Shown piece after piece: positions 1-64,000 of a DNA stretch of 64,000 bases. Positions within the stretch are counted from its first letter, which is position 1; each line of letters begins with the position of its first letter. Made by a program: the position numbers and the translations under genes. Below the pieces are notes generated by a model, which was given only the letters and a program-made list of their open reading frames with translations, did no database searches and was not told the DNA's origin. This stretch comes from Clostridia bacterium (lineage in GTDB: Bacteria; Bacillota; Clostridia; UMGS1883; UMGS1540), in assembly GCA_045590195.1 (NCBI GenBank), contig JAZNQN010000073.1, positions 1,098-65,097 of the forward strand, in the 5' to 3' direction.

Positions 1-689
1 TTTTTAAGAACCTTTCCGTATGGCGACACAACCATGCTTGCACCGCAAATTTCAGAATCTTCGTCAAAGCTTACCGATGAGCGGATTACATATGCATTTG
101 TGTTGTAAGCGAGAAAGCGACACATTGTTTCAATGGCATCATGGCTGTCGCTTCGCTGAAGTGAACAGCCTATTATTATATCCACATTCTGCCTTGCAAT
201 ATTTGCAAAAGCCTCGTAAAAATAAAAATCGTAGCAGGTTAAAAAGCCATATCTGAGGCCATCTATTTCGATGACATAAGGCTCCGAAAACTCAAAGGTA
301 TAATCGCTGTCAAGCTCAAGAGTGTTAAGCTCAAGAGGCGGCAGATGCTTTTTAAAATATTTGCCTACAAGCTCGCCCTTCTGATTATATACATAAGTTG
401 TGTTACGATAATTTTCGTTTATTTCATACAGTGCATTTACAAACACAAGTGCATTACACCTTTTTGCAGTTTCAATACATGTATCAAGAAGTGTTTTTAT
501 GTATTTTTTGTGATAATAAAATGTTTCCTCTTTTGTAGATGTTGCGCAGGGAACATCGCTATATTCAGGCAAAACAATAATATCAACAGAACTGTCACAT
601 TTTTTAAGCAGATTTATTTTGTATTCAAAATATTCATCGGAATGTGAAACATCTCTTGAGTATGGTGGCTGAATTATTACTGCTTTCAT
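1..689 (-). CDS. Carbon-nitrogen hydrolase (nitrilase superfamily) protein; the 3' end runs off the window
   Basis: Absent from the ORF track because it is open at the window edge. My minus-strand translation from the ATG (comp 687-689, RBS AAGGAGAG upstream) has no stop down to position 1: MKAVIIQPPYSRDV...IIVLPEYSD...GKYFKKHLPP...YGFLTCYDFYF. The LPE / K / TCYD spacing fits the Glu-Lys-Cys triad of CN hydrolases. Confidence 0.65.
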   Translation of the reverse strand, partial: MKAVIIQPPYSRDVSHSDEYFEYKINLLKKCDSSVDIIVLPEYSDVPCATSTKEETFYYHKKYIKTLLDTCIETAKRCNALVFVNALYEINENYRNTTYVYNQKGELVGKYFKKHLPPLELNTLELDSDYTFEFSEPYVIEIDGLRYGFLTCYDFYFYEAFANIARQNVDIIIGCSLQRSDSHDAIETMCRFLAYNTNAYVIRSSVSFDEDSEICGASMVVSPYGKVLK

Positions 690-701
690 TTTTATCTCTC
701 C

Positions 702-1448
702 TTAACCTGTAACTGTTGTTTTCTGGGTTCCTTTATACTGCGACATAATAAAATACATTGCCGCTTCCATATCAATTTCGTGGCCGCCGTCGAAAATATC
801 AAGAAAAGTGCGTGAAGCGGGATATTTTTCCATCAGCAAGTCATAAAGCTCTAAACTTTGCACTACCGGCACAACACTATCAAATTTACCATGAAAAATT
901 TTAAGGTTTGCCTTGGCAATTGTGTCAACATAGCTTATGGGCGAGCGTTTTTTCATTTCCTCGGCATTGCCGCAACAAGCTAAAATATGTTCTTTATAGC
1001 CGACGTTTTGCTCTGTCCATTTTTCAAGGTTTGTAATTGGAACATAAGCCCCTATTGCCTTGAAATATTCGGGGCAAAAGCCTGCCATTAAAAGCGCCAT
1101 ATGTCCGCCGCCGCTAAGGCCGAGTAAAAATATGTTTTCTTTATCTACGTCATCTGCAACAAAATCGACAGCATCTTTTATATCCTGCTTTGCCGCATCA
1201 GAGCCACAGGCATTTGTGCAGCTTGGGTTTGAAGATAAGTTGCTTCCGCGAAATTCGGGCAAAAGCAAATTAAAATCATATTTTTCTGCATAGGGCAACA
1301 TATTGTCAATCTGATTAAATCTGTCATAGCTCCAGGTATGAAGCCCAACCAATAGCGGGCGTTTTTCAGCACTTTCCGATTTATAAAAAAGAGAAGGCTG
1401 CATTGTGCCGTCAAAGCTTGATTTTACTAAAATTTCTGTTTGTTTCAT
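702..1448 (-). CDS. Alpha/beta-hydrolase fold serine esterase / peptidase S9-like
   Basis: 248-aa ORF with a GxSxG nucleophile elbow (GLSGGGHMA), a C-terminal Asp and His (FDGGHEI), and a GAGGT RBS. Confidence 0.6.
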   Translation of the reverse strand: MKQTEILVKSSFDGTMQPSLFYKSESAEKRPLLVGLHTWSYDRFNQIDNMLPYAEKYDFNLLLPEFRGSNLSSNPSCTNACGSDAAKQDIKDAVDFVADDVDKENIFLLGLSGGGHMALLMAGFCPEYFKAIGAYVPITNLEKWTEQNVGYKEHILACCGNAEEMKKRSPISYVDTIAKANLKIFHGKFDSVVPVVQSLELYDLLMEKYPASRTFLDIFDGGHEIDMEAAMYFIMSQYKGTQKTTVTG

Positions 1449-1465
1449 TTTCTACCTCACTTGAT

Positions 1466-2557
1466 TTACCAACCTAAAGCTGAATCTACCTTATCGCTTA
1501 GTTTCTTTGAAATTTTGTCAACATGTGCTATCTTAAAAATATAACCTCGAAAAAATTCACATGCATAGCACAATAAATAAATAGATGCATTTACCAAAAC
1601 AAAACATATCAGCCAAAGCATTGGATTTAAATTGCCAAACCATTTAAATCTGCCGGTAATTAGATTATCATAAATCAAAATATGAGAATGTATAATATAC
1701 ACACCAAAAGAAGCGTTGCTTAATGATAACACGAATTTCCGCGGTACTTTCTCAAATTTGATTTCAGTAAACACTTCCAGAATAAGAATGGAATTTATAT
1801 ATATAAATGGCGAAGAATACTCATGAAATGATGCTGAAATACCAACTGATTTTTTTATTAATATCTCTATCAATAATATCAGCATAATATTTACCGCAAT
1901 TGCGATACATTTTTTTAATTTAGAAAGCTTAAACAAATTACCATATAACTTAATATACGCACCTGTGATATAACAAAAAATCAGCCAAAAAGGACTGTAT
2001 CCTCTGTTAATTTCAAAATAATCTTTTAATCCAAAAGTAGTTATCACTGATAATAATATAAACAATATTACAATCATTTTTTCAAAAGTTTCTTTGCTAA
2101 TTGTTTTTAATAAGACAGATATATACGGAATCATAAAAAACAACAACACATATGATGTTATGTACCAATATCTTCCCGCAGTTGGAGGAACAAGTGATGC
2201 AATAATTAGCTTTTTATTATCAATAAGCAATTCTCTGCAGCCGAAAAATGCTAAAACTGTAATCAAAACACAATAAAATGCAACAACAAACAGTAGCTTA
2301 ATAATTGAATTTGTCGAAATTTTTTCTTTTGAAATGTACAAATATCCTGTGAGCATAGCAAAAATGTTTACCGAACTATATAGCAATCTAAGTATTATTC
2401 TAGCTAAAACAAAATTTAATCCTTCGCTGGCGGAACCTATGCCTCCAGCGTTTAACATATGTAATCCTATTATTCCTAACATACTTACTATTCTCAATAT
2501 GTCCAAGCTATAATTTCTGTCACTTAGTTTTATGTTCGAATTTTTGAAACTAATCAT
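1466..2557 (-). CDS. Acyltransferase family 3 (AT3) integral-membrane O-acyltransferase
   Basis: 363-aa polytopic membrane ORF. The N-terminal LDILRIVSMLGIIGLHM block is typical of AT3 proteins. RBS is GGGGGAG. Confidence 0.7.
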   Translation of the reverse strand: MISFKNSNIKLSDRNYSLDILRIVSMLGIIGLHMLNAGGIGSASEGLNFVLARIILRLLYSSVNIFAMLTGYLYISKEKISTNSIIKLLFVVAFYCVLITVLAFFGCRELLIDNKKLIIASLVPPTAGRYWYITSYVLLFFMIPYISVLLKTISKETFEKMIVILFILLSVITTFGLKDYFEINRGYSPFWLIFCYITGAYIKLYGNLFKLSKLKKCIAIAVNIMLILLIEILIKKSVGISASFHEYSSPFIYINSILILEVFTEIKFEKVPRKFVLSLSNASFGVYIIHSHILIYDNLITGRFKWFGNLNPMLWLICFVLVNASIYLLCYACEFFRGYIFKIAHVDKISKKLSDKVDSALGW

Positions 2558-2582
2558 CTCAAACTCCCCCTATGAACTTTAA

Positions 2583-3599
2583 TTATCCAAGATTTAAAAT
2601 CTCTTTATAAAGATTATCTGCATAGTATTTAAAGCCTTCATCGGTTGGATGAAGATTTAAGTCGCCATAAAGGTTTTCATTTTCAGGAACAAGTTTAAAG
2701 CCATCAATCAAAGTAGCATTTTCAATGTTTTTTACTGCATTTGCAATTTCTTCCCTAAGGCCTTCAAATGGGCCGAATTTTGTTTTATTAGTGTTATAAT
2801 CTTTACGCCAGATGGGAGTTATTGCAAATATTTTTGCGTTTTTATAGTTTTTCCTTACGGCTTCGTAAAACTCTTTGCATCTTGCGGCAAAATCGGCTCT
2901 TTCGCGGTAGCTCCAGTCGTTTGTACCATAGGCAACAGTTATGTAGTCAGGCTCAAAATCATCTTTAAGCTTTGCAAGAATGGGTTCAAACTCGTCGCCC
3001 CCTATTCCTTTATTTATCTCTTCAGCGCCAAGTTTTTTTGCAAGGCGTGCGGCATATCGGTTTGAAGGGCGAAGGGCATCGTACCCCTGTGTTATAGAAT
3101 CGCCAAAAGCAAGCAGTTTTTTCTGCGGTTTTATTGGCTCAAACATAGCGCCATCTGACAAAGAAATTTCTTTTATAAGTGTTTTAACAAGTGCAGGCAG
3201 GTAAACCAAAACCTCTTTTTCGCCGCTACCAAGATTAAATTCTTTTGAAAAATCGCCGTTTTCAAGCTTTGTTTTGCCATAAGCGCCTGTCATATCCTTA
3301 TGAGAAAAATTATCTAAAAACCCGGCACTCTCGCCATTTACAAAAACATCAACTGAGAAGAATTCTCTTGAAGTTACGGGCTTTGTGTTAATTTTTATAT
3401 AAAGCTTTTCGCTGTTTGTTTTAAAACAAAGCTTTACCCCTGCAGGGCAAAAGTTTTTGTCATAAAAATTTTGATTTAATTCTTTGTAAAACTGCGACTG
3501 CTCCTCTGTAAAACGGCAAAGCACTACACCGTCTGCCACTTCTTTTACGCCAACTGCACCAAGAGATATATTAAAAATTTCGTCTGCTGTAAGTTTCAT
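2583..3599 (-). CDS. SGNH/GDSL hydrolase with an N-terminal beta-rich domain (CE2-like carbohydrate esterase architecture), cytoplasmic
   Basis: 338 aa. Block I is FGDSITQG, the GxND block is YGTNDW, and there is a C-terminal Asp/His block (GDLNLHPTDEG). It has a ~150-aa N-terminal extension and no signal peptide. Confidence 0.7.
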   Translation of the reverse strand: MKLTADEIFNISLGAVGVKEVADGVVLCRFTEEQSQFYKELNQNFYDKNFCPAGVKLCFKTNSEKLYIKINTKPVTSREFFSVDVFVNGESAGFLDNFSHKDMTGAYGKTKLENGDFSKEFNLGSGEKEVLVYLPALVKTLIKEISLSDGAMFEPIKPQKKLLAFGDSITQGYDALRPSNRYAARLAKKLGAEEINKGIGGDEFEPILAKLKDDFEPDYITVAYGTNDWSYRERADFAARCKEFYEAVRKNYKNAKIFAITPIWRKDYNTNKTKFGPFEGLREEIANAVKNIENATLIDGFKLVPENENLYGDLNLHPTDEGFKYYADNLYKEILNLG

Positions 3600-3619
3600 A
3601 TTTTTCCTCCAAACTATAT

Positions 3620-3943
3620 TTATGCCTTTCTTTTCGAAATTATATAAGATATAACATTACTTACCATGGCCAAAATAACATAAATAACGCATTTGCCATA
3701 TGTGCTGTAATGATTTACTGCTTCGCCTGTTGCGATATCAAAATTCCAGTGGAACAATTCTTTATTAAACATAAGCCACAAAAACATACCAAAGCTAAGA
3801 ACAAAAAGAATAATTCTTGCGTATTTAAAAAACTTTCCGTCTCTTTCCCCGCCATATTTTTTAAGCAAAATTTCTCCTACAAGATATCCAAGAGAAAAGG
3901 CAAAAAGCCACGACGCAAAGCTTAACATTTTATACGAAAACAT
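3620..3943 (-). CDS. Small membrane protein (3 predicted TM helices)
   Basis: I moved the start to the internal ATG (MFSYKMLSF...) because it is preceded by an AAGGAGG RBS. The sequence is hydrophobic. No family recognised. Confidence 0.4.
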   Translation of the reverse strand: MFSYKMLSFASWLFAFSLGYLVGEILLKKYGGERDGKFFKYARIILFVLSFGMFLWLMFNKELFHWNFDIATGEAVNHYSTYGKCVIYVILAMVSNVISYIISKRKA

Positions 3944-3995
3944 AGTTATCCTCCTTTTCTTATAATTGTAACACACAAAGCTCCAAAAAGCAACA

Positions 3996-4023
3996 AAAAA
4001 GGCGTTGTTTTCACAACGCCTTT
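3996..4023 (-). terminator. Rho-independent terminator after the NagB-like gene
   Basis: On the minus strand: AAAGGCGTTGTGAAAACAACGCCTTTTTTG, a GC-containing stem followed by a T-run, just downstream of the stop at 4030. Confidence 0.6.
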
Positions 4024-4029
4024 AAGTTA

Positions 4030-4980
4030 TTAGTTACATTCAGCTTCCAGTGGACCTGCAAGTTCTTTAAGGAAGAACAGTTTACCAGGAAGAGTTGGCA
4101 TATATGATGAAGGAATCCATCTTGTTGGGCCGTAGTGGAGAGTCATCATAAAGCTCATACCCTGCCACTGCATACCTCTTGAAAGGTAACCGTCGCATCC
4201 GCCGATGATATAGTCAGCCTGCATAAAGAGGCCAGGGCCAACTGTATTTGCACGGCATGGAACCAAAGTTGTTCTTGATTTAAAGCTTGTAATAGCATTC
4301 TGCTCAATTGTTAATGGGTGAAGTTTTGCACCGATTCTGTATGGCTGTTTAATCCACTCTTCGTCACTTGCAAATTCAGCTGCAAAATGTGGTTCCCAGA
4401 AAGCAATATGGCACATTCTGCCAACGCCGAAAACGAGAACAAGTTTTGCTCCTTCTGCTTTAAGAGCTGCAATTTTTTCAGGATATGTAGGAAGGTTTTC
4501 CTTTGTTGCAAAGTTTCTCTGATTTTCAGGAACAGTAAGAGAGCCAAGTGGATTATAGAAAGCATCTCTCATAGCGTTCTGGAAAGCTGCAGGGTCGTTA
4601 CCGGGAAGAGTATTTCCTTCGCCGTCAGCCCATTCGTCCATATTAAAGCAGTAAAGGTGTTCACAGGAAACGTTCCATTCTTTAAGGAAGTAAACTGCCC
4701 ATTTGTACATACCCATTGGACCTACTGGCAAAATCATAGCAAGTTTTTTGCCTTCGTCTTTAGCTTTTTTAATCTGCATAGCAATTTCGTGGCCCATAAG
4801 AGTATCAAAATCGCTTAAAGCATCACACTGAACAGGAGTAAAATCTTTGTGCCAGAAGCTTTCTCTTTTTGTAACGTCTTCGGGCTTAATCTGACAGCAT
4901 TTGTCAATTTTCTCCATGTCCCAGCCTGCAGGATAAAATCCTTCAAGCATACTACCTTTTACGGTGTCGATAAAATTCAT
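4030..4980 (-). CDS. Glucosamine-6-phosphate isomerase/deaminase (NagB / 6-phosphogluconolactonase superfamily)-like protein
   Basis: 316 aa. [10 protein letters not shown] and FNMDEW resemble the NagB GxxTGxTP and N(L/M)DEY blocks. RBS is AGGAGG. It sits next to a PIG-L deacetylase. Confidence 0.55.
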
Positions 4981-5014
4981 AACAATATCCTCCTAAATTA
5001 TATAATTTAATTGA

Positions 5015-5719
5015 TTACGGTAAAAGTCTTGCTGCCTGAACTTTTGGATACACAAGGCATTCTGAAAAAGCTTCGGCATAAGCGCAGTTTGACTGAAAAC
5101 CTCTGTATTTAGCACAGGTTTTAACAAAATCGGCAAAATCTATATGGTCGTGGTCACGCATCCATTTAAGCTGGCTTTCGTGACATTCGAGCATTTCAAG
5201 TTTCAAATCGATTTCATCGGTAACATCAACAAAGTGTGTTGGCACAAAGCCAAGACCTGCAAGGTTATCCATATAATAAATAGGTGTAACCTTTGAAACT
5301 TTGTCAACATTTGTTTTATAGTGTGGAACGCTTGCTGCAAAAGAAGCGTCAAACACAAGGCGGGCTACTGCAACGTGGTCAGGCATATAGTCTGTTGGCG
5401 CGTGTGTGATTATAAAATCAGGGTCGGCCTCTCTTATAATATCAACCAGCTTGTCGCGCTGCTCTTTGCTGCCTTCATAAACCATACAGTCGCCGATATC
5501 ACAGGTAACAACTTTAATACCTGCAAGTGAGCCTGCTTTTTTAGCTTCGCCAATTCTGATTTCACGAAGCTCAGGTGGCTCAATAATTGCGTGGCCAAGG
5601 TCGCCGTTTGCAACGTGGCAAACTGTAACATTATCTCCTCTCTTTACGCATTTTGCAAGTGTTCCGGCGCAGTTAATTTCCATATCGTCCGGATGACATC
5701 CGATTGCAAGAACATTCAT
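5015..5719 (-). CDS. PIG-L / LmbE family N-acetylglucosaminyl deacetylase
   Basis: 234 aa. N-terminal AIGCHPDDME (the HPDD metal motif), then a later PDH (YMPDHVAV). RBS is AGGAGG. Confidence 0.75.
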   Translation of the reverse strand: MNVLAIGCHPDDMEINCAGTLAKCVKRGDNVTVCHVANGDLGHAIIEPPELREIRIGEAKKAGSLAGIKVVTCDIGDCMVYEGSKEQRDKLVDIIREADPDFIITHAPTDYMPDHVAVARLVFDASFAASVPHYKTNVDKVSKVTPIYYMDNLAGLGFVPTHFVDVTDEIDLKLEMLECHESQLKWMRDHDHIDFADFVKTCAKYRGFQSNCAYAEAFSECLVYPKVQAARLLP

Positions 5720-5739
5720 TTTTCTTTTCCTCCTAAAAT

Positions 5740-6357
5740 TTATTTAGCTATATAATTTTCAAAAAATTCTTTTGCATTCTGGAGCAAGAGCTTAGCTTCT
5801 TCACTATCCTTATTATCGTTAATAAGGCCAGAAATACCTATATAAATATTATCGCCCGAAAAGCCGTTATCGTTTAAAAAGGCGCTGTGAGTTGTTTTAA
5901 TGGCAGTAATTTCTTCCCCGCGCAAAACGGCATCTTCACGCATTTCATCGGGCAGCATACTGCTTAAATCAATAAACATTTCCCTGCAAACTTCGGCAGA
6001 AAAATATTCTTTATCCATTATGTAAATCTGATAATCGCCTGAAGCGAAAAGCACAACTGCCTTCTGCCCCATCATAATATCAACATCAGCCTGTGGCGTT
6101 TCAGAAAAAACAACGCTGCTGACAGTAGCATTTGATACGCCATCGCCACTTACATCTTCAATAACCTCTGAAACAGTTTGCCTGAAAGGCTCACAGTCTT
6201 TATAAACCTCGCTTACATAACCAATTCCAAGGTCACTTTCGCGTTTCATGGCACATTCCGAAATGGTCATAACAATAAAAATAAGAATAAATGCACCAAG
6301 CAGAACGTGGTATTTATGATAATACCAGAAATTTTGAAATTTTTCTTTATTTGTCAC
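5740..6357 (-). CDS. Hypothetical N-terminally membrane-anchored protein
   Basis: 205 aa with a GTG start after an AAGGAAGG RBS and one N-terminal TM helix (VLLGAFILIFIVMTI). No family recognised. Confidence 0.4.
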   Translation of the reverse strand: MTNKEKFQNFWYYHKYHVLLGAFILIFIVMTISECAMKRESDLGIGYVSEVYKDCEPFRQTVSEVIEDVSGDGVSNATVSSVVFSETPQADVDIMMGQKAVVLFASGDYQIYIMDKEYFSAEVCREMFIDLSSMLPDEMREDAVLRGEEITAIKTTHSAFLNDNGFSGDNIYIGISGLINDNKDSEEAKLLLQNAKEFFENYIAK

Positions 6358-6454
6358 AACATTTTCCTTCCTTTATGACAAAAATTTTACAATCATAATT
6401 GTAACACAATACACCAAAATAATCAAGTGTTTTTTACTTATATTTAAGTAAACA

Positions 6455-6483
6455 TTGACAAAAAATTTACATTATGTTAAAAT
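6455..6483 (+). promoter_or_regulatory. Sigma-A type promoter for the CapD-like gene
   Basis: TTGACA (6455-6460), 17-nt spacer, TAAAAT (6478-6483), about 45 nt upstream of the ATG. Confidence 0.45.
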
Positions 6484-6527
6484 ATTTAATGGATTGTGCT
6501 CAAAATATTTAATGTAGGTGCTTAATT

Positions 6528-8354
6528 ATGAAAAATTTTGTAATGAGAAACCGATATCTTTTTGTAGCAGATTTTATTCTTTGCTACGTAGCGTACGCAT
6601 TTGCAATATTTTTTGTGTTTCCGAGAAATGCCTTTTTCAGCTACTTTACAGGCGGCATTTCACAAATAACCCTGTCAGCTGTGGTTTATCTTTTTCTTTT
6701 CACTCTTTCAGGCATTTATACTACCGACTGGGTTTATGCAGGAACAAAAGATTACATCCGCCTTATATCAGGCGGCATTATTTCGGGCGTTGTTGCAATT
6801 GTGCTTGACAATTTTGTTGCGAGAGATATCTTTTTTCCAAAATTCAATATTGCCGCAACACTGGTTGTTACCGCTTTTCTGTGTATTATCAGATTTTCGG
6901 TAAGAATACTTTACAAATCGGCCTGGCTTGGCCAGAGAGGAAAAGGCAAGCGCATTATTATTGTTGGTGCGGGAAGGCTTGCGGTTACTCTTTTAAGGGA
7001 TATTTATGAAAATCCCAATATAAATTACGCCGTTTTGGGCCTTATTGACGACGACCCTACAAAACAAAGACTTCGTGTTCACGGAACGAAAGTTCTTGGT
7101 ACAAGCCGTGATATTTCAAGAATTTGCCGTCAGCTTAAGGTTGACGAAATTATTTTTGCAATACATAATCTTGAACATTCGGAAAAATTAAGGCTTTTAA
7201 ACATTTGCAGCGAAACGGGCAAAAAGGTTAAAATTCTGCCCGGCGTTCAGGATTCTATAAGAAGTGCCAACAAGGTACACCTTGCAAAAGACATTGAAAT
7301 TGAAGATTTACTTGAGCGTTCCCCTGTAAAGCTTGACAACAAGCTTATTGAAAGCGATATTTCAGGAAAAGTTGTTTTGGTTACAGGCGGTGGCGGCTCA
7401 ATAGGCTCGGAGCTTTGCAGGCAGATTTTAAAGTTCTCGCCAAAAAAACTTATTGTATTTGATATTTACGAAAATTCAACCTTTGAGCTTCAGGGCGAGC
7501 TTCGTAAAAAATATCCGGAAAAGGATATGGAGTTTCTTATTGGCTCGGTACGAGATGAAAAAAGGCTTGACGAAATTTTTGAAACATACAAGCCTCAGAT
7601 TGTTTTCCATGCCGCGGCTCACAAACACGTTCCTCTTATGGAAGACAGCCCCAAAGAAGCAATAAAGAACAACGTTTTCGGAACATACAACACGGCTCTT
7701 GCCGCTCAGCGCCACAAGGCAAAACGCTTTGTTTTAATTTCAACCGACAAAGCTGTTAACCCAACAAACATTATGGGCGCTACAAAAAGAATGTGTGAAA
7801 TGATTGTTCAAACCCTGCAAAACACAGGCGAATGTGATTTTGTTGCAGTTAGATTTGGTAATGTTTTAGGTTCAAACGGTTCGGTAATTCCAAGCTTTAA
7901 AAAGCAGATTGCCGCAGGCGGCCCTGTTACTGTTACCCACCCCGATATAACAAGATTTTTTATGACTATTCCCGAGGCGGCTTCACTTGTGCTTCAGGCG
8001 ACAAGCTACGCAAAGGGCGGGGAAATATTTGTTCTTGATATGGGCGAGCCTGTTAAAATTTACGACCTTGCTAAAAAAATGATTCTTTTATCCGGCTTTA
8101 AACCTGATGTTGATATTAAAATTGAGTTTATTGGCCTTCGACCCGGCGAAAAGCTTTTTGAGGAACTTTTAATGAACGAAGAAGGCCTTAAAGAAACAGT
8201 TCACAGTAAAATTTTTGTTGGCAAGCCAATTGATATTTCTTATGAAATGCTTAATGAAAAATTAGAGCTTCTTAAAAAAGCTCTTGAAAAAGACAATGAC
8301 AGTATTAAGAAAATTGTTTCGGAAGTTGTTCCCACATACAAACAGGTTGATTAA
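6528..8354 (+). CDS. Polysaccharide biosynthesis protein, CapD/WbpM/PglF-type membrane-anchored NDP-sugar 4,6-dehydratase
   Basis: 608 aa. Four N-terminal TM helices and two Rossmann motifs (IIVGAGRLA, VTGGGGSIGSEL). The FHAAAHKHVPLME and STDKAVNPTNIMGATKR blocks are typical of CapD. Confidence 0.85.
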   Translation: MKNFVMRNRYLFVADFILCYVAYAFAIFFVFPRNAFFSYFTGGISQITLSAVVYLFLFTLSGIYTTDWVYAGTKDYIRLISGGIISGVVAIVLDNFVARDIFFPKFNIAATLVVTAFLCIIRFSVRILYKSAWLGQRGKGKRIIIVGAGRLAVTLLRDIYENPNINYAVLGLIDDDPTKQRLRVHGTKVLGTSRDISRICRQLKVDEIIFAIHNLEHSEKLRLLNICSETGKKVKILPGVQDSIRSANKVHLAKDIEIEDLLERSPVKLDNKLIESDISGKVVLVTGGGGSIGSELCRQILKFSPKKLIVFDIYENSTFELQGELRKKYPEKDMEFLIGSVRDEKRLDEIFETYKPQIVFHAAAHKHVPLMEDSPKEAIKNNVFGTYNTALAAQRHKAKRFVLISTDKAVNPTNIMGATKRMCEMIVQTLQNTGECDFVAVRFGNVLGSNGSVIPSFKKQIAAGGPVTVTHPDITRFFMTIPEAASLVLQATSYAKGGEIFVLDMGEPVKIYDLAKKMILLSGFKPDVDIKIEFIGLRPGEKLFEELLMNEEGLKETVHSKIFVGKPIDISYEMLNEKLELLKKALEKDNDSIKKIVSEVVPTYKQVD

Positions 8355-8388
8355 AAAAAAGAGCATCTCGCAGGAGATGCTCTTTTTT
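8353..8388. terminator. Bidirectional rho-independent terminator
   Basis: An A8 run, then stem GAGCATCTC, loop GCAG, stem GAGATGCTC, then a T6 run. It lies between two convergent genes. Confidence 0.75.
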
Positions 8389-8397
8389 ATAGCAAGA

Positions 8398-9357
8398 TTA
8401 CTCTTCAGTTTTTTCTTCTTCGTTTGTTTCTTCTTCGGTTTCTTCAATAACTATTTCTTCATCAACTTCTTCTTCAGGCTCTGCAGCTTCAATTTCAACG
8501 CTTTCTTCTGCCCCTTCGAAAAAGTTTTCATCGTCTTCTGAAATAAATTCGCCATTTTCCTCGGCTGCAACTTCTTCTTCAGTTTCGCCATTTATAATTT
8601 TGTTAAGCTCTTTTATTTTTTTAGCCATAAGTACTATTGTAACAATAAGGCCAATGAAAATCAAAGCGCCTAAAATTGCAAGGTAGTTAGGTACAAATAC
8701 TTTAAAGCTTACAGGAAGATTATCGTTTTCCATTGTAGCCGCATAAACAAATGTAGGTTTCAAAATGTTTTTATTGCCTTTTGACACTGTAAACGCACCA
8801 ACAGGGAACTTAAATCTGATATTGATTTTACATTCACTCATAGCAGTTTTAGCTTCGTCATCAAGCTCGTTGCCCTGTGTCATACTAATGTTACCTTCGG
8901 CAGTATATGTTGTTCCCATAAAGCCTTTATCTGCATTGAACATAACGCCAATTCCATCTGCCGCATTGTTTGTAACAATAGGAGCAGGAATCATTCCGCT
9001 GTTATTGAATACGCTAATAAGCTGTGAGCTGTACATTTCGTCAACGCTTGAGAAGTAACCTGTTACTTTAAGGCCTTTATATTCGCCGCCTTCTTTATCG
9101 ATTGCAATTCTTTCAACTTTTTCCTTTGAAACATCTGTTACCATTGCCTCAATCTGAGGAACAAGTCTTTCATCGAGTTCCTCGTAAGTTGCTCCGCCTG
9201 ATACCTGAGCAATACCTTCATCGTTACCTGCGAATGCAATTTCTGCTTTAACTCCGCCAAGTGGGCCAACCGAAATTGTTGCATCCTGCTCATAACAACC
9301 TGTTAAAAGGCAAAGCATGCAAAGAGTAATTAAAGCAAGTTTCCATGTTTTTTTCAT
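8398..9357 (-). CDS. Lipoprotein with an additional C-terminal TM helix and an acidic cytoplasmic tail
   Basis: 319 aa. Lipobox LLTGC after MKKTWKLALITLCMLC, a TM helix (LAILGALIFIGLIVTIVLMA), and a ~70-aa Glu/Asp-rich tail. Confidence 0.5.
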   Translation of the reverse strand: MKKTWKLALITLCMLCLLTGCYEQDATISVGPLGGVKAEIAFAGNDEGIAQVSGGATYEELDERLVPQIEAMVTDVSKEKVERIAIDKEGGEYKGLKVTGYFSSVDEMYSSQLISVFNNSGMIPAPIVTNNAADGIGVMFNADKGFMGTTYTAEGNISMTQGNELDDEAKTAMSECKINIRFKFPVGAFTVSKGNKNILKPTFVYAATMENDNLPVSFKVFVPNYLAILGALIFIGLIVTIVLMAKKIKELNKIINGETEEEVAAEENGEFISEDDENFFEGAEESVEIEAAEPEEEVDEEIVIEETEEETNEEEKTEE

Positions 9358-9447
9358 TTACATAACCTCCAATAAATTTCATTACTTTAAAATTATAACA
9401 GTAATATCTTAAATTGACAATAGTAAATTTTAAAATTTATTAAAAAT

Positions 9448-10224
9448 TCATAATTTACAAAAACTGCATCCGCGGCAATTTTCAACTTTACCTTCAAAAA
9501 TTCGTTTTATAACCAGTATAAGCTCAGGAGTTTTTGAAAACTTTTCGTTGTGAATTATAATCTTTTCAGGTGCAGCCGCTGTAAGGCAGCTGAGAAGCAA
9601 ATCGTCAAAACTCAGCTGTGTTATTTTTTTGTTTTCAGTAACGCTTTTTATGCATTCTTCGGTTATGTCGCGAAAATTTTCATTAAAAATTGCATATCCG
9701 CCAGAAGGCCAAACCTGTAAATTTATAACCTTTACCGCTGAAGGAAGTGTTTCGATATATGCTTTCAAAAGTTCAATCAAATCGTTATATTCTCTTACGG
9801 CTTCAAGCTTTTCTTCGTATTTATCAAGCTGTTTTTTCATATATTTTTTATATTCCGAAAGCCTGAAATTTACAAAGCCCTCAACAGAAATTGAATTGGA
9901 ATTTTCAAGAAATGTGCCAACATCTTTAAAAACAAACTCTTCCCCGTTTTTTAAAACGGAGTTAAAATCGGAGCAGATTATTTTTTTCTCCTCTTCACTG
10001 AAGGCATATTCGCCCGAATTATAAAACTGCCTGTAAAGCTCGGGCCCGTATTTTTTTTGAATTATTGATGAAATTGCGTGGCAAAGGCTTTTTTTAAGGT
10101 CTTCAATTTCTTCGCTTTTGCAGTAAAAAGTAATCATTTCGTCGCCGGAAATTGTGTTTTCATATTTTTGGTCAATTTCTTTTAAAATATCTTTTGTGTT
10201 GCCAAATACTGAAATCTGATGCAA
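9448..10224 (-). CDS. Hypothetical protein, possibly YtxC-like sporulation protein
   Basis: 258 aa with a TTG start 6 nt after GGAGGTG. The central VEGFVNFRLSEYKKY...EYNDLIELLKAYIE reminds me of the YtxC family. This is from memory only. Confidence 0.35.
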   Translation of the reverse strand: MHQISVFGNTKDILKEIDQKYENTISGDEMITFYCKSEEIEDLKKSLCHAISSIIQKKYGPELYRQFYNSGEYAFSEEEKKIICSDFNSVLKNGEEFVFKDVGTFLENSNSISVEGFVNFRLSEYKKYMKKQLDKYEEKLEAVREYNDLIELLKAYIETLPSAVKVINLQVWPSGGYAIFNENFRDITEECIKSVTENKKITQLSFDDLLLSCLTAAAPEKIIIHNEKFSKTPELILVIKRIFEGKVENCRGCSFCKL

Positions 10225-10241
10225 CAGTACACCTCCGAAAA

Positions 10242-10973
10242 TCAGGCTATAATTATGGAGCCAACATCTTTCAAATCGTTTTCTCCGCTTTCTTTTAAAA
10301 CATAATTATACTTTTCCAAAAAACCACAAATTTTATCCTTTGAAGGATGATTTTTAAGGCTTCCGCAAACAAAAAACTCTTTTTTCGAAATTCTTCCCCC
10401 GCATCCGCCAAAAAAGCCATAGGAAAAACCCGGAAGCGAAACGCCCTGCCAGTCGATTAAAAGGCAGTCAATTCCTAAAGCGTCCATTGCTTTTTTTATG
10501 GAAGGGTCGGCAGTTATTGCCGCATTTTCTTCTACGGGTGCAACGGCGCATTTTGTGTAGCCCTGATTTACGTGTATAAGCTCTATTCCAAGGCTTTCAA
10601 AAAGCTTTTTTGCCTTTGGCGGAGTAAATTTCGTGTTGTGAAAGGCATATTTTCCCATCATCAGAATATTATATGCACAGTCATCCCCGTAAGTGCCGCC
10701 AATTTCAGCCTCGCCGCATATAACCTGCGCTCCCAAAGGCGTAAGCTTTTCGCTGTAATAATCAAAAACCTCCGGCGCACACAAAAAAATGCCGCGGCTT
10801 ATGTAGCAAATCTGAAGGTCGGCATGGCAGCGCATACTAACAGGCAAAGCGGGCACACATTTTGTTTTTATAAAATTTTTAAATCTGCCCCCAAGGGAAA
10901 CAGTTTCATCGCATATTAAAACTGTTCCGCCCTCGGGGAAATTTGGTTTTTGAAAATCTTTCATAAATTTCAC
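10242..10973 (-). CDS. Conserved hypothetical protein
   Basis: 243-aa ORF tightly packed between tsaD and the YtxC-like gene. No motif recognised. The start could instead be the ATG at 10964. Confidence 0.4.
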   Translation of the reverse strand: MKFMKDFQKPNFPEGGTVLICDETVSLGGRFKNFIKTKCVPALPVSMRCHADLQICYISRGIFLCAPEVFDYYSEKLTPLGAQVICGEAEIGGTYGDDCAYNILMMGKYAFHNTKFTPPKAKKLFESLGIELIHVNQGYTKCAVAPVEENAAITADPSIKKAMDALGIDCLLIDWQGVSLPGFSYGFFGGCGGRISKKEFFVCGSLKNHPSKDKICGFLEKYNYVLKESGENDLKDVGSIIIA

Positions 10974-11016
10974 TCTTTAATTTCAGGTGCATAAACTGAA
11001 AATATAGTTAACTATT

Positions 11017-12015
11017 TTATATAAGACGCAGGGTTGCAACTGCATTTTGCGAAAGCGGGGCAACCTTGCCGCTGATGAAATCGTAATATCCCGCACAGGA
11101 AATCATAGCCCCGTTATCGGTACAAAGCTGCGGTGGCGGAAGGAAAAACTGCATTCCCTCTCGCTCTGCCCTTTCGCTGAAGGCTTTTCTAAGTGCTTCA
11201 TTTGCCGCAACCCCGCCTGCAATGGCTATTTTTTTTGCGCCTTTTATTTTGGCAGCCTCAAAGGAAACCGAGCAAAGAACATCAACAATTGCCCTTTGGA
11301 AAGACGCCGCAACATCGGCTTTTGGCACTTCTCCTCCGCCCTGCTCAATTTTGTGAACATAATTTATAACTGCCGTTTTAACGCCGCTGAAGCTGAAATC
11401 CATTCCGTGAATTGGCCTTGGGAAGGCTATGGCGCTACTGTCGCCCTCTTTTGCAAGGGCACTAAGCAGCGGCCCGCCAGGATAGCCAAGCCCTAAAACT
11501 CTTGCAACTTTATCAAATGCTTCGCCTGCAGCATCATCGCAAGTGGCGCCAAGTATTTCAAACTCGCCATAATTTTTTACATACAAAACGTGGCTGTGAC
11601 CGCCCGATGCCACAAGGCACACAAACGGAGGCTCAAGCTCAGGCGAGGCAATATAATTGGCACTTATATGGCCGTGAATATGGTTTACAGGCACCAAAGG
11701 CTTTTTAGCCGCATAGGCAAAGCCCTTTGCCGCAGAAAGCCCCACAAGCAAAGCCCCGATAAGGCCAGGGCCGTATGTAACGGCAACGGCATCTAAATCG
11801 TTTTTGGTAACGTTTGCCTTTGAAAGCGCCTCCTCAATTACATAAGAAATAACCTCTATATGCTTTCGTGAAGCAATTTCAGGCACAACGCCGCCATAAA
11901 TTTTATGAAGCTGTGCCTGAGAATATATAACATCGCTTAAAACCTTTCTGCCGCCTAAGGTAACCGAAGCCGCAGTTTCATCGCAGGAAGATTCAATTCC
12001 AAGTACTAATTTCAC
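11017..12015 (-). CDS. tsaD: tRNA N6-adenosine threonylcarbamoyltransferase TsaD
   Basis: 332 aa. [19 protein letters not shown] and [10 protein letters not shown] are canonical Kae1/TsaD blocks. Confidence 0.95.
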
Positions 12016-12122
12016 GTTTTTTCTCCTTTAAAACATTTTATTAAATCTATTGTATAAAGACTGTATAATTTAGATGCCAACCCTTTAGGATAGTAGTTCA
12101 TATCAAGTTAGAACTAAAAAAA

Positions 12123-12449
12123 TTAAACAGACATAGCCATATTAAATAACAACCACGCCAAGGGGATTGTTAGTATAAACAAAATTATATACACTACATT
12201 ATTCCTTGTACTCATATCTTTTTCTTTCTTATAAAAAATCGAAATAATATTTAAAACAAATCCTAGTATACCTGATATTGCCAAACCACCCCAAAAAGCA
12301 TATGTAGTTAATAACATTGTAAATCTTACCAGAAATTCAGGCATATAATATGCTCTTCCGGGCGGAAGGAAAAAGCACAATACACTAACAACATTTAAAA
12401 TAATAACAGAAAATGAAATAACATCTAAAATAAAATGTTTCTTTTTCAT
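12123..12449 (-). CDS. Small membrane protein
   Basis: I moved the start to MKKKHFILDV because it follows an AAAGGAG RBS. Three hydrophobic helices. No family recognised. Confidence 0.4.
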   Translation of the reverse strand: MKKKHFILDVISFSVIILNVVSVLCFFLPPGRAYYMPEFLVRFTMLLTTYAFWGGLAISGILGFVLNIISIFYKKEKDMSTRNNVVYIILFILTIPLAWLLFNMAMSV

Positions 12450-12525
12450 CCTATTTACTCCTTTCAGCAAAATTCGACAATCTTACTATGATTTTGTCAA
12501 GTCAGGGACAAAAAAATATGTCGAT

Positions 12526-12689
12526 ATGTAAACTTCGTTTACCGGATATTTTTACTATTCGCAAAATCGATATGTTTTCTCTTCGTTCAAACTCGATATG
12601 ATATGAATTCTCGTTGCCGCAAGGCAACATATCGAGTCGTTTATGACATATCGAGAATTCGCAAGAATTCATATCGATGAAATCATTAT
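12526..12689. repeat. Array of six TCGATATG / CATATCGA octamers (3 forward, 3 reverse) with two GCAA-looped hairpins
   Basis: Forward copies at 12531, 12577 and 12603. Reverse copies at 12638, 12657 and 12680. Hairpins are TTGCC-GCAA-GGCAA (12624-12637) and GAATTC-GCAA-GAATTC (12665-12680). Confidence 0.7.
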
Positions 12690-12758
12690 ATCACACTTTT
12701 TCCAACATTTCTACATTTATTTTGCAAATTAATGGGAATATTTAAGGTATAGAAAAAC

Positions 12759-12787
12759 TTGACTATTTTGGCGGAATATAGTATTAT
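12759..12787 (+). promoter_or_regulatory. Sigma-A type promoter for the murJ-like operon
   Basis: TTGACT, 17-nt spacer, TATTAT, about 33 nt upstream of the GTG start. Confidence 0.45.
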
Positions 12788-12820
12788 ATTTTATATATAC
12801 CTTGAAAGGAGTGACGAGGC

Positions 12821-14284
12821 GTGAATACAGGCGCATATATTTTAGTTGTGTTTGGCATACTTTTGGCAAAAGCACTTGGCTTTTTAAGAGATATTGTTTT
12901 CGCATCGTCATTTGGTGCTTCTCAGCTTACTGATATTTATTTTCAGATTTTCGGCGTTACAAGCCTTATTTTTACAGGCATTGGAAGCGCGCTTTCAACC
13001 CTTGTTATTAAAAATTTAAACAAGGCAGATATCTCTTCCCCAAAAGAGCAGAAAGAATATGTTTCCTATTTTATTTCAAAGGTTTCGCTTATTCTTGTTG
13101 CAGTTTTGGCAGTTGTTTTTGTTTTCTCTGAAAGCGCAGTTAAACTACTTTTACCGGGGCTTGACCCCTCGCTTTACCAAACTGCCGTTTCTATTATGCG
13201 CATTATGCTTCCAAGCTGTCTTTTCGTTGTTGTGGCTTACATTATTTCGGGCGTTTTGCAAAACAGCAAGGTGTTTTTTGTAACCTCGATAATGAGCCTT
13301 CCGTATAATGTTTTAATTATTTTCGCGCTTATTTTTAAAGAAATTGATATTTTTGCCGTAAGTATTATTACAACCGTTGGCTGGTTTTTGCATATTGTAA
13401 TTTTGCTTCCCTCTTTTTACAAAAAGGGATACCGCCTTTTTGGCAGCTTAAAGCTTAAACCGGGCGGCAAAAACCACGAGGTTTTATATATTTTTATCGG
13501 CAGTATGATGTTTCAGCTTTGTTTTACAATTGACAAAGCGGCCTTAAGCCACCACGGCGGAATGGCATCAACTGTAAATTACGCATCGAACCTTTTCATA
13601 ACAATTTCAAGCGTTTTTGTTGTGGCAATGAGCAACGTTTCATACCCTTCAATATGCCGCCACTACGAAAGCGGAAACGGCGATTTTGTAAGAAAGTTTC
13701 TGGGCTACATTATAACTCTGCTTTTTGCAATTTTTGTGCCGTTTATTCTGGTTGCCAACCTTTTCGGGAAGGACATTATTTCTCTTTTATATGAAAGAGG
13801 CGAATTTGGCAGCGAGCTTACAAGCATAACCTCTTCCCTTTTTGCCATTTATACTTTCGGCATTTTCGGCTATGTTTGCCAGGAGCTTTTCAACAAAATT
13901 TTATACCTTGGCTCTAAATATTTTTACCCCGTTTTTGGAACTGTGGCAGTTGTTTTGTTAAAGCTTATTATAAATATTTTCGCTCCTTCATTCGGGGCAG
14001 AAGCAGTTGCCGTATCAACAACTGCGCTTTTCACGCTTTATGCAGTTGGAGTTTCTATTATAATGGCAAAGGTTGTTGGAAACTATTTTTCAAAAACTCT
14101 TCTCCAGAATATTTTAAAAATACTTTTATCGGCACTTTGTGCATTTTTGGTTTATTTAATTCCACTTAATTTGCACTTTATTATACGCCTTGTAATTTGC
14201 GGCGCAGTTTATATTGCGGCACTTACTTTAAGCGGATGCACAAAATATATTATTACGAATACCGGGGAGGTAAATAAAAAGTGA
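12821..14284 (+). CDS. murJ: MurJ/MviN-family (MOP superfamily) lipid-linked glycan flippase
   Basis: 487 aa with about 14 TM helices. N-terminal LGFLRDIVFASSFGAS...D is typical of MurJ. GTG start after AAAGGAG. Confidence 0.7.
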   Translation: MNTGAYILVVFGILLAKALGFLRDIVFASSFGASQLTDIYFQIFGVTSLIFTGIGSALSTLVIKNLNKADISSPKEQKEYVSYFISKVSLILVAVLAVVFVFSESAVKLLLPGLDPSLYQTAVSIMRIMLPSCLFVVVAYIISGVLQNSKVFFVTSIMSLPYNVLIIFALIFKEIDIFAVSIITTVGWFLHIVILLPSFYKKGYRLFGSLKLKPGGKNHEVLYIFIGSMMFQLCFTIDKAALSHHGGMASTVNYASNLFITISSVFVVAMSNVSYPSICRHYESGNGDFVRKFLGYIITLLFAIFVPFILVANLFGKDIISLLYERGEFGSELTSITSSLFAIYTFGIFGYVCQELFNKILYLGSKYFYPVFGTVAVVLLKLIINIFAPSFGAEAVAVSTTALFTLYAVGVSIIMAKVVGNYFSKTLLQNILKILLSALCAFLVYLIPLNLHFIIRLVICGAVYIAALTLSGCTKYIITNTGEVNKK

Positions 14285-15834
14285 AAAAACAGTTTACCTT
14301 CCTTTTTATTTTATTTTTAGTTTTTACGCTTTTGTTTTCCGCTCCTCAGTTTGCAAAAAGGCTTAAGTTTGAAAGCGGACACAAAATTTATTCGGTAGCT
14401 CTTGACATTGAAGATATAAATGGCGATACTTCTCTTTTAAAAGGCTACATAGAAAGCGGAGTTTCAATTGGCGTTGTGCGTGAAGATAATATTTCACTTT
14501 TAAAAGATACGCCCCTTACCGCTGCCATTATGATTTATCCCGAAGGAAAAAAGGGCGAAAATTACGCCCAAAACCTTGAAAAGGCCGTAAAAGATTATGG
14601 CGTGAAGTATTTTCTTTTAAAGGATATTCCGGCGGAAAGTAGCGCTTATTATACCGATGAAATATGCCGCATAATTGCAGAAAATAATATTACCCTTGTT
14701 TTGTGCGAAAATTTATCTCAGCTTTCAAACGAAATGCCTGAAGGATATGAGAAAATTTTAAAAAGCTGCGGCGGAAGGGTTTTAAGATGCTACGAAACGC
14801 TTGAAAAAAGCTACTCGAAAAATCCCGAATACCCTTCAATTTACTACCAGATGCAAAACTCTTTAATTGACAGAAATACCGAGTTTTTGCTTGTAAATCA
14901 GCTGACCGACGGCAAAAGCTTTTCAGAAAATGCTCTTCGCACACAAAAAAATATTGCCTTCTTTACAAAAAGGGCCGAAAGCCTTGGATATATTAAAGAC
15001 GGCACTCCCAATTTATCGGGCTACACCATTTCAAAATTGCCATTTGCGGCTATGGCGGCAATTTCGGTTATAATGCTTTTTGTATTATTTATGCTTTTCA
15101 GCGGCAAAAAAATAAACCCTTATTTTTATATTTTAATTGCGGCGGCATTTGGTATTACCTTTATTTTGCCAAAAAGCCTTTCAGGGCTTTACCCCACCGC
15201 TTTTTCAGCGCTTATGCCATGTTTCTCGTTTGCGCTTTGCCTTAAATTGCCGCAAAAATTTTGCTTTCTCATAGCGGCAATATCGCTTTCAGTTGGCAAT
15301 TTGATTTTATCTTCCGTTTTAAGCGGAGCAGATTATTATATGAATAATCTTATTTTCCGCGGCGTTATAGTAACCCTTGTAGTTCCCGTTTTGTTTGCGG
15401 CGGCAGTTTATTTTTACGAAAAAAGGCCCTGCCTTAAAAACATAAAGGCAAAGCACATATTTTTTGCAGTTTTAATTTTGGCCGCAGGCGCCGTTTATCT
15501 ACTGAGAAGCGGCAACTCATCAATTTCTGAATTTGAGCGTATTTTACGCGACAAAATTGTTGACATTACCGCCGCCCGACCAAGAACAAAAGAATTTTTA
15601 ATTGGCTGGCCATGCCTTATGCTTTTTATGTTTAAAAGCAGAAAAAGCGGCATTTTAAGCTTTGTTTCTTATATTGGAAGTGCGCTTTTGTTTGCATCGG
15701 TTACAAACAGCTTTTGCCATGTTTTTACCGACGCGGCAATTATCTATCAGCGCAGTTTAAACGGATTTTTATTCTCAGTTCCAATTCTTTTTATAATTTA
15801 TTTAATATGCAAAAAAAGAGAGAAATCAGTTTGA
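14281..15834 (+). CDS. DUF5693-like protein (N-terminal soluble domain plus polytopic membrane domain)
   Basis: 517 aa. The GTG start overlaps the murJ stop (GTGA), which implies translational coupling. RBS is GGGGAGG. The family assignment is from memory. Confidence 0.45.
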   Translation: MKKQFTFLFILFLVFTLLFSAPQFAKRLKFESGHKIYSVALDIEDINGDTSLLKGYIESGVSIGVVREDNISLLKDTPLTAAIMIYPEGKKGENYAQNLEKAVKDYGVKYFLLKDIPAESSAYYTDEICRIIAENNITLVLCENLSQLSNEMPEGYEKILKSCGGRVLRCYETLEKSYSKNPEYPSIYYQMQNSLIDRNTEFLLVNQLTDGKSFSENALRTQKNIAFFTKRAESLGYIKDGTPNLSGYTISKLPFAAMAAISVIMLFVLFMLFSGKKINPYFYILIAAAFGITFILPKSLSGLYPTAFSALMPCFSFALCLKLPQKFCFLIAAISLSVGNLILSSVLSGADYYMNNLIFRGVIVTLVVPVLFAAAVYFYEKRPCLKNIKAKHIFFAVLILAAGAVYLLRSGNSSISEFERILRDKIVDITAARPRTKEFLIGWPCLMLFMFKSRKSGILSFVSYIGSALLFASVTNSFCHVFTDAAIIYQRSLNGFLFSVPILFIIYLICKKREKSV

Positions 15835-17262
15835 TTTCTCTCTTTCTAATTTAACTGCACATAAAAGTATCCCAAGCACTATAAAAAATGTAAACATAAC
15901 TCTCGGGTAAAACCAGATATATTCCGTTGCGGCTGAAAAGCTTATTCCTGCAAATGAGCTTATGGCCGCTATTATTATGCACCTTAAATTTTTATCAGCC
16001 TTATTAAACGCCGAAAAACCTTTTTTAAGTGACGAAAGCATAAAAGCGAAAAACGCCGCGGCGCCAACAATTCCAAGCTCGGCAAAAATTTGCGTGTAAA
16101 GCATATGGCTGTGAGCCGGGTTTTGCGCAAAGCGATGAGCATAAGGCACATAGGCTATTCTGAAAGCCTCGCTTCCAAGGCCTACGCCGCAAAGCCAATT
16201 ATCACGCAATAGCGCCCCTGTGCTTTCCCAAAGAAAAATGCGGTATGCACTTGAAGTATCAGAGCCTATTGTTAAAACCCTGTTTACAACGCTTGGGGGC
16301 AAAAACGGAATACAAATAATTCCAAAAACTGCAAGGGGCAAAAGCCATTTCCAGTTATAAAGGGCAATAAATACAATAACCGATATTGCAAAAGAAACGT
16401 AGCAGCCCCTTGTATAAGTAAGCATAAGGGCCAAAATACAAACTGCCGCCACCACCAAAAGCACGGCCTTTTTCCATATTTCTCCGCTTTGCAGAAACAA
16501 GGCCATTGCAAATGGCAAAATTAAAACAATTATTTCGGCAAAGTTATTGGGGTTTTCAACTGTTGAAAAAACTCTGCCTGCCATCCCCTTATTATTTACC
16601 ACATCGGTTAAAAGCTCGTCAACCGAAACGCCTCTGGCATTTTGAACTATGGCATAAATGCTCATAAAAAACAGGGCAATTACCAGCGTCCAAACAAGGT
16701 TTAAAAGAGCTTTTTCGCTATTTATTCCGCTTTCGGCACTTCGCATAAACATAAAAGATGCCACAATAAACAGAAACATTTTAAACCCGTCGCCTTTATC
16801 GGGGGTTATAAAAATTCCGCCGATTGCGCTTATAAGAAAAAGCACGGCGTAAAGCGAAACTCTTTTAAAAGAATAACCCTCATCAGAAAAAAGGAGTGCC
16901 AAAAACAATATAAACGAGAGCAAAACGCCGTAAATATTATTCCAATATTCATGGGGCACCAAAAGCATTACAAAGGATATTACGGGAAAAAGATACTTCA
17001 CTTCAAAAAAGCGGCCAAAATATGAGCTTTTTACAAGATTTACAAATGCACTTTCCCTGCAAAGGCGGGAAAAGTTACCTGTTGTTTTTTCCTTTAAAGC
17101 ATAAAAAGCCGAATTTTTACACTTCTCCCCTGAAAACGAAGGCCTCATTACAAAAGAATAAATTCCGCCTTTTTTAAAGGCATTTCCAAGGAGCGTGGCC
17201 ATACTGAGTATTTTATTGTAAAAGAGCGAATTTTTTATATGTGCAATAATTTTTGAAAGCAC
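15826..17262 (-). CDS. O-antigen ligase / Wzy_C family membrane protein
   Basis: 478 aa, polytopic. The loop YTRGCYVSFAISV...GSEAFRIAY...HSHMLYTQIFAELG is typical of the Wzy_C domain. GTG start after AAGGGGGA. Confidence 0.7.
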   Translation of the reverse strand: MLSKIIAHIKNSLFYNKILSMATLLGNAFKKGGIYSFVMRPSFSGEKCKNSAFYALKEKTTGNFSRLCRESAFVNLVKSSYFGRFFEVKYLFPVISFVMLLVPHEYWNNIYGVLLSFILFLALLFSDEGYSFKRVSLYAVLFLISAIGGIFITPDKGDGFKMFLFIVASFMFMRSAESGINSEKALLNLVWTLVIALFFMSIYAIVQNARGVSVDELLTDVVNNKGMAGRVFSTVENPNNFAEIIVLILPFAMALFLQSGEIWKKAVLLVVAAVCILALMLTYTRGCYVSFAISVIVFIALYNWKWLLPLAVFGIICIPFLPPSVVNRVLTIGSDTSSAYRIFLWESTGALLRDNWLCGVGLGSEAFRIAYVPYAHRFAQNPAHSHMLYTQIFAELGIVGAAAFFAFMLSSLKKGFSAFNKADKNLRCIIIAAISSFAGISFSAATEYIWFYPRVMFTFFIVLGILLCAVKLEREKSN

Positions 17263-17273
17263 ACTATTCCCCC

Positions 17274-17741
17274 TTATTTAAGTTTAATTTCTGAAACTTT
17301 TCCAACCATTTTTGCATTTCCTGCATAAAGAGTTACGCTATGGCCAACGGCGTATTTAATACTGTCGGCTATAATTCCGTGTTCAAATTCTGTTGCCTCA
17401 ACATAGCTTGTAATTAAAACGCTTTTGTAGCCTTCTTTTGCCGATTTAACTATGTTCCCCTCTGCATCGGCGCTGTAAACCGCCGCATCGCCTACTTCAA
17501 CTGCAGTTATTGTTCCAAGAAAAACTTTTTTTGTTTCATCTTCCACGCTGTCGCCAACCTTTACTATATCGGCCGCAAAGGCGGGAACTTCTTCGCAGTA
17601 AAAGCTTACCGAATATGTTTCAGGCTCGGCAGCTGCATTATCGCTTTTGCCAAAAAACTTAATTCCTACAAAAGCCACAACTGCCAGAATTACCAGAAGA
17701 ATAATTGCATCAACAATGTTAAATTTAATTTTTTTATCCAA
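17274..17741 (-). CDS. DUF4330-like single-pass membrane protein
   Basis: 155 aa with a TTG start and an N-terminal anchor (FNIVDAIILLVILAVVAFVGI). It lies immediately upstream of the ligase gene. Confidence 0.45.
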   Translation of the reverse strand: MDKKIKFNIVDAIILLVILAVVAFVGIKFFGKSDNAAAEPETYSVSFYCEEVPAFAADIVKVGDSVEDETKKVFLGTITAVEVGDAAVYSADAEGNIVKSAKEGYKSVLITSYVEATEFEHGIIADSIKYAVGHSVTLYAGNAKMVGKVSEIKLK

Positions 17742-17833
17742 AACAATTGCCTCGCTTTCTTTTCTTGTTTTCTAAATTATAACATTTGCAAAGGCTTTAG
17801 TCAATATTTTATCGTTTAAATAAATTAAAAGCG

Positions 17834-17862
17834 ATTGACAAAAAAAGCCCCTTATTCTATAA
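17834..17862 (+). promoter_or_regulatory. Sigma-A type promoter for the GH20 gene
   Basis: TTGACA, 17-nt spacer, TATAAT (both hexamers consensus), about 30 nt upstream of the RBS AAAGGAG. Confidence 0.55.
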
Positions 17863-17892
17863 TTTAGGTAGTATTTTTTAAAGGAGAATATT

Positions 17893-20034
17893 ATGTTTAA
17901 CTTACAAAAGGCAATAATTCCAACACCACAAAGTGTTACAGATTTTGGCAAAACCGTTAAAATAGGCGAAATTTCAAAGCCTGATTTTAAATTTACATAT
18001 GTTGGCGAAGGCGAAGTTTTTGAAAGCGCCGTGTCGATTATGGAAAATGTTTTTTCCGAAAAAGCGGCGGCAATTAAGCCTTGCGGCAAATATGAAATTA
18101 CCCTTGAAATTTGCCCTATTCCTGAGCTTTCGGGCAAAGCTGAGGGCTATGTAATTGAAATTGGAGAAAATAAAGCTACCCTTTCAGCATGTGATGCGGC
18201 AGGCGCTTATTATGCGGCGGCAACCTTTGAACAGATTTTGCACACCGACGGCAAAGATGTTCTTCTCCCTGTATGTAAAATTATTGACTACCCTCGTTTT
18301 GAAAGCCGCGGCCACTTTATGGAATGCCGCTACGGAAGCGACTTTTTAACCTTTGATGACTGGAAAAAAGGCATAGATTACCTTTCAAAAATGAAAATCA
18401 ACCGTATTGTTTACGGGCTTTACGGCTGCTGGGGCAAGCAGTACGACAATAATTTCTCGGAATATCTTTATATTCCCTTTAAAAAACACCCCCAGCTTAA
18501 AACCCCAAGAAACATAAAATATTACTCTGCTAAAAATGACAAAATTATATACAAAAAAGATGTTTTGCCTACAATGTTTGAAGACAATTATTTCGGCAAG
18601 CTTATAAAGTATGGCAAATCGAGAAATGTTGAGGTTATTCCGCTTTTTAACAGCCTTGGCCACAATACTCTTATCCCCCGTATGTTCCCCGAAATTTCGG
18701 CAGTTGGAGAAGATGGCAAAAACACAGGCCTTGGTTTTTGTACAAACAACCCAAAAACTTACGAGGTTATGTTCTCCCTTTACGATGAAATTATTGATAC
18801 ATATCTTACGCCAAACGGCATAAAATCCTTCCATATCGGCCTTGACGAGGTTTGGCCACTGGCAGGTGTTGATAAAAACGACGAGAGAAAAATTATAGAG
18901 CCTTTCTGCAAATGCGAAAAATGCCGTGGCAGAAATTATGGCGAGCTTATGATACAATATGTTATAAAAATTGCGAAGCATATGAAGGAAAAAGGCATTG
19001 AAAACCTTTACATTTACCACGATATGTTCCTCTCACGCGGAGTTTTAACAAAAGAAACTGCCGAACTTTTCAAGCGCGAAGGCGTTTACGATATGATTGT
19101 TGTCGACTGGTGGAGCTACGATATGCCCGGCAAAAACTTTAATAATAATGAAGATAGTGTAAATTCATATTTCAGAAGTGTTGGCAAAGCTATTACAGGC
19201 TATTTTCACTGGGATTTACCAACTCAGATGAGCCCGAATATTTATACAATTACTGATATTTCCGAAAAAAATAACTTTGAAGGCGTTATAGCTTACAGTT
19301 CGTTTGAATACTGCTACGACTTAAATTACCGCGTGTTTGCCGAAAATGCATGGCGTGGCGGCGAGGCGGCAGATTTAAAGGAGCTTACCGAAAGATATGC
19401 CGCATCCTTCTTCCCCGAAAATACGCAAGGCGCTTTAAAAGCACTCTTAACTGCTCTCGATTTTACCCTTGGCAGATATTCACGTACAAATCATCTTATA
19501 TCACGCTTTGTATTTTATGCTTATTGTATGTTTCGGGCTGATACGGAATATCCTCACGATTACCCTGCAAAGGCTTACCGCCTTCTCCGTGATGAAGAGG
19601 ATAAATATCTTCCTTATCTTAAAGCCACATATAACAAAGCATTGTCTTCTTATGAGTTTTTCAGCAAAAACACATTGTCGGAAACAGGCAAAATCTGGGA
19701 GCTTATTTCTCTTCAGTATTTGTCGCAAGCTGATGAATATTTAACCATTTACAGCTGTAACAACCTTTATAACAAGGGCACAATTGACGAAAACCACTTT
19801 ATTTCAGAGCTTAACCGCCTTATTGAAAACCGCAAAAAAACAATTGCACTTTGCGAGGGGGTTCGTATAGAGGCAAACCAGTATACATGCATAAGAAATA
19901 TGACTATCGACCTGCAGGCAATAACTGATTTGCGCGACTACATGAAAGCCGAAGTTAAAAAAGGCAAAAAGCCCGAGGTTAACATTTTTGAATTTGGCAA
20001 ATACTTAAGTGATTTGTCCTGGTTTTTAAGATAA
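17893..20034 (+). CDS. Glycoside hydrolase family 20 (beta-N-acetylhexosaminidase-like), cytoplasmic
   Basis: 713 aa. IIDYPRFESRGHFMECR matches the GH20 I-D-x-P-R-F-x-x-RG block. HIGLDEV resembles the catalytic D-E region. No signal peptide. Confidence 0.7.
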   Translation: MFNLQKAIIPTPQSVTDFGKTVKIGEISKPDFKFTYVGEGEVFESAVSIMENVFSEKAAAIKPCGKYEITLEICPIPELSGKAEGYVIEIGENKATLSACDAAGAYYAAATFEQILHTDGKDVLLPVCKIIDYPRFESRGHFMECRYGSDFLTFDDWKKGIDYLSKMKINRIVYGLYGCWGKQYDNNFSEYLYIPFKKHPQLKTPRNIKYYSAKNDKIIYKKDVLPTMFEDNYFGKLIKYGKSRNVEVIPLFNSLGHNTLIPRMFPEISAVGEDGKNTGLGFCTNNPKTYEVMFSLYDEIIDTYLTPNGIKSFHIGLDEVWPLAGVDKNDERKIIEPFCKCEKCRGRNYGELMIQYVIKIAKHMKEKGIENLYIYHDMFLSRGVLTKETAELFKREGVYDMIVVDWWSYDMPGKNFNNNEDSVNSYFRSVGKAITGYFHWDLPTQMSPNIYTITDISEKNNFEGVIAYSSFEYCYDLNYRVFAENAWRGGEAADLKELTERYAASFFPENTQGALKALLTALDFTLGRYSRTNHLISRFVFYAYCMFRADTEYPHDYPAKAYRLLRDEEDKYLPYLKATYNKALSSYEFFSKNTLSETGKIWELISLQYLSQADEYLTIYSCNNLYNKGTIDENHFISELNRLIENRKKTIALCEGVRIEANQYTCIRNMTIDLQAITDLRDYMKAEVKKGKKPEVNIFEFGKYLSDLSWFLR

Positions 20035-20140
20035 AAAAGTCGCCTACGGCAACTAACATTCGCTTCGCTCACATTTTCAAAGGTAGACTTTTATGATATT
20101 CGTCATTACAACTTAAAAGTTGTAATTTCCTACATATTAA

Positions 20141-20165
20141 AAAAAGCTCCCGCAGGGGAGCTTTT
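20141..20165 (+). terminator. Rho-independent terminator after the GH20 gene
   Basis: AAAAGCTCCC-GCAG-GGGAGCTTTTAT. Confidence 0.7.
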
Positions 20166-20221
20166 ATTACATTCAATTTAACCAAACCAAAAGCCTTTTC
20201 TTTGTGCCTTTTGCCATATTT

Positions 20222-20246
20222 AATTTATTTATCCCTTAAATAAATT
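20222..20246. promoter_or_regulatory. Perfect 10-bp inverted repeat abutting the ROK promoter (candidate operator)
   Basis: AATTTATTTA (20222-20231), 5-nt spacer, TAAATAAATT (20237-20246). It ends 7 nt before the -35 hexamer. Confidence 0.3.
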
Positions 20247-20253
20247 GATTATA

Positions 20254-20282
20254 TTGACTTAAAGAGCAAAATGTAGTATAAT
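20254..20282 (+). promoter_or_regulatory. Sigma-A type promoter for the ROK regulator operon
   Basis: TTGACT, 17-nt spacer, TATAAT. Confidence 0.5.
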
Positions 20283-20321
20283 GAATTAGTAAAGTCATTG
20301 GACTAATTGGGAGGTATCGGA

Positions 20322-21458
20322 TTGGAAAAAGCTATAAACAGCCAGCAAATCATTAAAGAAAGCCATTTAAAGCTTGTTTTTTCCCTTGTTTCTGAAAACG
20401 AAGGTATTTCCAGAGCCGATATTAAAAAAATAACAAAGCTCAGCGCCACAACTGTTTCCACCCTTGCCGACGAGCTTATTGCATCGGGCAAAATAATTGA
20501 AACAGGCGCTAAAAACACAGGCTCAAGCGGCAGAAGGGCAATTTCTCTCTCGGTAAACCCGAGAGGCGGTTATTTTGCAGTTGTAACCGTTTCGGGCAGG
20601 CATTTTCGCCTTCGCCTTTTCAGCCTTTGCTTTGAAGAAATATTTTACGAGAAAGTAAAATATGATGCATCTCTCCCGCTTTCAAGTTCGCTGACTGCAT
20701 TTTTAAAAGAAAATGTTTTGGCAGATGGCTATGGTCAGCTACTTGGCATTGCTGTTGGCGCTCCTGCCATTGTTGACGAAAATTTTAACATTGTTTCATC
20801 AACTGTACTTGATATAAAGGAAAACGATTTTGTTTATAAGGAAATAAAATCTGCTTTTCCAACTGCCGAGGTTGTAATTTGCAACAACTCTTCACTACTT
20901 GCCTATGCAGAAAAGGAATTTGGCGACAAAAGTGCACGTTGTCTTGTTTCTGTTGATATAAGCGACGGTGTTGGTGCGGCGGCCGTAATTGAAGGTGTAC
21001 CCTTCAAAGGCAGTAGCGGAATGGCACTTGAATTTGGCCATTTAAGTATCGACATTAAAGGCGAAAAATGCCGTTGCGGCTCAAGAGGTTGCATTGAAAC
21101 TGTTGCAAACAAATTTGCAATACTCAAAAAATGCCAGGATATTTTGAAAAAAGAAATTCTTTTTGAGGAAATTGCCGATTTCGCGAAAGAAAATGGCGAA
21201 ATTCGCGAGCATTTAAACTATGTAGCCTATGCCCTTTCCTTTGCAATTAACAACCTTATAAATATTATGGACCCTGATGCAGTTATAATCTGCGGCGACA
21301 TAATTGCTTTGGGAGAAGATTTTTTAAACCTTATCAGAGATAATCTTAAAGAAATTGCTCTACTTGGCAAAATTGTTCCCATTTCATACTCGTCACTTGG
21401 CGAAAAAGCTGAATTTAAAGGCGGCGCAAAATATGTTTTTGACTGTCTTTTTAGATAA
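20322..21458 (+). CDS. ROK family transcriptional regulator
   Basis: N-terminal winged HTH (GISRADIKKITKLSATTVSTLADELI), a sugar-kinase-like core, and the ROK Zn motif (GHLSID...CRCGSRGCIE). The ORF-track TTG at 20307 lies inside the GGGAGG RBS, so I use the in-frame TTG at 20322. Confidence 0.8.
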   Translation: MEKAINSQQIIKESHLKLVFSLVSENEGISRADIKKITKLSATTVSTLADELIASGKIIETGAKNTGSSGRRAISLSVNPRGGYFAVVTVSGRHFRLRLFSLCFEEIFYEKVKYDASLPLSSSLTAFLKENVLADGYGQLLGIAVGAPAIVDENFNIVSSTVLDIKENDFVYKEIKSAFPTAEVVICNNSSLLAYAEKEFGDKSARCLVSVDISDGVGAAAVIEGVPFKGSSGMALEFGHLSIDIKGEKCRCGSRGCIETVANKFAILKKCQDILKKEILFEEIADFAKENGEIREHLNYVAYALSFAINNLINIMDPDAVIICGDIIALGEDFLNLIRDNLKEIALLGKIVPISYSSLGEKAEFKGGAKYVFDCLFR

Positions 21459-21487
21459 AAAATTAAAACCGAAAGGAAGATTTTATT

Positions 21488-22759
21488 ATGGCAGAAAAAG
21501 AAATCGTAATGAACGGTGCCGGCATTGAAGAAATTGGTTTTCCAATGTGGCCACAGTTCAACCCTGACACACTCGAGGATATTCTCGAACCAATCAAAAA
21601 TGGTAAAGTAAACTACTGGACAGGTCCTAAAGGTATGGAATTTGAAGAAGCCTGGAGACAGTGGATTGGCGCTAAAATGGCAATCTCTTGTACAAATGGT
21701 ACTGCTGCTCTTCACATTGCCCTTGCAGCACTTAACATTGGCCCTGGCGATGAAGTTATCGTTCCTTCATATTCATTTATCGCATCATCTTTCTCAGTTG
21801 TTCAGGCAGGTGCTATTCCTGTTTTCGCTGATGTAACAGATGACCACACTCTCGACCCGGCTTGTATCGAAGCTTTAATTACTGAAAGAACAAAAGCAAT
21901 TATCGTTGTTCATCTTTACGGCGTTGTTGCTGATATGGGCCCAATTCTTGAGATTGCTAAAAAACACAACCTTAAAGTTGTTGAAGACTGTGCACAGTGC
22001 TTCGGCGGCGAATACAAAGGCACAAAAGCCGGCCTTATCGGTGATGTTGGATGCTTTAGCTTCTGCCAGAGCAAACACTTCACAACAGGCGGCGAAGGCG
22101 GTATGGTTGTAACAAACGACGAAGAAGTTGGTTGGGAATGCCGTTCATTCCGTGACCACGGTTACGATGTAAAGACAAGAATGAATATGCTTGCTTTGGA
22201 AGAAAAACTACCTTACATCCACAGAAGAGTTGGTTTTAACTACCGTATGACAGAAATCCAGTCAATCATCGGTCTTAACGAGCTTAAGAGATTTGATAAC
22301 TGGAACCTTGCTCGTCGTTTTAAATATGCTAAAATGTATGACGAAGCATTTACAGGCCTTAAAGGTATTAAAAAGCTCCCTGTTAACACCGAAGAAAGAA
22401 AATGTTCTTACTGGTGGTACCCAATGCTCGTAGACCTTTCAGTTCTCGATTGCGATGCTCCTGCTATCGTAAAAGAACTCGGTGCTGCCGGTATTCCTTG
22501 CTACGGTATTCAGTGGCCTGAAGCTTACGAAGAAGCAGCTTACAGAGAACACGGCGGCTTTGGCGAAGCTAAATTCCCATTCGAATCAAAAGAATATGCT
22601 GATGCAAACAGCGTTGATTATTCAAAAGTATTCTGCAAAAACGCTAACGCACTCCGCTCACAGACTGTTTGCCTCTTCCTCCACCCATCATGGGAAGAAG
22701 TACATATTAACAGATGTATCGACGGTTTTAAAGCAGTTCTTGCAAAACACACAAAATAA
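21488..22759 (+). CDS. DegT/DnrJ/EryC1/StrS family PLP-dependent aminotransferase
   Basis: 423 aa. CTNGTAALHIAL, VPSYSFIAS and the PLP-lysine region FSFCQSKHFTTGGEGG are typical of the family. Confidence 0.85.
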   Translation: MAEKEIVMNGAGIEEIGFPMWPQFNPDTLEDILEPIKNGKVNYWTGPKGMEFEEAWRQWIGAKMAISCTNGTAALHIALAALNIGPGDEVIVPSYSFIASSFSVVQAGAIPVFADVTDDHTLDPACIEALITERTKAIIVVHLYGVVADMGPILEIAKKHNLKVVEDCAQCFGGEYKGTKAGLIGDVGCFSFCQSKHFTTGGEGGMVVTNDEEVGWECRSFRDHGYDVKTRMNMLALEEKLPYIHRRVGFNYRMTEIQSIIGLNELKRFDNWNLARRFKYAKMYDEAFTGLKGIKKLPVNTEERKCSYWWYPMLVDLSVLDCDAPAIVKELGAAGIPCYGIQWPEAYEEAAYREHGGFGEAKFPFESKEYADANSVDYSKVFCKNANALRSQTVCLFLHPSWEEVHINRCIDGFKAVLAKHTK

Positions 22760-22765
22760 AACGGC

Positions 22766-23045
22766 GATGTAAAAAAGTCTGGAACGCAAAAAGGCAATAC
22801 TTTAGAAGTCTCCCCTATATAAAGTGAGGGGAACCGTCTATTATTACGGCAGATGGATTGTTATGTTGAAAAATCTCTCGATTTTTCTCATAATTTGAGC
22901 CTTTTTGCTACGAACAAACTTCACCTCTCGCTGTATAACATACAGCTTCGGGTATCCCCTGCGGGTTCAGTTTGTCCGTTCCAAACATTTTTCCTATCAC
23001 CTTAAAATTCATATGGGTTGTAAAACAAGTTTTTACAACCCATAT
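22766..23045 (+). repeat. Intergenic hairpin-rich repeat element, copy A
   Basis: It shares with copy B the left module GATGTAAAAAAGTC..CGCAAAAAG, arm L CTACGAACAAACTTCACCTC (22908-22927), arm R CGGGTTCAGTTTGTCCGTTC (22962-22981), and a terminal TGTAAAA/TTTTACA hairpin (23010-23045). Confidence 0.75.
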
Positions 23046-23126
23046 TAAAAAATATAAAGGATTTTAGGGCTTATTGCCGAATTTATTTATTGGATAAATT
23101 AATTACCTTGTAAAGGAGCAAAAATT

Positions 23127-24176
23127 ATGAGAAAACTTAAATGGGGCGTTATCGGCTGCGGCGGTATCGCAAGAAGAAAAACTATTCCGGGCATGATGCT
23201 TGCAAACAACTTAGAGCTTGTTTCAGTTATGGACTCTGTTTTGCCTGTTGCTGAAGAAGTTAAAGAAGAGTTCGGCGCAAAATATGCTTTCGACAACTAC
23301 GAAGCTATTTTAGCTCAGGACGAAATTGAAGCAGTTTACATTGCATCCCCTGTATTTTTCCACAAAGAACAGGCTATTGCAGCTGCAAAAGCTAAAAAAC
23401 ACGTTTTCCTCGAAAAACCAATGGCAATGACTGTTGAAGATGCAGAGGAAATTAAAAAAGCTTGTGAAGAAAACGGCGTTAAACTTGGCGTTGGCTTCCT
23501 TATGAGATTCCACGGTTACCACCAGGAAATCAAAAAAATTATTGCTGAAGGCAAAATTGGCGACATCGTTTCAATGCGTGGCCAGTTTACTTGCTGGTAT
23601 CCTGACATTGAAGGTGCATGGCGTCAGAAAAAAGCTACTTCAGGCGGCGGTGCCCTCGTTGATATGGGTATCCATGTAATCGACCTTCTTCAGTACCTTT
23701 CAGGCCTTAAAGCAGTAGAGGTTGTTGCTTTTAACCAGACTCAGACCTTTAACTATGAAGTTGACGATTCATCCGGCGTTATTATGAAAATGGACAACGG
23801 CTCAATTGCTTACGTTGATTCAAACTTCAATATTCCTGATGCAGCTTCCGTTGCAAAACTTGAAATTTATGGTACAAAAGGCTCTATCGTAGCATCAGGT
23901 ACACTTGCACAGGCTGAAGTTGGCTCTGTAAACGTACTTATCAGCGACGATTCTCTCGCATACGATGCTAACCAGACAAGAGAAGAAATTGTTCCTCTCT
24001 CACTTGAAGGAACTCCTCTTGGCAATATGTACACAAAAGAAGTTGAGCAGTTTGGCGATGCAGTTATTAACGATACTGCAGTTCCGGTTGATGCTGATAG
24101 CGCTATCCTCGACCAGAAGGTTGTTGAAGCTGCTTATAAATCAAGCGAAGAAAAGAAATTCGTTAAAATTGTTTAA
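23127..24176 (+). CDS. Gfo/Idh/MocA family NAD(P)-dependent oxidoreductase
   Basis: 349 aa. N-terminal Rossmann motif WGVIGCGGIARR and an EKP motif (FLEKPMA). Confidence 0.85.
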   Translation: MRKLKWGVIGCGGIARRKTIPGMMLANNLELVSVMDSVLPVAEEVKEEFGAKYAFDNYEAILAQDEIEAVYIASPVFFHKEQAIAAAKAKKHVFLEKPMAMTVEDAEEIKKACEENGVKLGVGFLMRFHGYHQEIKKIIAEGKIGDIVSMRGQFTCWYPDIEGAWRQKKATSGGGALVDMGIHVIDLLQYLSGLKAVEVVAFNQTQTFNYEVDDSSGVIMKMDNGSIAYVDSNFNIPDAASVAKLEIYGTKGSIVASGTLAQAEVGSVNVLISDDSLAYDANQTREEIVPLSLEGTPLGNMYTKEVEQFGDAVINDTAVPVDADSAILDQKVVEAAYKSSEEKKFVKIV

Positions 24177-24191
24177 TTAAAACAAACTTAA

Positions 24192-24220
24192 AGCGTAGCA
24201 GATAACTGCTACGCTTTTTC
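24192..24220. terminator. Rho-independent terminator between convergent genes
   Basis: AGCGTAGCAG-ATAA-CTGCTACGCT followed by TTTTTC. It is strongest in the plus direction. Confidence 0.65.
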
Positions 24221-24236
24221 TTTACTTATTAGTTTT

Positions 24237-25601
24237 TTATACAATTCCCTGTGCCATCATAGCATTTGCAACCTTTTTAAAGCCTGCAATGTTAGCACCG
24301 GCAACCAAATCGTAACCAAGGCCATATTCTTCTGCTGCTTCAACAGAAACTTTATGTATGTTTACCATAATGCCTTTGAGTTTTTCGTCAACCTCTTCTG
24401 CACTCCAGCTATATCTCATTGAGTTTTGAGCCATTTCAAGAGCAGAAACAGCAACACCGCCGGCGTTAACAGCTTTTGAAGGACCTACGATAAGGCCTTT
24501 GCTTCTGAGAAGAACTACTGCTTCGTTAGTTGTTGGCATATTTGCAACTTCGATATAATATTTTGTTCCGTTTGCAATAATCTGCTCAGCTTCGGCTATG
24601 CCGATTTCGTTCTGAGTAGCACATGGCATACAAATATCAACCGCTGTTCCCCAAGGTTTTTGTTTTGCAAAGAACTGGCAACCGAATTTTTCAGCATAAT
24701 CCTGTGCACGGTCACGGCCGGATGAACGCATTTCGAGAAGATAATCCCATTTTTCCTGAGTTCCAACACCATCGGGATCGTAAACATAACCGTCAGGTCC
24801 TGAAATTGTAACAACTTTGCCGCCAAGCTGTGTAACCTTCTGGCAAACACCCCATGCAACATTACCAAAACCGGAAACTGCAACTGTTTTACCTTCGAAA
24901 GTGTCGCCCTCGTGTTTTAATACTTCGTTTACATAGTATGAAGCACCAAAACCTGTTGCTTCAGGACGGATTATTGAGCCGCCGTACTCAAGACCTTTAC
25001 CTGTTAAAACACCGTTTTCCCAGCAGCCTTTAATTCTTTTATACTGGCCGTAAAGATAACCAATCTCTCTGCCGCCAACGCCGATATCACCTGCAGGAAC
25101 GTCAACATCAGGGCCGATATGTCTGTAAAGTTCTGTCATAAATGCCTGACAAAATCTCATAATTTCTGCGTCGCTCTTTCCTCTTGGGTCAAAGTCGGAA
25201 CCACCTTTACCGCCGCCAATAGGAAGACCTGTTAAGCTATTTTTAAAAGTTTGTTCAAAACCTAAGAACTTAATAATACCTGAGTATACAGAAGGATGGA
25301 AACGAAGACCGCCCTTATATGGACCAATTGCACTGTTAAACTGTACACGGAAACCTCTGTTTGAATGTACCTTACCATTATCATCTACCCATGGAACGCG
25401 GAATGTAATCATTCTCTCAGGCTCTACAAGGCGTTCGATAAGTCCGCTTTTTTCATATTCCGGATGCATATCAACCACCGGTTCGATAGATTCAAATACC
25501 TCTTCTACTGTCTGAAGAAACTCAGGCTCGCCTTTATCTCTTGCCTGAACCTGTTCAAACACTCTTTTTAAATACTCGTTTGTAATCGCCACTACAAACA
25601 C
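24237..25601 (-). CDS. gdhA: NADP-specific glutamate dehydrogenase
   Basis: 454 aa. KGGLRFHPSV and LPIGGGKGGSDFDP are the canonical GDH blocks. The true start may be the GTG at 25592, which has better spacing from AAGGGG. Confidence 0.9.
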   Translation of the reverse strand: MFVVAITNEYLKRVFEQVQARDKGEPEFLQTVEEVFESIEPVVDMHPEYEKSGLIERLVEPERMITFRVPWVDDNGKVHSNRGFRVQFNSAIGPYKGGLRFHPSVYSGIIKFLGFEQTFKNSLTGLPIGGGKGGSDFDPRGKSDAEIMRFCQAFMTELYRHIGPDVDVPAGDIGVGGREIGYLYGQYKRIKGCWENGVLTGKGLEYGGSIIRPEATGFGASYYVNEVLKHEGDTFEGKTVAVSGFGNVAWGVCQKVTQLGGKVVTISGPDGYVYDPDGVGTQEKWDYLLEMRSSGRDRAQDYAEKFGCQFFAKQKPWGTAVDICMPCATQNEIGIAEAEQIIANGTKYYIEVANMPTTNEAVVLLRSKGLIVGPSKAVNAGGVAVSALEMAQNSMRYSWSAEEVDEKLKGIMVNIHKVSVEAAEEYGLGYDLVAGANIAGFKKVANAMMAQGIV

Positions 25602-25701
25602 CCCTTTTCAATATATTTATATTATTTTCTATTTTAACATATGCATAGGGGTTTTTGCAATAAAAATTGTAATTTTTTTAATTTTTTTGTCGAAATAACG
25701 G

Positions 25702-25727
25702 AAAAAAGTGGCATATTTGCCACTTTT
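25702..25727 (-). terminator. Rho-independent terminator after ybaK
   Basis: On the minus strand: GAAAAGTGGCAAATATGCCACTTTTTTCC. Confidence 0.65.
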
Positions 25728-25754
25728 CAGAAGATTTTGTAACCGATTTCATAC

Positions 25755-26225
25755 TTATACTGTTAAATCAGCAAGTTCAAATCGTATTATCTTTTTAAGC
25801 TCTTCAAGGCTCATTTCAACCTGCGCCCCAATTTTTCCTCCGCTGAAAAATATTGTTTCAAAGTTTTGTGCGGTAGCATCGATAGTAGTTGTAAAAAACT
25901 TTTTCATTCCAATTGGCGAGCAGCCGCCGTGAATATAGCCTGTAAGGGGCAAAAGCTCTTTTGAAAGTATCATAGCAATTGATTTTTCGCCAACTGCCTT
26001 TGCGGCCTTTTTAAGGTCGAGCTCTTTGCAGCCGGGAATTACAAAAACATAGTTTTTCTTACTTTTGCCAACTGTTACCAATGTTTTAAAAACCCTGTCG
26101 CAGGGCTGATTTAAATAATCGGCAACCTCGGTTGCGGAAATGGCGTTCCCATCGCCGTAAAAATAGCTTTTGTATTTAAGTTTTCTGCCCTCTAAAAGGC
26201 GCATTACATTTGTTTTTTCTTCCAT
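25755..26225 (-). CDS. ybaK: Cys-tRNA(Pro)/Cys-tRNA(Cys) deacylase YbaK
   Basis: 156 aa. TNVMRLL, KTLV and GGCSPIGMKK are blocks of the YbaK/EbsC family. Confidence 0.8.
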   Translation of the reverse strand: MEEKTNVMRLLEGRKLKYKSYFYGDGNAISATEVADYLNQPCDRVFKTLVTVGKSKKNYVFVIPGCKELDLKKAAKAVGEKSIAMILSKELLPLTGYIHGGCSPIGMKKFFTTTIDATAQNFETIFFSGGKIGAQVEMSLEELKKIIRFELADLTV

Positions 26226-26293
26226 TTTTATCCCCGATTTTAAAATTTTCTATATTAGTTTACCACAAAATACAGATTTTGTAAATATTATTT

Positions 26294-26322
26294 TTGACAT
26301 TGTGTTTTTATTGTGATACAAT
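26294..26322 (+). promoter_or_regulatory. Sigma-A type promoter
   Basis: TTGACA, 17-nt spacer, TACAAT, upstream of the RBS AAGGAG. Confidence 0.45.
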
Positions 26323-26343
26323 GAAAAAAAAAGGAGTTTTTTT

Positions 26344-27342
26344 ATGAAAAAATTTTTATCGGCACTACTTGTAATTTTTACCCTTTTAGGGGCAACTGCT
26401 TCTGCAGGCGTATTTGAGGGCAACTTTCTCGATCCTATGAACAATGAACTTTTTGAAGTGGTTGCAGAGCTTGATTATTACGACGACTATAACATGGAAT
26501 TCTTCTCCCGCGACAAAGTATTTAATGAAGACTATACTCTGGCAAAAATAGTTGAAACAGTAATAAGCTACGACGGCACTGTTACCCAGCGCGACCTTTG
26601 CGACTTTATGGACAGCGGAGAATGTGAAAAATATTATTTTGCAGAAGGCGCTCCCGAAAGAGATGACTCTATTTACAACGATGGGCTTAAGTATTTCAGC
26701 AATATGGAAGAGTATTCCTTTGGCTACACAGATATAAACGATGAAGTAAAATACGTTACCTACGCTTTTGACTATTTCGGCTTTGACTACAACCTTGGAA
26801 TTTTAGGCGAAGGCGAAAATAACGGCTATGCAGGTTTAGACCTTCCCGACAGAGAATATAAAACAACCTTTACAAACATTATGACAGACAACCAGAAATA
26901 TGAATTTAACTGTGATATCGGTATGTTTAACGACGACGGCTATGCTCTTATGAGATACAACAAGAAAATGTATGTTGTAAAGCTTCGCCGCGGCGTTATA
27001 CCAACTGTTTTCTATAATGGTAAAAAAATTAAATTCGACCAGATTCCCGTTATTGAAGGCGGCAGAACACTTGTTCCCCTTCGCGCAATTTTCGAAACCT
27101 TCGGCGCTGAAGTAGACTGGGATGGTATTACAAAAACTGTAACCGCCGTAAAAGATAACACAGAGGTTAAACTTACAATCGACAGCACTACTGCTTATAA
27201 AAACGGCCAGGCCATTACCCTTGATGTTCCTGCAAAAATTGTAAACGGAAGAACACTTGTTCCCGTTCGTTTTGTTTCAGATTGCTTTGCAGTTTCAGTT
27301 GACTGGGACGACACAATGCGCCGCGTTATTTTAACACAGTAA
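26344..27342 (+). CDS. Secreted protein with a C-terminal copper-amine-oxidase N-terminal-like (stalk) domain
   Basis: 332 aa with a signal peptide (ALLVIFTLLGATASA). The C-terminal repeats GRTLVPLRAIFETFGAEVDWD and GRTLVPVRFVSDCFAVSVDWD are typical of that domain. Confidence 0.65.
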   Translation: MKKFLSALLVIFTLLGATASAGVFEGNFLDPMNNELFEVVAELDYYDDYNMEFFSRDKVFNEDYTLAKIVETVISYDGTVTQRDLCDFMDSGECEKYYFAEGAPERDDSIYNDGLKYFSNMEEYSFGYTDINDEVKYVTYAFDYFGFDYNLGILGEGENNGYAGLDLPDREYKTTFTNIMTDNQKYEFNCDIGMFNDDGYALMRYNKKMYVVKLRRGVIPTVFYNGKKIKFDQIPVIEGGRTLVPLRAIFETFGAEVDWDGITKTVTAVKDNTEVKLTIDSTTAYKNGQAITLDVPAKIVNGRTLVPVRFVSDCFAVSVDWDDTMRRVILTQ

Positions 27343-27370
27343 AAAAGAGAGGCAAAGCCTCTCTTTTTTT
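27341..27370. terminator. Bidirectional rho-independent terminator
   Basis: An A6 run, then GAGAGGC-AAA-GCCTCTC, then a T7 run. It lies between convergent genes. Confidence 0.75.
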
Positions 27371-28838
27371 ATAGCAATATACAAATAAGCCCGCCGCTGC
27401 CTTCGTTTATAATTTTTTCAAGTGTTTCCTGGAATTTTCCTCTCGCATCTTCAGGCATTTTTGAAAGCTTGCCCTGAAGGCCTTCGTTTACAAGCTCGTG
27501 AAGGCTTTTGCCAAACAAATTCGACTGCCATATTTTTTTGGGGTCTTCGTCAAATTCGTTAAGCAGATAATGTACAAGCTCTTCCGACTGCTTTTCTGTT
27601 CCAACAATTGGGCTTACTTCTGTTTCAATATCGGCTCTTATCATATGAATTGAAGGTGCGCTGGCGCGAAGGCGTACACCAAAGCGGCCGCCCTGTTTTA
27701 CAATTTCGGGCTCTTCTAAAGAAAGCTCGTCAATTGAAGGTGGAACAATGCCATACCCTGTTTCATAAACCTCGTGAAGGGCAAACTGAAGCCTGTCATA
27801 ATTTTTCTTGGCAACCGCCATTTCACGCATAACTGCCATAAGTTCGCCTTCATCGCTTATATCAAAGCCTGTATCATCGCTTAAAATTTTATAAAAAAGA
27901 CCTGGTGGTGTTAAAATACTTATTTTTACGCTGCCACTACCCAAATCTATGTTGTCAATTTGCGCTTTTTCAGCACATTCCAGCGAAGAAAGTTCATCTG
28001 CAAACAAAGAGGCATCTCTTATTTTTTTCACTTTATCGCTGCCTGCAATTGCTTTTTCAAAAATATCTTTTTTAATAAAGTGGTCGTCATCAAGCTTTGT
28101 AACCCATGGCGGCATATCAACAGAAATTTCTGAAAGCGGAAATTCAAAAAGTATGCTTTCGATAATGGAATTTATATCGCTGCCGCTTAAGTTTGCGCAG
28201 TCAACAGGCAAAACCTTTACGCCATATTTTTCTTCCATTTCGTTTTTAATGCGATTGCAGCGCTCGCCTTCGGGATTCATAGAATTAAGTAGCACAATAA
28301 ACGGCTTATTTATCTCACGAAGCTCTTTTATAACCCTTTCCTCGGCTTCTATGTAGCCTTCCCTCGAAATATCAGTAACAGAGCCATCGGTTGTAACTAC
28401 AAGGCCGATTGTTGAATGTTCCTTTATAACCTTACCTGTTCCTATTTCGGCGGCTTTTGCAAAAGGCATTTCCTCGTCAGACCATGGGGTTTTAACCATT
28501 CGGTGTCGCCCGTCTTCCATATCGCCCAGAGCACCTGAAACAATGTAACCAACGCAATCTATCATTCTCACGTTCATTTTTGCGTTTCCCGAAAGCTGAA
28601 TTTCTACTGCCTCGTTTGGAATAAATTTAGGCTCGGTTGTCATAATTGTTCGCCCTGCGGCGCTTTGAGGCATTTCGTCAACTGCGCGCATTCTTCCAAA
28701 TTCATCGGAAATGTTGGGAAGCACAAGCTTTTCCATAAATTTTTTAATAAATGTGGATTTTCCCGTTCGCACAGGGCCTACAACGCCAATGTAAATGTCG
28801 CCCCCGCATCGTTTTGCAATGTCTTCATATATGTTCAT
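27369..28838 (-). CDS. spoIVA: Stage IV sporulation protein A (spore-coat morphogenetic ATPase)
   Basis: 489 aa. MNIYEDIAKRCGGDIYIGVVGPVRTGKSTFIKKFME is the characteristic SpoIVA N-terminus with a Walker A motif. Confidence 0.95.
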   Translation of the reverse strand: MNIYEDIAKRCGGDIYIGVVGPVRTGKSTFIKKFMEKLVLPNISDEFGRMRAVDEMPQSAAGRTIMTTEPKFIPNEAVEIQLSGNAKMNVRMIDCVGYIVSGALGDMEDGRHRMVKTPWSDEEMPFAKAAEIGTGKVIKEHSTIGLVVTTDGSVTDISREGYIEAEERVIKELREINKPFIVLLNSMNPEGERCNRIKNEMEEKYGVKVLPVDCANLSGSDINSIIESILFEFPLSEISVDMPPWVTKLDDDHFIKKDIFEKAIAGSDKVKKIRDASLFADELSSLECAEKAQIDNIDLGSGSVKISILTPPGLFYKILSDDTGFDISDEGELMAVMREMAVAKKNYDRLQFALHEVYETGYGIVPPSIDELSLEEPEIVKQGGRFGVRLRASAPSIHMIRADIETEVSPIVGTEKQSEELVHYLLNEFDEDPKKIWQSNLFGKSLHELVNEGLQGKLSKMPEDARGKFQETLEKIINEGSGGLICILL

Positions 28839-28900
28839 ACAAATCCCCTTCCCGTAATATGTTTGTACATATATATGTGAGGGGAATTTAAATTATACCG

Positions 28901-28926
28901 CAAAAAAAGAACCCGGCGGGTTCTTT
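28901..28926 (-). terminator. Rho-independent terminator after the sugar-phosphate isomerase gene
   Basis: On the minus strand: AAAAAGAACCCGCCGGGTTCTTTTTTTG. Confidence 0.7.
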
Positions 28927-29832
28927 TTATTCTTCAAAACAATCGTATGCAGTTAAAATATATTTACCAATATCGTAAAGCAAAGCTTCAACTTTATTTT
29001 TAAGTTGGATTGGCGGAGACGCAAGTTTTGTTGATTTTTCATAAATTTTTCTGCCTGATGCCGGGCGCAGTATTCGGCTTGCCTCAAAAGTAAAGTAGCC
29101 TTTATAGCCGTTTTCAATAAGGCCACACATTAAAGAGTCGAGATTCATTGTCCCGAAAAAGGGGCCGCTATGGCAATCGTCATCGCCGGGGTTATCCTGA
29201 ACGTGAAGGGCGTAAAGATGCTTACCAAGTGCCTTTATGGCTTCATCAGGCGCTGTTTCCTGCATATTATTATGCCCCAAATCAAGGCAGCCGTGAAAAA
29301 GCGGATGAGAAACAAAATCGATAAGCTCTCGCTGATCAAAAACATTATCAATCCAGTACATATCATCGCGAAACATTTTATTAAAGTTTTCAGTTAAAAT
29401 GTTAACGCCGTAGTTTTCGGCAGTTTCTAAAACACTGTCGTAAAACATTTTATTTCTCTCAAATGTTTCTTCTTTCGAAATATCTTTTGCGTATCCCGAG
29501 TGAACAACAATTCTGTCAACACCAAGGGCTTTGCAGTATTTAACGCATTTTTTAGTATTTTCTAAAAAAGCAGGGCCGCCCTCTCCTGTTCCAAGCACAT
29601 CGCCCATAGGAGAATGGGCCTGAACAAATTTTATTCCATATTTCTCGGCAGAGGCTAAAACCTTTTTAAGATGCCCCTCGTCGTCCCCTGAAAAAAAGCC
29701 TATTTTTTTATTGTAATCGTTATGAAAATTATAATCAACATAGCGAAAGCCTGCTTCGGATATGTATTTTAACATTTCATCGATATCATTGGTATAGCCT
29801 GCATAGTCGCCCGTTGTTGTTGCAAGTTTCAT
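28927..29832 (-). CDS. Sugar phosphate isomerase/epimerase (xylose-isomerase-like TIM barrel)
   Basis: 301 aa. The pattern of conserved H/D/E (FVQAHSP, RIVVHSG, LTENF, CLDLGH, HVQDN) is typical of the AP_endonuc_2 / IolE-like fold. Confidence 0.7.
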   Translation of the reverse strand: MKLATTTGDYAGYTNDIDEMLKYISEAGFRYVDYNFHNDYNKKIGFFSGDDEGHLKKVLASAEKYGIKFVQAHSPMGDVLGTGEGGPAFLENTKKCVKYCKALGVDRIVVHSGYAKDISKEETFERNKMFYDSVLETAENYGVNILTENFNKMFRDDMYWIDNVFDQRELIDFVSHPLFHGCLDLGHNNMQETAPDEAIKALGKHLYALHVQDNPGDDDCHSGPFFGTMNLDSLMCGLIENGYKGYFTFEASRILRPASGRKIYEKSTKLASPPIQLKNKVEALLYDIGKYILTAYDCFEE

Positions 29833-29842
29833 TTTCTTACCC

Positions 29843-31117
29843 CTAAAGCTTTTTAATATATTTTTTCTTGTGCAAATTCTTGCGAAGAGTGTTCATAAGC
29901 TTTTTGTCGGCAAAAACATAAGTTTTGCCGATAACATTTGTTCTGATAGCATAATGAAAGCTTTCAAAATCGTCACATTCAATAAATTTTGCGCTGTCAA
30001 GCCCTGCGCTTTCAAGGCGGGAAATTACTTCTTTTCTGCCATCGCCACCAATTAAAATTCCGTGGTAGTTAAGGTTTATAATCTTTTCAAAGGGGATACT
30101 TTCAAGCCAGCCTTCTTCTTTTCTTCCAAGCAAAATGGCTATATACAAAACGCCCTCATCTTTGATAATAGAATTTACCGATTCAGTGAAATCAAGAGCA
30201 CTTCCAACAGCAATTAAACGAAGCTCTTTTGTATCGATTTTAACTTTTTCATAAACGCCTTTAATGCTTTTTACGCTTTCAATTCCTTCTTTTATAAACT
30301 GAGGCTCAACACCCAAAGCACCTGCAAGTGTTGCCGCACAAAGGGCATTATATGTATGGCTTCCCCCCGGGAGAGGAACATCAATAACAAGGCCATCGAG
30401 TGAAACTGTGGTTCCGTTTTCCGAAATGGCATCTACCCTGTCAACCCCCAAAGCAAGCTGCGGCCTTGTTTTTCCGCACACTTCGCAGGAGTAGTTTCCA
30501 AGGTGGGCATATGTATTGTAAATATATTTGTATGGATTATTGCAGTCAGGACAAATTTTGCCTTCCTCATCACGAAGGTTGCCACCTGGGAAATCGGGGT
30601 TTATACGAAAGCCGTAAAAATACCTTCTGCTGCCTTCGCAGAAACTGAAAAGTGCAGGCTCATCGCCGTTTAAAACATAAATTACATCATCAAATTTAGA
30701 AAATGCATTTTCAAAGTTTTTGTATATGTTTCCATCAGGGTTTTTATCGGTAAAAATGTTGGTAATCGCTACTGCGTAAGGCTTTACAAGCTCCGTTATA
30801 GCTTCAATTTTATCGGCATCGGCCTCGAAAATTAAATACCTTTCGCCCTCGCCCATAAATTTAAGCATTTCACAAAGCACGCCTTCTCCGCTTTTTGCCA
30901 CTTTGCCTTTGCAGGGCACGCCCGATGCTTTAACCGCCGAAACCGTTTCAATAAGAGTTGAAGTTTTTCCGCAGGAGCCGCAAATAAAAACTGTTTTACA
31001 TTTTTCGGAAACAATTTTTACAAGGTCTGGCTGAAACTTTAAGGCGGCAGAAACAAATGGCTTTTCAAGGCGCAAAAAAGATGCCGCAAAAGCTAAAATT
31101 TTAAAAAATGTAATCAT
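29843..31117 (-). CDS. murT: MurT-like Mur-ligase family protein (lipid II isoglutaminyl synthase ligase-subunit type)
   Basis: 424 aa. P-loop ICGSCGKTST and a four-Cys ribbon (CPDCNNPYKY...HLGNYSCEVCGKTRP) as in MurT. No GatD-like amidotransferase gene is adjacent. Confidence 0.55.
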   Translation of the reverse strand: MITFFKILAFAASFLRLEKPFVSAALKFQPDLVKIVSEKCKTVFICGSCGKTSTLIETVSAVKASGVPCKGKVAKSGEGVLCEMLKFMGEGERYLIFEADADKIEAITELVKPYAVAITNIFTDKNPDGNIYKNFENAFSKFDDVIYVLNGDEPALFSFCEGSRRYFYGFRINPDFPGGNLRDEEGKICPDCNNPYKYIYNTYAHLGNYSCEVCGKTRPQLALGVDRVDAISENGTTVSLDGLVIDVPLPGGSHTYNALCAATLAGALGVEPQFIKEGIESVKSIKGVYEKVKIDTKELRLIAVGSALDFTESVNSIIKDEGVLYIAILLGRKEEGWLESIPFEKIINLNYHGILIGGDGRKEVISRLESAGLDSAKFIECDDFESFHYAIRTNVIGKTYVFADKKLMNTLRKNLHKKKYIKKL

Positions 31118-31127
31118 AAATTCCTCC

Positions 31128-31769
31128 TCATATTCTTATGACATAAAGATAAATCGAGAAAAAGTGTAAAATGCTTCCTCCGAGAACAAAAAAGTGCCAG
31201 ATGGAATGCATATATCTGAACTTTGTAAGTGCAAAAAATATAATTCCAAGGGTATAGGTAATGCCGCCAAGAAAAAGAAAAATTATTCCGCCGGGAGCTA
31301 CTGCCTGCATTAAATCATGCATACGAAAAATAATAAACCAGCCCATAACCACATAGCAAATGTGGCAGAAAATTGAATATTTTTCAAGGTTTATGGCGTT
31401 TAGAACTATGCCAAGTATTGCCGCCGACCATATTATTGCGGCAATTATAACCCCGCCCCTGTGAAGAAGGGAAATAAGTGCGTAAGGGGTATAAGTTCCC
31501 GCAATTAAAAGAAAAATTGATGCATGGTCGAAAATGCGGAAAACCGCCTTTGCCTTCTGGTTGGTAAGGGAGTGATAAAGGGTTGAGAAAACGTACATAA
31601 GCACAAGTGTTCCGCCGTAAATGCAGGCGCAAACAACATAAAGCACGTGCCCCGTAAAAGCCGCCGAAACAATCAAAAGCACCAGTGCCGCAACCGCCAA
31701 AAGCGCGCCAACACCGTGTGATACGGCGTTTACAATTTCTTCTCCAAGTGTGTAATTGGGTTTTGCCAC
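31128..31769 (-). CDS. Hemolysin III / PAQR family membrane protein
   Basis: 213 aa with 7 TM helices. N-terminal EEIVNAVSHGVG and HxxxH-type C-terminal histidines (MHSIWHFFV). Confidence 0.85.
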   Translation of the reverse strand: MAKPNYTLGEEIVNAVSHGVGALLAVAALVLLIVSAAFTGHVLYVVCACIYGGTLVLMYVFSTLYHSLTNQKAKAVFRIFDHASIFLLIAGTYTPYALISLLHRGGVIIAAIIWSAAILGIVLNAINLEKYSIFCHICYVVMGWFIIFRMHDLMQAVAPGGIIFLFLGGITYTLGIIFFALTKFRYMHSIWHFFVLGGSILHFFSIYLYVIRI

Positions 31770-32566
31770 TATTTTGCCTCCTTATGAGCTGTTTCTACAA
31801 TGCCTTCAATATCCACAAGTTCGTTTGTACACATATTATTATCATTTTTTACATAAAGCAAATATTCTATGTTGCCCTTGGGGCCTTTAATTGGCGAAAA
31901 ATCAATGTCGAGAACAGAAAAGCCATTATCTTGCGCCATCTCAAGCACATTGTTTATAACCTCAATATGAGTTTCGGCCTCTCTTACAACGCCGTTTTTG
32001 CCAACCTTTTCTTTGCCTGCTTCAAACTGAGGCTTTATAAGGCAAACTGCCTCGCCGCCTGCCTTTAAAAGCTTTTTCATTACAGGGAAAATAAGCTTAA
32101 GCGAAATAAAAGATACATCAACGCTTGCAAAATCAAGAGCCTCATCAAGCTGTTCTCTTTCAACATAGCGAATATTTGTGCGCTCCATATTTACAACGCG
32201 CTCGTCTGTTCTAAGCGACCAGGCAAGCTGACCATAGCCTACATCAACGCTGTAAACCTTTTTTGCGCCGTTTTGAAGCATACAGTCGGTAAAGCCGCCT
32301 GTTGAAGCGCCAATATCCATACAAACCTTGCCGGAAAGCTCTGCCCCGAAGCACTCCATTGCTTTTTCAAGCTTGAGGCCCCCTCGGCTAACATAGCGAA
32401 GGCCTTCTCTTACTTCAATTTCGTCTTTTTCGCTAACGCTCATACCCGCCTTTTCAGCCTTCTGGCCGTTTACGTAAACCATTCCGCTCATAATAAGCGC
32501 CTGGGCACGGCTTCTGCCTTCACAAAGCGAGTTTTCAGCCATATATACATCAAGCCTTACTTTCAT
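31769..32566 (-). CDS. tlyA: TlyA family 16S/23S rRNA (cytidine-2'-O)-methyltransferase
   Basis: 265 aa. N-terminal S4 domain (RLDVYMAEN...SRAQA), SAM motif (DIGASTGGFTD), and YSVDVGYGQLAW. Confidence 0.9.
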   Translation of the reverse strand: MKVRLDVYMAENSLCEGRSRAQALIMSGMVYVNGQKAEKAGMSVSEKDEIEVREGLRYVSRGGLKLEKAMECFGAELSGKVCMDIGASTGGFTDCMLQNGAKKVYSVDVGYGQLAWSLRTDERVVNMERTNIRYVEREQLDEALDFASVDVSFISLKLIFPVMKKLLKAGGEAVCLIKPQFEAGKEKVGKNGVVREAETHIEVINNVLEMAQDNGFSVLDIDFSPIKGPKGNIEYLLYVKNDNNMCTNELVDIEGIVETAHKEAK

Positions 32567-34394
32567 TTAATATCTCCTTGATTTCTTTTGATATACTTAT
32601 TTTGTCAAGCCCGTAAATTTCAAATATTTCTCCTCTGCCTGCGGCAGGAATAAATTCGTTCGGGAATGCTTTATTTATAACTTTAAATGTTTTGCCACTC
32701 TTTGCCGCCCGGGCTGCAATTTTTTCGCCAACGCCGCCCGAGAGCACATTATCCTCTATTGTTACCAAAACTCCCGTTTTTTCGGCGCTTTTGAAAATAG
32801 TTTCAAAATCTATTGGCGCGGCACATCTTAGGTCGATAACTTCGGCAGAAATGTTTTCTTCCGCAAGAATTTTAAAGCTTTCAAGAGCAGTATTTACCAT
32901 TGTTCCAAGGGCCGCAATTGTTACATCGCCGCCACTTGTCAAAGGTGCCGCTTTTCCAAACTCAAACTCGCCGCCAATATGTGGGGCTGAGCCTTTGGGG
33001 TATCTTACGGCTATGGGACCATTATGCTTTGAAACTGCATAAGAAAGCATTTTGTGTAGCATTTCGTTGTCGCAAGGGGCTAAAATTGCCATACCGGGAA
33101 TGTGACTTAAAAACGAAATATCAAAAACTCCCTGATGGGTTTCGCCATCTTCCCCTACAACGCCAGCTCTGTCAATAGCTAGTGTTACGTGTCTGCCTCC
33201 TATTGCAACGTCGTGAAGCAGGCTGTCGTATGCTCTTTGAAGAAACGAAGAATAAACCGAAACTACAGGTTTAAAGCCTTTTTGCGCCATTCCTGCCGCA
33301 AAGGTTATGGCGTGTGCCTCGGCAATTCCTGTATCAAAAAGCCTTTCTTTATACTGATTTTTAAAATTTTCAAGGCCGCATGATGCCACCATTGAAGGGC
33401 ATATCGAAACAACCTTTTCATCACTTTCAGCAAGAGATAGCATACTTTCGCCAAACTGCGCGGTAAAGGTTTTTCCGCCGCCCGAGGGTTTTCCCGAAAC
33501 ACCGTGGAAAAGATTTGGCGCATCTTCGGAGGGCTTATAGCCTTTGCCCTTTGTTGTGCAAACATGCACAATAACAGGCCCTTCTATTTTTTTGGCCTCT
33601 TCAAATGTACTGCAAAGAAGGGAAATATCGTGGCCATTTACAGGGCCTAAGTATTTATAGCCAAGCTGCTCAAAAACTACGCCCGGGGTTATAAGATATT
33701 TAATATACCCCTTTGCCCTTTTAACCGTTTTTTTAAGTACGCCGCCAAAAAGCGGAATTTTATCGAGAAAATTATTTGTTTCTCTTTTTGCGTTATAGTA
33801 AGAGGGTTTTACTCTCACGCGGTTTAAATACCTTGCAAAAGCACCCCTGTTTTTTTCAATTGACATCTGGTTATCGTTTAATATGATAATAACCTTTTTC
33901 TTAAGCTGAGAAATGCAGTTAAGCGCCTCCATAGGAAGGCCGCCTGAAAACGAGGCATCGCCAATTACGGCAACAACCTGTTTTTTATCGCTCTTTAAAT
34001 CTGCGCTGCAGGCAAAGCCAAGCGCTACTGAAAGCGATGTTCCGCTATGCCCTGTTTCAAAGGTATCATACTGGCTTTCTTCAGGCTTTGGAAAGCCGCT
34101 TAAGCCGCCCCTTTGGCGAAGAGTTGAAAACTTATCCCTTCTGCCGCAGATTATTTTGTGAACATAGCTTTGATGGCCAACATCGAATATAATATCGTCA
34201 TCAGGGGCAGAAAAAACTTTATGTAAAGCTATTGTCAGCTCCACAACGCCCAAGTTCGATGCAAGATGCCCGCCTGTTTTTAAAACTGTATCAATTAAAA
34301 ACTCCCTTATTTCGCCCGAAAGCTTATTAAGAGAGTTTAAATCAAGTTCTTTTAAATCTTCGGGGCTGTTTATTGATGACAAGATATCTGCCAT
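32550..34394 (-). CDS. dxs: 1-deoxy-D-xylulose-5-phosphate synthase
   Basis: GHLASNLGVVELT, GHQSY.HKI, TGHSGTSLS and GDASFSGGLPMEALN are canonical Dxs/TPP motifs. The ORF-track TTG start at 34451 has no RBS and overlaps the upstream gene. The ATG at 34394 (MADILSSINSPEDLKEL) matches usual Dxs N-termini. Confidence 0.95.
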   Translation of the reverse strand: MADILSSINSPEDLKELDLNSLNKLSGEIREFLIDTVLKTGGHLASNLGVVELTIALHKVFSAPDDDIIFDVGHQSYVHKIICGRRDKFSTLRQRGGLSGFPKPEESQYDTFETGHSGTSLSVALGFACSADLKSDKKQVVAVIGDASFSGGLPMEALNCISQLKKKVIIILNDNQMSIEKNRGAFARYLNRVRVKPSYYNAKRETNNFLDKIPLFGGVLKKTVKRAKGYIKYLITPGVVFEQLGYKYLGPVNGHDISLLCSTFEEAKKIEGPVIVHVCTTKGKGYKPSEDAPNLFHGVSGKPSGGGKTFTAQFGESMLSLAESDEKVVSICPSMVASCGLENFKNQYKERLFDTGIAEAHAITFAAGMAQKGFKPVVSVYSSFLQRAYDSLLHDVAIGGRHVTLAIDRAGVVGEDGETHQGVFDISFLSHIPGMAILAPCDNEMLHKMLSYAVSKHNGPIAVRYPKGSAPHIGGEFEFGKAAPLTSGGDVTIAALGTMVNTALESFKILAEENISAEVIDLRCAAPIDFETIFKSAEKTGVLVTIEDNVLSGGVGEKIAARAAKSGKTFKVINKAFPNEFIPAAGRGEIFEIYGLDKISISKEIKEILNESKA

Positions 34395-34413
34395 AAACTT
34401 ACCAACTTTCAAA

Positions 34414-35001
34414 TCATTTTTTTCTTCCGAAAAAGTAAATAATTTTTCCAACCATATAAATTATGCCGTTGCAATTATTTATTGCAAGGGTTTTGCCTGC
34501 CGCTTTGCCGCCAACGGTAAGGGCAGAAATCATTCCTGTAATTAAAAGGCTGGTTAAAAGAAAATTAAAGCCGTGCACCAGCACCACATCTGCCACAACA
34601 ACCGAGCCTACGCTACCGCTTACAATGCCGCATATATCGCCGATAACATCGTTACAAATGCTTGAAACCTTTTCGTTATGTTTAATAAGCTTTACCACGT
34701 AGTATGCGCCGGGCACCTTTCTCGATGCCATAGCGTGAAATGGAACATCAGAAGCCGTTGCCACCGCCATACCTATCATATCAAATAAAATACCAACCAG
34801 TATAATCGCAAACAAAACAATAAAGGCTACTGAAAGCGTAACATCCTGAAGGGTTGAGGCCGTAAAGGCGCTTATCAGAACCGACAGGATAAACGTTAAC
34901 AAAACCGTTATTAAAAGCCACGAAAAGCTGAATTTTTTATTACCTGTATGGTAACTTTTAACTCTTATTTTTTTCTTTTTAAAACTACTTGAGTCGTCCA
35001 T
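34414..35001 (-). CDS. oapA: OLE-associated protein A (OapA)-like four-TM membrane protein
   Basis: 195 aa with a basic N-terminus and four TM helices. It sits between a ~0.63-kb structured non-coding region and dxs-tlyA, which is the known position of oapA. Assigned by synteny and topology, not by alignment. Confidence 0.6.
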   Translation of the reverse strand: MDDSSSFKKKKIRVKSYHTGNKKFSFSWLLITVLLTFILSVLISAFTASTLQDVTLSVAFIVLFAIILVGILFDMIGMAVATASDVPFHAMASRKVPGAYYVVKLIKHNEKVSSICNDVIGDICGIVSGSVGSVVVADVVLVHGFNFLLTSLLITGMISALTVGGKAAGKTLAINNCNGIIYMVGKIIYFFGRKK

Positions 35002-35009
35002 TTAATTTC

Positions 35010-35637
35010 TCCAAAAAAATGTTGTGGGGGCGAAGCGAAAAGTAAATTTTACGGCATAGGTCCGAGTAGGTTTTCCCACAATAGTTCCTGCGCGTTGCCG
35101 CTCCAGGTGGTTTCCCATTAAACATTGCCCGGCAAAGCCGGCACCGGATCGCCACTTAGTCCGCACTGCAATCCTTTCCGCTCCTCTAGTGAACAGCCTA
35201 GGAGATTTCCTCAACAGTCAAACCGATTCTTAGCCTCTTTTGCAAATATAATTTCAAATGGCAATAGCCTTTTGTTTGTTGGCCGACAAACTAAGGCCTG
35301 CTCCATTATCCTTCATACCCACTCAAGGCAGGCTACTCTGCCCACAGCCACTTTGGCAGAAAATTCCGCCTCCGCACCGCGCGGCAGGTTTAATCCTAAG
35401 TCGTACTCCATACCGTTACCCGAAGGTAAGCAGACTAGGAGCACAAGCATAGGTCTCCACGGAAAAGGGGTCACCTCCGCATGCCATTGCGGCCCGCCCC
35501 TAAACCTTAACCCCCAGCACAAACCCCCGACTGGGCGTCGAAAGCCTGCACAAGGAACTTCATCGATGTGCCCTTTAACGGATTTTTAGGCCCGTCCTGG
35601 GAACCGGCATCCTGACTAGGATACTGCGCCACCCGCT
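35010..35637 (-). ncRNA. ole: OLE (ornate, large, extremophilic) RNA
   Basis: ORF-free and G+C-enriched, with many complementary segments. It is co-oriented with and directly upstream of the oapA-like gene, dxs and tlyA. It has its own TTGCAT-17-TATAAT promoter. The ends are approximate. Confidence 0.75.
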
Positions 35638-35643
35638 AGGGTA

Positions 35644-35672
35644 ATTATAGCATATTGCATTTTGAAATGCAA
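35644..35672 (-). promoter_or_regulatory. Sigma-A type promoter driving the OLE RNA
   Basis: On the minus strand: TTGCAT (comp 35667-35672), 17-nt spacer, TATAAT (comp 35644-35649). The -35 hexamer lies inside the small palindrome TTGCATTTCAAAATGCAA. Confidence 0.55.
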
Positions 35673-35731
35673 TAACTATTTATTTTAAATTTACACTGTG
35701 TTCATATTAAATCGTGCCACGGCAATATTGC

Positions 35732-36586
35732 TTACACCCAGCCAATCATATTAAAATATGCATCCTGCGAAGGCGAAACGGTATCGCCGTTTAAATATTT
35801 AACCATAACGTGTGGTTTAATTTTTATATCAATATTTTTTTCGCAAAGAAGACCTGAAAGCGAAAAATCGCTTCGAATTACAAATTTTTTAACCTGTGCC
35901 GAGTGGCTTTTTATAAAACTGATTGCCTTTTTTGCGCCTTCAATATCAGAGAAAATAAGCTCCTGTGCAAAAAAGGTATCGTTTTGAATAAAGTAATACA
36001 TCTGAGCGCCATCTACCAGAAAACGGTGGCCGCCTTCTTCTTTTGTGTCGCTTAAAAATTCATCTTCACATTTTTTGTCCCTTACAAGATAAAGGGGCTT
36101 GTTTTTACAGAAATTTTTATAAATTTCGCCTGCATCGCCGCCCTCTTTAAAAGGCGTATTAAATTTTGGCAGAGACTTAATTTCGCCCGAGTATTCGTGC
36201 AGAAACGATGCACACTCAAGGCCATATTTTCTGTAAAAAGAAAAGTTGAAGGGAATAAGGAAAAACGCCTCATAGCCTTCTTTTTTAAGCTTTTCCTCCA
36301 GAAAAGCAAAAAGGGCAGTAATGTTTCCGCCACCGCGATGCATGGGGTGGGTTGAAACGCCGCAAACATATGCCGCCTTAATTTCTTTGCCGCCCTTTAC
36401 AATGTTGTAGGGAAAAAACATAAGGTCAGAGGTAATTTTCCCCTCTTCAAAAACTGCAAGGGTATTCTCTTTTTTATAATATTTACTGAAGAAATACTCA
36501 ATAAAGGCATCGCTGTCGCCAAAGCAGTATTTCCACAAGAATTTTACATCGTTTAAATCTTTGTCAGAAGGGTGTGCTATTTTCAT
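35732..36586 (-). CDS. GNAT family N-acetyltransferase (Eis-like two-domain architecture)
   Basis: 284 aa. Acetyl-CoA motif VSTHPMHRGGGNITALF. The length and C-terminal extension resemble Eis/SCP-fused GNATs. Confidence 0.6.
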   Translation of the reverse strand: MKIAHPSDKDLNDVKFLWKYCFGDSDAFIEYFFSKYYKKENTLAVFEEGKITSDLMFFPYNIVKGGKEIKAAYVCGVSTHPMHRGGGNITALFAFLEEKLKKEGYEAFFLIPFNFSFYRKYGLECASFLHEYSGEIKSLPKFNTPFKEGGDAGEIYKNFCKNKPLYLVRDKKCEDEFLSDTKEEGGHRFLVDGAQMYYFIQNDTFFAQELIFSDIEGAKKAISFIKSHSAQVKKFVIRSDFSLSGLLCEKNIDIKIKPHVMVKYLNGDTVSPSQDAYFNMIGWV

Positions 36587-36594
36587 AATTCCTC

Positions 36595-37467
36595 CTATTT
36601 TTCAACCGCAACCCATTTTTCAACCATATGGCATGGCCTGTACGACTCTTTTGCGCGACGAAGGCCTTCAATTCCCATATCCTCTTCGCGGTTTATAAAT
36701 TTTGTATTTCCAAATCGGTTTTTTGCAAACAAATTATTTATTGCGGCGTAGCTGCCTTTTACCTGGGTATCGGCTTTTTCAAGATGAATAACCGCCGTAT
36801 GGCAGGATAACATTTCCCCCGCCGTTACGGCACAAAGGTTGCCATTTGCATAAAGCATTGCCCCTGAAAGGCCTAAGGCAAAAAAGCCATCAAACAGCTT
36901 CTGCATTGCGGAAAGCTCTTCATCGTGCTGGTCGCGTTCAGTTATGGATTTTATGCAAAACTGCCTTGCCTCATCAATGTTTTCGGGCATAATTTCTTTG
37001 TATTCCCATTTATAGCTATTTAAAAATGTGTTCAGGTGATTTCGCTTGCCGTGAAGCTTTTTACCCGACAAATTTATAAGAGAATCAGTTTCGTAAACGT
37101 ATTCTGCGTTATCCCTGTCATTGCGGAAAGAAAATGTATCGCCAAAGTTTTCTTTCAAAAACAGGCTCTCCTCAGGGGAAAGATGGGCAAAAACGCATTT
37201 GCAGCCGCCAATATGTGAATCGGCAATAATTTTTTCAACTGCCGCTTTTTTATCCCCTTCGCCGCAGGGGAAAATATAATAGCTGCAATCGTGGCTGTGG
37301 CGGCTTTTAATGAAAAGAAAGCCATCTTCCTCCGCAAAGCTTATGTTATAGCTTTCCTGCCATATATACATATTTGTAAAGCTTTGATGAGCGCCAACGC
37401 ATTTTTCGGGCGTATAATATTTTTTTATAAGAGCCATATCCGAAAGCTCAATTTTTTTGAAATTCAT
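36595..37467 (-). CDS. DUF2156 domain protein (related to the C-terminal domain of aminoacyl-phosphatidylglycerol synthases)
   Basis: I moved the start to MNFKKIELSD (RBS GGTGA) to remove the overlap with tmk. The family assignment is from memory of the N-terminal pattern. Confidence 0.5.
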   Translation of the reverse strand: MNFKKIELSDMALIKKYYTPEKCVGAHQSFTNMYIWQESYNISFAEEDGFLFIKSRHSHDCSYYIFPCGEGDKKAAVEKIIADSHIGGCKCVFAHLSPEESLFLKENFGDTFSFRNDRDNAEYVYETDSLINLSGKKLHGKRNHLNTFLNSYKWEYKEIMPENIDEARQFCIKSITERDQHDEELSAMQKLFDGFFALGLSGAMLYANGNLCAVTAGEMLSCHTAVIHLEKADTQVKGSYAAINNLFAKNRFGNTKFINREEDMGIEGLRRAKESYRPCHMVEKWVAVEK

Positions 37468-37477
37468 AGTTTCACCG

Positions 37478-38134
37478 TTATAACTCAAGTGCCAAAATAA
37501 TTTCCTCTGTAATTTTTTCAATAGGTTTTACGCTGTCTTCTGCGCACTTAATAGTTTTAAAATTAAATTTATCTGCAACATATTTTGCATTTTCATAGGC
37601 CTTTTCAAGATGGTTTGCATCTTTTTCGTGAATATCTTTTTCAGCCTCGTTTGTAATTTTGTTGGCTCTGTTTGCCATAAGCTCCCTTGCAAATTTTGGG
37701 GGCATATCAAGAAACAAAACCTTGTCAGGCTTTGGAAGGCCAAGCTTTTCATATTCAAAATCGTAAATCCAGCTGAGAAAAGCATCTTTTTCGGCAATGC
37801 TTTCAAGTTTTGCCGCCTGATGAATCATATTGCTGGTAACATATCTGTCAGCAAGAATAATTTTTCCGCTTTCGAGATATTTTCCCCATTTTGTTTTATA
37901 TGATGCATAGCGGTCAACCGCGTAAAAGCTTGATGCGGCATAAGGCGAAACAGCATCGGCCTCTTCGCCGAACTCGCCCCCTAAATACATTTTAACCAAA
38001 GCAGACGACTGACTTTCATAATCAGGAAACGAAATTTTCACTACGTCAAGCCCTTTGTTTTTTAAATAGTTGTATAGGGCTTCGCACTGGGTTTGTTTTC
38101 CGCTGGCGTCTACCCCTTCAAAAACGATAAGCAT
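37478..38134 (-). CDS. tmk: dTMP (thymidylate) kinase
   Basis: 218 aa. P-loop FEGVDASGKQTQ and a DRY motif (ADRYVTS). The start overlaps the thyX stop (TAATG). Confidence 0.9.
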   Translation of the reverse strand: MLIVFEGVDASGKQTQCEALYNYLKNKGLDVVKISFPDYESQSSALVKMYLGGEFGEEADAVSPYAASSFYAVDRYASYKTKWGKYLESGKIILADRYVTSNMIHQAAKLESIAEKDAFLSWIYDFEYEKLGLPKPDKVLFLDMPPKFARELMANRANKITNEAEKDIHEKDANHLEKAYENAKYVADKFNFKTIKCAEDSVKPIEKITEEIILALEL

Positions 38135-38898
38135 TATTTATCTCCTCCGAAAATTTTGCGTTTTTCTACCAGTTTGCCACAGCTCATTTTTCCTTCAGGG
38201 CAAGGGCCAAATGCACAGGGCGGGCCAACCTTTTTGAAAAGGTTTGGTGCAACTTTAATTACTTCTTTGTACATAAGAAAGGCCATTTCTCTTATTTCCC
38301 ACTGCGCTCTTTCACAAAGGCGGTGTTTAAAAAAGTTTTTAAGGCTGCGGGCATTAAAGGTTGCAACAATTTTTGTTTCGCAGGCATTGGGGAGCACATA
38401 TCTTGCATCTTCAATAGCCTTTTTCTCTGCAAGGCGGACTGCCTCTTTTTCGCTTTTGCCTTCTTTAAGAAATGCGGCAGTATGTTTTTCTTTTAAAATT
38501 GCCGCCAGAGCATCGTAAGTTTTCTGGTCATCTTCCATTGCTTTTTTGAAAATTTCGGCTGCCTTTTCATCGCCCTCAATTTCGGGAGGAATAATATACT
38601 CAAATGCGCCCTCTGTAACATAGCGCTGTGATTTTTGCGAATACGAAGCTATGCGGTGGCGCACAAGCTGATGAGTAAGCGAGCGTGAAACCCCTTCAAT
38701 TCCAAAGGTAAAGGTAACGTGTTCAATGGGGCTTTCGTGGCCGATATCCGAAAGCATATCAACGAAAGAGGTAACCTTTTCATCGGTTAAATTATCGTAA
38801 ATATCAGCTACTCCGCTGTGTGAATAGCAAAGCTTTGCCGCCGCGGCAACAGTTTTTTCAGGGTTTGGTGTGTGCTGGAGAAGAGTAACTTTAATCAT
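38134..38898 (-). CDS. thyX: FAD-dependent thymidylate synthase ThyX
   Basis: 254 aa. The ThyX signature RHRxxSxxxxSQRY is present as [14 protein letters not shown]. Confidence 0.95.
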
Positions 38899-39623
38899 TT
38901 TTGTCCTCCTTGCCTGTTTCCTTTAAAGAAAACAGTAATAATAAATTTTGGAAGCTGAAGCATTCTTACAAATCTTGTGGGCTGGCAAAGGAGCCTAAAG
39001 AACCATTCAAGATTTAATTTTATAAAAATTTTCGGGGCTCTTTTTGTTTTGCCCGACAAAACATCAACGCTGCCCCCTGCGCCAATCATAAGGCAGGGCG
39101 AAAATTTGTTTTTGTTTTCTATAATCCATTTTTCCTGCTTTGGTGCACCAAGGCAAACTAAAAGTATGCCGGGTTTTTTCTCTTTTATATCTTCAATAAC
39201 GGTAGTATCGTCTTTGTGATAGCCGTGCTGTGTGCCGCAAATGGGTGCGCCGTAGTCTTTTTTAATTTTTTCAGCCGCCGCCTCTGCCACTCCCGGTTTT
39301 CCGCCAAAAATGTAAACAGGAATATTTTCTTTTGCAGCAAGAGAAAGCATATTACAGGTAAGGTCGTACCCTGCAACCCTTTCCTTTACGGGCTTTTTTA
39401 AAATTTTAGAAGCTATTACAACGCCAATTCCGTCGGGAATTACCATATCTGCGCTGTTTAAAACTTTTTTATATTCTTCATCGTAATGTGCCGCCATAAT
39501 AATTTCGGGGTTTGGCGTAAAAACTGCGCCGCCCACCTTTGTAAATTCAAGGGCTCTTTCGGTGGCAGATGCCATATCCCCTCTGTCAACTAAAACACCA
39601 AGAACAGAAACCGTATCTCTCAT
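38895..39623 (-). CDS. WecB/TagA/CpsF family glycosyltransferase
   Basis: I moved the start to [10 protein letters not shown] (RBS GGAGAGG, 6-nt spacing). VIPDGIGVV and LGAPKQEKW are typical family blocks. The stop overlaps the thyX start (ATGA). Confidence 0.8.
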
Positions 39624-39684
39624 AGCATACCTCTCCATTTTATATTTAATATATTTTACCATAAAATGCCCTTAAAGTCAATTA

Positions 39685-39726
39685 AAAAAGGAAACCCGAC
39701 AGGTTTTGTCAGGTTCCCTTTTTTGT
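39685..39726 (-). terminator. Terminator-like hairpin with T-runs on both strands
   Basis: AAAAAAGGAAACCCGACAGGTTTTGTCAGGTTCCCTTTTTTG. It is probably the terminator of the GH88 transcript, downstream of the nested-repeat region. Confidence 0.5.
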
Positions 39727-39760
39727 TTAATTAATTGTGCATAGCGCATAAATTGGCTAC

Positions 39761-39920
39761 GCCATGAATTCTCGCAGGACTCCGTGAATTGAATTTCTGC
39801 GAAATTCGTTTTGGAAGAAAATCAAAGATTTTCATCAATAATGCACCAAAGGTGCAATTCATAACAACTTGTCGTCGATTCACGAAACCTCAGGTTTCAA
39901 TTCACGACAAAGGTTGCAAT
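39761..39920. repeat. Nested inverted-repeat / multi-hairpin intergenic element
   Basis: A perfect 11-nt inverted repeat CGTGAATTGAA (39783-39793) / TTCAATTCACG (39896-39906) encloses three short hairpins with 3-nt loops (39817-39833, 39842-39856, 39884-39898). It shares the word ATGAATTCTCG with the 12.6-kb array. Confidence 0.65.
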
Positions 39921-39929
39921 TAATTTTTA

Positions 39930-41114
39930 TTACCAATATTTTTTCCAGTCAGGTTTTTTATAGCGCAAAAGAGCTTCAAGATAAAAATAATCGCCGTAAA
40001 TTGCGCTTTCATCAATGCCGCGTTTTTGAGGAAGAGCATGGGTTACGTGTGTTAAAATGCCATCTCTTTCAAAATCATCGTTTGAGCATTTTTCCATAAG
40101 GCCTGCCATCATCTGGGCTGCGGCATTTTTATAAATTGTTTTCTCATCGCCGTCGGGCATAAATTTGATAGCTTCAAGCAAACCGCAAACAGAAACTGCA
40201 CTGGCGCTTGCATCACGTGGCTCATCGCTGCCTTCTTCAAAAACCAAATCCCAGTAAGCTACGCCGTCAGAAGGGAGCTTATTGAGAAAATAATTTGTAA
40301 CTGCACGGTGAACCGACCAGATTTTTTCATCCTTTGTGTAAGAATAAGCAATGGGGTAGCCGTAAATAAGCCATGAGTGACCGCGTGACCAGCAGCTTTC
40401 ATCGCTATATCCCTGCAAAGTTAAACCGCCCACAGGCTCGTATGTATAGGCATCAAACTTAAAGTGATGATAAGTTGAGCCGTCGCTCCTTACAAGATAT
40501 TTTGCGGTTGTGTTATAGTGAGCTATAACCTTGTCGCGGAAAAACTTCTCGTCGCCTGTTTCTTTCCATGCCCACAAAAGAAGGGGCAAATTCATCATTG
40601 TATCAACAAGGCTTCTCCAGTAAGGCTCAAACATTATTGTACGGCTGCGCCTTATAAAGCCCTGCGCCTCGCAGTAGTTATCAGCTAAAAGATAAGCCGA
40701 CATAAGGGCAATTTCTTTGGACTGCTCGTCGCCTGTTAATTTATAATCGGCAACGCAGGAAGGCGTCATAACAAAGCCAACATCATGCCCCATAAGGCCC
40801 GCCTTTGTATCGTAGCGCTGTTTGTATGTTGCCATTTGCTCTTTTGCAGCATCAAAGAAAACTTTATCCCCTGAAAGTTCCCACGCCAGCCAGTAAACGC
40901 CTGTGTTTAAACCGCTTGTCCACTCGTTATTAGGGCGCTCCTCATAAACATAATTTATAGTTTCAGGAGGCGTAAAAATAGGGCCTCTCTTTTGGAGGTC
41001 ATATTTAAGCTTTTTAATAGCCTTTTCTATGGCTTTATCAAGCATTTCGTTTGTAATTTCAGGAGCCGACATAAACCTTTCGGGGTTTGTAAGCTTTACA
41101 TCTCCGCTAAACAT
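39930..41114 (-). CDS. Glycoside hydrolase family 88 (unsaturated glucuronyl/galacturonyl hydrolase)
   Basis: 394 aa. MGHDVGFV and W.RGHSW are typical GH88 blocks. No signal peptide. Confidence 0.75.
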   Translation of the reverse strand: MFSGDVKLTNPERFMSAPEITNEMLDKAIEKAIKKLKYDLQKRGPIFTPPETINYVYEERPNNEWTSGLNTGVYWLAWELSGDKVFFDAAKEQMATYKQRYDTKAGLMGHDVGFVMTPSCVADYKLTGDEQSKEIALMSAYLLADNYCEAQGFIRRSRTIMFEPYWRSLVDTMMNLPLLLWAWKETGDEKFFRDKVIAHYNTTAKYLVRSDGSTYHHFKFDAYTYEPVGGLTLQGYSDESCWSRGHSWLIYGYPIAYSYTKDEKIWSVHRAVTNYFLNKLPSDGVAYWDLVFEEGSDEPRDASASAVSVCGLLEAIKFMPDGDEKTIYKNAAAQMMAGLMEKCSNDDFERDGILTHVTHALPQKRGIDESAIYGDYFYLEALLRYKKPDWKKYW

Positions 41115-41189
41115 TTAAAAACCTTCTTTCGTAAAAGTTACTACCCAAAGTATACCAAATTACCGCGTGCATTGTCAAGGCAACGGAAT

Positions 41190-41558
41190 TTATTTATCGC
41201 ATAATTTTTTTGCCGCTTCAATGGCCTTTTTATGAAGGCGGTAAATGTGCCGCTCTTCATAGCACATAAGCTCGGCAGTTTTTTCAAAGGTTTCGCCGCC
41301 TATGTAACGGTACTGAAGCAAAGTTCTTAAAGTTGGGTTATCTATTTTTGCTATTACCTCCTCAATTTCTTTTTTAATTTCCATAATTCTTTTAACGCGG
41401 GACAAAATGTCGGCCTTTAAAGTAAGGTATGTAATATAAAGGTCTTTGTCTGCACCCTCTCTTTTAACCTCATCAGCCAGTTTTCCAAGAGAGGCTTTAA
41501 GTGCATCTGTTTCCATTTGCAAAGGTTTATACTGTGCGAAAAGTTTTTCTACCTGCAT
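41190..41558 (-). CDS. Sigma-70 region-4-like HTH protein (phage/ICE late-regulator type)
   Basis: 122 aa. C-terminal LRTLLQYRYIGGETFEKTAELMCYEERHIYRLHKKAIEA is a region-4-type HTH, as in DUF1492 and Tn916 Orf7-like proteins. Confidence 0.5.
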   Translation of the reverse strand: MQVEKLFAQYKPLQMETDALKASLGKLADEVKREGADKDLYITYLTLKADILSRVKRIMEIKKEIEEVIAKIDNPTLRTLLQYRYIGGETFEKTAELMCYEERHIYRLHKKAIEAAKKLCDK

Positions 41559-41570
41559 ATTCGCACCACC

Positions 41571-42074
41571 TTAGTTTTCAAGTGACCTTTTAAGTGCCGC
41601 TTTCTCCAGAGCATCGATATCGTAATCATGCCAGGAGCTCTCTTGTATCATTAACTCTCTTTTATTTAATCTCTCTTTTCTTTTATTTTTATATAATGTG
41701 TTCACTATGCTATCGGTATTGTGTTCATAATGTTGTTCATTATGGTATTCAATATGTTGTTCAGTATCATATTCAATAATTTTCCTGTCATCAAAATTAT
41801 AAGGAATTATTCCATACACACCGCTACTACCTTTTTTGCCATATTTGTATCTTATATAATTTTTATCTATAAGCTCTTTTCTCGTTCTCTGAAGTTTTGG
41901 CACAGACATACTGCATAGCCCTGCAATCACTTGATTTGCCACAGTAAACTCCTTTGGAAAACCGAGAGAGTTAGCGTATTCCAGCAAAACATAATAAAGG
42001 CAAATGCTCCCACAGCTTATGGGATAAAGCCTTCTTCTTTTCTTAAAAGCATTTATTTGCATCAAATAATTCAA
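41571..42074 (-). CDS. Phage-type winged-helix protein (replication-organizer N-terminal-like)
   Basis: 167 aa. The N-terminal ~95 aa resemble DnaD / phage replisome-organizer wHTH domains (LYYVLLEYANSLGFP...SMSVPKLQRTRKELIDKNYI). Weak assignment. Confidence 0.35.
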   Translation of the reverse strand: MNYLMQINAFKKRRRLYPISCGSICLYYVLLEYANSLGFPKEFTVANQVIAGLCSMSVPKLQRTRKELIDKNYIRYKYGKKGSSGVYGIIPYNFDDRKIIEYDTEQHIEYHNEQHYEHNTDSIVNTLYKNKRKERLNKRELMIQESSWHDYDIDALEKAALKRSLEN

Positions 42075-42079
42075 TTAAA

Positions 42080-42289
42080 TCACCTCAACAATTCTTCAAA
42101 CACAGGGGCTTTGCGAAAGAAAATTTCGTAAAACTCCTCCACACTCACATCACTACACTCTAAATACTCACAAAGAAACGCTTTTAAAATCATCGCCCTC
42201 CTAAGTCCAATCTCATTTTTGATACGATTGTAATTTCCTGCCGCACATACATATTTGTACAAAAGCGCAAGAAATTCATCAATTTCCAT
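42080..42289 (-). CDS. Hypothetical small protein, first gene of the divergent operon
   Basis: 69 aa. RBS AGAGGTGG and a consensus promoter upstream. Confidence 0.4.
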   Translation of the reverse strand: MEIDEFLALLYKYVCAAGNYNRIKNEIGLRRAMILKAFLCEYLECSDVSVEEFYEIFFRKAPVFEELLR

Positions 42290-42368
42290 ATTTTTTTCGA
42301 TAATATTCCACCTCTTTCCGTTTCATTTTTGGGATTTTTCGGCCAAAAAAATTTCCAAAATTTTCTAA

Positions 42369-42397
42369 ATTATAACACGATTTTTCATTTTTGTCAA
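42369..42397 (-). promoter_or_regulatory. Consensus sigma-A promoter (leftward) of the islet
   Basis: On the minus strand: TTGACA, 17-nt spacer, TATAAT with an extended TGT. Confidence 0.6.
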
Positions 42398-42409
42398 CCC
42401 GTTTTTGAG

Positions 42410-42423
42410 TTTTTTATAAAAAA
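42410..42423. promoter_or_regulatory. Perfect 14-bp palindrome between the divergent promoters (candidate operator)
   Basis: TTTTTTATAAAAAA is its own reverse complement. It is AT-only, so chance cannot be excluded. Confidence 0.25.
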
Positions 42424-42426
42424 GTG

Positions 42427-42455
42427 TTGCAATTTTGGGACGGGTGTGCTATAAT
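42427..42455 (+). promoter_or_regulatory. Sigma-A promoter (rightward) for XRE-ImmA
   Basis: TTGCAA, 17-nt spacer, TATAAT, 20 nt upstream of the ATG, with RBS AAAGGAG. Confidence 0.6.
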
Positions 42456-42475
42456 GACCATAAAGGAGTGAGGAA

Positions 42476-42838
42476 ATGTATCGAAGGATAAAACTTTTAA
42501 GAGAAAGAAAAGGACTAAGTTTGCAGGATGTTGCCGACAAAAGCGGCATTGCAAAATCCACCCTGCAAAGATACGAAACAGGCAAAACAAAAAAAATTCC
42601 ACAAAGCGCCATATCGGCCCTTGAAGATGTTTTTGAAGCCAAAATTGCAAGCGACAACTTTTCTGAAGAAGATAAAAAAGATATATCACATATTCTTGAA
42701 AACTGCCTTTTCAAACTAAATTCCGAAGCACTTATGTTCGACGGAAAAATTTTAGACGATGAAACACGCAGCCTTTTAAAGGCAAGCATAAAAAACAGCA
42801 TTGAAATGGCTAAAATTATTTCAGGAGCAAAGAAATAA
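42476..42838 (+). CDS. XRE family (Cro/CI-type) HTH transcriptional regulator
   Basis: 120 aa. N-terminal IKLLRERKGLSLQDVADKSGIAKSTLQRYETGK is a classic HTH_3 domain. Confidence 0.85.
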   Translation: MYRRIKLLRERKGLSLQDVADKSGIAKSTLQRYETGKTKKIPQSAISALEDVFEAKIASDNFSEEDKKDISHILENCLFKLNSEALMFDGKILDDETRSLLKASIKNSIEMAKIISGAKK

Positions 42839-42848
42839 GGAGAACACA

Positions 42849-43271
42849 ATGAAAACCTTGTCCACAGTTAATTATCTTGTCTCGAAATATGGCACAAGAG
42901 ATCCATATGAACTGGCCGACAAATTAAGCATTTATGTATTTTTTGAAAACCTGGGAAGCATAAACGGATATTATTCAACAGCCTTTGGCATAAAGCTTAT
43001 TCACATAAACGAAAAGCTCTCCCACAAAATGAGAGAGCTTACATGTGCACACGAGCTGGCACACGCCGTTTTGCACCCGAATTTAAACATAGAATTTATG
43101 CATCACAGTACACATATGCTTGAAGCCAGGTATGAAAAGCAGGCGAATTTATTTGCCTCTTACCTGCTCTTTCCCGACGAGCTTTTAATGCAGTACGAAG
43201 GGTACAGTGCCAGGGAAATTGCATCGTTTCTCGAAATGCCCGAGCATATTATAACAATGAGATGTAATTAA
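42849..43271 (+). CDS. ImmA/IrrE family metallo-endopeptidase
   Basis: The start is at the ATG after AAGGAG (MKTLSTVNYL). The HEXXH zinc motif is present as HELAHAVLH. It is paired with an upstream XRE gene, as in ImmR/ImmA modules. Confidence 0.8.
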   Translation: MKTLSTVNYLVSKYGTRDPYELADKLSIYVFFENLGSINGYYSTAFGIKLIHINEKLSHKMRELTCAHELAHAVLHPNLNIEFMHHSTHMLEARYEKQANLFASYLLFPDELLMQYEGYSAREIASFLEMPEHIITMRCN

Positions 43272-43278
43272 AAATTGG

Positions 43279-43550
43279 GATGTAAAAAAAGTCCAGACCG
43301 CAAAAAGATATGGAAAGAAAAAGGCTCCACTGTGTAAGGGGAGCTGTTGCGAAGTGACTGAGAGGTTGCGAGGTTGAAAAAACTCACAATATTCGTTTTT
43401 TCTAAGAATTTACATCTTTTTGCTACGAACAAACTTCACCTCTTGACGTACAACGTACGCCTGCGGGTTCAGTTTGTCCGTTCTGAAACATTTTTTCCTA
43501 TCCCTACGAAATTGAGCTGTAAAAAAATTAAGTTTTTTACAGCTCAATTT
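43279..43550 (+). repeat. Intergenic hairpin-rich repeat element, copy B
   Basis: Same module order as copy A. Arm L is at 43423-43442 and arm R at 43464-43483, both identical to copy A. The terminal hairpin is at 43509-43550. Confidence 0.75.
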
Positions 43551-43558
43551 TTATATTA

Positions 43559-44362
43559 TCAGTAATATTTTTTCGCAACTGCGCCCATGGAAAACCAAAA
43601 GCCACCGCAAACAATTGCAAAAACTGCGCTGAAAATAAGAAGCACAACTCCACCTGTCCAGCATATTGCAACAATTCCAAGGGCGTTTAAAAAGCCTGCA
43701 AGGTAGTATAAAATACCAAACTTGTCTTTTCCGAAAAGCGATGTAATTGATATAACGCTGCACAGAAAAAGGCAACCCCATATGCTCATAATTCCAAGCA
43801 CAATTCCAATGGGAAAGCGGAAAACGAGCGTGCAGAAAAGAATTATGGCAACTGTCATTGCGGCGCAGATGGGAACGCCGAACAAAACAATTATTTTATT
43901 AAAGCCTCTGTACCATACCAGGTCTTTGTGTTTTTTGGGGGCTTTATTTATTTTTGTGAAAACAATGCACAAAATTGCAATTAAAATTGCAGCTAAAATT
44001 CCAAGAATAAAGCCTATTCCCATTTTGCCGTCGAAGCGCTGAGTGGTAATTATGAAAGAGAGCATTTCGCCAATTGCAAGAATAACTGCGCCACAAAATG
44101 TTACAACATATTTTTTGATAATGTCGGCAGGAAAAAGCTGAACAACAAAGCAGAAAATTGCGGGCATAACTTTAAGTAAAGCAAAAACAAGGCCAAAAAC
44201 ACTGAAAAGCCCCGAGGTTGTTCCGTTTAAAAAGTTTGCAGGAATAACCTCTGCCTCGCCTGAAATGTAAGGCAGAAAAAGCGACAAAACGCTAAGGGCC
44301 GCCAAAAGAACAAAAACCATATTGCAAACAGAATATTTTTTAATCTTAGTTTTCTTAGCCAT
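43559..44362 (-). CDS. Hypothetical polytopic membrane protein
   Basis: 267 aa with about 8 TM helices. RBS GGGGAGG. The start overlaps the upstream stop (TAATG). Confidence 0.45.
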   Translation of the reverse strand: MAKKTKIKKYSVCNMVFVLLAALSVLSLFLPYISGEAEVIPANFLNGTTSGLFSVFGLVFALLKVMPAIFCFVVQLFPADIIKKYVVTFCGAVILAIGEMLSFIITTQRFDGKMGIGFILGILAAILIAILCIVFTKINKAPKKHKDLVWYRGFNKIIVLFGVPICAAMTVAIILFCTLVFRFPIGIVLGIMSIWGCLFLCSVISITSLFGKDKFGILYYLAGFLNALGIVAICWTGGVVLLIFSAVFAIVCGGFWFSMGAVAKKYY

Positions 44363-44892
44363 TACTTATCCTCCCCGTCAGTTTTTTTGTAAATAAGCTT
44401 GTGGGTAATAGTACCGTCGAACACAATTTTTTTGTAGCCAAGGTAATACGCAGCGGCACAAACCACAGGAGTTAAAATAACCGGAATTAAAAATGCAGGG
44501 TTTACGCTATCAAGCATAAAAATTTTACCATCTGGCTTTAAAAAGCCGATAAACGCCAAATTGTATACCTGATACGCAATATTCGCCCACTTAAAGCTGG
44601 CGGGCCAGAGAAACATAACAGCGCAAAGCAAAGCCGTTGGAATTTCTGCCATAGCGCCGATAAAAAGCCCCACAAAGGGCGACCTTTCTTTTGATATGAG
44701 CTTTCTTCCCTCGCGGGAGATATCGCGCCCTATCCAGTAAAAAAGTAAAAGGCAGATAAATGCGCTATATAAAGCCCCGCCAAATTTTACGTTTTCAATA
44801 AGCGGAAGCAAAAAAAGCATAAGAAAATAAACGGCAGTCATACATATTTTTTTTGCTGCAACTTTTATTGTTTCCAATAATATGCGTTTCAT
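44362..44892 (-). CDS. Hypothetical polytopic membrane protein
   Basis: 176 aa with about 5 TM helices. No family recognised. Confidence 0.45.
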   Translation of the reverse strand: MKRILLETIKVAAKKICMTAVYFLMLFLLPLIENVKFGGALYSAFICLLLFYWIGRDISREGRKLISKERSPFVGLFIGAMAEIPTALLCAVMFLWPASFKWANIAYQVYNLAFIGFLKPDGKIFMLDSVNPAFLIPVILTPVVCAAAYYLGYKKIVFDGTITHKLIYKKTDGEDK

Positions 44893-44921
44893 TTTAAAAT
44901 CCTTTCCGGGTTAAAAAATAA

Positions 44922-44954
44922 GTCGTTCCCTTGCGGAAACGACCCTATTTTTTT
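44922..44954 (-). terminator. Rho-independent terminator after hup
   Basis: On the minus strand: GGTCGTTTCC-GCAA-GGGAACGACTTATTTTTT. Confidence 0.65.
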
Positions 44955-44962
44955 AAGCTAAA

Positions 44963-45235
44963 TTATTTTACAGCTTCTTTTAAAGCTTTACCAGCTTTGA
45001 ATGCAGGAACGTTAGCTGCAGGAATGTTAACTTCAGCACCTGTCTGTGGGTTTTTGCCTTTTCTAGCTGCTCTGTGGCGTGTTTCGAATGTACCGAAACC
45101 TACAACGGAAACTTTGTCACCTTTCTTAAGAGCATCTGTGATTGTGCTAAGAAGCGCGTCGAGTGTTTCACCAGCGTCTTTCTTTGTTACATTTGCTTTT
45201 TCAGCAATTGCAGCGATTAATTCTGTTTTGTTCAT
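44963..45235 (-). CDS. hup: HU family DNA-binding protein
   Basis: 90 aa. [14 protein letters not shown]...[21 protein letters not shown] is canonical HU. Confidence 0.95.
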
Positions 45236-45272
45236 TCTAATATCCTCCTTAAGTTTTTATAACTTTAAGTGT

Positions 45273-45301
45273 ATTGTAACACTTTTAGTAGATAATTTCA
45301 A
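45273..45301 (-). promoter_or_regulatory. Sigma-A promoter for hup
   Basis: On the minus strand: TTGAAA, 17-nt spacer, TACAAT with an upstream TGT. The region upstream is A/T-rich. Confidence 0.5.
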
Positions 45302-45363
45302 CAGTTTTTTTAAAATTTTGATGATTTTTTTCAAAAATTTGTTAAAAAAACCGATTTCGTTAC

Positions 45364-45399
45364 CATTAAATGGTATTAAATGGCATTAAATGGTAAATG
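45364..45399. repeat. Three and a half tandem 10-bp repeats (YATTAAATGG)
   Basis: CATTAAATGG TATTAAATGG CATTAAATGG TAAATG. The spacing is one helical turn. The array starts about 63 nt upstream of the hup -35 hexamer. Confidence 0.8.
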
Positions 45400-45402
45400 T
45401 TT

Positions 45403-45621
45403 TCACTCAATTTTAAAATCTTCGGGATTAAATCTGTCTGCCTTCAAGGTTCTGATTCGGCGCACTTTGTACTTAAAAGGGTCGAAATCATATTTTTTGC
45501 ACACATAATTTCCCGGAACAATGTTTTTAAAACGGCAAAAACTTTCTCTGCTTACTGCGGGAGACACGGAGTGTTTGCAATATTTACAACAATGTGGATA
45601 CGATAAATTTTTGTAATCCAT
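45403..45621 (-). CDS. Small Cys-rich hypothetical protein
   Basis: 72 aa. RBS AAAGGGGAG. It has CCKYC, C and C residues, so it could bind metal. Confidence 0.45.
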   Translation of the reverse strand: MDYKNLSYPHCCKYCKHSVSPAVSRESFCRFKNIVPGNYVCKKYDFDPFKYKVRRIRTLKADRFNPEDFKIE

Positions 45622-45644
45622 TTAAGCTCTCCCCTTTGCAAAGT

Positions 45645-46586
45645 TTACGAATTCTTTTTAATAAATTCACAAAGCTTTTCGTAAGAAACAATACCTGTTG
45701 ATGCACCTTTGGCACTTACGCAGTGTGCGCCGGTAGCATTTGCAAGGCGGCCACATTCTGCGAAAGAAAGCCCTTTAACCATACCGCTTAAAAAGCCTGC
45801 GCAAAAACTGTCGCCTGCGCCTGTTGTGTCAACGGCATCGGTTTTAAAGCAAGGAATAACTATTTCCTCAGCATCTACTGCTTCTCTTAAATAGCAGCCA
45901 CGGCTGCCAAGCTTAATTGCAACCTGTTTTACGCCCATAGCGAAAAACTTGTCGGCAATTTTTGAAGGTTCTGTCTCCCCTCCTGCAAGCTCAATAGCTT
46001 CGTCAATTGAAGGAAGGAATACATCGATATAAGGCATTGAAGGGCCAAGAATTTCCATCCATCTGCCGGTTGCATCCCAGGCAGTATCAAGAACAGTAAT
46101 TTTGCCCATTTCCTTTGCTCTTTTAAGTACACGGGCGCAGTCTTCCCCGTCAAACTTATCCATAAGCATTGTGCCTGCAATGAAAACGATTTTGCTATTT
46201 TCAATTACATCCCAGTCAACATCATCATAGCAGAAAGTTTTGTTAGCGCCAACGGTATGTAAAAAGCTACGCTCGCCGTTTGAAGCCGACAAAACAACCG
46301 ATGCAGAAGTCTGATTTTCGGGGTCAATAGCGATACCCGAGGTTGAAATGCCCCATTTTTTCAGCTCGCCCAAAAGGAAATCGCCGAAACTGTCTTTTCC
46401 AACTTTGCCCAGTATTGCAACATCGAGGCCTATTTTAGCCATATCAATACCTGCATTCATAGCACAGCCGCCGCTGAAAACTTCGATAGACGAAATTCTT
46501 TCAAGAAGGCCGGGGCCGGGAATTTTATCAACGGGTTTAGTGATAACATCGGCAACCAAAATGCCAACGCAAGCAACATCTGTCAT
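45645..46586 (-). CDS. PfkB family carbohydrate kinase (ribokinase-like)
   Basis: 313 aa. The PfkB signature 2 is present as DTTGAGDSFCAGF, and there is an N-terminal GG motif (VFSGGCAMN). Confidence 0.85.
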   Translation of the reverse strand: MTDVACVGILVADVITKPVDKIPGPGLLERISSIEVFSGGCAMNAGIDMAKIGLDVAILGKVGKDSFGDFLLGELKKWGISTSGIAIDPENQTSASVVLSASNGERSFLHTVGANKTFCYDDVDWDVIENSKIVFIAGTMLMDKFDGEDCARVLKRAKEMGKITVLDTAWDATGRWMEILGPSMPYIDVFLPSIDEAIELAGGETEPSKIADKFFAMGVKQVAIKLGSRGCYLREAVDAEEIVIPCFKTDAVDTTGAGDSFCAGFLSGMVKGLSFAECGRLANATGAHCVSAKGASTGIVSYEKLCEFIKKNS

Positions 46587-46615
46587 AATTTCACAGCCTT
46601 TCTAAATTAGTGAAA

Positions 46616-46647
46616 GAAAAAAAGTGACCGCCTAAAAAGGTGGTCAC
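46616..46647 (-). terminator. Rho-independent terminator after rpmF
   Basis: On the minus strand: GTGACCACC-TTTTTA-GGCGGTCACTTTTTTTC. Confidence 0.7.
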
Positions 46648-46678
46648 AAAAGTACTGCCCAAGCCGAAAGCCGTAAGC

Positions 46679-46858
46679 TTACGCTTCTTTTTTAATGATT
46701 TCTTTACCCTTGTAGTAACCACATTCACCGCAGATACGATGAGGCATTATAAGAGCCTGACATTTAGGACACTTAATCATACCGGGTATTAAAAGCTTCC
46801 AGTTTGCTCTTCTTTTATTTTTTCTCGCCTTGGAGGTCTTTCTCTTTGGAACTGCCAT
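46679..46858 (-). CDS. rpmF: 50S ribosomal protein L32
   Basis: It is below the ORF-track size cutoff. My translation is MAVPKRKTSKARKNKRRANWKLLIPGMIKCPKCQALIMPHRICGECGYYKGKEIIKKEA (59 aa), with the L32 N-terminal signature and a CxxC...CxxC ribbon. Confidence 0.9.
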   Translation of the reverse strand: MAVPKRKTSKARKNKRRANWKLLIPGMIKCPKCQALIMPHRICGECGYYKGKEIIKKEA

Positions 46859-46861
46859 AAT

Positions 46862-47353
46862 TTACACCTCGTCTTTCAAATTAAGATTTTTAAGTTTTTC
46901 CCAGACTGCATCGCTTTCAAACGAAGTGCAATCACAGTCCGTAGTGTTTAAATTGCATCCGCATTTGGGACAAAGCCCTTTGCAGGAAGGTTTACATAGA
47001 ACACACATTGGCTTGTCGCAGATAATTTCTTCATAGAAAGCATCGCTTAAATCAATGCTTGTACCCTGAAGAGGAATTTCTTCTTCGCCATCGCCCACGG
47101 TGTTTATATAATCAATTGAAAAAGTTTGTACCGCCTCTCCGCCGCAACGTGCACACTCAGTTTTATACTCGCCCTTAAGGTTTGCAAAAACCTCAATAGT
47201 GCCGCTCATATTTTTGGCAAAGCCCGAAACTAAAACGGGTTTTTCAAAAATCATATCACTGCCGAAAACCTTTTCGTTTTCCATAGTAATTTCACGGCTG
47301 AATTTCAGTGTATAATCATAATTTGACAAAACTTCTGATAAATCAAGAATCAT
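46862..47353 (-). CDS. yceD: YceD family (DUF177) protein
   Basis: 163 aa, immediately upstream of rpmF, which is the conserved arrangement. It has the C-terminal Cys cluster C..C..C....CPKCG. Confidence 0.8.
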   Translation of the reverse strand: MILDLSEVLSNYDYTLKFSREITMENEKVFGSDMIFEKPVLVSGFAKNMSGTIEVFANLKGEYKTECARCGGEAVQTFSIDYINTVGDGEEEIPLQGTSIDLSDAFYEEIICDKPMCVLCKPSCKGLCPKCGCNLNTTDCDCTSFESDAVWEKLKNLNLKDEV

Positions 47354-47385
47354 AAAAATACACCTCCATAAAGCGAAACAATAGT

Positions 47386-47414
47386 ATTATATACCGAAAA
47401 GTGCCATTTGTCAA
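47386..47414 (-). promoter_or_regulatory. Consensus sigma-A promoter for yceD-rpmF
   Basis: On the minus strand: TTGACA, 17-nt spacer, TATAAT. Both hexamers are perfect. Confidence 0.6.
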
Positions 47415-47437
47415 GGTTTTTTTTAATTTTTTATTTT

Positions 47438-48790
47438 TTAATTAAACCTGTCACGCAATATGCAGCGAAGGAAATATATACTCAGTACAAGGGACATAAT
47501 TTCTGCAATCGGGAACGACCACCAAACATTATTTACATTTCCCGTAAGGGCCAGAAGATACGCCGCAGGAAGAAGCACTACAAGCTGCCTTGCAACCGAA
47601 ACTATAAGGGAATACACGCCGTTTCCAAGGGCCTGAAATACGGAGCCTGCAATAATACAAAAGCCTGCAAATAGGAAGCTGTAACTTATTGTACGAAGGG
47701 CAGGAATTCCTATTGCCAGCATCTGTGGCGATGCGTTGAACATTGACAAAAAAGCTCCGGGGAAAATCTGAAAGGCAAGAAAGCCAAGTATCATAATTGA
47801 AACCGCGTAAATTATGCTGAATTTAATTGTATCGGTAACTCTTTTTTTGTTTTTTGCGCCGTAGTTGAAGGCAACAATGGGAACCATTCCGTTATTAAGG
47901 CCGAAAATTGGCATAAATATAAAGCTTTGCAGTTTAAAGTAAACGCCGAAAACTGCAGTTGCGGTTGCGGTAAATGCAATTAAAATTTTATTAAGGCCAA
48001 ATGTCATAACAGAGCCGATGCTCATCATCAAAATTGAAGGAACGCCAACGCGGTAAATTTCTTTTGCTGTTTCTCCGTGTGGTTTTAAAACCTCTTTTGA
48101 AAGCTTAATTTCCTTATTAACCTTAATATTTAAAATAAGGCCTATAATTGCCGCACAAATCTGGCCAACAACTGTTGCCATCGCCGCACCTGCAATACCC
48201 ATTTTCGGAAAACCCAAAAGGCCGAAAATCATAATAGGGTCAAGAATAATGTTTATAATTGCGCCCGACATCTGGCTTACCATTGAAAAAATGGTTTTTC
48301 CTGTTGAAACCAAAAGCCTTTCAAAGGTTATCTGGCCGAAAATACCAAATGAAAGCACAGTACAGATTAAAAGATACCAGTATCCGCCTTCAATAATTTC
48401 GGCGTTATCTGTTTGAAATTCAAAAAACACTTTTGAAACCAATATGCCCAAAAGGGCAAAAACAATATAATTGATTATTGCAAGAAATGTGCCCGTATTT
48501 GCAGCTCGGTTTGCCGATTTATAGTCTTTTGCACCAAGGCTTTTTGAAAGCAGAGCATTCATACCAACGCCTGTACCCGAGGCAACTGCAATCATAAGGT
48601 TTTGAAAAGGAAACGCCAAAGATACTGCCGTTAGTGCGTTTTCGCTTATATACGAAACGAAAATACTGTCAACAATGTTATAAAGCGCCTGAACAAGCAT
48701 TGAAAGCATCATCGGAAGCGACATTGAAATAAGTAATTTATTTATGGGAACTGTTCCCATTTTATTTTCTCTTATCTGATTATTTTCCAT
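47438..48790 (-). CDS. MATE family efflux transporter
   Basis: 12 TM helices. N-terminal INKLLISMSLPMMLSMLVQALYNIVDSIFV is typical of MATE proteins. I moved the start to the ATG that follows AGGAG (MENNQIREN). Confidence 0.85.
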   Translation of the reverse strand: MENNQIRENKMGTVPINKLLISMSLPMMLSMLVQALYNIVDSIFVSYISENALTAVSLAFPFQNLMIAVASGTGVGMNALLSKSLGAKDYKSANRAANTGTFLAIINYIVFALLGILVSKVFFEFQTDNAEIIEGGYWYLLICTVLSFGIFGQITFERLLVSTGKTIFSMVSQMSGAIINIILDPIMIFGLLGFPKMGIAGAAMATVVGQICAAIIGLILNIKVNKEIKLSKEVLKPHGETAKEIYRVGVPSILMMSIGSVMTFGLNKILIAFTATATAVFGVYFKLQSFIFMPIFGLNNGMVPIVAFNYGAKNKKRVTDTIKFSIIYAVSIMILGFLAFQIFPGAFLSMFNASPQMLAIGIPALRTISYSFLFAGFCIIAGSVFQALGNGVYSLIVSVARQLVVLLPAAYLLALTGNVNNVWWSFPIAEIMSLVLSIYFLRCILRDRFN

Positions 48791-48933
48791 ATTTTTCTCC
48801 TGACTGTGCACAAATTTATCTATTATATATTTTACAATAAATTACTTCTTCTGTCAAATATTTTCGGGGTTTAAAAGTAAACAAAAAATATATACTAAAA
48901 ACATACCGAATTTGTAAAAAGGGGCTGAAAAAG

Positions 48934-49584
48934 TTGAAAATTAAAAATTTTTCATTTTTATGTGCTTTTATTCTGGTATCAGTTTATATATTATTTACCC
49001 CTCCAGCCGTAAATACTCTTTCAAAAAAAGGCTCAACAGGCGACGAAGTTATAAAAATTCAGCAGCGGTTGTCTGCCTGGGGCTATTATAGCGGCAAAAT
49101 TGACGGAATTTACGGCTCTGCCACCGTAGCGGCAGTTAAAAAATTCCAGAAAAAACATAGCCTTACTGCCGACGGGGTTGCAGGGGCCGCCACTTTGGAA
49201 AAGCTTGGCCTGCCTTCAGGCTCTACAGGAAACAGCGAAACTGTAAACCTTCTTGCAAGGGCAATAAACGGCGAAGCAAGAGGCGAGCCATATACAGGCC
49301 AGGTTGCAGTTGGGGCGGTTATTTTAAACAGAGTTTCTCATCCCTCCTTCCCTGGCACAATTGCGGGAGTTATTTATCAGCCCGGTGCATTTACCGCCGT
49401 TTCTGACGGGCAAATTCATGCACAAATGGAAGAAAGCTGTATTCGTGCTGCAAAAGACGCCTTAAACGGCTGGGACCCGTCAGGCGGCGCAATTTATTAC
49501 TACAACCCCAAAACCGCAACAAATAAATGGATTAGAACACGCCCTGTTATTGCCACAATAGGCAAACACGTTTTTTGTAATTAG
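48934..49584 (+). CDS. sleB: SleB-like spore cortex-lytic / cell-wall hydrolase with a PG-binding domain
   Basis: 216 aa with a TTG start and a signal anchor. It has a PG_binding_1 domain (GDEVIKIQQRLSAWGYYSGKIDGIYG) and a Hydrolase_2 core (ARAINGEARGEPYTGQVAVGAVILNR...VIYQPGAFT). Confidence 0.7.
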   Translation: MKIKNFSFLCAFILVSVYILFTPPAVNTLSKKGSTGDEVIKIQQRLSAWGYYSGKIDGIYGSATVAAVKKFQKKHSLTADGVAGAATLEKLGLPSGSTGNSETVNLLARAINGEARGEPYTGQVAVGAVILNRVSHPSFPGTIAGVIYQPGAFTAVSDGQIHAQMEESCIRAAKDALNGWDPSGGAIYYYNPKTATNKWIRTRPVIATIGKHVFCN

Positions 49585-49628
49585 CATTCCCCAAAATTTT
49601 AATATAAATATATGAAAGGAGAATTTTT

Positions 49629-49802
49629 ATGAACAAAACAGGCTTTGTAACAGGCTTAATTTCGGGAGCAGTTGTAGGCTCTATGGTAACAATGGCTATG
49701 GACCCCATTAAAGATAAGCAGAATAAGGCAATGAAAAAAACTGCCGGAAAAGCTTTTCGCACTCTCGGCAGCGTTATCGACACTATAATCGAAACAAACT
49801 AA
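49629..49802 (+). CDS. Small YtxH-like / glycine-zipper membrane protein
   Basis: It is below the ORF-track cutoff. RBS AAAGGAG, 8-nt spacer, ATG. Translation: MNKTGFVTGLISGAVVGSMVTMAMDPIKDKQNKAMKKTAGKAFRTLGSVIDTIIETN (57 aa). A terminator follows. Confidence 0.5.
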   Translation: MNKTGFVTGLISGAVVGSMVTMAMDPIKDKQNKAMKKTAGKAFRTLGSVIDTIIETN

Positions 49803-49824
49803 AAAAGCCCGAAAGGGCTTTTTA
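49801..49824. terminator. Bidirectional rho-independent terminator
   Basis: AAAAAAGCCC-GAAA-GGGCTTTTT, between convergent genes. Confidence 0.75.
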
Positions 49825-49832
49825 GTTTGCAA

Positions 49833-51341
49833 TTATTTTATAAGCGATTTTCCGCTCATATCAGAGGGCTGAGCCTCCTGCATAATCTGGAGCATTGTAG
49901 GAGCGATATCGCAAAGTGCGCCGCCTTCGCGAAGGGCACAGTCATACCCTACAACTGTAAGCGGAACAGGGTTTGTTGTATGCGCTGTGAAAACAGACTC
50001 TCCGTCTTCTTCAAGCATTTTATCGGCATTACCGTGGTCGGCTGTGATAATTGCAACGCCACCTTGTGCCTTAATAGCATCTACAACCTTGCCAACGCAT
50101 GTGTCAACAGTTTCAACGGCTTTAACTGCCGCCTCAAAAACGCCTGTATGGCCTACCATATCGCAGTTTGCAAAGTTAAGTATAATATTATCATACTCGC
50201 CGCTTTCAATTTTTTCTACAACTGCATCGCAAACTTCAAATGCGCTCATTTCAGGCTGAAGGTCGTATGTTGCAACCTTTGGAGAAGGAATTAAAACTCT
50301 GTCTTCCCCTTCAAAAGTTGTTTCAACGCCGCCGTTGAAGAAGAATGTAACGTGAGCATATTTTTCAGTTTCGGCAATACGGAGCTGTTTTTTGCCAAGC
50401 TTTGAAATGTATTCGCCGAAAGTATTTTCAAGGGTTTGCGGTTTAAATGCAACATCAACATTTGGCATTGTTGCATCATACTGTGTCATACAAACGTATT
50501 TTACGGGGAAATATTCTCTTTCAAAGCCTTCAAAAGCAGTATCAACGAAAACTCTTGTAATCTCGCGGGCTCTGTCAGGGCGGAAGTTAAAGAACACAAC
50601 CGAATCGTTTGCAGAAATTGCACCTTCGCCAAGATATGCAGGAATAATAAATTCATCTGTAACATCGTTTTTGTAAGAGCTTTCTACATATTCTGCCGCA
50701 TTTTCGCATTTGTCGGCTTTGCCAATCATAGCACTGTAGCCTTTTTCTACTCTTTCCCATCTGTTATCTCTATCCATTGCGTAGTATCTGCCCATTACCG
50801 ATGCAATTTTACCTACGCCGATTTCAGCCATTTTGCTCTCTAAATCACGGATAAAGCCTGCGCCTGATACAGGAGAAACGTCACGGCCGTCCATAATAGC
50901 GTGAACGTAAACCTTTGAAAGACCTTCACGTTTTGCCATTTCAACAAGGCCTGCAAGATGGTTTATGTGAGAATGAACACCACCATCGGACAAAAGGCCG
51001 ATAAAGTGAATAGCGCTATCGTTTTTTCTGCAGTTTTCTGCGGCTGAGAGAAGAGCTTCGTTTTTGAAAAAGTCGCCATCTTCGATAGCTTTTGTAATTC
51101 TTGTAAGCTCCTGATAAACAATTCTGCCTGCGCCAATGTTTGTATGGCCAACTTCGCTGTTACCCATCTGCCCATCGGGGAGTCCAACATGCAGTCCGCT
51201 GGCATTTATAAATGTAGTTGGGTTTTCGCTGAAAATTTTGTCAAGATTTGGAGTATTGGCAGCTTTAATGGCGTTGCCAACCACCTCGCTAGAATTACCA
51301 AATCCGTCCATAATTATAAGTGAAACTAGTTTTTTGCTCAT
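49833..51341 (-). CDS. gpmI: 2,3-bisphosphoglycerate-independent phosphoglycerate mutase
   Basis: 502 aa. IIMDGFG, GNSEVGH, DGGVHSH and ADHGNA are canonical iPGM motifs. Confidence 0.95.
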   Translation of the reverse strand: MSKKLVSLIIMDGFGNSSEVVGNAIKAANTPNLDKIFSENPTTFINASGLHVGLPDGQMGNSEVGHTNIGAGRIVYQELTRITKAIEDGDFFKNEALLSAAENCRKNDSAIHFIGLLSDGGVHSHINHLAGLVEMAKREGLSKVYVHAIMDGRDVSPVSGAGFIRDLESKMAEIGVGKIASVMGRYYAMDRDNRWERVEKGYSAMIGKADKCENAAEYVESSYKNDVTDEFIIPAYLGEGAISANDSVVFFNFRPDRAREITRVFVDTAFEGFEREYFPVKYVCMTQYDATMPNVDVAFKPQTLENTFGEYISKLGKKQLRIAETEKYAHVTFFFNGGVETTFEGEDRVLIPSPKVATYDLQPEMSAFEVCDAVVEKIESGEYDNIILNFANCDMVGHTGVFEAAVKAVETVDTCVGKVVDAIKAQGGVAIITADHGNADKMLEEDGESVFTAHTTNPVPLTVVGYDCALREGGALCDIAPTMLQIMQEAQPSDMSGKSLIK

Positions 51342-51389
51342 ATTATTTTCCTTTCATTGGAGTAATGTAGGGTGCAGCACGGTAGTGCA

Positions 51390-51642
51390 GAACGGACAAA
51401 CTGAACCCGAAGATGTATATCGTCAAAGCAAAGCAGACACGCTCCGTTTTGCTAATATTGCAAAAGCTCCGCTAATTTGCTTGCTTCTCCTTCTCCCCCA
51501 AAAGCAGGTCTGCTTTTCGGGGCCCCCGAAAGTCGCAAGACTTTAAGGGGAAAAGGAGCAACCGAGCGATAACGTCGGCAAAACGTATGTGTGCCGACCA
51601 AAGCGTGAGTTGCGACGTGCGAGAGGTGAAGTTTGTTCGTAG
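51390..51642 (-). repeat. Intergenic repeat element, copy C: the same 20-nt arms enclosing a 213-nt structured insert
   Basis: On the plus strand, GAACGGACAAACTGAACCCG (51390-51409) is the reverse complement of arm R, and GAGGTGAAGTTTGTTCGTAG (51623-51642) is the reverse complement of arm L. The element is therefore co-oriented with the minus-strand operon, as copies A and B are with their flanking genes. Confidence 0.75.
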
Positions 51643-51772
51643 TACAAAGGCTATATTAGTGAGAAATCCGCATAAAGCGGATTTCTTCATATAGTATAAT
51701 TAAAATAGCAACAGCAATTAAAAAATCTTACAAATTACTTGCCTTTGTACGCTCTGTGCAGCGTGATGTGCC

Positions 51773-52519
51773 CTAAGCGTTTGCAATAACGGTAAAGTCA
51801 TCAACTTTAAGTGATGCGCCGCCTACAAGGCCGCCATCGATATCGCTGCAAGCGAAAAGTTCAGCTGCGTTTTTAGCGTTTACGCTACCGCCGTAAAGAA
51901 TTACAACATCGTCAGCAACTGCGCCGTAAAGCTCTTTTAAAAGTGCACGGATAGCTGAGCAAACTTCGTTAGCCTGCTGGGGTGTTGCAGTTTCGCCTGT
52001 GCCGATAGCCCAGATAGGCTCGTAAGCGATTACAACTTTTGTAATTTCGTCAGCAGAAATGCCGCGAAGAGCAATTTTCATCTGAGTTCTGATAAATTCA
52101 ATTGTAATGCCGTTTTTTCTCTGCTCCAAGGTTTCGCCGCAGCAAAGAACAGGTGTTAAACCTTTTTCGAGGGCTTTTAAAACTTTCGCGTTAACTGTTT
52201 CATCAGTTTCTGCAAAATATTCTCTTCTTTCAGAGTGACCGATAATAACGTGAGTTACACCGATATCGCAGAGCATATCAGGAGCGATTTCGCCTGTGAA
52301 TGCACCTTTTTCTTCAAAATACATATTCTGTGCACCAACTTTAATGTTTGTGCCTTTAGCAGCTTCAACTGCGGCAGGAAGGCAAACAGCTGTTGGGCAA
52401 ACGAGGATATCGTTTTTAGCATCTTTAGCTTTTTCTGCAAGTTCTTTTATAAATGCGCCACACTGTGATGGTAACATATTCATTTTCCAGTTACCTGCGG
52501 CAAGTTTATTTTTAGCCAT
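51773..52519 (-). CDS. tpiA: Triosephosphate isomerase
   Basis: 248 aa. [15 protein letters not shown] and [11 protein letters not shown] are canonical. Confidence 0.95.
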
Positions 52520-52543
52520 GATTATTTATCTCCTTAAAAATTA

Positions 52544-53740
52544 TTATTTGTCTTCCAAACAGTCAATACCTGGCAAAATCTTTCCTTCGAGGAATTCGAG
52601 GGAAGCACCGCCGCCTGTTGAAATATGTGTCATTTTATCAGCAAAGCCAAGTTTTTTAACAGCTGCAGCACTGTCGCCACCGCCGATAATTGTAACTGCA
52701 TCGGTTTCTGCCAAGGCTTTAGCAACTGCAATAGTACCTTTTGCAAGCACAGGGTTTTCGAAAACGCCCATAGGACCGTTCCAGATAACTGTTTTTGCAT
52801 TTTTAACTTCGGCAGCGAAAATTTCCTGTGTTTTTTCGCCGATATCAAGGCCCATCATATCAGCAGGGAAAGCGTCAGCATCAACATTTACAGGAGAAAC
52901 TTCTGCATCGATTGGGTCAGGGAAAGCATTAAGCGCTGCATTATCAACAGGGAGCAAAAGCTTTTTACCAAGCTTTTCAGCTTTTTCCATCATTTCTTTG
53001 CAGTAGTCAATTTTTTCATCGTCAACAAGTGAAGTACCAACTTCAAGGCCTTTTGCCTTTGCAAATGTGTAAGCCATACCGCCGCCGATAATAAGAGTGT
53101 CGCATTTTTCAAGAAGGTTTGAAATAACTGCCAGCTTATCTGCAACTTTAGCACCACCTAAGATTGCAACAAGTGGGCGCTGTGGACTGGCAAGTGCGTT
53201 ACCCATAATTTCGATTTCTTTCTGAATAAGATATCCGCAAACTGCAGGAATATAGTCAGCTACGCCTGCTGTTGAAGCATGTGCTCTGTGAGCTGCGCCG
53301 AAAGCATCATTTACGAATACATCTGCCATTGAAGCAAGTTCTTTAGCAAATTCGGGAACATTTTTTGTTTCCTCTGCGTGGTAACGAACGTTTTCTAAAA
53401 GGCAAACATCGCCATCATTTAAAGCCGCAACTGTAGCTTTTGCGCTTTCGCCAATAACATCTTCAGCCATTTTAACTTCTTTGCCAAGGTGCTCTGAAAG
53501 GCGTTTAGCAACAGGTTTAAGTGAAAATTCAGGTTTAAATTCGCCCTTTGGACGGCCAAGATGTGAGCAAAGAATAACTTTTGCGCCTTTTTCAATTAAA
53601 TATTTAATTGTAGGAAGCGCGCCAAGAATTCTGTTTTCATCAGTAATATTTTTGTCTGCATCAAGCGGAACATTAAAGTCGCAGCGAACAAGTACTCTTT
53701 TACCTGCTACTTCAATGTTTTCAATACTTTTCTTGTTCAT
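52544..53740 (-). CDS. pgk: Phosphoglycerate kinase
   Basis: 398 aa. [16 protein letters not shown] and the GGGDS/GGGASLE blocks are canonical. Confidence 0.95.
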
Positions 53741-53785
53741 AACAATTCTCCTTTTATATTCTAATTTTTACTAAACTTAGTTAAA

Positions 53786-54319
53786 TTATCCCTCGAAACC
53801 TCTTTTTATAGCTTTCATATTAAGCTCAAAGAGTTCGGGTTTGTTTTTAGGCATACTTTTCTGAACGCCTTTTTCCAAAGTTTCGTATGAAACGAAACCG
53901 CTTTTTGAAACATATGCACCGAGAAGTATCATATTAGCAAGCTTTTTGGCATTCATTTCTTCAGCCCATGCAGCTGCAGGAACTGCTATAACGTTTACAT
54001 CGTCTCTTGTAATTTCTTTTGGATCGATAAGTGTTGAGTCGATTACTATGTAGCCGCCCTCAACTACCGCATCCTGAAATTTTAAAAGCGATGGCAAATT
54101 CATTGCAAAGAGAGTTGTAGGTTTGATAATAAGGGGCGATGCAACAGGCTCATCAGAGCAGATAACATGGCAGTTAGCTGTTCCGCCGCGCATTTCGGGG
54201 CCGTAAGAAGGAAGCCACGAAACATTTTTATCAGCCGCAAGGCCTGTGTAAGCCAAAGCTTTACCAACAAACAAAACGCCCTGTCCGCCAAAACCTGCGA
54301 TAACAATTTCATTAGTCAT
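53786..54319 (-). CDS. 2-oxoacid:ferredoxin oxidoreductase, gamma subunit
   Basis: [14 protein letters not shown] and SYGPEMRGG are typical of the gamma domain. I moved the start to the ATG (MTNEIVI) that overlaps the beta-subunit stop. Confidence 0.85.
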
Positions 54320-55064
54320 TATTTTCAGCCCCCTTATCTTTGTATACACCCAGAGGATAGAAAGGCATCATATTTTCACGAAGCCATCCGATTGCCTCGG
54401 TAGGAGTAAGTCCCCAGTTTGTAGGGCAGGTTGATAAAACTTCTACAAGAGAGAAGCCCTTGCCTTCAAGCTGGTACTGAAAAGCTTTTTTAATAGCTGC
54501 TTTTGCTTTTTTAATGTTTGGAACAGAGTCTACCGCAACCCTTTCAAGGTAAGCTGCGCCGCCTGTCTGAGCCAAAAGCTCACAAACTTTTACAGGGTTA
54601 CCCTGAGTTTTAACGTCTCTTCCGTATGGAGAGGTTTGAGTTACCTGGCCCGGGAGTGTAGTAGGAGCCATCTGGCCGCCTGTCATACCATAAATTGCAT
54701 TATTTACGAAAATTGTTGTAATATTTTCGCCACGTGAAGCCGCGTGAACAGTTTCAGCAGTACCGATAGCGGCAAGGTCGCCATCGCCCTGATAAGTAAA
54801 TACAACGCTTTCAGGAAGGGCTCTTTTAACGCCTGTTGCAACAGCAGGTGCTCTGCCGTGAGCCGCTTCAATCATATCACAGTTAAAATAGTTATAAGCA
54901 AATACCGCACAGCCAACAGGTGCAACGCCAACAGTTTTGCCCTCTACCCCAAGCTCGTCGAGCACTTCTGCAACAAGGCGATGAATAATACCGTGTGTGC
55001 AGCCGGGGCAGTAATGAAGGGGCACGTCGCAAAGTGCGTGTGGTCTTCCGAATACTTTTTCCAT
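54312..55064 (-). CDS. 2-oxoacid:ferredoxin oxidoreductase, beta (TPP-binding) subunit
   Basis: 250 aa. N-terminal YCPGCTHG and the TPP motif GDGDLAAIG...[11 protein letters not shown]. Confidence 0.9.
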
Positions 55065-55065
55065 A

Positions 55066-56127
55066 TTATTTGCCCTCCTTCATCTTTTTAAGTGCATTTG
55101 CAATTTCATCAGGAGTTGGAACAACGCCGCCTGTTCTTCCGAAGAATTCAACAGGGCATTTGCCGTTTGCAGCAAGGCGAACATCTTCAACCATTTGTCC
55201 CATACTCATTTCAACAGTTAAAATGCCTTTTACTTTTGTAGCAATATCGCTGAAGTTTTTAGTTGGGAATGGCCAGAGAGTAATAGGTCTGATAAGGCCT
55301 ACTTTAATGCCTTCTGCCCTGAGAGCAGCAATAGCAGTTTTTGCAATACGGGCAGTTGTGCCGTAAGCTGCAATAACATACTCTGCATCTTCTACCATAT
55401 ATTCCTCAACTCTAACTTCGTTTTCTTCGATTTTAGCATATCTTTCGTATCTTTCAAGAACTGTTTTTTCCAAAACGTCAGGCTCGATATAAAGTGAGTT
55501 TGTAATGTTGTGTTCTCTCTTCATACCTGTTCCGTTTGTAGCGTAGTCACGCTCAGGAACATTTACTTCGTCCTCATCGCCAAATTCGATAGGCTCCATC
55601 ATCTGGCCAATCATACCGTCGCCAAGTACCATTACGGGAACGCGGTATTTTTCAGAAAGGTCAAATGCGTCTTTTGTAATATCAACAATTTCCTGAATTG
55701 AAGCAGGCGCTAAAACGATAAGGCGATAGTCGCCGTGTCCGCCGCCTTTTGTAGCCTGAAAATAGTCGCTCTGAGCAGGCTGAATACCACCAAGGCCGGG
55801 GCCGCCACGAACGATATTTAATATAACACATGGAAGGTCGCTGCCTGCTATGTAGGAAATACCTTCCTGTTTGAGGCTTATTCCGGGGCTTGAAGATGAA
55901 GTCATAACTCTTTTACCGGTTGAAGCCGCGCCGTAAACCATGTTAATTGCGGCAACTTCACTTTCAGCCTGCAAAAATACGCCGCCAATTTTTGGAAGGC
56001 GTTTTGCCATATATGCAGAAACCTCTGTCTGCGGAGTAATAGGGTAACCGAAAAACAATTTACAGCCGGCTCTTATTGCAGCCTCGGCAATTGCCTCGTT
56101 ACCTTTCATTAAAACTTTTTCAGCCAT
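55066..56127 (-). CDS. 2-oxoacid:ferredoxin oxidoreductase, alpha subunit
   Basis: 353 aa. [26 protein letters not shown] is the typical POR/KOR alpha N-terminus. Confidence 0.9.
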
Positions 56128-56143
56128 TTTCTATCATTCCTCT

Positions 56144-56350
56144 CTATTTGTAAACTTCGATTACGGTATCAGGGCACATTGTTGCACAAAAAGCACAGCC
56201 AATGCATTTATCCTGCTCTAAAACCTGTGCAGGGTGGAAACCTTTTTTGTTAATTCTGTCTTTTGCCATACCAACTATTTTTTTGGGGCAGGCAGAAACA
56301 CAAAGCTCACAGCCCTTACATCTATCCTCGTCAAATACTACTTTTGGCAT
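56144..56350 (-). CDS. 2-oxoacid:ferredoxin oxidoreductase, delta subunit (2x[4Fe-4S] ferredoxin)
   Basis: 68 aa with two CxxCxxCxxxCP motifs (CKGCELCVSACP and CIGCAFCATMCP). Confidence 0.9.
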   Translation of the reverse strand: MPKVVFDEDRCKGCELCVSACPKKIVGMAKDRINKKGFHPAQVLEQDKCIGCAFCATMCPDTVIEVYK

Positions 56351-56355
56351 AAAGA

Positions 56356-57006
56356 TTACTTCCTTTCCATATTTATATATAGTTTTAACCCTTTTACGGG
56401 ATTAGCTATCTTGTCTTTAAGTTTTTCTTTTAAACTCTCGGGCACAGTTGTAAAAATAATGGGAATACCGCTTCTGTGGCTTACCTCTTCCGCAAGGGCC
56501 TGGCCTTTTAAAACTGTTTCCTCATCGGTAAAGTGCGCTAAATGAGTGTTATTTATAAGGTGGGTAATTTTAAGGCGCGATGCACCTTCAATATTTCCCA
56601 TAAGCTCAATTACCTCGTCGGCCGTTTTGGTAAGGGGACGGGTGCCGCAGATTACAAAATACATTTCATAATCATTTTCATCGAAAAAGTTTTTGTATCT
56701 GCCAAGGGCAAAAGCGCCGTCATCATCGCCGCCAACATCAATAACCGATGGCTTTTCGCTTGTGAAAACTTTAATAATTTCGGCGGGCAGAGTCGGAATA
56801 TCAACATTTGTTGCAGCAAACTCCGAGGCAATAACCTCAACTCCCATTTTCTGAAGCTTTTCGCGGTGTTCCGCAGTTCTGTAATATGGGTTTACGGTGT
56901 CAAGATCAACAATTATTGAATTTTCGTGTTCAGTTGCAAGATTTATGGCAATTTCAGTTTTACCGCTGCCAAAATGACCTGTAACAATTTTAATCCTGCT
57001 CATCAT
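56356..57006 (-). CDS. SIMIBI-class P-loop NTPase (CooC/MinD/ParA-like), first gene of the oxidoreductase operon
   Basis: Walker A GHFGSGKTE and a Walker B-like VIDVGGDD. It ends 6 nt upstream of the delta subunit. The ORF-track GTG start lies in the RBS (GGTGAGGAG), so I use the next ATG. Confidence 0.55.
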   Translation of the reverse strand: MMSRIKIVTGHFGSGKTEIAINLATEHENSIIVDLDTVNPYYRTAEHREKLQKMGVEVIASEFAATNVDIPTLPAEIIKVFTSEKPSVIDVGGDDDGAFALGRYKNFFDENDYEMYFVICGTRPLTKTADEVIELMGNIEGASRLKITHLINNTHLAHFTDEETVLKGQALAEEVSHRSGIPIIFTTVPESLKEKLKDKIANPVKGLKLYINMERK

Positions 57007-57035
57007 ACTCCTCACCTTATATCATTATTCAATAT

Positions 57036-57065
57036 ATTATAACACATTTTTATTTTATTTGTAAA
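57036..57065 (-). promoter_or_regulatory. Sigma-A promoter for the P-loop / oxidoreductase operon
   Basis: On the minus strand: TTTACA, 18-nt spacer, TATAAT with an upstream TGTGT (extended -10). Confidence 0.45.
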
Positions 57066-57104
57066 GAGTTAATTGATAATTTTTTATCAAAAAACGAGAG
57101 GATT

Positions 57105-57383
57105 AGCCGCTCGCTCATAAGGAAGAATCGGTTTTAAAGCCATCTTTTTGGTTTATACTTTGTCAAAAAAGTCCGAAATACGAAAGTATTACGGACTTTT
57201 TGTTTCGCGTCTAAACACAAAAATCTGATATTTAAAACTGCTTTGCACCTTAAAATTTATAAGTTTGGATGCATAACAAAGAAAAAATGTGCATTAATCC
57301 TTGACGGATTATAAGCATTTTTTATGCAGTTAGGCGCCAAAATCGTATATTTTAAGGCGAATATTCCTTATGAGTGAGCGGCT
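57105..57383. repeat. 279-bp element bounded by 26-nt imperfect terminal inverted repeats (MITE-like or long hairpin)
   Basis: Left arm AGCCGCTCGCTCATAAGGAAGAATCG (57105-57130). The reverse complement of the right arm (57358-57383) is AGCCGCTCACTCATAAGGAATATTCG, giving 23/26 matches. Inside are CCTTAAAAT/ATTTTAAGG and a GAAA-looped terminator-like hairpin (57165-57201). Confidence 0.7.
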
Positions 57384-57398
57384 TTAGGCGGCTTTAAA

Positions 57399-58118
57399 TT
57401 ACTGCATATTACTTATATCTTTAACAATATATCCATCGGGAACATCAAAAATATCTGCAGGAACCTTTGTTGAAAGCTCAATAACCTGAATTATTTCCTC
57501 TGCTCCGTTTTTATTTACCTTAACATACCTGAGTGTTTTATCATCATAATAGAATTTTGTTACAGTTCCGTCGGCATTTTTAAATTCTTCGAAACCAAAT
57601 TTTTCGCCCTGGAATTCTTCTTCTCCTGTGTTCTGAAGAGCACTTTTTGCCTCCTCTGATGTTTTCACACTGATAAAATCAGTAAAACCTTCTTTCATAG
57701 AATCGGCAACCGGCGATGTTAAAACAGCCTTGCTGTCGTGAATTACGTAATAAAGCTTATCTCCATCAATAAATTTCACCTGAGTTCCAATTCTTTCGGC
57801 AGCCTTGTCGCCTTTAACTGCAATTTCAACCTTGGTAACTTTTCCGTCTTTTATGGAATTTTGAACTATGTAATATGTTCCGCCTGCAACATATTGTGAT
57901 AAAAATTCGCTTGTATAATCGCCCAAAACAGTTTCTTCGTCAATAATGTCTTTTTCAGCCTTAGGGTCAACCTTTCCAAATTCTTCCCTTTTAGTTTCTT
58001 CAACCTCAACGTGTACCTCAGATGGATTTTTTACCACCTCTTCCATTTTCGATTTTTCTTTTCCGCATCCGGCAATAATTACAAGCATTGCCAATATCAA
58101 AATACAAATTTTTTTCAT
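57399..58118 (-). CDS. Lipoprotein (hypothetical)
   Basis: The start is at MKKICILILAMLVIIAGCG (lipobox), after an AAAGGAGAG RBS. The longer ORF-track start would overlap dprA. Confidence 0.55.
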   Translation of the reverse strand: MKKICILILAMLVIIAGCGKEKSKMEEVVKNPSEVHVEVEETKREEFGKVDPKAEKDIIDEETVLGDYTSEFLSQYVAGGTYYIVQNSIKDGKVTKVEIAVKGDKAAERIGTQVKFIDGDKLYYVIHDSKAVLTSPVADSMKEGFTDFISVKTSEEAKSALQNTGEEEFQGEKFGFEEFKNADGTVTKFYYDDKTLRYVKVNKNGAEEIIQVIELSTKVPADIFDVPDGYIVKDISNMQ

Positions 58119-58137
58119 AAATTTACTCTCCTTTCCT

Positions 58138-59283
58138 TTACTTAAGCGAAAAATTTCTTCCTGCCTTTTCATAAACAATACCTTCTATCTGCATTGTTGT
58201 AAGTAAAACATTTAATTTGCTTGTTTCCATTCCAGTTTCAGCTTTCAGCTGTTCAAAATTTTTGTCGCCTGTTTTTAAAAGTTTTTTAATTATTTTCCTT
58301 TCGTCGCCTTCAGGCTCTTCCATGCTTTCTTTTATGCAGGAAATTTCAATTTCTTCTTTTTCGTTTGCCTTTTTATATTCCTCAAGAAAATCATCAATTT
58401 CAAAAAGATGCGGATACCTTGGCAAATACTCACTTAAAATTGTTTCTGCTCCTAAAATTGCCGTAGCGCCATCGCTTATAAGCTGATTCGCTCCCATAGA
58501 TACACGGCTTGTAATATTCCCCGGCAATGCAAACACATCCCTGTTTTGCTCTTTTGCATGGTTTGCAGTTATAAGGGCTCCGCTTCTTTGCGGGGCTTCA
58601 ACAACTGCAACACCAAGGGAAAGCCCGCTGAGTATTCTGTTTCTTTTATGAAAATTTTGTTGGCGAACTTCGTAATCAAAAGGAAATTCGCTGATAATTA
58701 ACCCCTCGTTTATAATTTTTTCTCTCAAAGCGCCATTTCCTGCCGGATAATCAATATTTATTCCACAAGCAGCAACGCCAATTGTTTTTCCTTTAACTTT
58801 TAAAGCTCCCTGATGCGCAGCACTGTCGCCGCCTATAGCAAGCCCACTTACAATAACCATTCCACACTCTGCCAGTTGCGATGAAATCTGCATTGCCGCC
58901 GTAAGGCCGTATGGCGTACTTGATCTTGTTCCAACTATACAAAAACAAAGCTGCTTTTTAAGAAGAGCAATATCTCCTTTGGTATACAAAAGTATAGGCG
59001 GGTCATAAATATTTAAAAGATTTTCGGGATATACATCGTCCTCTATGCAGACAAACTTCACACCATACTTTTCTGCCCTTTTAAATTCTTTTTCCGATTT
59101 TTTAAGGCTTTTGTCCAAAAGTAATTTTATCTGCTTTTCTGTAAGCAGTTTGCATTCAGTATAGTCCTCTTCGTCTGCTTCAAAAACTTTTTGTGCATCT
59201 CCAAAATATTCAACTAGTCTTACTTTTTTGTCTGTAGATATTTCTATTAAATTAAGCCATATATAATAAATGTATTTGTTCAT
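58138..59283 (-). CDS. dprA: DNA-processing protein DprA (Smf)
   Basis: 381 aa. Rossmann-like core IVGTRSSTPYG...SGLAIGGDSAAHQGAL...VVEA.QRSGALITA, with a C-terminal winged-helix extension. Confidence 0.9.
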   Translation of the reverse strand: MNKYIYYIWLNLIEISTDKKVRLVEYFGDAQKVFEADEEDYTECKLLTEKQIKLLLDKSLKKSEKEFKRAEKYGVKFVCIEDDVYPENLLNIYDPPILLYTKGDIALLKKQLCFCIVGTRSSTPYGLTAAMQISSQLAECGMVIVSGLAIGGDSAAHQGALKVKGKTIGVAACGINIDYPAGNGALREKIINEGLIISEFPFDYEVRQQNFHKRNRILSGLSLGVAVVEAPQRSGALITANHAKEQNRDVFALPGNITSRVSMGANQLISDGATAILGAETILSEYLPRYPHLFEIDDFLEEYKKANEKEEIEISCIKESMEEPEGDERKIIKKLLKTGDKNFEQLKAETGMETSKLNVLLTTMQIEGIVYEKAGRNFSLK

Positions 59284-59297
59284 AATGAAAATCTTCC

Positions 59298-62200
59298 CTA
59301 CTTAAGTGTACCTTTTGCTTCATAAAGTGGCGTTACACCATCCCATATAAACAGTTTATAATTTGTTGCTTTGCTACAACTGTAATTTACAGTTTTCATT
59401 TCACTGCTTTCCTCAAACCTTCGCGCCTTAACATCTCTCATAATGTTTTCATCGTCATAAAAAGCAACAAATACCCTTCTTGCCTCATCTGCACAATAAT
59501 TTATTGTAACAGTGCCATTCTCTACGCTTTCTTCCATATAGAATCCTAGTTTTTCAGCCGTTGGCGTTCCTATTGCAACTTTATAAGTTGCCGCTGCCTT
59601 CTTGCTTTCATATACTTGGTTTGTAAGAGTTTCTGATGTATCTAAAGTCACTTTTGAAAAATCAATTGGATTTCCAGAAGCATCAAAAAACGAAATATAC
59701 ATATTTATATTTTTATCTGAACAATAGTTTAACGATACAGTATTTCCTTCCCCTGTGCTTTCTTCTTCCATATAAAATCCAAGCTTTTCTGCTGTGGGCG
59801 TTCCTATTGCAATTTTATATGTTGCCGCTGCCTTCTTGCTTTCATATACTTGGTTTGTAAGAGTTTCTGATGTATCTAAAGTCACTTTTGAAAAATCAAT
59901 TGGATTTCCAGAAGCATCAAAAAACGAAATATACATATTTATATTTTTATCCGAACAATAGTTTATTGATACCTCATTTCCGCTTCCCGTACTTTCTTCT
60001 TCCATATAAAAGCCAAGCTTTGCAGCCGTTGGCGTTCCTATAGCAATTCTATGTGTTGCAGCTCTCGTTTCGCCTTTGCATTCTGCCGTAGTAAGCTTTT
60101 CTGAAGCTTTAAGCAAAACTTTTTCAAAACCTATTGCGTTTCCAAAAGTATCAAAATACGAAATATAAGCCTGTGTATCTTTTTCAGAACAGTATTCTAT
60201 TTCCGCAAGATTTCCTTCTCCTTCAACAGGAGTGCTCATATAAAATCCAATTGCAATTCTATATGTTGCAGCTCTCATTTCGCCTTTGCATTCTGCCATA
60301 GTAAGCTTTTCGGAAGCTTTAAGCAAAACTTTTTCAAAACCTATTGCGTTTCCAAAAGTATCAAAATACGAAATATAAGCCTGTGTATCTTCGGCAGAGC
60401 AGTATTCTATCTCCGTCAAATTGTCCTCGCCCGAAACTGCTGTACTCATATAAAATCCGAGTTTTTCTGCCACAGGTTCTCCAAAACAAGCTACATACGA
60501 GGTTGCGTTTTTGTTGCCTGTATATGTAACACTAGTAAACTTTTCAGAAACAGGCAATGTAACCTTTTTAAAATCAACCGCTTCGCCAAAGGTATCAAGA
60601 TATGTAATATATAAATCTGTTTCCGAATTTGCACAATAACTAATTTCAGCCGTATTTCCTTCTCCCTCTAAACCTTCAATGTAAAAGTTAAGTTTCGTAG
60701 CTGTAGGCTCTCCAATGCTTAAAAAGCATTCTGTCGCATCGTCATTTGAAAATTCTGTCTTTGTAAAGCTTTCGGTGCCTTCTAATATAGCCTTCTCAAA
60801 ACCAACGGGATTTCCGTCATCAAAATATGAAATATACGCATCTATATCTCTGTCTGAATAATGCTCAATTGTAGCCTTGTTTCCGTCTATCTGATATATA
60901 TGGAACAAATTGTCTTTATAATACGCATTGTTTATAAGCGGAATTTCAAATTTTGACTGATTTGTGCCGACATATGCATATGCAAATGTACCATCTTTTT
61001 TGTGAGCAAGGGCATACATATCTGAACCGTAAATTGCATCTACCTCGCCCCAGGCATCAACTGCCGCCTTCTGTGCAGTATAAGCTTTTCCCGATGAATA
61101 ACTTGCATAATGGCAAACTCCGTCATAATCAAGCCCTATTGTATAGTTATTTCCGCAGGCAACCTCTTTTATGTTTGTCCACGAAGACAAATCTCCTGAA
61201 AAATAAACTCCCTTTGTATTTTTCCCTGCCGAAACACAAGTTCCGTCTGCTTTAAGGCCTACTATGTGGTTTTGTCCTGCAAATATTTTTACTATTCCTG
61301 TCCAGGCAGAAACATCGCTTAAATCAGTTGCTGTATTATACGATTCAACATAAACTTTTCCTTCTTCATCAAGCGCCGCCGTAAAAAACTTTCCGCCTGC
61401 AATATCTACAATATTTTTATAGCTTTTTACATTTTTACTGCTATCGTAACTGCTGTAAAGCCTTTTGTCCCATCTCAAAGCACCAATAAGTCGGTTATCT
61501 TTTCCGGTAACATCAGTTGTATCAGGGTCAATCAGCCAGTAATACGATTCAGCCTTTTCAACACCTTTCCAGGTATCAATTCCTGCTTCTGTTTTCTCTG
61601 CTTCCTGTAAATTTGTTAATACGGTACCGTCATTGGTTACGCCTAAAAAGTAATCACTTATCTCATAAGCTGAAGAATACGATTTAGTAACAGAAAGATT
61701 CTTTGCTCCTTTAAAATCTTCCAACGAAGTTTTTCCTATTGTAGCAACGCTTCTGTCAGGAAGCAAAACGCCAATAGTTCTCGGTCCCGTAACAATCTGA
61801 GGAAGCGAAACTTCATAATTAAGAGGAACCATTTCAAGGTCAAATGTGTCAAGCGTTTCAGTAAACTCATTTATTGCAGTTTCATTCATAATATGCTGGA
61901 CCGAAAGATCGCTTTTCACTATTGTAGCAAAATAATTATTTCTGTATTTAAAAATTGTCACATCTTTAACGTCTTCAAAAGCAATTAACTCATCAACAAA
62001 TTCCTGCGACCATTCTACATCCAGCCCGATATATGTTCCGTCTGTAATAATTTTATCGTCATGTGTAATTGCAACAACAACGCCAACATCGTTAACTCCG
62101 GGAATAATTTTTATGTCTTTAATATCTTCTTCCCAACTGCCACAAAGCCATTCACTACCGGTTTCGGCCCCGTCAGCATCTTTTGTGTACACTCCAAGTC

Positions 62201-62804
62201 CGGTATGATAAAGCTTGCCGTCAAAATCTTTTAAAACAGTTAAATTTGCACCTGCATAAATACTGTCAATATTCGAAAATGCATCTACCGATTCTGCTGA
62301 TGTAGTGCCACTTCCGAAACAGTTCCCATCATAGTCAACAGCAACAATATGTTTTTTACCACATGCAATTTTTTTAATGTTCTGCCAGTTGCTTGTATCT
62401 ATGCTGCCACTGTCACCTGCAATAAAAACATTTCCGTTTGTGTCAAGAGCAGCAATAAAATTGTCGCCGGCAGCTATTTGTGTTATGTTTTCAAACTCTG
62501 ATGTATCTATTTCCGAGCCATCTTCACATTTTCCTGCAACAACCACCTTGCCATTATCAAGCAAAGCAGCAGAAAAATATTTACCAGCGCATACTGCAAC
62601 TGCATTTTTCCAGCCGTATGTCATCAACTGACCATATGTATTGTCTCCTGCTGAAAAAACTCTTCCGTATTGATTAAGTGCAACTATGCTGCTATGCCCT
62701 GCATTAACCATAACATCTACAGGTGCCATAACTTCTGCTGAAGCATTCGGAATGCAAAACACAATTAAAAGTATTAAACTTAAAAAAATTGCCGTTTTTT
62801 TCAT
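59298..62804 (-). CDS. Large secreted RCC1-repeat (beta-propeller) protein with seven C-terminal tandem ~78-aa modules
   Basis: The start is at MKKTAIFLSL (RBS AGGAGG) with signal peptide ...IPNASA. RCC1-like blades include GDNTYGQL, GDNFIAALDTNGNVFIAG, GKKHIVAVDYDGNCFGSG, GQNHIVGLKADGTCVSAG and GNNYTIGLDYDGVCH. No recognisable wall anchor. Confidence 0.7.
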   Translation of the reverse strand: MKKTAIFLSLILLIVFCIPNASAEVMAPVDVMVNAGHSSIVALNQYGRVFSAGDNTYGQLMTYGWKNAVAVCAGKYFSAALLDNGKVVVAGKCEDGSEIDTSEFENITQIAAGDNFIAALDTNGNVFIAGDSGSIDTSNWQNIKKIACGKKHIVAVDYDGNCFGSGTTSAESVDAFSNIDSIYAGANLTVLKDFDGKLYHTGLGVYTKDADGAETGSEWLCGSWEEDIKDIKIIPGVNDVGVVVAITHDDKIITDGTYIGLDVEWSQEFVDELIAFEDVKDVTIFKYRNNYFATIVKSDLSVQHIMNETAINEFTETLDTFDLEMVPLNYEVSLPQIVTGPRTIGVLLPDRSVATIGKTSLEDFKGAKNLSVTKSYSSAYEISDYFLGVTNDGTVLTNLQEAEKTEAGIDTWKGVEKAESYYWLIDPDTTDVTGKDNRLIGALRWDKRLYSSYDSSKNVKSYKNIVDIAGGKFFTAALDEEGKVYVESYNTATDLSDVSAWTGIVKIFAGQNHIVGLKADGTCVSAGKNTKGVYFSGDLSSWTNIKEVACGNNYTIGLDYDGVCHYASYSSGKAYTAQKAAVDAWGEVDAIYGSDMYALAHKKDGTFAYAYVGTNQSKFEIPLINNAYYKDNLFHIYQIDGNKATIEHYSDRDIDAYISYFDDGNPVGFEKAILEGTESFTKTEFSNDDATECFLSIGEPTATKLNFYIEGLEGEGNTAEISYCANSETDLYITYLDTFGEAVDFKKVTLPVSEKFTSVTYTGNKNATSYVACFGEPVAEKLGFYMSTAVSGEDNLTEIEYCSAEDTQAYISYFDTFGNAIGFEKVLLKASEKLTMAECKGEMRAATYRIAIGFYMSTPVEGEGNLAEIEYCSEKDTQAYISYFDTFGNAIGFEKVLLKASEKLTTAECKGETRAATHRIAIGTPTAAKLGFYMEEESTGSGNEVSINYCSDKNINMYISFFDASGNPIDFSKVTLDTSETLTNQVYESKKAAATYKIAIGTPTAEKLGFYMEEESTGEGNTVSLNYCSDKNINMYISFFDASGNPIDFSKVTLDTSETLTNQVYESKKAAATYKVAIGTPTAEKLGFYMEESVENGTVTINYCADEARRVFVAFYDDENIMRDVKARRFEESSEMKTVNYSCSKATNYKLFIWDGVTPLYEAKGTLK
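59301..60875 (-). repeat. In-frame tandem repeat region encoding seven ~70-78-aa modules
   Basis: Module pattern: x-[IL]-x-Y-C-x5-Y-I-[ST]-[YF]-[FL]-D-x2-G-x3-F-x-K-[VA]...A-[IV]-G-T-P-T-A-x-K-L-G-F-Y-M. DNA copies at 59586-59716 and 59820-59950 are identical over 131 nt. Copies at 60102-60180 and 60312-60390 are identical over 79 nt. Confidence 0.85.
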
Positions 62805-62869
62805 ACTTCCTCCTATAAATTCCAAAAATCGGCAACACAAAGGTATGTGCTGCCGATATTCTGAAAGTT

Positions 62870-63571
62870 TTATCTATATCCGTAATAATCGTATTTATAG
62901 TACTTATATCCTCTTGTTTTTCTGGTAATATTGTTCATTATAATTCCCAAAATTTTTGCCCCTGCATTTTTAAGGTTCGTAGTAGAAGTTTCTACATCTG
63001 AATAAGTTACTCCTCCGGCTGATACCACAAGCATTGTAGCATCTGCCATTCTCGAAATAATTCCGGCATCTGCCAATGCAACTGCAGGTGGCGAGTCGAA
63101 AATAATAAGATCGAACATATCTTTAAGTTTTTCCACTGCTGCTGCAAGCTTATCAGAAGATAAAAGCTCTGCAGGATTCATTGGTTGCTGACCACATGGA
63201 ATTGCATATAAATTTTCAACATCAGTGGGCATAATTACTTCTTCCAGAGAATTTTTTTCAAGGAACAACGAAGTAATCCCCTTGTCTTTATTGTCAAGAG
63301 AAAGAATTTTGTGTACCACCGGTCTTCTTAAATCCAAATCGATTATAAGGGTTTTAGTGCCGCCGAGAGCAAATATTTTGCCCAGGTTGGTAACTGTTGT
63401 AGATTTACCTTCACCAAGAAGCGAGCTGGTAATCAAAACAGTTTTAATGGGGTTAACAGAATTTGAAAATTCAATGTTTGTTCTTAAAACCCTGTAAGCT
63501 TCCGCTATAGGTGAATCTGAAGAAAACTCAGCATATTTTCTTTCGTTGTGTTTTTTTTCTCGGTTTATCAT
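62870..63571 (-). CDS. CpsD/CapB family bacterial tyrosine kinase (BY-kinase)
   Basis: 233 aa. Walker A SSLLGEGKST, Walker A' LIIDLDLRRP, Walker B LIIFDSPP, and a C-terminal Tyr cluster RGYKYYKYDYYGYR. Confidence 0.9.
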   Translation of the reverse strand: MINREKKHNERKYAEFSSDSPIAEAYRVLRTNIEFSNSVNPIKTVLITSSLLGEGKSTTVTNLGKIFALGGTKTLIIDLDLRRPVVHKILSLDNKDKGITSLFLEKNSLEEVIMPTDVENLYAIPCGQQPMNPAELLSSDKLAAAVEKLKDMFDLIIFDSPPAVALADAGIISRMADATMLVVSAGGVTYSDVETSTTNLKNAGAKILGIIMNNITRKTRGYKYYKYDYYGYR

Positions 63572-63591
63572 AGAAATATCACTTATTCCTC

Positions 63592-64000
63592 TTAATATTT
63601 TCTTTTTTCATAATCGTCATAAGTATCATGGCGAGGTATCATACCTATAATAGGAATGTCAAACCTTTCGCTGTAATCCTCTGGTCCTTTTACTTTATTA
63701 TCAAAAATTTCAAAAAGCAAAATTACCATAAGATCAAGGAACAGTGCAGCAACTATCGCCAAAACATAATACACATAAACATTACCCTTTTGTGGTACCG
63801 TAGGCGTTGCAGCATAGTCAACTACTTTAATATTGTTCTTGCTTATAATGTCTTCAACTTCACCAATCATAACATTGGTAATCTCATCCGCAATAGTAGC
63901 TGCAACGAACGGGTTTCCGTGCTTAACCGACAATTTAAAAATTCTCGTATCGGGATATTCATTAACTGAAATATTAGCAGGATTTATGCTTACTTTTGGA
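63592..64000 (-). CDS. Wzz/CpsC-type polysaccharide chain-length determinant (C-terminal part; the 5' end is outside the window)
   Basis: The reading frame stays open upstream of the ORF-track TTG to the window edge (...INPANISVNEYPDTRIFKLSVKHGNP...). It has a C-terminal TM helix (YYVLAIVAALFLDLMVILLF) and sits immediately upstream of the BY-kinase. Confidence 0.7.
   Translation of the reverse strand, partial: PKVSINPANISVNEYPDTRIFKLSVKHGNPFVAATIADEITNVMIGEVEDIISKNNIKVVDYAATPTVPQKGNVYVYYVLAIVAALFLDLMVILLFEIFDNKVKGPEDYSERFDIPIIGMIPRHDTYDDYEKRKY

Follow-up and report, generated by a model that had tools for sequence, protein, structure and literature searches.

OLE (ornate, large, extremophilic) RNA is a large structured bacterial RNA that acts at the membrane with OapA, the product of a neighboring gene, and its hosts typically are anaerobes or extremophiles. 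[quoted passage not shown] The ole gene of Bacillus halodurans possesses its own proximal promoter and specifies an abundant RNA with a half-life of ~3 h, and alcohol and cold phenotypes have been described for OLE in this species (PMC3413148). OapA is related to MpfA (PMC11332333), and a model has been presented in which the RNA is dimeric and associated with the membrane (PMC12286853, PMC12265935). In addition to full-length OLE, which corresponds to Rfam family RF01071, two variants have been distinguished. Variant 1, which is of the TANB77 type, has shortened P7, P8, and P9 stems and often lacks the nucleotides at the end of P13 to which OapB binds. Variant 2, which is of the RF39 type, is devoid of P7 and P8. 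The clades that harbor variants 1 and 2 are reduced-genome gut symbionts (PMC11332333).

The DNA analyzed here is a 64-kb stretch, termed the window, in which a gap at positions 35002-35731 lies between the ORF for a GNAT/Eis-like acetyltransferase (35732-36586, minus strand) and an ORF of 195 aa. The original prediction placed an OLE RNA gene in this gap, and correctly bounded it by the end of the GNAT ORF at 35732 and the start of the 195-aa ORF at 35001. The window was scanned with all 4,227 Rfam families and OLE was the sole hit. The RF01071 covariance model matched the minus strand at 35648..35011 with 449.5 bits (gathering score 50; E 1e-128), and the match was untruncated and took in the whole model (positions 1-616 of 616), which upholds the proposed identification. 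The ole gene is of the full-length type and occupies 638 nt according to the Rfam model, compared to a median of 625 nt at 107 loci among the matches listed. Full-length OLE copies at 12 other loci produced 434-554 bits in the same search, and the window copy is typical as its score falls within this range. The locus resembles full-length OLE (RF01071, PMC11332333) in its end-to-end match, in possession of its own predicted promoter, and in the downstream order oapA-dxs-tlyA. It differs in that the distal part of P13, comprising the inner 3 bp, a bulge, and a GNRA loop, is replaced by a UUU loop, in that P7 plus P8 are somewhat longer, and in the GNAT/Eis-like upstream neighbor. The element is an ordinary member of an already known RNA family, and we consider with high confidence that the gap encodes a functional, full-length OLE RNA with the mechanism of the model species.

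The open frames within the gap are short or implausible: four on the minus strand, of 56, 70, 69, and 41 aa, and two on the plus strand, of 154 and 64 aa. A protein-coding function would be exercised either by the 154-aa plus-strand frame at 35125-35589, which is indeed open in the window, or by one of the short minus-strand ORFs. However, the 154-aa ORF has TTG as its first codon, and its translation is a string rich in Pro, Arg, Ser, and Gly. This candidate was rejected: several stop codons and frame-shifting indels interrupt the frame in two close relatives of the locus, L121 and L125. Moreover, substitutions over the frame are distributed among the three codon positions as 12/12/14 and 13/21/19 in L121 and L125, respectively, with no periodicity. 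The probability that the gap is protein-coding is negligible, and the initial view that it contains no credible ORF is sustained in that no conserved frame was found within it. The composition of the region also is as first described, with a G+C content of 0.50-0.55 over 35100-35700 vs. 0.35-0.40 in the AT-rich flanks. The two complementary segments that had been noted both were located: GGGGCGGGCCGCAAUGGCAUGCGGAGGUGACCCC at 35467-35500 is the complementary segment of stem P6/P6.1, and CCGGUGCCGGCUUUGCCGGGC at 35127-35147 is that of the P13 region.

The secondary structure of the RNA was examined by projecting the Rfam structure onto the window sequence. Both residues are present for 151 consensus pairs, of which 138 are canonical. 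The other 13 depart from canonical pairing in the model alignment, and several of them, in the variable distal portions of P7 and P9, look like shifts in alignment register. Pairs also were counted in an alignment of 51 OLE sequences, consisting of the window, two close relatives, and 48 sequences from reference genomes, with the structure projected from the window row. Standard pairs filled 83.1% of cells vs. 40-47% when the 3′ partners were slid by 1-3 columns, and the covariation score was 0.468 vs. 0.10-0.16 for the slid structures. Changes on both sides were evident at 118 of the 151 pairs in these sequences. The observed pairing and covariation values were reached by none of 500 shuffles. 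Compensatory changes also distinguish the OLE sequences of the close relatives L121, L123, L125, and L126, whose OapA proteins are 77-90% identical. In P7, CUCC/GGAG is altered to CCUC/GAGG and UUACC/GGUAA to UCGCC/GGCGA, and in P14, CCUG/CAGG is altered to CCCG/CGGG.

From P4 through to the long-range 3′ helices, the window RNA has the full set of main stems, and it retains the sequences of junctions J4a/5 and J6/7. The P4 hairpin (35577..35596, minus strand) bears the A-rich loop CUAAAAAU that is invariant in all 51 aligned OLE sequences; this loop forms a dimer bridge in cryo-EM structures (PMC12286853, PMC12265935). The adjoining J4a/5 strand AAAGGGCACAUCGAUGAAG (35558..35576, minus strand) is identical to the family consensus and corresponds to the strand that, in the model organism, forms the kink turn recognized by OapC/bS21 (PMC9723947, PMC12286853). 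The tip of P5.1 (35528..35540, minus strand) has a GCCCA loop and is the kissing-loop partner of P6.1, the interaction being between P5.1 of one RNA and P6.1 of the second (PMC12265935). P6/P6.1 (35467..35500, minus strand) has the loop CAAUGGCAU, whose GGC is complementary to GCC of the P5.1 loop, such that GCCCA of the latter can pair with UGGC of the P6.1 loop. The tip of P9 (35275..35290, minus strand) is a palindromic GGCC loop that corresponds to the symmetric kissing-loop dimer bridge, a position at which GGCC, GAUC, and AGCU covary in the family (PMC12286853). Every loop implicated in RNA dimerization is kept in the window, namely the A-rich loop of P4, the P5.1/P6.1 complementarity, and the GGCC palindrome of P9.

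A sigma-A promoter is predicted at 35644..35672 on the minus strand by reading of the sequence. It consists of a -35 element TTGCAT (35672-35667), a 17-nt spacer, and an extended -10 element TGcTATAAT (35652-35644). The TGnTATAAT motif is kept in L121 and L125, and the sequence farther upstream diverges. An automatic consensus scan of promoters did not report the proposed ole promoter, in which the -35 hexamer matches at only three of six positions; the assignment rests on the perfect extended -10 element and its conservation. By analogy with B. halodurans, the 5′ end of OLE probably is near 35637, from which the distance to the oapA ATG at 35001 is ~636 nt, close to the ~630 nt that was anticipated. 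No intrinsic terminator was predicted in the interval 34300-36000, and so none between ole and oapA. A ribosome-binding site for oapA, GGAG, is present at 35009..35012 (minus strand), 7 nt before the ATG. It is overlapped by the 3′ tail of the Rfam OLE match, which ends 9 nt before this start codon. Read-through into oapA is likely because of the lack of a predicted terminator and the overlap of the ribosome-binding site with the OLE match. Transcription from the extended -10 element is suggested to begin near 35637 and would be able to continue into oapA.

These features also would suit an element that acts mainly in cis, as a long 5′ untranslated region or riboswitch-like leader of oapA-dxs-tlyA, instead of as a free-standing particle RNA. 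Apart from the coverage of the ribosome-binding site and the uninterrupted path into oapA, oapA has no recognizable promoter other than that upstream of ole. However, OLE of B. halodurans is a discrete, very stable, and abundant RNA that complements in trans from a distal locus (PMC3413148), and OLE binds OapA, OapB, and OapC (PMC3413148, PMC7936274, PMC9723947). The ~600 nt with conserved tertiary loops, including the intermolecular dimer bridges, furthermore extend far beyond the needs of a leader. Cis-acting and particle roles are not mutually exclusive; that the former is the main one we judge to be highly improbable. A particle RNA whose transcript may run on into oapA is the preferred reading.

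Reference loci for comparison were retrieved with a conserved OLE 19-mer, AAAGGGCACATCGATGAAG, which identified at least 120 loci; H. halodurans was not among the matches listed. At two of the loci listed, L034 from Streptomyces and L118 from TA06, the 19-mer occurs without OLE. Among the matches listed, an oapA homolog is directly downstream of OLE on the same strand at 97 of the 100 loci for which enough sequence is available. The next gene is dxs at 53 of 63 and then tlyA at 46 of 49 of these reference loci, such that ole-oapA-dxs-tlyA is the commonest arrangement among those listed. The window conforms to this arrangement and to the gene order that was originally proposed. The oapA gene (34414..35001, minus strand) is followed by dxs for 1-deoxy-D-xylulose-5-phosphate synthase (32550..34451, minus strand; TIGR00204, 681 bits) and tlyA for a TlyA-family rRNA 2′-O-methyltransferase (31769..32566, minus strand; TIGR00478, 274 bits). 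The true start of dxs probably is TTG at 34412 or ATG at 34394, and not the first TTG of the ORF at 34451. A gene of the TrhA/hemolysin-III family and a MurT-like ligase gene are located farther downstream. On the other side of ole are the GNAT gene, a gene for an LPG_synthase_C (DUF2156) protein, tmk, thyX, and tagA. A GNAT/Eis-like gene is beside ole at none of 126 comparison loci among the matches listed, and L121 has proA/proB where the window has the GNAT gene. Thus, the upstream side is outside the conserved unit.

The product of oapA in the window is 195 aa long, is predicted to span the membrane with four helices, and carries a DxxxD motif at D118/D122. It matched no family at Pfam or NCBIfam thresholds, collections in which OapA has no curated model, and the case for membership therefore is built on gene order, motif, and fold. 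When the protein sequence was compared with the PDB, only a chance match emerged (E 0.62); to our knowledge no OapA structure has been deposited there. The database family to which the protein belongs includes more than 7,700 proteins, mostly unnamed and of ~190-200 aa, some of which have weak matches to PF01595 (DUF21/CNNM) or carry the label 'CorB'. Homologs for comparison were drawn from the OLE-adjacent proteins of 96 other genomes, many of them Bacillaceae. The window protein has only 31-44% identity with OapA homologs from the sampled reference genomes, and it keeps 32 of the 35 most conserved positions of the family. The DxxxD motif is the feature by which OapA is distinguished from CNNM domains (PMC11332333). 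It reads D118-V-I-G-D122 in the window, and neither aspartate varies among the 97 OLE-adjacent proteins or the 62 database homologs that were compared.

Hydropathy and an AlphaFold2 model (mean pLDDT 77, pTM 0.67) both delineate four long helices at residues 26-51, 56-82, 109-143, and 147-175. When the model was compared with the PDB using Foldseek, the top six matches all were membrane domains of CNNM/CorB/CorC proteins (7M1T, 7M1U, 7CFF, 7CFG). The probabilities were 0.99-1.00 and the TM-scores 0.46-0.57, with modest E-values of which the best was 7e-3. Matches beyond the top six had probabilities of ≤0.25. The solved structure most similar to H. halodurans OapA is CorB 7M1U (PMC11332333), a resemblance that is reproduced here. 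The window protein further resembles H. halodurans OapA in its length of ~195 aa, four predicted transmembrane helices, basic N-terminal tail, DxxxD motif, CNNM-like predicted fold, and position directly after ole. The fold of the membrane domain is predicted to be common to the window protein and to MpfA/CorB/CorC. In contrast with the latter, the window protein has four instead of three transmembrane helices, possesses the DxxxD motif, and lacks CBS-pair or CorC/HlyC domains. Overall the 195-aa protein behaves as OapA in synteny, motif, topology, and predicted fold, in accord with the assignment made when the gene was recognized only as encoding a four-helix membrane protein of ~200 aa.

The principal departure of the window RNA from other full-length OLE is in P13. 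In H. halodurans the GNRA loop and bulge of this hairpin form the primary OapB site (PMC7936274). The window has instead a truncated hairpin, GCCGGC-UUU-GCCGGGC (35127..35142, minus strand), in which eight model positions are deleted: the GNRA tetraloop and the single-nucleotide bulge are absent, the inner 3 bp are gone, and the loop is UUU. The length of the P13 segment was measured between two conserved anchors in 110 sequences, with the reference loci taken from the matches listed. The segment measures 47 nt in the window, and its length is 47-48 nt when all six close relatives (L121-L126) are included, the P13 loops of this group being UUU, UAU, or AAUU. In comparison, the segment is 55-58 nt at 101 of the 103 reference loci listed and 75 nt at one. 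The sole shortened P13 among these reference loci is that of L063 (51 nt), the remaining 102 of 103 not being shortened. For 85 of the 110 sequences, the hairpin loop that comes first in the minimum-energy fold is a GNRA tetraloop. The P13 GNRA hairpin is highly conserved, yet is not family-defining for OLE. The P14/P14.1 hairpin (35087..35107, minus strand) keeps its GCAA (GNRA) tetraloop in the model alignment, and in the model organism OapB binds the P14.1 GNRA loop weakly, as a secondary site (PMC7936274).

Loss of the end of P13 is reminiscent of variant 1, but the P7, P8, and P9 stems that are shortened in variant 1 are of full size in the window, and the P7 and P8 stems that are missing from variant 2 both are present (PMC11332333). 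Specifically, P7 plus P8 span 117 nt, which is at the 85th percentile of 106 loci, and P9 spans 83 nt vs. a median of 86 nt, in each case among the matches listed. As neither P7-P9 nor the total length is reduced, the window OLE is not variant 1 or variant 2. Moreover, the window carries sporulation genes, unlike the reduced-genome symbionts that typify these variants (PMC11332333). OLE variants without the OapB site and clades without OapB have been described (PMC11332333), and the P13 loss therefore represents a minor departure of a kind already on record.

The truncation also might be viewed as the first sign that this OLE is a remnant in decay or no longer functional. Its 449.5 bits fall toward the lower end of the sampled range, and rare apparently defective ole genes are on record (PMC11332333). 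However, the defective cases that have been described are in organisms without OapA, and oapA in the window is intact with its hallmark residues kept. In addition, the same form of P13 is common to all six relatives that were found, the compensatory changes in relatives indicate purifying selection on the structure, and the universally conserved loops and junctions all are intact. Decay of the element is thus very improbable, and the gene instead is viewed as a functional ole with an altered P13.

A more specific proposal is that the clade possesses a full-size OLE from which the OapB docking site in particular has been lost, with P7-P9, the dimer bridges, and OapA kept. This proposal is tentative and we regard it as somewhat doubtful. 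None of OapB, OapC, or MpfA was found among ORFs of at least 120 aa in the 64-kb window, although OapB and OapC are shorter than 120 aa and the window is a small part of the genome, so that this outcome has no bearing on whether they are present. From the truncated P13 we predict that OapB would be absent or dispensable in this clade, or else restricted to the GCAA loop of P14.1.

The host belongs to the spore-forming Clostridia, well inside the known range of OLE. The window encodes SpoIVA, YtxC, a SleB-like hydrolase, ThyX, PFOR subunits, and glycolytic enzymes, and the nearest OLE relatives among the matches listed are from metagenome-assembled genomes of Clostridia and Congzhengia. The suggestion in the original prediction that the locus represents a new host and context was not substantiated, as the organism is a spore-forming member of the Clostridia and the gene order is the commonest one.

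A mechanism can be proposed in which function at the locus, including expression, dimerization, OapA binding, and phenotype, is transferred by analogy from the model species. Transcription would start at the conserved extended -10 promoter and may run on into oapA. The RNA product would be abundant and stable, as judged by experiments in Halalkalibacterium halodurans and Clostridium species. By the model-species precedent, in which OapA binds OLE RNA in a 2:1 ratio, OapA dimers would anchor an OLE homodimer at the membrane or within it, partly across the bilayer in the current model (PMC11332333, PMC12265935, PMC3413148). OapA would act as a relative of the CNNM/MpfA Mg2+ transporters without their cytoplasmic regulatory domains, and the sensing and regulatory role of these protein domains in MpfA probably is supplied by OLE RNA. 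In this hypothesis OLE would be the regulatory partner of the Mg2+ transporter-like OapA. The ribonucleoprotein may help the cell to withstand cold, poor carbon sources, and exposure to short-chain alcohols or to an excess of Mg2+. In this clade the particle is predicted to assemble without OapB docked at P13, since the P13 tip is missing in the lineage.

The locus in itself adds little to the family, as OLE is detected here by the standard Rfam model, within a known host range, and in the commonest gene neighborhood. The consequence for annotation is that 35011-35648 (minus strand) should be designated ole and 34414-35001 (minus strand) designated oapA instead of 'hypothetical protein'. The presence of a full-size OLE with a deleted OapB hairpin supports the published view that OapA is indispensable and OapB is accessory. 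If the genomes of this clade lack oapB, they would provide a naturally occurring OLE particle that is complete except for OapB, and would do so in a spore-former that is free-living. If true, this would help to define the minimal core of the particle outside of reduced-genome symbionts, and would show whether RNA or another protein replaces OapB in locking the P12.2-P15 four-way junction.

The P13 hairpin of the OLE RNA is located at window positions 35127-35142 on the minus strand and is 8-9 nt short relative to 102 of the 103 reference loci listed. The GNRA tetraloop and bulge, which form the primary OapB-binding site in H. halodurans (PMC7936274), are missing from the window hairpin. This loss is common to all six close relatives of the window ole locus (L121-L126), and the only other short P13 in the sample occurs in a rabbit-gut Clostridia metagenome-assembled genome (L063).

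The strand opposite OLE harbors a 154-aa open reading frame with a TTG start (35125-35589, plus strand), which gene finders would likely call as a hypothetical protein; a 90-aa gene is called within the OLE region of the relative L126. The 154-aa frame was considered as a gene and rejected as it shows no conservation, and its annotation is unwarranted. Downstream of OLE, the longest dxs frame (32550-34451, minus strand) also begins with TTG and shares its first 38 nt with the 3' end of oapA, and the dxs HMM match starts from residue 24 of this frame. The dxs start directly follows the oapA stop codon in relatives L121 and L126, and overlaps oapA in L123 as in the window. The window dxs start is likely to be either TTG at 34412 or ATG at 34394.

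Among the 120 reference loci listed for the conserved OLE 19-mer AAAGGGCACATCGATGAAG, full-length OLE was found in two assemblies that carry Proteobacteria labels, namely a bin labeled Succinivibrio sp. (L079, 448 bits) and Pseudomonas sp. ISL-84 (L100, 503 bits). Matches beyond Bacillota also were noted in the published survey of OLE distribution, in which horizontal transfer or assembly errors were proposed (PMC11332333). Contamination or mis-binning is suspected for L079 and L100. The 19-mer is present in Streptomyces sp. (L034) and candidate division TA06 (L118) where OLE is absent by nhmmer and Rfam searches, which is consistent with the few chance matches expected in 596 Gb.

The window includes spoIVA (27369-28838), ytxC (9448-10224) and genes for a SleB-like cell-wall hydrolase (48934-49584) and a DUF6873 protein (10242-10973), and the host therefore is an endospore-forming Clostridia bacterium. 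No Rfam family besides OLE, including tRNA and rRNA, was found across the 64-kb window. The 0.8-kb interval between tsaD and murJ (12016-12820), which has no Rfam match, possesses a single plausible small frame for a hydrophobic 115-aa product (12123-12470, minus strand) and probably comprises a small membrane protein gene and a divergent promoter region. Adjoining dprA is a gene for a 1,180-aa protein (59298-62840, minus strand) with N-terminal RCC1-like repeats and no other recognized domain.

DUF2156 is the C-terminal domain of aminoacyl-phosphatidylglycerol synthases. A gene encoding this domain (LPG_synthase_C; 36595-37521, minus strand) is positioned two genes upstream of ole. At both Congzhengia loci, a homolog of this window gene (36% identity) is situated directly 3' of oapA where it replaces dxs (L019, 4566-5414; L107, 6411-7295). 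A function in membrane-lipid modification may be recurrently associated with the OLE locus.
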